From Antedon mediterranea (lineage: Eukaryota > Animalia > Echinodermata): a stretch of 64,000 bases of DNA. How positions within the stretch are numbered: the stretch's first letter is position 1; each line of letters opens with the position of its first letter. Below are positions 1 to 64,000 of this stretch, piece by piece. The notes beneath the pieces are model-generated. The model did not search any database, was not told where the DNA came from, and was given only the letters and a program-made list of their open reading frames with translations. The stretch covers positions 2,572,201 to 2,636,200 of the forward strand of contig NC_092679.1 of the NCBI RefSeq assembly GCF_964355755.1, given 5' to 3'. The translations under genes and the position numbers were made by a program.

Positions 1-2444
1 TATGAGCATTACTACAGTATATGTTAGTACACAGTACACAGTTAGTATGGACAGTATACATTTTCAGTACTTGAAAAAGTTATACTACAGTGTATGTTAG
101 AAATTAATTAATTAATTAATGGACCAAATTCAGTACTATCAATAATACTTCAGGAGGTCGTGGATACAGGGTACACCCAATTTATTTTCCATGCACCTAT
201 GTTAACATAGTATACATTACAGTGATCACTTTTTTGGCTTCTAGGCCTGATATTTTCAAAGTATAATGTGCAATTTATGAAGACTTTATTTTTCAAATTT
301 TTCTAAGGTCAGCCCAAGGAAGGGGTTGGCAGTATTTACAATTCCTCAATCACCTCCCCTCCCCAGACAGCAACCAGCCTACACCTCTGATACTGCTAGG
401 AAAATAAAATACATTAGCTGTCTGTCTTTTAAACCCATTACCAGTGAACTCTGAATATATCTCTATTTATTATCAATACTATCTATAGCAATAGCAATAT
501 AATGATATTTGTTATAAAACAGATGTTTCTATTATTTTAACATTTTAACTATCAGCAATTTTAACATCATTATCAATACCTCGAGCAACATTATAGAAAA
601 ATTCATATTTGGTATCGTTTTATTATAAATTTAAGTTTGCTATATAGTACTATGTTAATGTGCTCACAAAGCATCTCACCGGCTAAAAGAATTTTAGTGT
701 CACATCATTTTAAAATCCTAAGCTGATATATTTCATGAGAGCAATAAACCTTGAAGATTAGTAGCTTTAGAAAATGTTTCCAAAGAGAAAAAGTTGAGAG
801 AAAACATCAAAACATGAAGAATCCATTTCTATTCTATAATAAAGATACTACTGAACAGTAAAATACATTTATATTGCTATATACTTTTTTACATTCACAC
901 AATTTGGATATCATCCCAAATTGCTATCATGATGTTCAGCTTTTATTAAACATAAACTTTTACAACTATATAAAAAATATCAGCCAATAAACTTACTGGT
1001 ACTACAACCACGGAAGAGAAAAACTACATAACATATTCTAATTTTAGTCTGTTAAATCCAAGAAGTGGCTAAAGTTATATGTATTTTAAAATAAAATTAA
1101 GGATTATTTTAGCAAGCAAATATCTTTGAAGGATTATCTATAGCAATAAAAAATATCAATATTTTGTTTTCTTTAAAAGGGCAGTTTTAAACAGTACAGT
1201 AAACCAATTGTAAAACCTATCAATTTTAAAACCTCTAGCATTCTAATAATAGTACAGTACAGTAGCTTGGCACAATATCTGCAAGCCATTAAAAGACTCC
1301 ACCACAAAAGTGTTGGCACTCAGCCTTTCCTTTACAGGTACACCCATGTCAAACACATATGGTAGGCCTACCTACAGGACAGTACCTTTTAGAACCTATT
1401 TAAACTTTGGAAAAACAATTAGAGCTTTTAGAATCCCTTTTTGTATCTTTCTGGCCTTCTATATTTCTATTTTTGCATGTACAGTAGTGTCCAGTAAGTT
1501 TATTAGTTTATTATCAATGTCATAAACATTCATTGCAAAAGTCTATTCCTCCTACAGTATGTATAAAATATCAAGTAGCACTATTCCTCCTCCTATACTA
1601 TCTATTAACATTCAGTAAGTGGTATTCTTATTATTGCAGAGTAGACACAATTAAGCCGCATTAAGGTGCCCAATTCCTCCTCAAGGAAGTTCTTGGCAGT
1701 CAAATTTACCCATTGAAGTGCTATTGGATTATATAGGCTACCACATATAGTGCTTACAAACAATTAAACAAAAACAGCCCATACTAAAAACAAAGATTTT
1801 GAGGCTTCAGATATTTTGGACCAGCGTAAAGCTATCCGATGGGAAAATATACTGCTGTAACAATTTCTAGGTATATTGGACATTTAATTGATAAATAAAC
1901 TGGTTTGATTCGATCGACAGCTTCCATTTTCCGGTTAAAGCTAACAGTCTGCTTACTCAGGGGGTATTAAAACCTATCGCATTACCAATTCTAGGCTTGA
2001 CTTCTAGGATTTGTTTACATTAAACAGAGAACACAGTGTGGACCTACAGTATATAATCAGGCTCTGGATTTTATACATAAAACGATATTCTAATATAATT
2101 TAATACATTTTAATATTATTCATTTGCTTTAAAATTTAAATTGTTTGAGTTAATAATGATAATATAATACAGTAATAGTACTTACTCAATATTGAATGAT
2201 AACATAATGATACAATGATATATGATTGCATAAGACTAGAGACAACTTTAAAATTGATATTATTAGAAAGATTAATGATAATCACAAATTGTATACTAAA
2301 TACCAAATATATTCTTTAATTGTTTTTGCATTTGCCCTAGGCCAATGAACATACAGACAATATCATACATGCACAATTTTTATATTTTTACTTCCTCGCC
2401 TTGTCTCATAGTTATACTGCCTAATATTATCAACAAAAACATAA

Positions 2445-2582
2445 AGCTATGTCTACACTATCAAAATGTCATGTGCCCATATATGGACATGTCATATCAC
2501 TATCATATTTGGGCATATCACTACCATACTTGGCCACATCACACTTTTTGACCAACTAGTTTAAAAGTATAAGACAGAGCTT
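2445..2582. mobile_element. MITE family B copy (TIR AGCTCTGTCTACAC), degenerate, in Meis intron 2
   Basis: aagctatgtctacactatcaaa...gtataagacagagctt; internal gtgccc/catatttgggcac segments shared with the copies at 30562 and 51122. Confidence 0.75.
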
Positions 2583-5500
2583 AATTAACGCACATAATCT
2601 GCTAACAGACAGGTTTTAAAAAATAAACTCCAAATTCTAAAAATAAAAAAAAAATCTGTATTGTAATGATTTTATCAGGTTGATTTACAGTAATTTTAAT
2701 AATGATAATATGGACTAGTAATCACTTAATATGCCAATATTATTAACTACATAACCCACTGGAATAGTCCTCTATTAACACATTATTAATTATATATTAA
2801 TAATAATTTATTTTACATCTCCCTGATTAACAAGACGCAATATTATCATTTTTATCAAAATTTCAAACACGCTTATAATACCATCTGTCATACGATACGA
2901 CATAGACATCTTGAATTATTTTTAATTTTATTTAGACAGGAATAATTAAGATTGATTGGCAAGGCCCCAAGGCAGATAAACTGTTAGTATTAGATTTAAT
3001 TGTTTAATAATTTTGCCTTTCAAAAGATGATGGATATTATATTATCATCGTAGATAGTGATGCGCATTTGAAACTCAGTTTTCATACAATACATTATTAT
3101 TATTACGATTTACTAAAGTATAGTGTAGTACCTTACTGTATACACTGGGTCACACCTCAAAACAATAACAATTTGGTGGGGAAAATTAAATTAAATACAA
3201 GGGGGGGGGGGGAGGTTGCTCATCCTTAGAATATAATTAAACATCTTCCTAAAGAAGTAATAGATCTTCCCTGAATAGGTAAATTAGAAGATAACCTTTC
3301 CGTTCTATTTTAACATTAAATAACATAGTAGGCAGATATAAAGTGGCTAGATTCCCCCTCCCACACCTCCAATTTAAAAAAAAGTACTGCAAAAGATACA
3401 GGTAGGCTATTGAGGTTGGTTTAAATCACATTATTTTAGAGTATGTAGGCCTCTCCCCCCCCCCCTACCCCCTTTTAGTAATAAACATAACAGCCATGGA
3501 GGATACATAACATTTACACAGAAAGTGGTATGTACCTACCTAAAATACTGTAGTAGTAACTAGTATAAATAAGCACAATTTAAAAACCTACACACATCAT
3601 ATCCTATCTAGATTATAAATAATTATATCCATAATTCTAATTTATTTTACCACCTAGCATTTATAAAATATTATTATAACTGATCAGAGTTGATTAATAT
3701 GAAATTTAAAATGTATGTATCAATGTCATCGTTATAACGTCATCACAGCGACAAGAATGTCACAGGAGGTGGCGGGTCAGTCTCACATCATTTATAAACA
3801 CACGGCTGATTATTTATTAATGATTGTTATTATTAAAATGCTGTAGACTATACTTTATATTACATAATCATAATAATGAATATTGCAAAGTAGAATTCAT
3901 ATTAAAAAAAGAGACATTAACATTACATATGGTTGGTGACAATGAATAAATTAAAATTTCATATAAAAAGATTCGTTATTAATGATGGCATTAAAAAGTT
4001 TTAATATATTATATTGTACTAACTGTATATTAAAATGTATTTATTTATCATTTAATTAAAATTTGAAAATGAAATCACAAAATTATAATCTAATATAAAC
4101 ACAATAAAGTTCAAACTGTATGATGATATATTTTACGCCAAAAAAAATTAAGGAAACACATAATAAATGCTCTTTAAATCACTTAAATTATTAAAATATG
4201 TGTTTATTTATGGTTATACTGTAAGCCTAAGTTTGTACAGTATTTTCTAGTCCATTGACATTTTGAAATCTCCAAGTTATGCAAGGTAGTTATAAAAGCC
4301 TGTCTTTGCACAGCTAGGCCTATAGGTTTCACTATGTCAACACATGGCCTGGCAACAAACACAGCAGTGTGTATACAACACAATACTTAACACGCCTTAT
4401 AATAGATCTAAACATATATTGGAATCAGTTATATTTATTTAATCTTTCTTTACAATCTTTTCTTTATTCATGTCAGACAAAATAATATATTTGATAAAAT
4501 TGTAAATTTCTTTTGATGAAATAAAAGTATTAAGATTGCCATTTCTCTGTAATAGCATGATAATTTAGCTGTTGAGTATTTGTATGCTATTTCATATCTT
4601 ATTAAAAGATCTGGATATTTATGTTAACTTAGTATTAGGATTGACTGTTAATCATAGCTATTTTCCTTCATTTTCCTTTTGATTTGTCAATGCCTTTTAC
4701 ATGATCAATTTATACCAATGTTTTCAATGGAAAGGACCCCATAAAAAAGAAGGTTCAGTGATAATGATTCTTACAATACTTAAAGCAATAGATGTATATT
4801 GATTTTAAAATAGAGTTTATTTTTATTTAGGTGTTAGTTTAATACTATTGTTTATTATTGCTAGTCTATTGTATTGTATTGTATTTCTCACCTATTTTGT
4901 TTGAGATAAATCTTTAATTGTGCTTCTACCTTTAGTAATTATACCATTTAAAACAAAGTAATTAGATAATGTCACATTTTGCCTTTCATATATCAATATC
5001 TTAATAGTTAATTGTGAGAAAATAGTTTCATGGTGTATTAATATTTGTCTACAGTCTTGTACTATTTTAGCAGTAAATATCCAGTGGTAGTATGATATTC
5101 CATGGAACGTCCATGGATATTTTAAGAAAGTATCAGTTTTTAATATTACAGAATATAAATCTTATCTTCAAAATATCTTAAAATAAATTCAATGCATCTA
5201 TTTCTGAAGATGACAAAATGTTTTAAAATATTGGATCCTTACTTTATTATCTTATTACTTGGAATATGTTTTTTTATATATGTGTCACAATTATCAATAT
5301 AGAAAATCTTCATTTATCAAGATATGAATATTCTTCTTATCATATATATTATTAAATTTGATATTAAACATATTTTTAACTGTTTACATTGAGAGATTGT
5401 CTTAAGCACAGCATGAACACTGTATATATACTGTATATGTACTGCAACATGAGCATCGGTTTGAAAGCGTCGCTAGCTATACCATAACTAAATTAAGATG

Positions 5501-5970
5501 GCTATCTCTAATACTAATATACAGATATAGTCAAGATTAAAACTATATGACATAATATATTAAATGGAAGTGAAATTAATTTTATAAGGTAATGACTACT
5601 TTCAAATATAATTTATAATATACAAATACTAATAAGTAATAGAGATATTATATGAAAATATATTTAAATATTATTTTAATTTTTTGACATTAAATAAATT
5701 CTTTTGCTATTCTAAGTTCCACAAAATTAAGGTGTTTATTTTACAAGTTGGTTTATAAAATGCTTTATTGATCACTGTTTAAATTGTCTTTAATAATATA
5801 AACAATAATTCAAATACACATTTATATTATACATTTTATGTTCAATATATTTGTTTTTTTATTCCTGTTTTTGCTCATTAATAATACCTATTTATAAACA
5901 AACTTGATGTATATTAAATAAATTAATATTCTGGTAGAAACTCTAGAAAATAACTTAAGTATTTACTCAC

Positions 5971-6515
5971 CCATAAATTGCATCTTTATCTCGTTTCTGA
6001 ATATCACTAACTCCACTTGAAACAGGGTTGATCATACTACTTGGGTGTGTTGGTGGGTAAAATTGTGAGGGTACAACTGGGGTATGATGACTGTTGAATT
6101 GATGGTGTACGGGCTGGCCGTAGCCCGCTGTGTAGTGTGGTCTCGGTGTATCGTACATAGCACTGGATGTTGTATCCATACTGCCATAGTGTGGGGGAAT
6201 CGGGTCTTCGTACTAAGAAAAAACAAAATACCTTACCGTATTATTTGAAGAAAATACTGCTTGCAGATAATACAATTAATTTTCCGTAATAAATAATCAT
6301 TAAAGCGTAGAGTCGCAGAAGAGAAATGCCTACAAAAGATCGCTTCTTACCACCATACTTAAATGCGTTAGCCCGGCTGCCAAGTAGATTTCCAAAGATA
6401 TGACGAGCTGAGAACCGCTAGGCCAGTCGTGCGCCAAGAGTACACAAGTATTAAATCGAGGATCAGAAAGTCAACGGCAACCGCATGTAGCAACTCAACT
6501 TACCCTTTGAGCCAT
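5971..6515 (-). CDS. MEIS: Meis/homothorax TALE homeobox gene, coding exons 1-2 (gene continues leftwards; no further exon recognised in 1-5970)
   Basis: Exon 1 (6504-6515) is ATG GCT CAA AGG|GTAAGT = MAQR. Exon 2 (5971-6212) is ttttttcttAG|YEDPIPPHYGSMDTT...DIQKRDKDAIYG|GTGAGT. The MAQRY start, KRDKDAIYG and both intron positions match the Meis N-terminus, just before the HPLFPLL MEINOX exon. Confidence 0.93.
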
Positions 6516-8000
6516 CAGGCTTGGCATTCACTTATAAAAATCGTTGTTGGTTTCAATCATGTAAAAGCGTACGTCTTTTGTTAACCAACTATTACACAGG
6601 CTCGAGACGGTTCACAGCCGTTCGTATGTCATGCGTTTTCTGACAATTCGTCAACAGACCCGCGTATAACGAACTGTCGGCGCTTGCGGCAGCCTGCCAC
6701 TTCAAACGTCAATCAACCACGGTTACCATGGAGAATCTGATAGATGAGTTGTCACTGCTAAAATGTCAACTTTCGACTGGCTTATAATTTTCAATATCGT
6801 AACAAGCTTTTCGGTGATTTTCGTAATAATTAGTCTACATTGGCGTTTATCATTGGTCGTCTGGTTGTGGCTCTTTGATTCGATCTGATTGGTGTAGCTC
6901 TACTCAAATAAACGTTTCGTTGGTTTCTTTGTTATTATTTCATCTTTAGTTTCACAATAATACGGAGATATTAATCAAATTATTTAACTCTTTTGATCAA
7001 ATATAAGATAGCTATTCTAGCTTACTTTGCAATATTCTATATAGAAATATTGATAACATTTGCGCGCCCTTACTTTTTTCGTTAAATACAAGCAAACTAA
7101 AAAACCATGTGATATAAAAACCAGAAAAAAAATGTATATTTTTAATTTCTATAGCCTACACCTACGTTAAAACAAATTTTTTTTCAGAGACCAAGAAAAA
7201 AAGGAAGATGTGACAGTCTGTGAATGATAAAATTGTATATAGCTGAACTGCAATTATATCGGAAATATTTTAAGTCACCTTCATAGTAAAAAATAAAAAT
7301 CCGTAAATATTTAATGGTGGCGATAGACAGCTACATAATCACAGTTGCAGCTCTCTACATTATTTTCGTATGTTTAATTCGTTTTTTGCTGGTAATTGGC
7401 TAAAAACAGCATTATCGATGTCTTATTTCGGACTCCTCTCCCGCGAGTCGTGTGGTTGTACCCTTGTGACTCACTCCCCTGCCTGCTCAACTCACTTTCC
7501 CGCCTCTCACCACCGTCGTCGATTGATGCCATCGGCGCCGTAATCGCTGTTTTCTTTCTTAATTTATCGATTAATTAACTAATTCTTTGGATTGTATTAA
7601 TAATTAAAGCTCTGCCAGGTTTTCAATCAATAATCAAAACAGTATTAACATGTTGGCTAACGTTTTATATACAAAATGAAACGCTTACGACAATATATCG
7701 ACACCCACCTCTCCTTCCCTTCGCATTATTCTTCCAGTGCGGCTCTTTTAACAGTGGGGTGAGATTAATCTCTTTAAAAAAAAAATAGGGGGTTAGGCCT
7801 ACACAAATGAGAAGCACAGCCACTTCATAGCGAATGAGTGAAGAAAAGCTCTGAGGAGAGGATGAGGTGGAATTCATTGCATCCCCCCCACACTAACTGT
7901 AGGGTCAATCAAACATGAATAGGGCCCGGGTGCGTTCATAACTCAATAATCCACAGGATGGCTGCGTGCGTGCCGCCCGTCGCCATTTCGTACATTTGAT
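6516..8000 (-). promoter_or_regulatory. Meis 5' UTR/promoter and proximal cis-regulatory region
   Basis: Richer in CpG and GC than its flanks. CCAAT boxes near 6852 and 6888. TGATTGAC (PBX/TALE-type) motifs on - at 6708-6715 and 7904-7911. Lies directly upstream of the Meis ATG. Confidence 0.5.
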
Positions 8001-8339
8001 ATTTATCGTAGCGTCTAGTTTTTAATCAAATTCTCGTTTACTCTGTAAACATCAAGGCGGAGTTGTTTACTTTACTATCAGTATAGATCATAACATCACA
8101 GAAGATTGCTGTTTGATTTGCTGTTCTGATGAGACACGCAATCTGATAAGGATATCAGATTCGAACGTCGTAAAATCTTTTGTTAATGTTTACATCTTAT
8201 TTTAACTAAATATAAAGGAAATTGTTATGATCTTTGTGAGTGTTGAATTCTAGATCTTAATAATTTAAATAAATACCGTATTATATGGATATATATGGAT
8301 GTTAGTTAGTGTTCATATTATATAGGAAAATATATACCA

Positions 8340-8910
8340 GTTTATAAATGCGTTTAGTACTATGTTACGGAACGCAAAATTGACCGTCAGACACAAAATT
8401 GACACGGACACGCACGTTCAAAAACGTTTGTGATAACATTGATGAATGGGTATAAAATAGGACAACTTAGGCTACTTATACTATTCTCCATACATGTATA
8501 TTGTTTTTAAGTTCGGGTTATACCTTTTATTTGTCAAATTACCACACAAGCAGAACAAAATGAAAGTTCATCCGATCTAATACTTTAAAGCATAGATTTT
8601 AGAAAGTGAAAGTGCAGAGTAAAAAGAAATAGAAATTCTATCTTGGGTTTCGAGCCACCGAGCATTGAACCCAGGCACAGAAAACAGCGCGTACACATAC
8701 AAGTAAGCCGCGCGTACAATACATGATATTGTTCGTACACTACAGGAAGACGTGCGTACACAACCTGAGAAGCCGCGCGTACACTATAGTAAACCACGCG
8801 TACACAGTGTAACCACGCGTGTATCTTGTCAGCGAAGACCCGCACTGACGCGTGCGTTCAACTGACGATAATAACAGTACGCGCGCGTCAACATTATGTA
8901 TCTGCGCGGT
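8340..8910. repeat. CpG-rich degenerate tandem (CGCGTACAC-type) repeat, probably TE-derived
   Basis: Repeated cgcgtacac/cgcgtgt units at about 8688-8890 in an otherwise AT-rich background. Confidence 0.45.
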
Positions 8911-11900
8911 AGCACTAGCAATTTTTTACATTTCATTGAACCCAGTCCAATAAAAACAGTAAGTTACGCGTAAACCTTTGCATTTCATTTCCCGACTGCA
9001 AAGTTGCGGAAATTTATACCCACTGGTCACCCCTTCCGACAATTCAACAAAGCTACAAGGAGCATACACATGGGAATTGAAATAGATCGTTGGACAAACC
9101 CTGGGGGACTTGTCAAGCTCATTCGACTGACCCCGGGGGGATTCGTCAAAGTATCTAGACCCACCCTTGGGATTTTTATTCGTCATTAGCATCTGTGTAC
9201 TATTATAAAGTTGTTGATACTAGGCGACAAATAAAGACGTTTTAGGTGGGTACGGTAAAATATTAGACGCTGATTCATGGAATCTTAATTGTAATAGCAA
9301 TGTTATGTAAACAAATTGTTGATACTATAAATGTGTAATCACATTATGTTTGGAAACTAGAATATTTGAAGTATACAGCGAAATTATAAACATTAAATAA
9401 AGAATAATATGTCGTGTACACATGCTAAAAATATTGTCTGGACTTTAGCAGTTAAGTGATGAGTTGTGTTCCAATAAAAAACAAACAAATAAATACAAAA
9501 TAAGTAGTAGAACAAACCGTACAAACAATATAAACAAATACAACGAAACATTATTTTAGTCCTTGTAAGTTTTCACTCAAAATTATAGAGGGCGGTAGAG
9601 CATCTCAAACAAAGATTATTGAAATTATAGAAAAAATATAGATGGCGCTCTTCTTAAATTTGATTATATCTAATTATGTTTTTTTGTGTAATTTTTGGAG
9701 TGCTAAATATAGATATATTATAATAAGTAAATTGATTTTAATAAAAATAGACAATTTACTAAATGAACATTTTAATAATCACTTGTTACCAAACCAAACA
9801 AAAAAATTAAATTGGGAGTTTATGAACCCCAGAAGGGTTATAAAACTAACCTCCATTGTGGAGCTATAAAATATTATTTATGAACCCGCACTTCAAAGTT
9901 GTCATTCCAATTTTTACATAATTGACCTTTAACATTGCTTATAATAAACACAACTAAAAAATGTCTTGATTTTTATACAAACAGTGATCTAGTTAGTACA
10001 GTAGCATGATGCTCATAATAAAATAACAGACAAAAAAACAAAATAATACTAAAAAGAACTTTTTACCTGGAAATGGTGTTGATACCAAAAACTGCTGTGT
10101 AAAAAGTTACCATACTCATAGAACACAAAAAAAAAATCAAATCAAAAACACAAACTGAATAAGGAATAACATACAAAAATATAGTTTTAAATTAATAAAA
10201 ACAAATAATAACAAAGTGAAAGAAACAAAAACTAACTTTTTATTTAACAGATATGAGAAAAAGAAAATAAATAACAAAAGTCATGAAACTGATAAAAAGA
10301 AAGTGGGATGTTCCATATCATTTTACAAGATATATAAATACAGCAGAATCCTGTAGCTTTGGTACCAATAAAGTGTCCTTAACATAAGGATGTACCCTAA
10401 ATAGAGGTTGGTATCGTTTTAAAACACATATTTCCACTTAACAGAAAAGTGTCCCCTTAATAATAATTAAAATTCAAAATTATCCTGTTTTAGTTTTTTT
10501 ATTTCAAAATATTAATAATATATATGACACTACAAAACTTATTCAAAATAGCATTATTATTGTACAATAAATTGAATCACTATCTAATTAGTTAAAAATT
10601 ATTTTAATAGATACACTATAAAATGTTTTTGTTAAATGAATATTTCAGATTTCTTAAAATATTATGTTATATTAATTTTGTAGAAAACCTTTACAAATGA
10701 GTGGAATAAAATGGCAAGAAAACACTTTGGATATTAATGGACGGAAAGGGTTAGGATTTGATTACGATGGATTAGTAGTGAATGGGATTAACTTAAGTGC
10801 AATGTGTAGTTGAGTCAAATGTGCTTAAGTTGTTTTGTAAAACAATAATTATATATTGTATTGAATTTTACCAACATATGTGAACGTAAAAACATGTTTA
10901 TAAAAACTGGAAGGCAAGAATTATTAAATGAAAATGTTACTTATATATCATAAAAACTTTACACTACCGTAAATTTTAAGTTGCATAAAGTATCTTTAGA
11001 GGGCGCTTTCACAGAATTCTCCTTGACTTAAAAAAGATACAAAAATATATGGACAGTATGTAAATATGTATGCGAGACATAATAATGAATTGTATTATTA
11101 TATATCGATTAATATTTTGCAAAAACTCTTTCTTAAGAAAACAATATTAATTTAGTGAGCAGAATTTCACCACATATTCATGGCATACTTAGTTATTAAC
11201 TTAGTCTTATTTCCCTATCACTGCCTCCGTTGCTACCTAAACATTATGTACCTGTACAGTATTTCACAAGCTGTGCCAGCAGCTGTAATACACTATTAAT
11301 ATTATTATGTTATTTTTTGACATCACATTAATTCCTATTCATGATACACTGTATATAATCTATAAAATCTAATGAATATAATTATAAATGGAAGACAAAC
11401 AATTTCAAACTTTTTGTTTTAAATAAATAGCTCCAATAAATAGAGAGCATGTTATAGTAGGATGAAAATCCCCGTCTTGACTGTCATCAATGTAATTAAG
11501 CGATGTTAATATTGTAGGTAATATTATTACAATTTATATAATATAAAAAACAATTAAAACAAATAACTACTGCATTAGTACCTATACTAAAAGTTATACT
11601 GGATAAAAATCTATATATATTTTTTGGCAACAATTTTTAGCATTTAAAAAAGCAACAAGAACCGTTTAAAATTTCAATTGATTGTTCAGGCTGGCATACT
11701 GTACTTGACAGGCATAATAAAATGAATGTCTTTCACATTTTAAAAGAGTTTAGATTTCTATTAAACAATAATACCTTTGACAATCACAAGATTTGCATAT
11801 TCTAGATTTTAGGATTTGGTCAACGAACAGCTCCTTAACTATAAATACATTTGGTAAGTTTACAAAGATTCAAAGCATATCAAAAAGATGTACTGCAAAG

Positions 11901-12096
11901 TACAATATACAAAAACCCTGAAATTATGTTAGGTAAACAAATTAGCAATACTGCACAGTTATAACCCTACACCAATCGAAACAAAGGAAGTTGTCTAAAC
12001 ACCCAGTTACCAGTGTTTGTACCTTTTTATCTTTTTCATAAACATTATTCCAAATTTGGGGGTGGATTTAAAACCTGCTTCAGTACAGTAAATCAA

Positions 12097-13111
<1,015 letters not shown>

Positions 13112-14263
13112 TTTTTCTGTGGATAGATGATGGTGAACGGTTTGTTTGTTGGTGGTGTATTCGCGTAAACTGGAAGGACGACCTCTGTCGTCAGAGCGTG
13201 CACGTACAATCAAAGAATATTCTTTGGTACAATTAACAAGAAGTTACCGTACAATTAATGAATGAAAAGATAAAATCAATTCACCATTGGATCAAACAAA
13301 TATTAGGCTAGAATAAGTAAGCTAACACTCTGAGAAAGAACAAAACACAACCAATAATATTCATTGTACAATATTTTATTTATTCACAGCATTCACATAA
13401 TTTATATATATAATGCCAATCATAGTCAAATCCGAAAAAAATATAGGCCTCGCCTACCGAGCGAAAGAAACGTGTTATGGGTTTAGGCTAGTTGAGAACT
13501 AAGCAAACATGATGTGTATTAAATTATTCAATTTTAAAATTATCGATTACCAGTTATTAATGGAATAAATCATTGTGAGACACAAAGTACAAACGCCATA
13601 TCAATATTTGAACGCGCGTAGGCCTACACTTCTGACGAATTTCCCACTAACTTTTGAAACAGAAATGTATGTAGGCCTATGATCGTGGAACAATATGCAA
13701 TTATTAGTATATATACATGTAGCACATAAGCGTATTAAAAAAGAATTTAAAGCGTGTAGACAATAATATACATGTAGGATAGTCTATCCTCCGGGATAAA
13801 AAAATTAAAATTATACACGTTGTCACATTTTTATTATATTATAATGCAAGTAGTGCGCATTTGTTGGATTTACAAAGGTGGAAGAACATGGTTTGCAAGT
13901 CCAAAACAAATCCAAAATAAAAAAAAACATACACAGACTTAAATAATTATAAATCTACCGTATTCCATGTGTCGAGGGAATTATTGGTGTAGGCCTACTC
14001 AACTTTAACCATGGAAAGTGTTTTATATTCAATACAGGATCAGACTAACCGGTAAATATATACACCACCAGAATTGGAGATTGCACATTTTGTCCGTTCT
14101 GTGCTTGTTACTTATAAAGGTTTTTTCCCGCCATTTTATCTATCACGTTATAAAACTGACGTCACAAGACATTGAATGACAATTGCACCTTGGCTGCTGC
14201 TATACAGGGGTTGTCATGGAAAGAACTACATTGAAGAAACATCAAAAGAACATTTTGACATTA

Positions 14264-14420
14264 TTACAATAAAGAGCATGTGGAAGATTTCTTCTTTGCT
14301 GGCTTTGCGTCAGTCTTCTTGGTATCAGCCTCTGGTTTGTCCTCTGCGTTTGACTCTTCCTTAGCTGCTGCCGCTGCTGCTGATTTCTCGGCTTCTTTGG
14401 CGGCAGCTTCTTCGGTACCA
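14264..14420 (-). CDS. AK: Alternative terminal exon of arginine kinase adding an Ala/Glu/Lys linker, polybasic patch and CaaX box (CSLL); long isoform 420 aa
   Basis: The donor CCA GC|GTGAGT (15118-15123) overlaps the canonical TGA. Acceptor atctttacAG at 14421-14422. The phase-2 join reads A-GTEEAAAKEAEKSAAAAAAKEESNAEDKPEADTKKTDAKPAKKKSSTCSLL followed by TAA TAA. Confidence 0.8.
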
Positions 14421-15119
14421 CTGTAAAGATAAATACAAATATAATTATAGTGATTAGGCCTAAAGACAAATTTGATTAATGTAATTATTGATATGGAGAG
14501 CTGAATAAAGGATCTTCTTCTTCTTTCTTTCTTTATTTCTAATCACAAAATCATAAACATACATAAATAATCATAGTACGAAGCAACAGAATGGAATATA
14601 TTGTAACTTAAAGTATCTTGATAAAATATAACTACATTGCTGCGGTTATTATGATAATGACTACGATTATGATCATGAAAATGATGATAAATGAGGTGGG
14701 TGGATAAAATATGATATAATTACGATTTGATGAAACATGCTATTAATTTTTGATTTCATAATAATTCATCCTGAGTCGTTAATAAATATAATTCATGGGG
14801 CCGGAATAATTTTCATTTTAGTCTGGTGTTCAATCATCCGTTTTACGAAAGTGAGGCACAAGAAATGTCGATCAATAATGTATATCTAATCACGAGTTCT
14901 ATTTCTAAAATCAATATGTAGGTAAAGCATATTTACCATTAGGCGAATTTGTTTGCGCGAATTGAAAGCGTCAGCTTATACGCATGCGTAGCGCGCGATT
15001 TGGAAGATGGAAACATGACTACGCATGCGTAGAAAGTGATCTGGAAGATGGAAACATGAATACGCATGCGTATAAGATGATATGTGGAAAATTGGTGTTA
15101 TAGTGTTAATAAACACAAC

Positions 15120-17951
15120 TCACGCTGGGACTATATCATCGATAGATTCCCCTTTCTCCAGCTTCTTCTCCATTTCAATTAACAATTTGACACCATCGAT
15201 GACCCGCTGGACTTGTTCAACCTCAGATGAACCAAGGCGATCAAGATTTGAAATGTCATATACTCCGCCGATAGATTCTGTAAATTCACCACCTAAAAGA
15301 AAAAAGTTTTTAATTTGTCAATTGATAGAGCGTGTCTAAACTTGAAGTCAGCTTCTGTCTAGGCCTATGGTTATAAAAAGTCAAACTATTATACAATATA
15401 GCCTACCAAGTGGTGGACCGTAGAGATTTCTTTCTCGCATTAGCATAGACCTAACTATGTTTTGTTCCATGCGCTCTGCACAAACGCTTCTAATTTTCAA
15501 GTTCTTCATATAACATTACCAGTGTCTATCAAGAAATACGTAAGTGGCACATGCATTTGAAAGCTCATTATCGCCACGTGCGTCAACTTTACGGGCGTCA
15601 CACTGACAATGTGCATTGTAATCCTATAGATTTGGTAGGCCTACTTACTCGTGCCACGTTTTTGTAAACGTAAACTTGTGCATATTGGTCCGAATCGTGA
15701 GTCCTTAGCCATGTAAGGAAGCTTAGCGTGGACACTACATCTGACACCAGTACCCAAGTTTGATGGACACGTTAGGATGAACCCTAAATGCTCGTTCCAC
15801 ATGAACTCTTTGCCTTCATTTTGGATATGTTTCTCCACCTGACAAACAAAATAGAATTTGAAATCCTTACCATCATAATAATATATATCTAGGCATAATA
15901 CTTTGAAGATCACTACTGTACAACCATGCATTTACAGCGTATTGATGTGTACACTATTGTATACTGTCTGCAGCTTTCCTATACCTCCTCCTTGCAATGC
16001 CGTTTCAATAACCATTGTTATTTCACTAGATATACTACTACTGTTGACATTAACACTTGTTGGCTTCTACAACAAGTAACTTCTGTTTCGTATTATCAAA
16101 ATAGTGAAAAACACATCATGAAAAATGTTTTAAAAATGTTGATTACTAGGCCTACTGTAACTTGATTCAATTCATGTACATACCTCTTTCAAACCTTTGC
16201 AGAAACGTTCAAAGACTGCCTTCATATTGCCTCCCTTTTCCATTGAAATGATTCGTGTATGGTCCTCCTCGTTGATCCAAACCAAGAAATTCTTTTCATC
16301 ATTGTGCCTTGAAAAAAGAAAAAATTGAAGAAGTGATTTATAATATTACACAGTAGACAAATACCGGACTTTCTCGCAGAACTAAAACCTCTTCCCAAAC
16401 CAGACTTTTCCTTTAAGTCCTTGACTGTTACTTTCATCAAAATAATCATCTTGTTATATCGTTATCATATAACATCTCTAGTTTATATATTTTATCTTAC
16501 CATATTCCACGTCCATCTGGGAAGTCACGTGCCATTCCACCACTTGTAAAATGGCGGGAAATTGGCTTTTCAAACAGAAAATGATCGTCAATCAGCTGCT
16601 GTTGGTCTTTTTCCTCCAGAGTTTGAAGTGAATAGTATTTTCCAGTAAGTTCATCTCCGAGCGCACATAACGCTAAACATAAAAACATAATATCAACTAT
16701 AGTGCATGGGGTAACAAACCATTGCATTACGCATGCGCAATTGCTTGCTGACTTTAGTAAGTAAATTCAACGAAGAGTTTATTAAGTTTACTTTCTGGAA
16801 AAAAGAAACCAAAGAAATCGCAGGCCTACCTTCTGAAACAAGTTTTTCAATTTGTCGTCTCTCAGATCGAGCCACATGTGGGGAGAGAGCAAATCCTTTA
16901 ATGTTTCGACCAGTTCGTATACGGGAACTGATAACGTAATCAGCGTCTAAAATATCATCACTCACTTTATCTGGCGTTAAGTCTGTCACGTGATTATCTA
17001 AAAGAAACGCAATTTGTGGATTAGCTATATATTCTGAGCAAATGTTTAGATTTGTTTGGGAATTGAAGTTGATATATTTTGTAGAGTGTCATGAGTCTAA
17101 AAGGTTGTCATGGATGAAGTGAAAAGAATCACTTCCTTCGAGGTTCAATAAAAGTTTTTTTATGTGGAAACACGTAAAGGTATTGAAGAATATGGAGTCT
17201 ACGTGGAAGAGTTTTGTTGTTTTTCGTTAGAAAATATCTTCATTTATTTATTCTGTCTAAAATTATCTTACAATTCTTAACGATAAGGCACAACACGTTA
17301 TACCGTGTCGTGTATTAAAAGTATTTAATATAGACAGACACGTATATGGATGACTTGCAATAGTCAGTTAAACTCTATCTAGTGATAGCTGCAGAATGTA
17401 TGTAACAGAAAGGATAAGTGACTCATGACTTCTTACCAGTTTTCTTGAAGCCATTGTGGTATTCTTCAATAACGGGATCGAATAACTCGGCGAAAACCAA
17501 GTAAGTTTCTTCATCTCCGGCCAAAAGTCCCAAATGAAAATCTATCAAAACAAAAAAAATGATATTAATATAAAAATGTTATGAGGCTACTACTAATGTT
17601 GTCCTAGGCCTAATAAACTTGGCAATCACAAGCACATAATACCGCAATTGTTTTGACATTTCAAGCAGAAACTGGAAAAGTGTATTCTTTAGAAGTTTAG
17701 AAGATGTTTTCCAGAAGTCGTCAATGGAAGAAGATCTGCATGACGTCAGATTCTCAAAAAATTACAAAAGTACCTGAATTGTCGACTCCATTTTGGATTG
17801 CCTTGTCTAAGGTATAACCAGACGGTGTTTCCACATCACGGAGTTTGCAGTATATCTCTTCCGTCAGGTATTTTGATAGAAGACTATGATGTCCCTGAAA
17901 GTTTGGAAAATCCTCCTTGGCATCGAAATTCTTCTGCATTAAATTCGCCAT
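15120..17951 (-). CDS. AK: Echinoderm-type (CK-derived, dimeric) arginine kinase, canonical isoform, 7 coding exons, 369 aa
   Basis: Exons 17774-17951, 17437-17541, 16830-16997, 16501-16672, 16184-16307, 15649-15838 and 15120-15292 are all GT-AG and in phase. Motifs: [43 protein letters not shown]. The short GS loop ([12 protein letters not shown]) and EEYHNGF resemble sea-cucumber AK rather than CK (DNPGHPFI..., RHGGY). Confidence 0.95.
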
Positions 17952-18485
17952 CGTGTTTTAAAATCTGAAAGAATGAACAGAACATTATCATTAAATACAA
18001 TACGTTGTCACGATTAAAAACTAAAATGTCTGGAGAACATACACATTAATGTAAAATTAATGTAACATTGCGAAAGTACCATCACATTAAAACAAAATCT
18101 CATGTATTATTACTTCTTATATTCAATTCACAAATGATGAAAATAAAATAACAAATTAATAGGATACTTCTATCCCCTTATATCTCCCTCGTTTTCAAAA
18201 TGAACGCTTTGCGCATGTCTCTTTAACGAAACCACCTTCATTGTAATCCTATTCCTAGCTAATTTTATAAGAACAGATCTATACCCTAATTAGCATATAT
18301 TATTCTGTCGTAAACTTAAGAGTTTTTGTCGGTTAGACTAAAGTACAGTTCTTTTATATAATTAAAAAGCTTAGCCAAATTAACGACCTGACTGGTAGTG
18401 TTGAAGTTCACAATATCTCTAATAATCCATAAAAAGACTTATATTCACACATTGGAACACACTTCTTACTTCAATTGTATGCAAA

Positions 18486-18836
18486 AGCGAGTGAGTGGCC
18501 GAGCGGTTAAGACAGTGGAACCGTAATTACGTAGCCATAACATCGGCAAGGGTTCGAGGCTCACTCGCTCCATGGTTCTGGTGGTAGAACGAGTCTTCTC
18601 GGATAAGGACTATAAACCGTAGGTCCAGTGTACACATAGCTCATGCGCACTTTAAAGAACCTAGTACATCTTTCGAGACGAGTAGGGGGTTACCCCGGTG
18701 CACTAGTCCACACAAACACAGCCACTGTCACACACAGCCACTGTGCAAATTGGGACTGGACCGTTTTAAAGGTGTTTACCACCTGTTGGTCCAGATCCTT
18801 CACTAACTGAGTTAGTGAGAAGTCGAATAAATAAAT
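18486..18836 (+). mobile_element. tRNA-derived SINE with Deu/Nin-like central domain
   Basis: A box TGGCCGAGCGG and B box GGTTCGAGGC. The body ggactataaaccgtaggtcc...ttaaagaacc...gagtagggggttaccccggtg resembles the DeuSINE core. Ends in an AATA-repeat tail. Head and body are nearly identical to the copy at 45865. Confidence 0.85.
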
Positions 18837-19255
18837 GCGTATGTCAAAAAGACTTTACATGACGCGAAGAAACAGAGAATAGGATAATTAGTATAAAAAT
18901 ATTAATTAAGACACATGGTCAGTAGGCCTAATTAGGACTTGAAGTAATTAAGAATAAGAATCCAAACGTTATTATGACATTAACCTGTGAAGCCAAGTTT
19001 GTTTTGGAAATGTCAAAAGGAAATTTGATAAATAAATTACATTATGTTTTTAGTCGTTTACGAGTATCAAATTTAAAACAATTTTATTATTTATTTAATA
19101 AAAAAATTGGAAGATAGCCCAAGAGAAAACTAATAGGCCAACACAGAATTAAGTGGAAACACTAATTGCGAGAACATTCTATAGTGTCAAATTATGTAAC
19201 GTCATTAGAAATTTAACACAGTAATCAAACATGGAGATCTACTTGATGTTTCTAA

Positions 19256-19490
19256 AGCTCTGTCTACACTGTCAAACTAGTTTGACAACAAATAATAATA
19301 ATAATAAGTTTCAATTTACTATAGCGCAAAATGCAGGACGGCTCTAAGCGCTGAACAATCAACAGAAAAAAGAAGAGCAAAAACTAAAGAAAATGCATAT
19401 TAAAAAGGTGGGATTTCAGGAGTGCGATGTGCCCAAATCATCATGGACTCATCACAATTTTGTCACATAAAGTTTGATAGTGTACACAGA
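19256..19490. mobile_element. MITE family B copy interrupted by an antisense LINE-like 3' end (about 19291-19422)
   Basis: TIRs agctctgtctacac...gtgtacacagag. The insert reads on - as cagcgcttagagc...gcgctatagtaaattgaaac(tta)n, an L2-type tail. Confidence 0.6.
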
Positions 19491-22400
19491 GGAAATACTA
19501 CAAATAATGGACACTCCTAGAAACCACCTTTTACTTTAGGCCTACATAAAGCGAATTGCCTAATATTTGATTAAGTCGAGAGACAAGAGGCGATCTTGTT
19601 TGATCAATAAATTGGCAAGTATGATTACAAAGATAACAATAGACCAACTTAACGGGTTATTGTTAACTTTGACCTGAGATTCAACAACAATATGTCGCAT
19701 AGGCAACAATAACAAAGAAAAGAAACTTAAAACCAAACAAACTGTCCTACGCATGTAAGGAATGGTTAGCTATCTTGAATTTAAACTCGATAATAATATA
19801 GTTAGTTAGTTTTCGTGGTCCGAATCGTCCCTAACCTATGGTCACTATATCCTTATCACATCTTATCATAATTCTGGTTTAATTCATATTAATACAGGTA
19901 CCTGAGAAAGGTACTGCCGTACTAAACTTGGCCACGACTCATGCTTCATTGGGTCATATCGTATAATCATTTCATTATCAAACCATTATCGATTCATGTA
20001 TAGATTGTCGATAAAGTCCTGATCAAAAATTGGAACATGATCATTTTGTTCGAAATACATAACCTAATTTAATTGAATACTGAAATGCTTTATTTGTCCA
20101 TTATCATAAATAAAAACAGAAATTCTTCTTAAAGATTGGCAAATATTAGTACGATAAAAAATAGATATATTATATGTACTTCCCATACACTCTTAAAAAC
20201 ACTTGATAATCGTTTGTATTTATCTAATGAGTCAAAGAAAATATTACATATATACTATACTATATAAAAGTATAAGAGGTCTATAATAGATAGTGTTCTG
20301 GATTTTTTGAATACTATTAATTTGGTCATATTACTTTGAAACCTCATTCAAAATTCAACATACTTATTTTATATTCATTTTGATATAAATTGTGAATACA
20401 TTTTTTTGCAATAGATACATTAACGTACAGTAGTAATTTATGAATAGCAAAGATACGTTGCCAGGATATTTACTCCTTTCATCGAGTTCAAAGATTATAT
20501 TTAATGATTTATATGATTATTATCATAGTGTGTCTGTTGCTCATGTTGTCGAATCCGTGCATTTGATATTCACGCAGGTGTATGTTAAAAGTTCACGTTT
20601 TGATAATACGATTCGCAGATGATGAACACATTTCGTTCTCAAACTGTAGTTAATAAGAATCGTTCGATTTAATTACTATACGACGGTAAAAAGAAATGTT
20701 ATTGAAAAGTACTCAGATAATCTTAATGAAAAAAAACGAGTATTAGAAAGTAAACATTTTCAATTACCAAATGATTTAATTTAGTCTCATTAATTCTGCT
20801 TTCAATGGACGCGAAGAGTAAAACAAATGTTATATGAGCGGTGAGTTGTCTATTGTAAACTACAAGAGTGCCGCACAATTTTGTTATTAATTCATTGCCA
20901 TAATACATCCACCTATCACAACAAGCCAACTAAATAAATTAGATGTGATGAACATACTAATTATATTCGAAGAAGTAAATTGCCAGCTTGAATTCCATTT
21001 AATACGAATGTATATATCTTTTATTATTATAATATGTTTATAGGCTTTTTAAAATTATGAACTAAGTTATTATTTGATTAAAAATGAATAATAAATATGT
21101 ATTAATCAAGTGTCATCAACGATTTTATGCGACGAATTAAGAATTTAAAAATGTTTAATTATTATTTATATTATATTATTATATGTTTAAATATTAATTT
21201 CCTCTTCTATAGGCCTAACTTTAAATAATAATTTTGTGGCAGATGTTTGATACTTCTCTCTAAGTGAATAGTTTTATTTTTGGCTGATTCTTGAGTTACA
21301 TCATTAAATCAAAACAGCGGTATAAGCTAAACGTTCGCGCATATGTAGGCTTATATTTGATATAAGGTTGTTTTAATACAGACCTAAGTAAAATCCACCC
21401 TTGACTTTATTAGACCTATTAGCATTATAGCATTAGGCTTTTGTATGTTCAACTTGACAGAAGTCAGTGATTTAAAAAACTTAAACATTTAATAATTAAT
21501 TCAAAACAAAAAATAATCTTTATTATAGATTTAATGGCGTTGTTCCTCAAAAACGGATCACACGTTGATTCGTCTATAGTCTCGCATTGCTTTTACATTT
21601 GTCTATAATGCTGATACTTGCAACCATGACAACGGGGACGCTATGGGCAATACGATACAATAGGGACTTAAGTTGAGGTCTATGGCAGAGGTTACACAAA
21701 AACAAACTGTGGCCACGGCGACCGGGTAAACTCGAGTACTTGAACGACGATAAGATCAATACTGACTATAGTAACATTATACATTTAGGACATATAAATT
21801 CGATCCACTAGGCCTGCATAAATAATTTAACATTTAAGAAAGATCCTAAACATAAAGTTAAATAAAACATGAGGTGTTGTTAAATGCATACTATCTACAT
21901 AATATAACCGCTCTGCTCGGGAACTCTATATCTCATTTATGTACAGACATGAATTACGTACGTGCATCTGTAGTACTTTGGGTTATGTTGATTAGGCATA
22001 CGTTTTGAATCCAATTACAACGAACATTTCCATCATGAGCAACGTTCTTATACGTCGATTATTAGAAATTAATTACAGGTGTAGTTTAATCAGATACGTA
22101 ATAAAAATAACACATTAAATATTAATGTTGTAACATATAACACGAAACAGAACCGAAAGGACTGTATGTTAATGGTTATTTAAATATATTATGCAAACTG
22201 TAATGGTTGTAAATCAGTTATAGAAATTATAAAAATCTGTATATACATACCGAGCTCGAATTGTCAGATAAAATATAAGTGTAGAGTGCTTATTTCTGGT
22301 AGCCTGATTGTGGATCTGTTCTAGTAGGGGCAGCTACGCAGCTCCGGTGGTGGTGTTAATTTGTAATGTGGGCTCGTAAGTTTATGAGAAGCGTCGACAC

Positions 22401-22924
22401 ACAATTATCATTCCGTGTCTTCTCGTCCAAGCGTACTCTGTACTTACTAGTGCGCCCTCATTAGAAGTTACCGATCGATATCAATCGATATTTTCAGTAA
22501 CATTCTTTTAATCTGATTTGAAGTGTGAAAGTTTATAAATTACAGTAGTGAGACTAGAACCACGATACTGCAAGCGTACAGAATATTAAAGATACATTGT
22601 TGTCATGAATAAATAATTTTAAAACAAATTTGGTTGAATAGGCCATTTTGATTTATATATAGGCCGTATATATACAAATATTTACCTGATAAAAACGTAA
22701 TTCCTGATGGGACGTAGTAATGAGAGTTCAAATATGTATGTCCATAATAGCTGTTCTTAGTAATTATTAGCAAGAAATATATTTAGTGATAGTAAGTTAT
22801 GAAAATAATCTCAAAACTTAATAATAATAATACAAAATGGTAATTACTTTCTTCTTCGTCGTAAGTTCTACGGTAAATATCAACAAATTTATTATTACGG
22901 AACTAGGAGGCTACTACTTTTAAG

Positions 22925-23452
22925 TACAGTGGCAGTGTGAACCGGGGTTACCAGTTAAAGATGTACTAGGTTCTTTAAAGTGCACATGAGTGTACACCGG
23001 ACCTACAGTTTATAGTTCTTATCTGAGAAGACTTGTTCAATCCATGGAGCGAGTGAGACTCGAACCCTTGCCGATGTTGTTGGCTCTTTAGGTACGGTAA
23101 ACGGTTCTCCTGCCTTAACCGCTCGGCCATTTGACTCGCTGTTCAATCCATGGAGCGAGTGAGACTCGAATCCTTGCCGATGTTGTTGGCTCTTTAGGTA
23201 CGGTAAACGGCACCCCTGCCTTAACCGCTCGGCCATTTGACTCGCTGTTCAATCCATGGAGCGAGTGAGACTCGAACCCTTGCCGATGTTGTTGGCTCTT
23301 TAGGTACGGTAAACGGTGCCCCTGCCTTAACCGCTCGGCCATTTGACTCGCTGTTCAATCCATGGAGCGAGTGAGCCTCGAACCCTTGCCGATATTATTA
23401 TTTGCTATGTATTATAGCTCTACTGTCTTAACCGCTCGGCCACTCACTCGCT
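22925..23452 (-). mobile_element. SINE of the same family with a tandemly amplified tRNA head (106-bp unit x3 plus one divergent head)
   Basis: The unit tgttcaatccatggagcgagtgagactcgaa...ccttaaccgctcggccatttgactcgc starts at about 23035, 23141, 23247 and 23353. A partial Deu-like body lies at 22925-23030. Confidence 0.85.
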
Positions 23453-24673
23453 GAATAATTATGATTATCAATATTGATAATGTAATTAATATTATTACTA
23501 TTATAATGATATACGCATACCTTAATCATCATGGGAAATAAGCTTAAATCTACCCCGTCAAGATTGTGTTGTATCACTGCAGAGTTAGGACAAGAAGACG
23601 CGCATTACGTCATCAACCGAAGTAAGCATTACAATTAGCTATCTCATAATAACAATCAATTTTTCTTCAGAGAGCTATTAGATTCTCTGAATAGGTCCCT
23701 TTATACGCTGAAAATCTTCATCTATATGCAAATAATACAAGAAACTAAACGATAAGAACCAAATAATATAATCATTATTAAGGGTAATGTATTTGTGCTT
23801 GGGTTTCTCTGTTTACGTTCCATCGGCAATAGGGCAAGTGTGACGACATGTTTCATATGTTGTTTTTATCAAGTGTGAGTGAAAATGTCACTCAGGCTTA
23901 CGTAAAGTTTGTTTATATGTGTTATAAATGACGTCACAGAATACACGTTCAATCTTCGTATTTTGTAAAGAAATATGAATGTTTTTGTTTTGCTGCACGA
24001 GCAGAATTTCTTCAATTCCTAGGTTTAATTTCTTAGATAAGACCTTTGTATTAAATCAATTAAATAACGGAACAGTTTGAAACTATCGGTATCTGAATTG
24101 ATTGCTGATCGTAAAAAGATCTGATGACGTCATACTATCAAAGCCTCTTTAATTTTTCCTCTTCGTTGCTAACGTAATTATATTTTTTATATATTATGCA
24201 AAGAAGTATAAAGCCCATGAGAGAAGAACTGTAAAAACAAAAGCAATATTGGACTTTTGTTACGAGATAGATAGGTATTCTATTCTATTTATATATTATA
24301 ATATTTTGTTTGATGAGATTACTTTATGCCTGTATCTTGATTATTACGACTTTTCGAAATATATTTTTCAGATTTGAAGACATTTTGAATATTATTTATT
24401 CAATTAGCTATTACTGATGATGCTATACTAAATATCTGAAAATGGATAAAAATGTTATCGAAATTGCATTTTAGCCATCTTTGTAATTAATAATACAATA
24501 TAGGTCACATAATCCAATGCCACGTGACTTGAAATAGAAACATTGATATATAGCTTATAAATAGCATGGTCTGTCATTTTAATTCTCTTCGTCCTGTCAA
24601 ATGAAATGTGAGATGAAAAAGGTCAACTAGACGTGACGTTAGCATTCAAATACATAAATAGAAGTTACGCGTA

Positions 24674-25150
24674 AAGCTTGGTTCCAACGAGCGGACTTTT
24701 ATAGGAGGAATGCAACACAAGGACGTAAACGCGCCGTAAAGCCGCGGTTCCCACTAGAACGCAACTAGACTTATTGACGCAAAGTGCTGTATTGCGTAAT
24801 CACAAGTGGAAACCGACGACGCAATAGTTCTGCAAGCATAGCAGGTTTGATTTCACGCAGGCGGGGAAAACACAATTATTGGAAGGGCATTTTCTTACAT
24901 TGCTTAAGCGTGGTTCCCACTAGAACGCAACGCAACGCAACGCAGTGACGTATCGACGCAAAGTGATGGATTTCGTAATCGCAAGTGGGAACCGACGACG
25001 CAACAGTGCTGTAAAAATCGCAGGTTTGATTTCACGCAGGCGGGGGAAAACACAATGTTTGGAAGGGAATTCTCTTACGTTGCGTCGCTAGTGAGAAGAA
25101 CCAAGCATTAGGTTGCGTTACGTTGCGTCGCTAGTGGGGACGACGCGATG
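24674..25150. mobile_element. Cluster of MITE family A copies (TIR AGCTTGGTTCCCACTAG)
   Basis: Repeated ggttcccactagaacgcaac and gcgtcgctagtggg termini; internal sequence shared with 53218-53411. Confidence 0.75.
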
Positions 25151-25956
25151 GATCATCCTTATAAAATACTCTCAACTGAAAGAGTACCGTACCAAATCTT
25201 ATACAGTACATTAACTGACAACCGCATTTATCATATTTATTACCCATTTGGCGTCCCATATCGTTCTGGAATGGACAGTTGTGTCGTCGTAATTCATCAT
25301 GCATCACGCATAAATGTAATATGTTGTTGTGACGTGTACTAGTTAATATCATAAATACTATACCTGGATTATTATTTAGAACTGAAATATAAAACAATTT
25401 CTCAACAATATGAATAATAAAATGGATAGCATACATTATTTGAGACATTTTGATTTATGTCATTTGTGTGTGTGTAATTATTGAAATGGCAATAAAAACC
25501 AAGTTTTCTCAAGATATTCTACTTTATATAGAGGGCGCTCATCTATACATTAGTAACAATTCATTCAGATGGATTTCGCTCGAGTTTAGAAAACAGTATC
25601 GGTAGATGAATTTAATTTGGTTATTTTAAATATTAGGCTTAATCAGCGGTTTAAAGTGAGTGAACGAGTAAGTGAGTCGTGTTAATCAGGAGTGTGTTAA
25701 TCAAAACTGCAAATAAAGTAGAGTAAATAGATTTAGCTAAATTCTCCACAATGCACCGGCGGTTCAATTATGTGATTTTGTAATTCACAATCACGGCCGT
25801 TCAACACAGAGCAAATAGGATATCGTAGCGGTATGCGAATAGTGGCAGACGGTGTTAATTTTATGAGAAAAAAAACACAATTGCGACTAGGGCTATACCT
25901 AATGAGTAGTCAATTGCGTGTCAGCAGCTAATTGCCGTGTAAAGATGAGCGGTAAA

Positions 25957-26107
25957 TCTTGGTTCCCACTAGCACTCAACACAAGGGCGTAAGCCGCAAC
26001 GCAATTGACCAATCCAAGCGATGGATCATTCGACTTTACTTGTGATTGTTCAATTCGCTTGCGTTGCGGCTTACGTCCCGGCGTTGAGTGCTAGTGGGAA
26101 CCAAGCT
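25957..26107. mobile_element. MITE family A variant (long hairpin)
   Basis: Inverted termini cttggttcccactagcactcaac...gttgagtgctagtgggaaccaagct. Confidence 0.8.
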
Positions 26108-26371
26108 TAACGGTAATGGATGAGTTTCAAAGTTCAAAGTCCGAGCCATATTTCTCCATTTAGTTTATGCCAATTATGCATGTTACGTAATAAATTATTA
26201 ATCCGGTTTTTTGGTCACATAACTTAAGAACTAATAAAGTTTCAAATGCGCATGCTAAAACTACATCAAAAAGACAGCAAATGAAAATAGCTTCGATATT
26301 GGGAACAAATTTATTTTGTATAACAATTTTAGTAAAACAAATGCAGATAATTATATATGATTTCTTTATAA

Positions 26372-26550
26372 AGCTTGGTTCCCACTAGAACGTAACGCAA
26401 GGACGTAAACGCAACGCAAGCGTTTTAACCAATGACAAGCGAAGTTATAGACAGTTAGCAATCAAAAGCGAATAAGCCATCGCTTGTGATTGGTCAATTC
26501 ACTTGCGTTGCGTTACGTCCTTGTGTTGCGTCGCTAGTGGGAACCACGCT
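26372..26550. mobile_element. MITE family A copy
   Basis: agcttggttcccactag...ctagtgggaaccacgct; nearly identical to 26941-27096. Confidence 0.85.
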
Positions 26551-26713
26551 TATGATAACTTATAAATAAGTAGTAGCTTGAAGAAATAACTATATTCTCT
26601 AGAGTTATATTGCTAATCAGAAGATCCGGTGTAGCCGAGTATGTAGAAACTCTCACAACAACCAAAGTAAAAAAAACCTATTATTCAATTGAAGTAATCA
26701 GTTAACCCAATAA

Positions 26714-27235
26714 AGCTTGGTTTCCACTAGCGACGCAACGTAACGCAACGCTACGACGTATTGACGTAAAGCCTATTTTCCTGTAGATGTTATTTGACGC
26801 TATCGTCGTTTAAGAACGATCAAGTTGAAATGGAAACGACATTTTCCTGTAAATCGTTAACATTTCAATGTTTACGTAGAAGATCGCCGATTATTGTTAA
26901 CGATAGCGTCAAATAACGTCGACAGGAAAACAGGCCTTAAAGCTTGGTTCCCACTAGCGACGCAACGCAAGGACGTAACGCAACGAAAGCGTTTTAACCA
27001 ATGACAAGCGAAGTTATAGACAGTTAGCAATCACAAGCGAATAAGCCATCGCTTGTGATTGGTCAATTCACTTGCGTTGCTAGTGGGAACCACGCTTTAG
27101 TGCTGTATTGCGTAACCGACGACGCAACAGTGTATGCTACACACATCGTTTTTATTTCAGGCAGACGGAGGAACACAATTATTGGAAGGGCATTTTCTTA
27201 CGTTGCGTAGGTTGCGTTACGTTGCATCGCTAGCT
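26714..27235. mobile_element. Nested MITEs: a family A element interrupted by two adjacent MITEs (about 26769-26937 and 26941-27096)
   Basis: The outer element breaks at cgtattgacg and resumes at gtgctgtattgcgtaa; these are nearly contiguous in the intact copy at 53218. Each inner element has its own TIRs. Confidence 0.75.
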
Positions 27236-27721
27236 TATCTGCGAATCTTGTTTTATTCATTATTATTATTATTATTATTATTATTGGTTCTACCACAGCA
27301 CATATCCAATGAAGAATAAAAGCAATTTCAGAATATTATTACATTTTTTGTTATGCATAAAACATCTTATTTGTTTTAGTTAACTGCAAAACAAATAAGA
27401 TTATTATTTTTATATAGCTGGGACTGTTAAGGCAATATTTAATTGTTATCATAATAAATACTATTACTATTCAGATAATATCTTGTATTTAGAAGACTGT
27501 AATTGATTTAAGTTCTGCATGAGTGATTCAATTCAAAAGTCTATTCTAAATTTTTACAAACTGTAAATGTAAATAATACGTCATAGTATTACAACTGGAA
27601 AAATAAGAAAAGGGAAGACAAACATTGGTGAAAGACTAGCTACATTGCTACTTTCAAGATATACAAGGAAATACCTAACTAGTTTCTAAAAGTAGCATTT
27701 AACAAAAATGTTTTCTATAGA

Positions 27722-27876
27722 GGCTGGTTCCTACTTGGACGCAGTAAAATGACGTAGGCACAACGCAAGTGAGCTTTACCCAATCACAAGCGACAGTTGG
27801 GATGATCCATAGTGTCGTGATTGGTCAAATTACCGCGGTGCACTTTACGTCATTGCGTTCAAGTGGAAACCAAGTT
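27722..27876. mobile_element. Degenerate MITE related to family A
   Basis: ggctggttcctacttggacgca...tgcgttcaagtggaaaccaagt with internal ccaatcac/gtgattgg. Confidence 0.6.
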
Positions 27877-29553
27877 TTTAAGATGTCCCCAAAACATAAA
27901 ATAATACAGATGAATAAAACCAAATTTTGATTAGGTAGGATATTTTGTTGTTTTAATAAAGTTTTTAAAAAACAACGATTTCGCCTTTAAACAACAAAAT
28001 AACAAATAAAAAGTTTTAGTGTAGGTACCCCTGGAGTCAGTACCGCAAATTAGCAAATAGTACAATTTAAAAACAAAATATTTAAGCACAGTACATGCAT
28101 AGGCCACATTCAACAATGTAGTAGTACTTATGGCACAAAGTTAGTGGTGTGTAGGCCTATGTAAAATGTTATTATATAATACCATATTTCATTAGTTACT
28201 CTAAAACAATAACACAAAAACCGATCATTTATTGTACAACCTACGTTATTTATAAATTACAAATGTACAGTTTTTTGTCGGCATGTTTTTAAAAACAAAA
28301 GGCAATGTTTGGCATTAATGGCGTCCCATAATTTTGTTATTTTAGCACTCACGCACAGCAGCTAGCAACCAACACGACTTTGCTATGCTTAGTTCTAGTT
28401 CCCACTAGAGGACAGGACAATTACGGCATAATATCTCGAAAATAGTAATGGAAATTGGAATTGAATACCTGCAGTGCATACCACTTATAAATTATACTAA
28501 ATGTCAAATTTAATGAAAAGAAAATTACTTTCTTGATACAAATAGATAATTTAGTAACTGAACAATTCTCGAGAAGTATAGCCTAATCAAAATACTCCAG
28601 GTCTTTTATTACAATTTCCATATCTATTACTTCTTTTAAAATGGATTGAACTTAATATGCCGTCTATACGTTATACGTTGGAAATTTAAAACACTACTAT
28701 TTAATATATCTATATTATTCCAAACTTAATATAAAACACGCAGAGTACTAGTACTTTTATATTATAATCTTCTTTATCAAGAATTGTATGCGAACAAGCA
28801 AAATCGGTGTACGCACGCGTGCGCGTTGAAAAGTGGGTTGAATTTAACGACGCGAGTATTTTGGCAATTCAAAATGATCGATGGTTGACATTTAGGAAAG
28901 AAACATCTTATTGTATCTAAGAACGTAACGTTCAATTTCATCCACTGTAATAACAGTAATTAGGCATCACAGATAAATAAATCAACTTATTCTCGAAGAA
29001 AATTTTCTTGAAATCTCCGTGTAAAGCTATCATAACAATTTAACGGCCGGGCTACAAAAATCTTGATGGACAACGGTTCATTTTGTTTGACTGTAGTAGA
29101 GACTTGACTCTCCTGAAGATTGCCTCAAGTAAAGTCTCTCTATCTTTATGTTCTTAGTATTCTTGTATGAAACGCCATGTGTGCCAACATATTTATATCT
29201 TTTTAACAATATTAAATCAATCGCCGTCTCGAACATGGACTACAGTAGGCTCTCCTTGGCACTTTCACTAGCCTATATTTGATTATTGCTAGTTTCAACA
29301 ATTCTCGTTGGAAATCTCTGGTCTGTTGGCGGTATTGACAGCGTATACGTTATACAACAATATTCATGTATTTGTGGGTGGCAATAGTTCAAATGGGTGT
29401 TGCAATTCGCAAGTACTGAAGACGCGATTTTACTTTATAAAATTCAAATTTTTAACTTTTACAAGTTATCCATCCAAGGTATCCATCATCCAATCAAGAT
29501 CTAAAATGCAAGGTTTCAACGCTACATTGAAGTTCAAGTAGTCAAACTGAACG

Positions 29554-32046
29554 TTACAGCCACGACGCATTCGCCTCATCGTGGCCATTACCTGCCGATA
29601 TTACATTCGCGCTCGTCGGAACGATAGGCGCGGGCGGATCTCCATTTATTTCTACTTCAACGTTATTTTGCGCGGGTCTTGCACCATTAGGCTGTTGCAT
29701 AGTACTGTAAGTCGTGACTTGCTGTTTCGGCAACACGCAATCTTCATCTTTTTGTTGATTTTTATCTTTCACGGATATATGCACAACAGCGCCCTCTCTG
29801 CGGTACGCGACACCCTTTTGTGTCCATTTTCGTTCCATCATCGGAGGCTCGTCCGAGAACTGATCGGCGTCTTGTTCGCCATCTTCGTCACCACGTTCTT
29901 CGGAAAGAAGATCATCTTCTTGGATTCGTCTATTCTTTTCAATTATTCGTTTTCTATCACTAAAAAAAAAATCATAATTATTATTTATTAATAATAATTC
30001 ATTCGTAATTGAATACATTTTTAATGAAATAAAAACCGACACCCCATTCCTTTTAAGCTTGGTTTTCACTTTTGTACGCGCAATCAAGGCTGGCCAATCA
30101 CAAGCGATTGTTCGGAATACCCATTGCGATTGGTCAAATAACTTGCGTTGTCTCTTTCTTAAGCTTGGTTCTCAATAGCGACACAACGCAATACGCAACG
30201 TAAGTAAGTTGACTAATCACAAGCGAAGGATTATTCGAACAGTGGCTTGTCAATGGTCAACACGCTTGCGCTTTTTGTTGCGTTCTAGTGGGAACCACGC
30301 TTTAATCAAGAATAAAAATCTTACGATTTGACGCAATGGCAGTAAGAAGACATGAATCAAATGATTATAGGGTTGTCATTGGAATTTCAAGTGTAAAATT
30401 GGACTAAATTAAGTTAATATTGTCGGTAAAACCATTCACTGAGTAATAATTACGTCGATACCAAATATTGATATCCTAATTTCTTTTCAGACGATACATT
30501 GATTTTATATTTTACAGATATTGAAATTCTCGCTACGTTAGGTTTGAGCGTAACGATATTAAGCTCTGTCTACACTATCAAACTTTATGAAACAAAAAAG
30601 TGTGTGCCCAAATATGGTAGTGATGTGCTTAAACATGATAGTGATAAAACATTTGTTTTGTCACATAAAGTTTGATAGTGTAGACAGAGCTTTAGACAAG
30701 CTGCTCTCGCTATGCACGCATAAACCCTCCTGGAACCAAACTCCAAATTACCAATCAATTTACCTAATCAAGTATTGCTACCATTTGAATTATGTGAACT
30801 TAGCTTAAATAACAACTTTTCCCAACGACTTCAACGAAGAGTAAGAAGAACAGTAAGCTATAGAGGCGAAATTACTCCTGCGGCTAATTTATCATCTACA
30901 TATTGCAGCTAAAATTAGTCTCCAGATATGATTGATTACACGAGGGAGGCCCTGCAGAGAGTGCACTGAATTAAGGCAATGCATAAATAGGTAACTATTA
31001 CTATTTATATAGTCGCTTTAATTTAAACCTTTGAGTACACGAGATGATAAAAGACATTTTGAGAGGATAAACAAATCAAACATGTCCATGATTTTGAACA
31101 TGTCGTGCGCGGTTGTTAAACCCATTGAAATATGATATTATATTTTTAGCATGAAACTGCAGCGCAACAGTGGCATGACAACGCGAATGAGTTGACCAAT
31201 CACGACAGTCCGTAAAATCCATGTCGTGATTGGTCAAATCAAGTTGTTAAATTGTCCGACGTTATTTATTTGCGCGCTGCGTCTAAATGGCAAACCAATC
31301 TTAATTGCACGAGCGGAGAAACTTGCAAAGGGATCGCACGTAAAAGATCTCTTAAACCTAAGGTAAATCTCTTTCTGTGAGTCTTCTTCGTGATGGAGGA
31401 GTTTCTAACGAAGTACATTCATTTTACAAATATTGGAAAGCTGTACATTAAAAAAAAAACATGTAGTTATAATTAGCTCGTACATTACTGTCTTCATCTG
31501 CTCTTAAAAGGTTATGTTAATCAAGACGCTGTTTACACGTTCTCATTCACAAAATTCACAATTATCAATGTAAACGAAGACTTAATTATTCACCCCATAC
31601 GTTTAACGATATTATCCCCAATGCAAATGTTACATGATATGAATTCTACTCGTGTAAACGTACACTGATGTCTTCATCTTGCAACTCTTGCGACAAGTTT
31701 GTATCGAATATGTGAATTAATTATGCGAGTCGTGCCATTTAGAATTATGGATGGTTGATTTAGACGAAGTACGCCATAAAATAAAATAATTGAACACAAG
31801 CTTGACTATTCAAGATGAAAAAAAGCAGAATTGTGACTTGAATTTTTATAATGCTTGTTCAGGCATACGATTATATCGGTCGCGTTCAAGTCGGTCGCGA
31901 TAAAATCAATTTCTGGTATTTTGTATGGAACGCCGTTAGTTAAATAACTTACCCAATAAGTACTAAGCAAATGGCGATTAAAGAAGATCCTTGTACCCAA
32001 AGACGATGGTAAGTTAAACAATTATAATGATGATAATGATGATGTA

Positions 32047-32077
<31 letters not shown>

Positions 32078-35000
32078 TGATGGATATGGATAATGATGGT
32101 CATAATGATGATGATAATGATGGTGGATGATGATGATGATGATAGTGATGATGATGATGATGATGATAGTGATGATGATGATGATAGTGATGATGATGAT
32201 GATGATGATGATGACGATGATGATGACGACGACGACGACGACGATGATGACGATGATGATTAAATGGATGATCATGACGATTACAATGGATGATGATGAT
32301 GGATGATAATGATGGATGATTATGATGATAATGATGACGATGACAACGATGATGATGATAATGATGGATTATGACGATGATAAATGATGGTGATGACGAC
32401 GATGATGACGACTACGATGACGATGATTATGATAACGATGATGATCATTAGTTATTAATAAAAGAAGAAAATAATCGACCTTAATTAAACACTTTATCGA
32501 AGATATATATCTACAAACATCGAGAAAGATGTGCAATGGATCGTATCAACCAATAGTGAAAAAATAGGCTAGACGTAATACACACAGGATTTCATTAGCA
32601 ATGGCAAACACATTCAATCAATTGGCTTTCCAATCTCTTAACAACACTTAACTTGCTTTTCAATTTCTCTCGAGACCTATATTAATGTTGATATGGAATT
32701 ACAAAAGAAAAAAAAACACAGTTCCGCGTAGATTATTCAGAAAAACAAATTGACCAGTATTCGTGGTGTACATAAACAAACATTGAGGCCTCACTGTTTA
32801 ATACGCCAAACTAGTGTACGCATGCGTCGTAGTACACGACGCACATAAATGCAATGCACTCTTGACACTGCTCTCGACAGCAAATTTATGGCATGGATAT
32901 TCAACATTGAGCAGCAGCCTGTGAATTTGTACGAAAACATAATAGTGTATACAAGCCTGAATATTATTTTCTAGTTAAAAAGAAGTGTAATACTATAGAC
33001 CTAATTACAAAAAGAGAATTTAGGCCTACACGTGCACGTTAAGTACAAAGCTAGTAGGGCAATGACTGTTACAAATTTTGCATTAAAACGATGCTATTAT
33101 AATATTATAACGTACTCTACGTGCTGTATTCTCAGAAGAATTGAAGCAGAATACCATTAGCAGAAGAAGCCTGACAATAAAGACGGGAGCGATCGTGTAC
33201 GTTAAATCGAAAAGTTATGAAGACTTTTATTTTTGAGTCACTAATACAAGAAGGCATATAATGATTAGTCTGAGTTCCAGATAGAGTTTTGACTTAATAA
33301 TATTAGTAAAAAGATAAATATTTTGGCACATACTATTTGAGCTTGTATTTCAGACAATCATCGAAAAGCCTTTGAATATAGTAAAAAGATAAACATTTTG
33401 GCACATATGGCGTTTCATACTTGAGCTTGTATTTCAGACAAACATCGAAAAGTAACTACAAAAATACTACAGACTTGGGGAAAGTCTACCTAATGATATG
33501 CATATACAATTCATATTATTATCAATTATGCATATATTAAAATGTATTTACTGTATTCACAAATTTCTCGTCCAAAATTTAGTGCTTTTATCTACAGAAA
33601 AGTTCGTGACAAACACAAAGAATAAACCTCAATTATGTATAATAATAAAAATGTCACGTTATCAGACAAAATAAGCAACACAATATGCCTACACTAACTT
33701 TATCATTTAACGAACATTGGTCTAAACCACATATTGTTGATGATACTGTTAATCAATGAATTAATCTCCATTTATTAAAATAAATATGTGAATAATATCG
33801 GCAATAGGTTTCCAATAAGCCAAGGTTGTATGACCTCAAATAGGTCTAAGAGCCATTTCATATTTATTATGCGGATAATGTAGCCATCATAACATATAGG
33901 CCTAGAGAGAGTTGACAAAGTTGGATATAGACACACCGACATAACGTAAATCATTGAGTCAGTGACCATCACGATACAGTATTAGACTTGGTTCTCACTT
34001 GCACGCAACGCAAGTACGTAATCGCGTCGCAATTAATTTGACCAATCACGGTACGGTGGACCATCAGAACTGTCGCTTTTGATTGATCGACTCAATCGCG
34101 TTGCAACTACGTAATTGTATTGCGTACAAGATGAAACAAGCTTTATCCTTAATTGATAACGAACTTCGTATGAAGCCTCGTAGAGACAATCATCAACATA
34201 CCAACTCAATTGCAACTAATATTCACTAACATTGGATTGGACAAACAGACATATCGACAAACCAAGTTATAGCGCAGTCTATTAATGGCATTGAGAGGCC
34301 CTTAAATTGAATGGAAAACGAACATTCTCTTAGCCTCATCATTGGCGAGACTAATGGCCGATATTGTCCCCACTCGATCACATCTATTCGCATCATTTAA
34401 ATATGATATTAAAATATCTCATTCATTTTTCAATTATAAATTATATCTATAGCATCTGGTAACATTATCGGTCACAGATGGTTTCGGTTAATAACTCGCA
34501 GGAGGAGTGACACTGAACGTGTCATCTGTCACAGTCTGCTAATATATTCATATACATATACGTAGTGTAGGGTCGGTTCAGACTTAGCTATTTAGCTATT
34601 TATTTCATGGCCACAGTTAAGCGTGGTTCCCACTAGCGACGCAACGAACGCAGCGTTTATTGCAGCGTCGTATTGACGCAAATGTGCTGTGTTGCGTAAT
34701 CACAAGCGGGAACCGACAACGAAACAGTGCTGCAAACATCAAAAGGGAACTCAAAATAAACATTGTCTATAACTCCATCCTGTAAAATCAAAGAAATGTA
34801 TTTGAGTACAAATGTCTGCACGATTAAATTACTCTTGAGAATAACTAATTGTTACATTATTTACGACTTTCTGTCACTTTTTATGAAAAAATACATCATT
34901 AATATAGAAAAAAAAACAGATAAAGTACAATTAAGTTGTTTTTCTTACGAAAATCAATTACTATTAGTGATAATATTCTTGTGTTCACTATGCTTGGCTA

Positions 35001-37701
35001 TTGTTTACATTGATTATAAGCGAGGATAACATTGTAGGCCTACTATCAAGTAGTCAGTAATTAACGTTGAGTGGTTAGCTCGCGCCAATAACTCGATACG
35101 TTCTTCTTTCTACATGTTTGTGAAATTAATCCATACATTTATATTAAACACAATCCAGACGACAATATTGTCTGAGAACAGAATTAATGAAATCTTTATT
35201 ACTACAGGTCTTCTTTGAATTAACAATATAGTCTCTCTTCGATTAGAGAGACTTATTTGTGTGTGGATAAGATGAACACATAATACGGAACGGTAAGCGG
35301 AAAACCGCGTAGCTTGTCCCACGCAGATTCTTCAACTATAGCCTTACTATCTTGAGCCAAAGCAATCTAACATTGCCTTGCTTGAGCGGAAACAGCCCCG
35401 TCCGCTGCGCGTTGTCATAAGAAAAGAAATGAGATTCTATATTTTCTGTGTAAATTGGTCTTTAGGCCTGAAAGAAGCCGCTAAGACAATAAGACTAGAC
35501 CCGTATGTAAATATACCTGAATAAGATTGTTTCTAAAATAACAAAGATTCGTGTTGGTTGTAATAGAAGGTTTATTTGTCAAGATTATTGTTCAATCAAA
35601 ACAACAGGGAGAGAGGAGATTTAAAAAAAAAAGGACCAACAAATTAAACACTCTTAAATTGACACAAACAATACTGTTGTGAGATTCAAAAAGAGGCATT
35701 TGTTTTTCTAAAGTGTTCAGCAGATATCATAAACAATGTATGGACGCCATATTTATCATTTATGACTTAACACGTCCGTCTTGTAAAGTTCGGTAAACAG
35801 GATTAAACTAGTTTAAATCTATTGTTTATAGGCAATTTGCCCAACAAAATCAAAAAATGGGTTCAATATTGTATAGGCAATTTGTGCCCAACAAAATCAA
35901 AAAATGGATTCAATATTGTTTTTAGATATAATTATAATGATATTGTTGCTCCTACACCAAATGTGTTATATTAGTGACAGCCATATATAGATTTAATTTC
36001 ATTTTACGTTGTTGAAATCGATTGGAATAATCGACAATAAATCGTATAATAATGTTTACGTCAAACAAAGCTATAATAATAAATCAACATTTCTATTTAA
36101 TTACCAAATGTTTGAATATTTATATAATTACCTTTTTTCCACCTGATTTTGTAATAATAAACTAATTGTATTATGAGCATATATATTTAATTATTGACAT
36201 ACTATATTCAATTTATGTCTTGTTTCTTTACATAGCCAGGCCTATATTTTATTTTATTAGTATCACCCGCCGACAATTGAAAATACACATACATTATGTA
36301 AAATAATATTATAATATATCATTGTGTAGGCCTCATACTAACAGATTATTTACGTAACATGCACGGGTAGATGTACGCGCGCACAAACCTCTTAATCATC
36401 TTTTGTACGCACGAGTTAAATTGCGTGCCCCTAATGTCATAACTATAAGATTTCATCTATACATATCACATACTGTTTTATCACATACATTATTGTATCA
36501 TACAACTTGGCTATATCGCATATCATTATTTTATTACCAAATTATTTATAAAAATATACTTGTATCTTGTACAAGAATACCGTTATCAAATCTGACACAC
36601 GGTCATACGTCATCACAACATCTAGAAACCATGTTGCTATTTTGTAATCAAGATAACCTCCAAAGTGTTTCTTGATAAATATCGAATTAAAATATTAAAT
36701 ACCAAACGATAATATTATACTTCAAATTTAATTGATTATGACGTACGGATAGGATTGAGGACTTGCAAACCATCTCCCAGAAACCAAACAAAGTAATCAC
36801 CAAATTCGCCCCTTGATATTAAGTTAAGACTGCGCGAATTGAAGAATGCAATACATATAAAAGCGATGACATCTTCATCAGTGTTTGTACGCGCACATAC
36901 AATATGCAATATTATTTTCATCAGTATTTGTGCGCGAGCGTACACAATCAATGTCATTTTACTTCAGTGTTTGTACGCGCGCGTATACGAACAATAGCAG
37001 TTTAATCAGCGTTTGTACGCGCGCGTATACGAACAATATCATTTTCATCAGCGTATGTACGCGCGCGTATACAAATAACATTTCAACGGTGTCTGTACGC
37101 GCGTGTGTACATTATTATTCAACATTGTGTGTCCCTCTTTACGATATCACTTGTAATCTACCGTACTTTATGAAATCATATTTCATGCAAGAGTATCGTT
37201 ATATTTCTGGCAAGTATATTTCTTACGTAATTAGGCTACAGTTGACACCTGCTTAATAACTAATCCTATATAGGCCTAAGTAGATACCTATAATAAGACA
37301 ATAGAACACAACATTTTTAAAGCGCGCGTTCAACAGTTGATAACAATTATTTATTAATATAATATTGTTCAGTAAAGAACTTTTTCCCGGTAAACATTAG
37401 GATGCAGACTTTTTTTTCAAATCTGCATTTATCAGGCTGTAGGCTAAACATGTGAAAAAAAAGATATTGTAAACGTTGCTAGCTAGAATTCCAAATATTC
37501 ATGATAATCCATGCTCGTACTACCGGCGTATTGCAGCCTATATTATACTAATTATCTCTAGGCATGCATGCAGCTAGCTCAACTTATAGATTTATTTACT
37601 TACACGTATGCTTTGTATGCCGAATAAATGAACAGTGATACGAATACAACTGCTAAAATACAACCAAACACAATACCGAAAATATTCCCAGCCGTCGACA
37701 T
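29554..37701 (-). CDS. Orphan single-pass membrane protein, 2 exons, about 167 aa, C-terminal -SWL
   Basis: Exon 1 (37604-37701) MSTAGNIFGIVFGCILAVVFVSLFIYSAYKAYV|GTAAGT, phase 2. Exon 2 (29554-29959) ttttttttAG|DRKRIIEKNRR...EANASWL-stop. Phases are compatible; additional exons between them cannot be excluded. Confidence 0.7.
30056..30301. mobile_element. Two adjacent MITE family A-related copies
   Basis: agcttggtttt... and agcttggttctc...ctagtgggaaccacgc termini. Confidence 0.65.
30562..30691. mobile_element. MITE family B with TTA target duplication (PIF/Harbinger-like)
   Basis: TTA-agctctgtctacactatcaaactttatg...cataaagtttgatagtgtagacagagct-TTA. Confidence 0.85.
32020..32445. repeat. 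(GAT/GAC)n imperfect microsatellite
   Basis: Direct inspection of the sequence. Confidence 0.95.
33986..34143. mobile_element. Degenerate MITE related to family A
   Basis: acttggttctcacttgcacgcaac...ttgcgtacaagatgaaacaagct. Confidence 0.55.
34620..34745. mobile_element. Truncated MITE family A copy
   Basis: agcgtggttcccactagcgacgcaac...tgcaaacatc matches the left half of the 53218 copy. Confidence 0.7.
36870..37110. repeat. Minisatellite of about 42 bp (cagtgtttgtacgcgcgcgtatacgaacaat), about 6 units
   Basis: Tandem units are visible; a related unit lies near 36370-36410. Confidence 0.8.
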
Positions 37702-39951
37702 CTTCAGTTTGTGCATGCAATCAGAGAGAGTGTTTTCTGCGATGTCTAGGCTGCAGTTTTGTTGTAACCATTCGCATTGATAAACTCGACGCTCCTTAAT
37801 ATTCTAAACGTCGAAACGCAAACCATCGCTTAAACGTGATTAAATCCATAGATCACGTGATAAGCGTGAAACTAATTCGACACGCTTGAATGGATCTCGT
37901 GCTCATGCGCGTTAAAGTTTAATAAGATACGTACTTAAAATATTAAAACCCATGTGCTAACTGTTTTACAGCTTTAGTTGGATTTAAGAAAGACGCGCAA
38001 TCGATACAAATTTTAATAATTTAAAGAAAAGACAAATATTTAATATAATATTCTTCCATGATCGCACTACGTTGTTCCATATTGCTCTTACTGTGTGTGA
38101 GAAAATAACGTTAAAATGCATATTAAATGCAAATTAGATATACTGTACTATAGTAATACCTGCATTTTTGCCAATGATAATTAAACCCATAATGCATTGC
38201 GTAGGCGGAAGCAATTTTTCTTGGGTTTCTTCAACATAGAGATAATAATATTGAATATAACATGTTTTTTCCTTAGTTAACAAGAAATAAACACGTTTAA
38301 TAACGTTTGATATCAATGTGGTTCACCCCAGCCAGGCAAATTCTCACATCGTATGATTCCCGGATGTATTAATGATGATTTTTACCTTGGCCTCATAGGA
38401 AGAAAAACAATGTTTCCCGGATATGTTAACTCGCGCGTGTCGTGGGTTCGATTCCAGGCGCCGGTCATGTGCTCTGATCAACCAGAAGGCACGTAAGGAA
38501 TATTGACATTCTAAATGTGCATTACAAATTAATGATGAAAATATATTGCAAGTCAAACTGAACGCAACTGTTAGACTATTGTTAATCATGTTCGCTTTAT
38601 AATGATACGCAGCTGTTTCTCTTCTTCTTTCCTTTCATTTGAATATTTTGCATCGCATAATGATAAACATTACTGTTTAGCTTCAAAATGTAAAACTGAA
38701 ACAAAGAAAATAGGTTGCATGCTTAATTGCATTATGAGCATGTTTTCACTGGGTGCTCATTTATCCTCATTGGTGAATGTACCACCAATACCTTCACGTG
38801 GTAACCGACACTGTATCTAGATTTTTGAAGTGTCATAGGAAAATACCGTGATACTGCATCACATGTTCATCACTTGTATGGCCTAATATGTGATACACAT
38901 GTGATACTGTTTTACAGCATGATACTGGAGAAGTACAGAAGTGAGGCTGAGATACAGCACTGTAAATCGGATGTAAGTGAATGCTGTACCTTTAGCACAT
39001 CTAAAAGGCAGAATATCCACAATATCTTAATAATCCCTGCTATTAATCCGTAATCCCTGCTATTAATCCGTAATCCCTGTTTTATCTTATTACTCAAGTT
39101 AATTTTTAGATGCCAATATAACATTTTCATGTTTGATTATTACAACGAAATAAATAAAATATCTATACATCTTCATGTTAGTCTCATTGACTATAAAATA
39201 AGAATTCTTGAGAAAAAATGTACGAAGCTATGATTTCCGACAAGACTTCATACAACATACTATTTTACAATATTTCTTTTATACGAAAATATCAAAATTA
39301 CAAGCAAAAAATAATCTTGTGAAAATGAATATTAATGAGTGCATTCCTTGACCTCATAAATGGCTAACAAGCTAGAGATGCCATAAACCCCTGGGACCGT
39401 CAATACAATACAGTATAGCACTAATTACCGGTAACGCACTATAAAACCATCAATTAAAGCTGCTTGTCGCCTCTGATATCAACATAGCAAGCTATTCCAT
39501 GAAATTATAAATAATAATAAAAAAAACTTTTAACATTTTTCTTTTCAGTTAATTACAATTCATATCAATTGGACCAAGTATTAAAATTGTTGAAACAAGA
39601 TCCCTACGGGCTCCAAAGTTCATAATGGGCGCTGACTGCATCGTATCGCGATATACTACAGCAACATCTAGAGTATTCACATGCGGTCTCCCCTCAAAAT
39701 GGCAAAAAATATGCCAACATTTTACCAAATTCCAGGTGGTTGAGCCATAAAAATATCACATAACAAATTAAGAAAACCAAAACACAAATTTTCATTCTTT
39801 TATTTACCATTTCTGCTCTTTTAAAAAGCGTTTACATGGGTTGACTGTAGGCCTGCTACCTTCCCCTAGCCGTCACTTATTCAAGGTTACTCCCGATTAT
39901 AACTCTATTTCCTCCTGTGGTATATTCTTATAATTGCACTGTGTCGGTAAC

Positions 39952-49888
<9,937 letters not shown>

Positions 49889-50178
49889 AATGGAGCGATT
49901 AAAGATCACAAGTAACCAGTACAGTGTGGTACACTGACACAAACGGGTTCACTTTAAATATTGAACGAAACAAAATGAGTGTCATTTATATACAACGTCA
50001 CACGCATCCTTTGTCATTGACAAGAAGGAAGTTTGCATTTATAGCCTGGTAACGTCTATATTAACCAGATTATAACTCGTAATTAGTTTAATTAAGTTAA
50101 TTGATATTTTTACTTTTATTCAACAGTGGCCGGATCCAGGTGTATCCATTTTTATTTGATTCACCAATTCCTTCCTTA

Positions 50179-50348
50179 AGCTTGGTTCTCACTTTAACGC
50201 GATGCAAGGACGGTGTCATGTCTTTAGGCGCAAAACTGATAATTTGACCAATCAGAAACAACAAGTTGATTGATTCATCATCGCGTTGACAAATTACTTA
50301 TGTTGCGTGTACATCCTAAATTGCGTTACACCCAGTGCGAAACAAGGT
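50179..50348. mobile_element. Degenerate MITE related to family A
   Basis: agcttggttctcact...agtgcgaaacaaggt. Confidence 0.5.
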
Positions 50349-51121
50349 TAAGTATGACCTACTCCGAAAACAGTAAAGGTGCCCTAACATGTAGCCTACG
50401 GTTGAATGTGACCCACATCCTCCTATCTTGGGATCAAATCAAAGCCAAATGTTAAGCAGCTTATAGTAAACTCAGTTTCATTTTTAAACAAAAACCAGGG
50501 CAACAATCTGAAGAGTATTTTTCAAAAAATGAAATTAGTTCATAGTAATATAAACGTAAAAATGTATTTCTAATAAAAATAACTAATCCTAAAATACTTT
50601 GGTCTATCATTTACTTGAAACTATACGAAATAAGAAATAAAAGTATACACACATATATTACTAATTATTATTCATATTTTAAATCATACAAAAGTTATTA
50701 CTTATTGCCATCTCGTAATTCATTTTACACACAGAAATCGTTACTATAATTTTTCTGTAAACGAATACTGGGAAACCAACAGAACAATCAGAGAAAAATA
50801 ACGAATAGGCCTAGGTCACAAAGAGTAAAATTATCCTGTCACAAAAAGGTGTATCAATTGGATCTTATTATTTAATTAATTTTTTTTTCTCTTTTGTGGC
50901 GTTAACCACTATTTTATTTATTTCATTCGCAAATGATCAATACAATGATGTTACACTTCATCTAAATATAATATTCCCTTGTTATTCTGATTTTTTTAAA
51001 TTAATATTTTTATAAACAGAAAGGTTGAAATATCCCCAATTAAAATATGTTTGTTGGGTTACAGTGTTGTCTTTTTGACGAAAAATCCGTTCCCAATTCT
51101 TTATAACATCGTTTGCGTTTA

Positions 51122-51271
51122 AGCTCTGTCTACATTAATATCAAACTTTATGTGACAAAAAATATGTGTCCATATATGGACATGATGATGATGTCATATC
51201 ACTATCGTATTTGGGAATACCACTACCATATTTGGGCACATCAAACTTTTTTTGATAGTGTAGATAGAGCT
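51122..51271. mobile_element. MITE family B with TTA target duplication
   Basis: TTA-agctctgtctacatt...tttgatagtgtagatagagct-TTA. Confidence 0.85.
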
Positions 51272-51476
51272 TTAAGAGTATGGAGGCTTTTTCGAAACAT
51301 AAGAATTGTTTAATTACAATGCGGCGAATCGGCACAAATATGGTTTAATTTTAATAACGTTTAAGCCTAAGAGTTAGAATGCTTCATTGGACAAATAATC
51401 TACACAGGTATGTATCATCTTGACTCATATCCACCTTGTCATGATTGCGAAGCCTATTAATTTGAAGAGTTTTATG

Positions 51477-52457
51477 TTATTCTAGTTCAACCGTCGGACC
51501 ATCGTAGGCCGCTACACCGTCTGTATTCGACCTCATGGTATTACTTTCAGTTTTAGTCATAGAGCACTTGCGCCTCAGGAAGCTGATAAGTGGCAAGTTA
51601 CTTATAGCGTGGTGGAAATCTGGAAGTTTCCTCCAGTAAATGAATGGGTTCAGGGCCGAGTTCATTAGGCCAAAATTGAGAAAAAAACATGCTAATTTAC
51701 TGGCGAAAAAACAGTGTCTAGATGCAAAGTAATACTCAACGCAGATGCGAATAGCTTCGAAACACCACGGCAACCAACAAACTCCAAAAACAACTACAAT
51801 TACAGCGTACGCGCGTACTACGAGATGCGTACGTTTAAAGTCACCTTTTCCACCTAATTTCTTCTGTCTCTTTTTGTCCATTTTCCGCATACTATAAAAT
51901 ATAGCAATATACAGACAAATCAAACTGATCATTGCCACTATAACACTGAACGGAGCGAATGTATAAAGAAGCAAAATGTAATAGTAAGGATAGGCAGTGA
52001 AAGGTAGAATAAACGATATCGTACAAATCCACATAAGTACGCAGAATATTATCAATTGTTTGGATGTAGCACCTCCACCAGGCGTCTTCGCTCTAACGAC
52101 AAGAATGTAGAATCTCTCCACGGCGATGGCAAGGTTCGTGAAGATCGAAATCTGTAGAAGAGCGACCGACATGCCATCCACGACGCTAGGTCGTCCGAAT
52201 ATCTGTATTGGCATCAGGCAACCTGTCGTGACGTCCGTAATGCACAGGCTGAATATCAAAATATACTTACGAGTTCGTAGTTTTTTGTTTGTTGCAAACG
52301 CCCAGAGAACAATGCCATTTCCAAAGAGAATCATAACGCTTATTATGACAAAGGATATCAAGTAGAGTAGGAGAAGATCTTTATCCTGGTAAATTGCTGT
52401 CTTTCTAATGTCAGGCAGCGTACAATTGCTCGGATCAAAGTCTGCCATGTCGTCCAT
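51477..52457 (-). CDS. Orphan rhodopsin-class (class A) GPCR, single coding exon, 326 aa
   Basis: Seven hydrophobic segments with GNxxV (TM1), SLCITD (TM2), ERF (DRY position), CWLPW (TM6) and NSALNPFIY (TM7). Confidence 0.93.
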   Translation of the reverse strand: MDDMADFDPSNCTLPDIRKTAIYQDKDLLLLYLISFVIISVMILFGNGIVLWAFATNKKLRTRKYILIFSLCITDVTTGCLMPIQIFGRPSVVDGMSVALLQISIFTNLAIAVERFYILVVRAKTPGGGATSKQLIIFCVLMWICTISFILPFTAYPYYYILLLYTFAPFSVIVAMISLICLYIAIFYSMRKMDKKRQKKLGGKGDFKRTHLVVRAYAVIVVVFGVCWLPWCFEAIRICVEYYFASRHCFFASKLACFFLNFGLMNSALNPFIYWRKLPDFHHAISNLPLISFLRRKCSMTKTESNTMRSNTDGVAAYDGPTVELE

Positions 52458-53217
52458 GTTAGTTTCTAAGTATTCACGCTAACTGTAAGAAATGAAAACA
52501 AGCAATGACAACAAATATTTAGCCAACGACTGAAAATTATTGAAATGTTATCGTCAAGGGGCCACCTAGCAATATTTGCGTTACACAGAGGATGATCGAC
52601 TATTTTAATCGTCTTAAACCAATAATCTTATTACAGCTGTACAAACTAAATTTAGTTTTCTCCGGCAGAAGTGTAAGTGGACCGGCAATATTGCTTAACC
52701 GGCCGCACCTTTTCCCGAAAATTAAATCTGATGTGATGACGTCAGATTTGATGTACATGTAGGCCTATAATAATCATCGCCTTGAACATGGATTATATAT
52801 TTTTTTGACTGATGTTAACGTTATGCTATCACAAATACGATTTTGTTTTTGTTTTTTCTAGAAAGTTGTACTTATTTATACAAGCAGCACTAACACAAGA
52901 AAGCATTCATCCTATATGGAACTATTTAATCTTATATATCAATTGCTACTAATCAATGATTAGAGAAGCACACAATTGTTCTTGGCTGCGAGAAATCTTT
53001 TTATTTGAACACTTTCTGGATGGAAGGCACCAAAAAGTTAGCTCTAGTGTCATGAAGCTTGGTTTCCCTAAAAATGGCAGAAATCGGTGAATTTAATCCT
53101 ACGGCACCGTGTTACGTGTCGTTGGTCCTATATGCCTATACTTGTGACATGTTTTACGACACCTTGTGTTGATACGTTGCGTCTATGAAACACCTACTTC
53201 ACAGTTTACTCTACTAA

Positions 53218-53411
53218 AGCGTGGTTCCCACTAGAACGCAACGCAGCGGCGTATTGACGCAAATGTGCTGTATTGCGTAATCACAAGTGGGACCCGACGA
53301 CGCAACAACGCTGCAAACATCAGGTTGATTTCACGCAGGCGGGGGCAAACACAATTATTGGAAGGGTATTTTCTTACGTTGCGTAGGTTGCGTCGCTAGT
53401 GGAACCAAGCT
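53218..53411. mobile_element. MITE family A, intact copy
   Basis: agcgtggttcccactag...ctagtggaaccaagct. Confidence 0.85.
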
Positions 53412-53521
53412 TTACTAAACCCGAGCTTAAGGTTTGATGTTACTGAGATAATTCAGAGCTCTGCATCACATTTTATTCTACTTTATTGGTAGGCCTATCT
53501 GTAAAATTCTTTAATTTACCA

Positions 53522-54544
53522 TCAATGCAATTCCATGTGCAGTGCGTGTCCATCATAAACTGAGGTACAACTGGGCCGATGCTGTTGATTATGAGTATCC
53601 ATCTCTGGTGGTTTGTTTTGGCAACTTTTACATTTTAAACATTTAAAGATCGGTAAGTTATTTATAGCTTCACGGAATTCCGGGAACCGTCTCCAGTATA
53701 TGATAACATTTACTGCTGAATTCAATAACCCAAGATTTAGCAAAAAAAGCAGAGCTGTAGACGCTTCGTAGCAGTGTTCACTATCTGGAATCAAATACAT
53801 CTCAAAGCTTATGCGGATTGCTTCAAAACTCCATGGTAACCAACAGATTCCAAGCGCGATTACGATCTTATAATAAGCACGTACTACGAGTTTTGTTCGT
53901 TTGAAATCACACTTGCCTAACCTCTTTTTCTTCTGCTTGTCTATTTTGCGTATAGTGTAAAATATAGCCACGTATACGGCACTGACGGCAGTCATCGTAA
54001 CAACTACACTCCAAGGGCCGAAAGTGTAGATAAGTAATATATAATAGTACGGATATATAGTCCATGGTAGGATAAACCCGAGTGTGCAAACCCATAACAC
54101 TACACAAAATATAATTAGTTGCTTTTTCGTTGCTCCTCCAGTCGGTTTCTTTGCTCGAACGACTAAAATGTTCAATCTATCCACTGCAATAGCAAGATTG
54201 GTTAAAATCGAGATCTCCAGCAAAGCGACAATTATCGCATCTGCTACACTCGGAGGTGAAAACAACTGTATTGCTACCATAACACCAGTGATCATGTCAG
54301 TGAGACATAAGCTAAATACCAATATGTACTTTGTTGATCGAAGTTTTCTGCTTTTGGTAAATGCCCAAAGAACCACGCCATTTCCAAACAGAATTAAAAT
54401 AGTTATCACGAGAGCAAGCAGGTATAATATATACAGTAGATGTTTATTTCGGTACAGCGTAGTGGTTTTCAAATCAGGAAGGGTACAGTTTCTTGGATTG
54501 AAGCGTGTTGACTCCTGCTGGTGGTACGTCACATTCGAGTCCAT
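53522..54544 (-). CDS. Orphan class A GPCR, tandem paralogue, 340 aa
   Basis: GNGVV, SLCLTD, DRL, CWLPW, NSAVNVIIY; aligns colinearly with 51477-52457. Confidence 0.93.
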   Translation of the reverse strand: MDSNVTYHQQESTRFNPRNCTLPDLKTTTLYRNKHLLYILYLLALVITILILFGNGVVLWAFTKSRKLRSTKYILVFSLCLTDMITGVMVAIQLFSPPSVADAIIVALLEISILTNLAIAVDRLNILVVRAKKPTGGATKKQLIIFCVVLWVCTLGFILPWTIYPYYYILLIYTFGPWSVVVTMTAVSAVYVAIFYTIRKIDKQKKKRLGKCDFKRTKLVVRAYYKIVIALGICWLPWSFEAIRISFEMYLIPDSEHCYEASTALLFLLNLGLLNSAVNVIIYWRRFPEFREAINNLPIFKCLKCKSCQNKPPEMDTHNQQHRPSCTSVYDGHALHMELH

Positions 54545-54714
54545 CTTTATCTAAACTATTACTAATTAACAATATTTCATGCCTAGATATATGGTTCTTA
54601 TATTGTCGATTGAACAGTTTCCGGTGGTACTTTGTTGTTTCCTATTGTCAAGGCAAAGTAGGGATATAAACAATATGAATAATACATCGTTTTGTAAATC
54701 GCCAAAGAGATTAT

Positions 54715-54955
54715 ACGTGTATGGCGCGCCACGAGCTGTCATTTAATCGGAAATAAAGATATCTCAGTTTAAAACTAAGATTTCTCTATTAATAGAGATA
54801 TCTCTATCTAAAACTAATAAATCTCTATCAAAAACTAAGATATATCTATTCAAAACTAATATATCTCTATTAAAAACTAAGATAGGCCTATCTCTATTAA
54901 AAACTAAGATATCTGTATTGATTGAATCAATGACAGCTTGGCGCGCCATACTCGT
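54715..54955. mobile_element. Small TIR element with an internal tandem array of about 21 bp
   Basis: TIRs gtatggcgcgcca...agctgtcatt and aatgacagct...tggcgcgccatac enclose repeated aaaactaagatatctctatt units. Confidence 0.75.
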
Positions 54956-55059
54956 TGTTATTTCCCAAGTAAACTGAAGGATGTCTATGTAGTCAAGTAG
55001 GCTTCCTCAAGAAACAGGATTTAAGCAGTGTACGCGAAACATGGACACTGTCTCGTAGC

Positions 55060-55575
55060 CTAAATCCCTTTTTTTTTACTTTTTACAATTTCAATAGTTC
55101 TTGCAGTAGTTTCTAATGCCTTTTTTTTTACTTTTCACAATTTCAATTGTTCTTGCAGTAGTTTCTAATCCCTTTTTTTAAATTACTTTTCACAATTTCA
55201 ATTGTTCTTGCAGCAGTAGTTTCTAATCCCATTTTCTTTTTACTTTTCACAATTTTAATTGTTTTTGCAGTAGTTTCTAATCCTTTTTTTTACTTTTCAC
55301 AATTTCAATAGTTCTTGCAGTAGTTTCTAATCCATTTTTTTACTTTTCACAATTTCAATTGTTCTTGCAGTAGTTTCTAATCTCTTTTTAAAATTACTTT
55401 TCACAATTTCAATTGTTCTTCTATTTTTTAAAATAAAAAATAAATTTTTACAATTTCAATTGTTTTTGCAGTAGTTTCTAATCCCTTTTTTTTTACTTTT
55501 CATAGTTTCTAATCCCCTTTTTTTAACTTTTCACAATTTCAATTGTTCTTGCAGTAGTTTCTAATCCCTTTTTAG
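55060..55575. repeat. Minisatellite of about 50 bp, about 10 units
   Basis: tacttttcacaatttcaattgttcttgcagtagtttctaatccc(t)n repeated in tandem. Confidence 0.92.
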
Positions 55576-57496
55576 CTTTCGAAAAGGTTTTAATTTCAAA
55601 TTATTATTATTTTAAAACTAACTAAAGTTAAAAAATATTAAACACTTTTGAATAACGACATAATTGTACGATAATTGTAGGCGTATTATATAACTCAAGT
55701 GAAGCACTTTGATTTGATTTTCCAAGTACAAAGTAATAGAAACTAATACTTGTACTGTATTTATGTGCACAACCATAGCATATAATACTAATATTTAAGT
55801 AGCCCTATTTGATCTTGACTGACCTTTTATTGAAAGACAATAAAAATAATCTATTTTATGATAGTGCAGAAATTAACTGACAACGGTAAAAAAGACTGAA
55901 AAACAACAACAGTAGAACACTTGTTAAGGGAACACCTACAGTACAAAGTGTGCATTTACTGGAGTTTGTTGCACAGTAGTGTTTTAACATATATAATATG
56001 CGACATTACCTCCATTCGTTTTGCGGGAAAGTGTCCCCTTTAGGCGTCCCCCGAATGAGGTGTTCGACTGTACAATAAATATATAAACAGAGTTTATGCA
56101 AGACAACTTTGATTTATATTAATAATTCATGCTTACAAAGAAAAAGACTAAAACTTACCTCACTTACAAAAGATTTCAAAATGTTTGTTATACCACCAGC
56201 AAACCTCTGCCTGCACGTTTGTCCAAGAGTCATAAACCTTTATCCTTACTTAGCTACGGCAAGGTAATTACTTGATGTTATGGAATATAATACAGTTTAA
56301 ACCATATTATTTGTAAACTCAATAATCCCCTTTGACTTAGTGTATAGATATTGTTTTACGTTATTAAAGTGAATTATCTTGATATGTAACCTTTTTAATC
56401 TTTTTAAAAGCTCAAGAAAATCAAAATTCTCGTCTTGAAATTGAGTTTAAAAAAAACAAGAGACCGATTTTCTACTTTATATTAATATTGTAAATAATAT
56501 TAGGTTTTATAATAAATAAATATAATAAATAATAAATATATTTTTTAATGTATTTACACATGTACATTGTTAAGTCAACAAACATGAGTATGCATTGGAA
56601 TTTAAAGATTATATTTTTGTTTCCCTCTTTGATTATGGAACCAAAAGTGATGTATAAAGTTCATAAAAAATCTCATTCATATTTTATTTCTCGATATTTA
56701 TTGCTATAATTTCTATTATATTTAGAGTAAGTACAGAATCTGTTTTTGGCTTTAGTCTATTCTCATTTTTTGGATCATTATTCATTGGTGACCAAATAAA
56801 TATCAATATTTTTATTATCAAACTCCTGTGTGGAATTTAATTTATGTTGGTAGTAAGCATTTAGTTGAAGGCAGTAGTTGAAATGTGATAAGATACAATG
56901 ATTCTGTTAGATTAAATAAATACACTTTATTAATTTTTTTTTCAAATTTAATTTAGTATTAACTTACTACAAGATACCAGTATTTGCGACATAGATTATC
57001 ATCATGTAATTTATATGGGAATAAATTTAATGTGATGGTTAAAATAATGAAATAGTTATTAAAATGTCATCATCATGATATATCTTATTATAACTCAAAA
57101 TTTTATTTTTAACCCATCAAGGCCTATGGGGTCACAGTTTTTGAAAGAGTACACCAAACTTAGAATATATTTTCTTTTGTCAAGATTTTTCAACATTTTT
57201 AAATACAAGAATATTTCTAGAGTTTCTTTGTCTTTGAAATTATTTTTAAGTCACGAAAATGGTACAGCGCCCCCTATAGTTGGTCAAGATTTTTTTTAAA
57301 TAGATTTGATTTAAACAAGCTGTAGTTTTATTTTGTACCATACTTATCTCATAATTTAATAATTTTAAACATAAATATATCTAAAAAAATAATTTTAGGC
57401 ATACTTTTTTCTTTCTTATTGTTGTGTTTAATATCAGTTAAGTAATTATAAATGTTGTGTTCTTATATTAGTTAAGTACCTACTCTAAAACCACCA

Positions 57497-59068
57497 TCAC
57501 ATAGTGGCATTTAGGAAGTGTAGCAACTCGGCTCGGTTTCTGTCACGCTACAAATGCAGCACCATGTGTTACAAAGTCACAATCAACAATTACCATAAGA
57601 GAAAAAATAAAAAATAAACTATGGTTAATGTGTTTCTTTATTACTTCTAATGTACGTTGAATAAAAACGTTTTTAAATTGATTTTTAGAACTAGTAAATT
57701 AAGTTTTTTAGATAAATTAATTAAATTATTATTATAAAATAGAAGGAAAATCTTACTTCTTTATCCTTACTGCTTTTCTTCATTTTCATTTTTATCTTCT
57801 TCCCTGAAATAATACTTCTTGAAGTTTCCTTGTCTTTTTGTTCTTTCATAAACTAGAGAAGAAAAAAAAGGGAAAAAAAAGGACAAAATATTGTCCCATG
57901 ACATTTTTTTTTTTACATTTTTTGTTTAATATGCAATTTTAATGTTACATAACAGTTATTCACTTTGACCATAAATTAAATTGAAAGAAACCTTATTTCC
58001 CTGAAAAAATCAAAAAAAAAAATCAATTAAATTAATGCAAACAAATACCATACTAAATTGTCTGTCAGACAATAGTTTTTGGTTACAATAACTTTTTATA
58101 CGTGAAATAATTATTAACAACATTTTTTTTCTACAGAGGTGAATAACATTTTTAAAACTACAAAATAGCCTATTCAAAGTCGGATTTTATTATTCTTCAT
58201 TTTTCATGTTTTTGGGGACAATATATCTATGGTTACATAACTTTTATCAGAATCACACCATTTGGTTCCAATATTTCCCATTTCTACACAGAGGCAAATA
58301 TAACGCTTACTTTTGATAACTGAACTGGTCCAGCATTTTTGTCTGATTTACTCTTTTTGGATTTCTTTTTCTTGTTCTTCTGAAATGAAAAAATAGGATG
58401 TAAATGTAATTTATAGAATAAAATACAAAAATCAAACCATGTGTTTTTGTAGTGATGAAAGTGCGCCCTCTATGTAATGGTATACAAACCTTGAGTTTTT
58501 TCTTCTTTTCTCTGGCTTTCTTTTTCCTTCTGTCTACTACAAAATAATCATAAATAAAATTATTATACTAATGAAATAATCTTTTTTTCTCAATAATTCT
58601 TAAATGTTTATTATTGGTCAAATAAATGTTACCAAACAATTTAAACAACAATCAAATAGAAGGATTTACTGTAGAATGAGGGATTGCCATAAAATATAAA
58701 TTTAAAATGAACATACAGGAGGAGTCGGAAGAATCTGAACTTGAGTCACTGGAACCACTCCGCCCCTTTTTCCGTCTTGATTTATGTCGGTGCTCAGTCT
58801 TGGAATCACTTGAATCTGTAGAACTGCTGCTACTACTGCTACTGCTGCTAGAGGAATGTCTTCGTTTCTTTTTCTTCTTACTTTCTTTGTTCCGTTTTCT
58901 TGATCTACTTTGAGACGATGAACTGCTGGAGTCTGATGAAGTTGAATTGGACCGATGTTTTCTCTTTTTGGGTTTCTTTTCTCGTTGTGTGTCCTTCCGT
59001 GATATCCGATGATCATCTTTTTTGTCAATAGAATTACTACCTTTATGTTTTAGTTCACTTTTATACAT
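57497..59068 (-). CDS. Uncharacterised Ser/Lys/Arg-rich (probably nuclear) protein, 5 coding exons, about 204 aa
   Basis: Exons 58717-59068, 58490-58536, 58311-58379, 57757-57852 and 57497-57547 are in phase. An in-frame TGA lies upstream of the ATG. Ends GPVQLSKF...RSIISGKKIKMKMKKSSKDKERDRNRAELLHFLNATM-stop. Confidence 0.82.
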
Positions 59069-59784
59069 GTTTAAAGTACTGACTACTGGTACCAACTTTC
59101 ACTACAGTAGAAGGGAAAAAAAAGAAAACAAAATTGTTTATGTTTATTGATTTGAATGAATAAAATCACACATTATTTATCTTCAATTCTCGTTTCAAAA
59201 TAAAAAACTATGGGGCGAATCGACTCTATAACTACAACAGTCAGACAACGGCCAGCTAGTCCAAGTAAGTAGCATTGAAACACTTCTAGGCTATAATAGG
59301 CCTAGCTAGCTAGATTAGATAATGATACTCAACTATTCCGCTAGCTAAAACTTGGTTAGGTGAATATATAAATACCTTTATTTTATATGCATAGAAATTG
59401 ATCTTTCTTAGATATTAGTAGGCCTCAGTTTCTCTATAAATAAACTCTGACGACTCGGATCAAAACTGGTACGTCACACGTCACTCACTTTTCAACGGAT
59501 GCGAACCACAAGTTTTACAAATATTGCCAGAGAAAATGAAGTGTGAATTATTTGTATGTTTTGTATTTCACATTTATTTAATAATTAGTTAGTACAAATT
59601 ATACATATATTAATCAAATATTTATGGTAATACTGTATATAAAACAGAATGATTATTAATATTAAAACATCCTACGTGGCAACAAATTTCGACTTTCTGG
59701 CAATAAGAGTTTTCATATTGGAATGGATCTCTTTAGTTTGCTAAACTATTTTCTCTACAATATGATTTTGTTTAGAATTTTAAA

Positions 59785-61167
59785 ATGCTTTGTTACCATG
59801 GAACTTCGTTAATTTTACGAAAAAGAATAGTACAAACTGTCGCTAGTCATGCAGGAAAGGTATGATTTTATTCATGGTGGTAATTTATGTACTATTGTTG
59901 AATAAAATTGAAAGTCTAGCCTAGGCCTACTACTACTAGCTAGGGCCAGGCTACTTACTTAGCTAGCTAGTAGGCAGGCCTAGACGAATCCTCTCTACTA
60001 CTATACTAGACTATTCTGTATTCAATTCACACAGGCCTGTATGTAGTAGGATACTAATCTATTATTAGACTTCTATAGGTTGGGCCCGGTCGGATATTTT
60101 GATATAAAATGTTAATATATGCTAAAAATAAAATTATATTTAATGTTATTGTGATAATATTTAATTGTACGTTTTATACATTTTTATTGTAAAAAACTGT
60201 CAAAATACTGATTAGATAGTAGGTTTATTCCGAAACTGAAGACCACCCACCCTCTGTGATAATTAATTTTTGGGGCATTGTGGCGTGACGCGAGATAGTT
60301 TTCTACAGTATTCATACTAGGCCTACACTGTACAGTCTTTAACTTTTGTGTTTGGTTTTTCAGGGAACCAATGCATTTTCTGAAAACGACAACACCACTC
60401 CCCCTTATTTCAGAAATAATGACTGGATTGGCCCCATAAACAAACTTTCTAATATTCGATTTATCGAATACAAGAGGACAGAAAATGAAAGCAATGTTGA
60501 AAGAGCATATCGGAATATGAAGGAAGACAATTTAAAGTGGAACCATGAGTTTTGGGAGGAACAAAACAAATGTTTTATAAAAGTAAATAATGTTGCGTTT
60601 TGATACAATAAAAACATCACCATTTATATATTTATATTAGACATGAAAAGAGAGGAGACCCATTCCCCACCATTTTCAACCAAATATATTATTATACACC
60701 CATTGTTGCTTGTTGATTTGTTTTACACTTTTAGGCCAAAGACCAATTCACAGCACAGATGTTCAAGCTAAAAGGAAGCAGTGTTGGCATGAATGAGGAT
60801 GGTTAGTGAAATTGCTATTTTATTGACATTACAGCTCAGCAAGAAATGATAGAGCAACATGGAAGGACACTTTTTATCATGTGCTTTGCTCTCAACCTTA
60901 ATTCAACCATTGAGGAAATATATAGATTTCCCCCATGATTCAACAGCCTAAATGTTAAGTTGTAAATTTCTCTTCTCGTCTTTATTTGCAGGAACAAAGA
61001 TGGTTTTATCAACTGATGAAATGGCTCAGTTTTATCGACTGTTTCTCGAGGAACAAAAAGAACGAATGACGAAGTATAACAAAGACTGGTACCGCAGGAA
61101 CGTGGCAACTATCTTACCAGGATTTAGAGTCTTTTTGCATCATGTTACAAAGAAATTGTTTTCATGA
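59785..61167 (+). CDS. COA8: Cytochrome c oxidase assembly factor 8 (APOPT1), 4 exons, 178 aa
   Basis: Exons 59785-59859, 60364-60582, 60735-60801 and 60992-61167. Motifs DWIGP..LSNIR, WNHEFWEEQN, EMAQFYRLFL, YNKDWYRRN. The N-terminus is basic and presequence-like; the exon 1 start is inferred. Confidence 0.9.
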
Positions 61168-62308
61168 TGCCAATAACTAAGGTCTCCGACTTAGGAGACA
61201 TAATCAACAGAGCATGCAATAAAGTGCCATTTATGTTGTGAAGGTTATTATAAGAAATATGGAGATGAACTAATGCTAGTTTGTCTGAACACTTGAATCA
61301 TGTGATTGATTCAGTATCTATCTCTTTTCCTATCCATCTCTTTTCCTATCCATCTCTTTATCTATCTATCTAGATTAAATAGAATTGAATATAGGAAACA
61401 AGAAGCAATATCCAGGATAATTGATGGAAGCTATTATGTCCTAAAGCATAAAACGTGTTTTGAGAGAAAACTACAATAATCTTTGTTTTATACTTGTATG
61501 ACAATTTCCTTTGTATACCATTTATATGAAGGTATTTAATAAAGATAATTTAAACTGAACAGTATTCTGTGGGCATTATTAAAAAGTACAGAAGTCCAAA
61601 CTGCACACTTTTTGAACAGTAAACATACTTAAACTACCTTTAAAATCAACAACCATGAATGCTTAAATCACTATTATGGCATCTACCATTAGCATTATTT
61701 ATTGGGTATAATAATAATAACAGTACAAAAAAATAAGCTTTACATAATGCTTATCAAAACAAAATTGCAAGAAAGGCTATCAGTATGCAAATAGCCTTAT
61801 TTACATATTTAGAGAAGGCAGGAATCTTCAATACACTGCATCAAAACACTAGTTAACATAAAAATGCATCTACATGTTATTGCTCTACCAATGACAAATA
61901 CTACATGCCAACTTAATACATATTAGTACAAATATGTACTTTTTATGTAAAGTTTTTAATTGTAAACCACTGAAACCTGTATTGGTGTGAAACCACACAA
62001 AACATTTTGGATATACTTGGCCACCTTCCAGAATTTAAACAGCATATGCTTAGCTTGGAAAATATATTATTTCAGTCAACAAGTTTTTTAGACTTATATA
62101 TTTCACACAACTTATTACAACATTTATATTTTTATTTGGCATTTAAATAATATTGACATAGAAGAACAGAAGTATCAGTTATAATATTGATTGTAGCAAC
62201 AGTTTCCCTGGCAAAGCACCTAGCCTTGGTTCCGCTTTACTCTGGCCCAAAGCGTAGCGACTTCCACCTTCAATTTGATTGTGTTAAATCTACTTCTGAA
62301 TGTAACTA

Positions 62309-63766
62309 TTATCTTGAGGTATTAACCTGCAAAAAAAACAAAAAACAACCCAATTTTATCAAAGTTTCATGCATATAAAAGTTATGAGCAGTTTGTCTAA
62401 GCGCAGAGCAACCGAGTATACTTACGATATCGTCAATTTTCATGATACTTCTGACTGTTTCTGAAGCGAGTTGAATTGCACTGATGGACACTAGGACAGG
62501 CTGGACAACGTTTTCATCAAGAATGTTCGTAATAGCCCCCTGAAACACAAACAAATCTTGGTATTTATTTAACACTAACCAAAGGGAGACTTTGAATAGG
62601 TAATTTTTAGTTTGAAAAAAGTTAACACTTTCGTAGGGAAAAAACCTCAAAAAATGTTTTCACTTATAAAATGACAAAATAAATGGTTAAATTCAGACAA
62701 AAATCTATTTTTTTTCGGAGGGAAAATATATCTTTAACATGAATGTGGTGCATCAGTGGTTCCTTGGGGATCTTCATTGTCAAAGATGACTTGGGGTTGG
62801 ATTGAGTATGCATCATTTGCACAACATATTCATCTATACATCCCATTTGATTAATAATTTGATTATTACTGACCTTTCTAACATTGATACCAGCGGCCGT
62901 TTCTCCATGGGCATGCCTATTCCTAAGATCTGTGACGACCGATATGGGATTCAATCCAGCATTCTCTGCCAGGGTCGACGGAATCACTTCCATAGCTTCT
63001 GCAAAAGCTCTAATACAATATGCTTCTAATCCCGACAGGCTTCTTGAGTACTCCATCAAACGGTAGGCAACTTCAATCTCCGGTGCTCCACCTCCTGCGA
63101 TCAATGCCCTGTTCTTGACAAGACATCGGATGACACAGAGAGCATCATGGATGGATCTCTCGGCCTCTTCCATAACCAGTTTATTGGAACCTCTTACTAA
63201 CACTGTGACAGTCTTGCCTGGATTAGCAGCACCTGTGACCTGTAAGAAAACAAATCCAACATCTTCTAAATCTATGATTTAATACCAGGATTAAGAGGAT
63301 ATAGGTGTACATTCTAGCAATAGCAAGTTTTTGCTTCAGGATAATAGAAAAAGGTTGATAAATAGATTACAAATGGAACGGTTTATACTGGCCTCATGCA
63401 CATATAATATTTTGTATCCTTCCGTCTACAATACCAACATCATATCAACACCATATTTAAGCATACCACTACCATATTTGGGCACATCAAACTAGTTTGA
63501 TAGTGTAGACGAAGCTTAAGCCTCGGAATTGTGCATCAGTGGTTCCTTGGGTAATCCACATTGTCTCCCCAAAAAGAAGAACTGAGATTTCGATTGAATA
63601 TGCATCATTTGCACAATATATTGTATCATTTATCTGTACAGCCATTCATTAATTTTACCTTAACAGCTTTGCTTGTGCCTGCAACAACCTCCTCTACTAA
63701 CTCAGCTTGAGCGAGCATATCAGGTTGGAAGTGATCAATGCTAGCAATCGGCTTGCAACCAATACT
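62309..63766 (-). CDS. CCT4: T-complex protein 1 subunit delta, last four coding exons (5' part lies beyond the window)
   Basis: Exons 63659-63766, 62874-63239, 62426-62539 and 62309-62326. Motifs [60 protein letters not shown]. Confidence 0.96.
62748..62822 (-). ncRNA. SNORD42: Box C/D snoRNA, SNORD42/U42-like (copy 1), in a CCT4 intron
   Basis: Reads GTGCA-AATGATG...ATGAAGA...CAAGGAACCA-CTGA-TGCAC: terminal stem, box C, C'-like box and box D. The guide AAGGAACCA is complementary to 18S UGGUUCCUU, as in vertebrate U42. Confidence 0.85.
63420..63516. mobile_element. MITE family B copy in a CCT4 intron
   Basis: ttccgtctacaat...catatttgggcacatcaaactagtttgatagtgtagacgaagct. Confidence 0.7.
63529..63616 (-). 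ncRNA. SNORD42: Box C/D snoRNA, SNORD42/U42-like (copy 2), in a CCT4 intron
   Basis: TTGTGCA-AATGATG...CCAAGGAACCA-CTGA-TGCACAA. Confidence 0.85.
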
Positions 63767-63889
63767 CTGAAAAAAGTAAAGTGAAAGGTGGTTAACATGC
63801 ATGCCTTATAATCCCGAGGGCATAGGTTCAAATCTGGCTCTGACCATTCAAAGCAATAGTAATTATACACATGTTTAATAATAGACTTA

Positions 63890-63977
63890 TTGTGCATCAG
63901 TGGTTCCTTGGGGGATCGTCATTGCCTCCGTATTACAAAGTACTTGGAGTTGGATAGAGTATGCATCATTTGCACAA
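63890..63977 (-). ncRNA. SNORD42: Box C/D snoRNA, SNORD42/U42-like (copy 3), in a CCT4 intron
   Basis: TTGTGCA-AATGATG...ATGACGA...CCAAGGAACCA-CTGA-TGCACAA. Confidence 0.85.
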
Positions 63978-64000
63978 GCTATTAAGAACGTCAAAAAGAC

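What the first reader, a model, noticed from the sequence alone, without database searches (positions are those of the whole stretch)
14264..15125. Splice switch predicted to give arginine kinase a prenylated, membrane-anchored isoform (polybasic + CaaX tail)
Seen in sequence: the canonical AK ends ...DDIVPA-TGA, but those bases read CCA GC|GTGAGT, a consensus 5' splice site overlapping the stop. About 700 nt downstream an acceptor (tttatctttacAG) opens a 157-nt GC-richer island. In exactly the required phase it reads GTEEAAAKEAEKSAAAAAAKEESNAEDKPEADTKKTDAKPAKKKSSTCSLL-TAA-TAA. The ORF track shows only a different frame. An AATAAA on - at 14532-14537 inside the intron could terminate the short form. 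Established: C-a-a-L is a geranylgeranyltransferase-I substrate, and an adjacent Lys patch is the K-Ras4B/Rho-type second signal for plasma-membrane binding. The lipid-anchored phosphagen kinase I recall (sea-urchin flagellar CK) uses N-myristoylation. Inference: one gene yields a soluble 369-aa enzyme and a 420-aa enzyme tethered by a flexible linker, buffering ATP at membranes (ion pumps, cilia, cortex). In a dimeric enzyme, mixed dimers could also anchor the soluble form. I am not aware of a described CaaX phosphagen kinase, but I cannot search the literature here.
Basis: partly seen in the sequence, partly recalled or inferred. Interest (0 to 1): 0.88.

Follow-up and report, generated by a model that had tools for sequence, protein, structure and literature searches.

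The report
Feather-star arginine kinase with lipid-anchor tail
This feather-star gene splices in a last exon that gives the energy-buffering enzyme arginine kinase a tail predicted to be lipid-modified and membrane-binding, a signal already published for a related feather star; no short soluble form was seen from this gene, whereas sea stars make both forms from one gene.

Summary
The tail exon is real but known; the switch is unsupported for this gene. The 15124-to-14420 junction stands in a fully spliced contig of an RNA-like run. The 420-aa product is identical to RefSeq XP_071961909.1 (Antedon mediterranea) and 386/420 identical to Tropiometra AK1, whose 2015 paper is titled as the first prenylation signal in metazoan phosphagen kinases (title seen). 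No short transcript or protein of this gene was found. A stop over the donor is automatic for phase-2 GTRA donors (intron 4 does the same), and the intronic AATAAA is expected by chance (P=0.71). Crinoids get a tail-less enzyme from a second gene, AK2. The lysine-rich CaaX tail occurs in 14 named species of all five echinoderm classes. The switch does exist elsewhere: 5 of 5 named sea-star and brittle-star species have long and short products of one gene. In a sea-star mRNA the short form differs by 9 nt beginning GTAAGT, which points to tandem splice donors, not intronic polyadenylation. Ten literature searches found no description of that. Prenylation itself is untested.

The parts
17774..17951 (-). 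Coding exon 1 of arginine kinase AK1 (ATG at 17951; acceptor at 17965, a further 204 nt of 5' sequence come from upstream and were not placed)
   Evidence: (contig piece 17774-17965 = record 205-396)
17437..17541 (-). Coding exon 2
   Evidence: (joints 17541/17774 and 16997/17437)
16830..16997 (-). Coding exon 3
16501..16672 (-). Coding exon 4; its phase-2 donor also reads into an immediate stop (control for the stop-over-donor argument)
16184..16307 (-). Coding exon 5 (WINEEDH motif)
15649..15838 (-). Coding exon 6 (CPSNLGTG motif)
15124..15292 (-). Coding exon 7, end of the catalytic core
14421..15123 (-). Intron 7, 703 nt, phase 2, donor GTGAGT; further GTs at +5, +8, +10 are non-consensus; holds a multi-copy repeat (about 14930-15085) and a chance-level AATAAA (14537-14532)
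14264..14420 (-). Coding exon 8: 51-aa tail, Ala/Glu/Lys linker, KKK patch, CSLL CaaX box, stop
   Evidence: model identical to P0121
13446..14263 (-). Likely 3' UTR (X1 pieces 14196-14263, 14032-14191, 13446-13927; AATAAA at 13835, 13384, 13380; end not fixed)
   Evidence: the pieces are separate contigs, so continuity is inferred

Best explanation
This is the feather-star AK1 gene, an arginine kinase of the creatine-kinase-derived echinoderm family whose eighth coding exon is spliced in, likely constitutively, and adds a 51-residue tail predicted to be geranylgeranylated and to hold the enzyme on membranes. Shown: exon structure, junction in a spliced contig, 420-aa product, conserved Lys patch and Cys-x-x-Leu end. 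Inferred from established CaaX biology: GGTase-I adds C20 to Cys417, the last three residues are clipped and the end methylated, and four nearby lysines add affinity for acidic membranes, so that ATP is regenerated from phosphoarginine next to membrane ATPases. The soluble enzyme likely comes from the separate tail-less gene AK2, not from this locus. Sea stars and brittle stars instead make both forms from one gene, likely by choosing between two donors 8-9 nt apart.
For: Junction 15124/14420 in X1, the only joint over intron 7. Model identical to XP_071961909.1, 420/420; 386/420 to Tropiometra AK1 with the same last 17 residues, 379 identities to Anneissia AK1. Crinoid AK1 clade 100/100 on core columns alone. 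35 of 241 fetched proteins end in C-x-x-x, all echinoderm AKs, 33 of 35 ending in Leu; 3-4 basic residues in the 10 before the Cys in 20 of 20 counted, while the linker length runs from 28 to 65 aa. All 24 crinoid, sea-cucumber and urchin AK1 sequences that reach the C-terminus carry the tail. Tail-less paralogues named in 8 of the 9 crinoid, urchin and sea-cucumber species with a tailed gene; AK2 is about 80% identical and not in this window. RAC2 CSLL listed as 20-carbon prenylated (PMC7674641). The urchin orthologue XP_786080.3 is listed with 2 peptides in a cholesterol-enriched cortical-vesicle membrane gel spot (PMC6958363; weak).
Against: Only one RNA-like run was available, its RNA status is the tool's guess (supported by seven spliced introns), and assembled contigs drop rare variants, so a minor short form is not excluded. 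The used donor is the weakest of the seven by U1 match (5 of 11). No call tests prenylation or location. The urchin gel spot is shared with mitochondrial ATP synthase beta and the table is rich in mitochondrial proteins. Whether AK1 and AK2 split once in the echinoderm ancestor is unresolved: AK1 clade 95/95 with tail columns but 56/89 without, and class-wise duplication is not rejected (p-AU 0.063 and 0.172).
Confidence: 0.8

Rival explanations
1. One reading: this gene makes a 369-aa soluble form by reading through the intron-7 donor and ending at the intronic AATAAA (14537-14532), alongside the 420-aa form.
For: The reading frame allows it, and the product would end exactly where tail-less AK2 and outgroup creatine kinases end. 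The donor is comparatively weak.
Against: X1 has no piece over 14421-14948 or 15077-15123 and a contig joins across the intron. Stop-over-donor and AATAAA are both chance-level. The AATAAA lies only 111 nt before the acceptor and is followed by a purine run rather than a GU/U-rich element (the element is established knowledge). No short member in the cluster, 0 of 2. Where short forms exist (sea star L003) they still splice to the tail exon.
Confidence: 0.06
2. This gene makes a minor or tissue-restricted 369-aa form through a nearby second donor (+5, +8 or +10 in intron 7), as sea stars likely do; the stop would lie 0-5 nt before the last junction and so escape nonsense-mediated decay.
For: A GT stands at +10, the same 9-nt offset as in the sea-star mRNA; any of the three donors gives the 369-aa protein. 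Assemblers collapse such small bubbles.
Against: The three sites read GTTGTG, GTGTTT and GTTTAT, none with the GTRAG core that both brittle-star-like donors in L002 have; U1 matches 3, 5 and 3 of 11. No second joint or insertion in X1 at a 1% threshold. No short product among 24 AK1 sequences of crinoids, urchins and sea cucumbers.
Confidence: 0.12
3. The tail is prenylated but targets endomembranes, vesicles or cilia (through a prenyl-carrier route) rather than the plasma membrane, or it cycles on and off membranes.
For: Only 3-4 basic residues precede the Cys and the whole tail has net charge -1; the one proteomic trace is in secretory-vesicle membranes. This is compatible with the best explanation and only changes the address.
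Against: No localisation data either way; a dimer would carry two lipid anchors (dimer inferred from the sea-cucumber relative), which favours stable binding.
Confidence: 0.35

Closest known systems
Tropiometra afra macrodiscus arginine kinase 1 (BAS02800.1; Chouno et al. 2015, Comp Biochem Physiol B 187:55, PMID 25964010)
   Same: 420 aa, 386/420 identical, same 51-aa extension and identical end; same AK1 clade. The paper's title reports the first prenylation signal in metazoan phosphagen kinases. That the extension lies on its own exon is recalled from the abstract, not seen.
   Different: Middle of the linker differs. The paper was not held, so whether it covers other classes or isoforms is unknown to me.
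RefSeq XP_071961909.1 'arginine kinase-like' (Antedon mediterranea)
   Same: Identical, 420/420: the tail exon is already part of the public gene model.
   Different: The name shown carries no mention of the CaaX end; no short isoform appears in its cluster.
Apostichopus (Stichopus) japonicus dimeric arginine kinase (Q9XY07; PDB 3JU5/3JU6)
   Same: 298/369 identical core, best solved-structure match for exon 6; same short guanidino-specificity loop.
   Different: No tail; it groups with the tail-less genes. The same species has a separate 434-aa gene ending CTLI.
Sea-star and brittle-star AK isoforms X1/X2 (Asterias rubens, A. amurensis, Acanthaster planci, Patiria miniata, Amphiura filiformis)
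   Same: Same junction position and Lys-patch plus CaaX end (CVAL, CIAL, CDLL).
   Different: One gene gives both long and short products; in L003 the short mRNA has 9 extra nt carrying the stop and keeps the tail exon as UTR. Not seen for the window gene.
RAC2 and other GGTase-I substrates; K-Ras4A/4B-type alternative C-termini
   Same: Identical CSLL box in RAC2; basic patch before the Cys.
   Different: A metabolic enzyme with a 28-65 aa spacer, not a GTPase; K-Ras4B has a longer lysine run and a farnesyl group (recalled).

Membership tests
Creatine-kinase-derived echinoderm arginine kinase | ATP:guanido phosphotransferase N- and C-terminal domains | tested here: met
   PF02807 94.4 bits and PF00217 255.1 bits, above cut-offs
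Creatine-kinase-derived echinoderm arginine kinase | Catalytic NEED and CPSNLGT motifs intact | tested here: met
   Alignment A1; role of the motifs is established knowledge
Creatine-kinase-derived echinoderm arginine kinase | Shortened guanidino-specificity loop and Tyr where creatine kinases have Arg | tested here: met
   4-column gap against three creatine kinases and EEYHN against xRH; meaning for substrate choice is recalled
Creatine-kinase-derived echinoderm arginine kinase | One clade with the characterised sea-cucumber enzyme, apart from creatine kinases | tested here: met
   100/100 in both trees
Creatine-kinase-derived echinoderm arginine kinase | Arginine-specific activity | not testable with these tools
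   Inferred from 92% identity to Tropiometra AK1
Creatine-kinase-derived echinoderm arginine kinase | Homodimer | not tested
   Reported for echinoderm AKs in PMC11492440; no complex was predicted here
Tropiometra-type AK1 with prenylation signal | About 50-aa C-terminal extension ending in a CaaX box, orthologous to Tropiometra AK1 | tested here: met
   51 aa, CSLL, crinoid AK1 clade 100/100 on core columns
GGTase-I (CaaX-Leu) substrate | Cys fourth from the end, aliphatic a2, terminal Leu; tetrapeptide known from a proven substrate | tested here: met
   CSLL; a1 is Ser, as in RAC2, listed as 20C
GGTase-I (CaaX-Leu) substrate | Second membrane signal (basic patch) next to the Cys, C-terminus exposed | tested here: met
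   4 Lys in the 10 preceding residues; residues 392-420 pLDDT under 50
GGTase-I (CaaX-Leu) substrate | Actual prenylation and membrane binding | not testable with these tools
   No assay; only a weak proteomic trace for the urchin orthologue
Intronic-polyadenylation switch (soluble versus anchored) | Transcripts reading into the intron and ending at an intronic poly(A) site | tested here: inconclusive
   None in X1, where a contig joins across the intron; one run, contigs only; signal at chance level
Tandem 5' splice-site switch (sea-star type) | Second consensus donor within about 10 nt | tested here: not met
   Window: GTTGTG, GTGTTT, GTTTAT; L002 has GTAAGG and GTAAGC 8 nt apart
Tandem 5' splice-site switch (sea-star type) | Short product of the same gene on record | tested here: not met
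   0 of 2 cluster members; 0 of 24 AK1 sequences outside Asterozoa, against pairs in 5 of 5 named asterozoan species

The most novel reading that the evidence does not exclude
Echinoderms as a whole keep a membrane-anchored and a soluble arginine kinase, and reach this in two ways: feather stars, urchins and sea cucumbers use two linked genes, whereas sea stars and brittle stars use one gene with two 5' splice sites only 8-9 nt apart, so that a 9-nt choice puts the lipid anchor on or off. The tail exon arose when the ancestral creatine-kinase stop (last codon ending in G, then TAA) was captured as a splice donor. The feather-star gene may keep a faint remnant of that switch.
Probability: 0.5. 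Interest if true: 0.5.

Novelty: already known. Interest (0 to 1): 0.28.

Why it matters
For this gene the result is ordinary: a 92%-identical orthologue with the same signal was published in 2015 and the public gene model already holds the exon. What could matter is the wider pattern found on the way. A CaaX tail conserved in all five echinoderm classes argues that ATP buffering at membranes is under selection, and the sea-star gene offers a simple, testable nine-nucleotide splice choice between an anchored and a soluble enzyme in oocytes and embryos that are standard laboratory material.

Tried and rejected
No RNA holder on record was listed for the stretch; X1 is RNA by the tool's guess only. 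No whole genome is held for the window, so AK2 was judged from named proteins and a tblastn of the window, which shows one AK locus only. Chouno et al. 2015 could not be read by PubMed id or DOI. Ten paper searches: only PMC6429109 holds 'arginine kinase' with 'prenylation' or 'Tropiometra', in its reference list and a table; none of the listed titles concerns echinoderm AK isoforms; a 2024 AK review has 0 hits for 'prenyl'. Subscription papers are missing from the library and no supplements were read, so absence from print is not shown. Earlier scan notes: nothing. Other acceptors in intron 7: those in frame with the tail (14522-14513, 14459) have weak pyrimidine tracts or no RNA support. X1 depth over 14930-15085 comes from a multi-copy repeat seen equally in the other three runs, not from intron retention. 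My motif count missed the urchin AK1 genes (GEFTEG); they appear among the 'others' and were added by hand. The degenerate scan found only 6 loci, none crinoid, and cannot match urchin AK1. A single ancient AK1/AK2 split could not be shown. The four differences between X1 and the window's coding exons (two silent, L74S, A386V) were taken as alleles, not editing. No complex prediction was run.

Full report
Observation. The gene lies on the minus strand with eight coding exons from 17951 to 14264; the spliced product is 420 aa and read-through at the intron-7 donor would give 369 aa. Exon 8 is 157 nt, GC 0.49 against 0.29-0.38 in the introns. Among 487 acceptor-like sites in the window read in the same phase, 5 end in a CaaX-like word and only this one has a basic patch before the Cys.

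The junction is used. Five runs hold the stretch, none on record as RNA; four were laid. X2-X4 cover introns and exons alike. X1 holds one 1549-nt contig at depth 100.5 with all seven introns removed, including the 703-nt skip from 15124 to 14420 with GT..AG ends and 167-169 letters on the shorter side. Further X1 pieces cover 14032-14191 and 13446-13927, the likely 3' UTR. At 97% likeness X1 has no piece over 14421-14948 or 15077-15123 and no second joint; the pieces at 14949-15076 are short matches in a repeat that is multi-copy in the other runs too. This is one run of contigs, which drop rare variants, so it shows the long form and does not prove the short one absent.

The two hints for a short form are uninformative. 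A phase-2 donor reads nnG then TAA, TGA or TAG whenever it begins GTAA, GTGA or GTAG, so the stop over the donor is the default; intron 4 of this gene, the other phase-2 intron, also stops after one residue. AATAAA occurs 113 times on this strand of the window, giving P = 0.71 for at least one in 703 nt, and introns 2 and 3 hold it as well.

Identity. The model is identical to P0121, RefSeq XP_071961909.1 of the feather star Antedon mediterranea, 386/420 identical to Tropiometra AK1 (BAS02800.1) and has 379 identities with Anneissia XP_033121064.1, all ending KKKSSTCSLL. It has both phosphagen-kinase domains, intact catalytic motifs and the short specificity loop of echinoderm arginine kinases; the best solved match for exon 6 is the sea-cucumber dimeric enzyme 3JU5. 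AlphaFold2 on a 31-row alignment gives mean pLDDT 80.7, a helix over 371-393 with falling confidence and pLDDT under 50 from 392 to 420.

Prior description. The reference list of PMC6429109 (passages seen) cites Chouno et al. [quoted passage not shown] I saw only this title; the paper is not held. That it describes an extension of about 50 aa on its own exon ending in CSLL, and that a Paramecium arginine kinase also carries a prenylation signal, is recalled. A table passage in PMC7674641 lists RAC2, ending CSLL, as 20-carbon prenylated. Passages of the review PMC11492440 confirm dimeric echinoderm AKs and hold no mention of prenylation. Table 1 of PMC6958363 lists the urchin orthologue XP_786080.3 (P0144, ends CNLL) with 2 peptides in a cholesterol-enriched cortical-vesicle membrane spot, shared with mitochondrial ATP synthase beta, so this is weak.

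Conservation. Of 241 fetched proteins 35 end in C-x-x-x; all are echinoderm arginine kinases, 33 end in Leu and 2 in Ile; 20 of 20 counted have 3-4 basic residues in the 10 before the Cys, and their tails run from 28 to 65 aa. The rows are redundant; named species number 14 and cover all five classes. Conservation of the end with free drift of the spacer is what selection on a prenylation signal predicts.

Where the soluble enzyme comes from. In crinoids, urchins and sea cucumbers all 24 AK1 sequences that reach the C-terminus carry the tail, and 8 of the 9 named species also have a separate tail-less gene in my set (Strongylocentrotus is the exception). Crinoid AK2 is about 80% identical to AK1 and is not in this window. 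In five species the two genes are listed on contigs of the same length, so likely the same chromosome. In sea stars and brittle stars, 5 of 5 named species have long and short products identical up to the junction, and an unnamed pair differs only at the last shared residue, Lys against Asn, as a phase-2 donor predicts. Locus L003, an intron-less sea-star mRNA with a poly(A) end, encodes the 373-aa form; nine extra bases, GTAAGTAAT, carry the stop, the tail exon follows as UTR, and leaving the nine out gives the 402-aa Asterias rubens protein exactly. The insert starts with a near-perfect donor and no placement of it ends in AG, so tandem donors are the likely cause; the sea-star genomic sequence was not seen. 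L002, a brittle-star-like genomic piece, has GTAAGG and GTAAGC 8 nt apart at the same place. The window has GTs at +5, +8 and +10, none of consensus type, each of which would give the 369-aa protein.

History. Echinoderm AKs form one clade (100/100). With tail columns AK1 of crinoids, sea cucumbers and urchins groups at 95/95; on the core alone the best tree keeps that group at only 56/89, with the asterozoan gene as its sister at 69/80, and class-wise duplication is not rejected (p-AU 0.063 for crinoids, 0.172 for urchins). Two outgroup creatine kinases and most tail-less AKs end at the residue where the tail joins, mostly in Lys or Gln, which fits, but does not show, capture of the old stop as a donor.

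Mechanism and verdict. Shown: exon, junction, product, conserved signal. Inferred: geranylgeranylation of Cys417, membrane binding helped by four lysines, local ATP regeneration. Likely (about 0.8): the tail is constitutive here and AK2 supplies the soluble enzyme; mixed AK1/AK2 dimers are possible but untested. The finding as given is already known in its real part and unsupported in its novel part. The by-product, a pan-echinoderm anchor with a one-gene tandem-donor switch in sea stars and brittle stars, was not found in ten searches of an open-access library, though both isoforms already stand in RefSeq and subscription papers and supplements were not seen.

Noticed in passing
L003:1240-1248; P0125-P0128, P0130, P0134/P0089, P0214/P0195, P0213/P0191, P0217/P0065: Sea stars and brittle stars make tailed and tail-less arginine kinase from one gene; in L003 the difference is a 9-nt insert starting with a consensus donor, the tail exon staying as 3' UTR.
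   Followed up: yes
L002 (minus strand, positions 1116 and 1124 counted along that strand): Brittle-star-like genomic piece with two GTAAG donors 8 nt apart after the last core exon; the tail exon is not within the 504 nt held.
   Followed up: partly
P0125, P0126, P0139, P0221, P0049: Some sea-star, sea-cucumber and urchin AK isoforms have 29-43 extra N-terminal residues, in Asterias rubens rich in Ser and Arg like a mitochondrial targeting peptide (impression, not tested). The window gene has an in-frame stop 9 nt before its ATG, so no such extension through that acceptor.
   Followed up: no
(contig lengths): Tailed and tail-less paralogues are listed on contigs of equal length in Antedon, Apostichopus, two Lytechinus and Diadema setosum, so likely on one chromosome.
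   Followed up: no
window 14930-15085: Multi-copy interspersed repeat with three internal copies of about 43 nt inside intron 7; a second repeat lies near 17336-17397.
   Followed up: partly
window 14370, 15237, 17499, 17823: X1 differs from the window at four coding positions (A386V, L74S, two silent); likely alleles of another individual.
   Followed up: partly
window 12103-13243 (-): Two-exon gene directly downstream, weak LURAP match (E 2e-4, below cut-off), FAM89-like by recall; covered by X1 at 13000-13173.
   Followed up: partly
window 51483-52478 (-), 62670-63278 (-), 44973-47364 (-), 60343-61164 (+), 5973-6212 (-), 29560-30171 (-): Other genes: single-exon rhodopsin-family receptor, TCP-1 chaperonin subunit, GDSL lipase, COA8; a Meis-like piece (recall, no Pfam hit) and a 204-aa ORF without a family hit.
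   Followed up: no
P0211, P0212: Amphiura has a second, split AK-like model on the same contig, without the tail.
   Followed up: no
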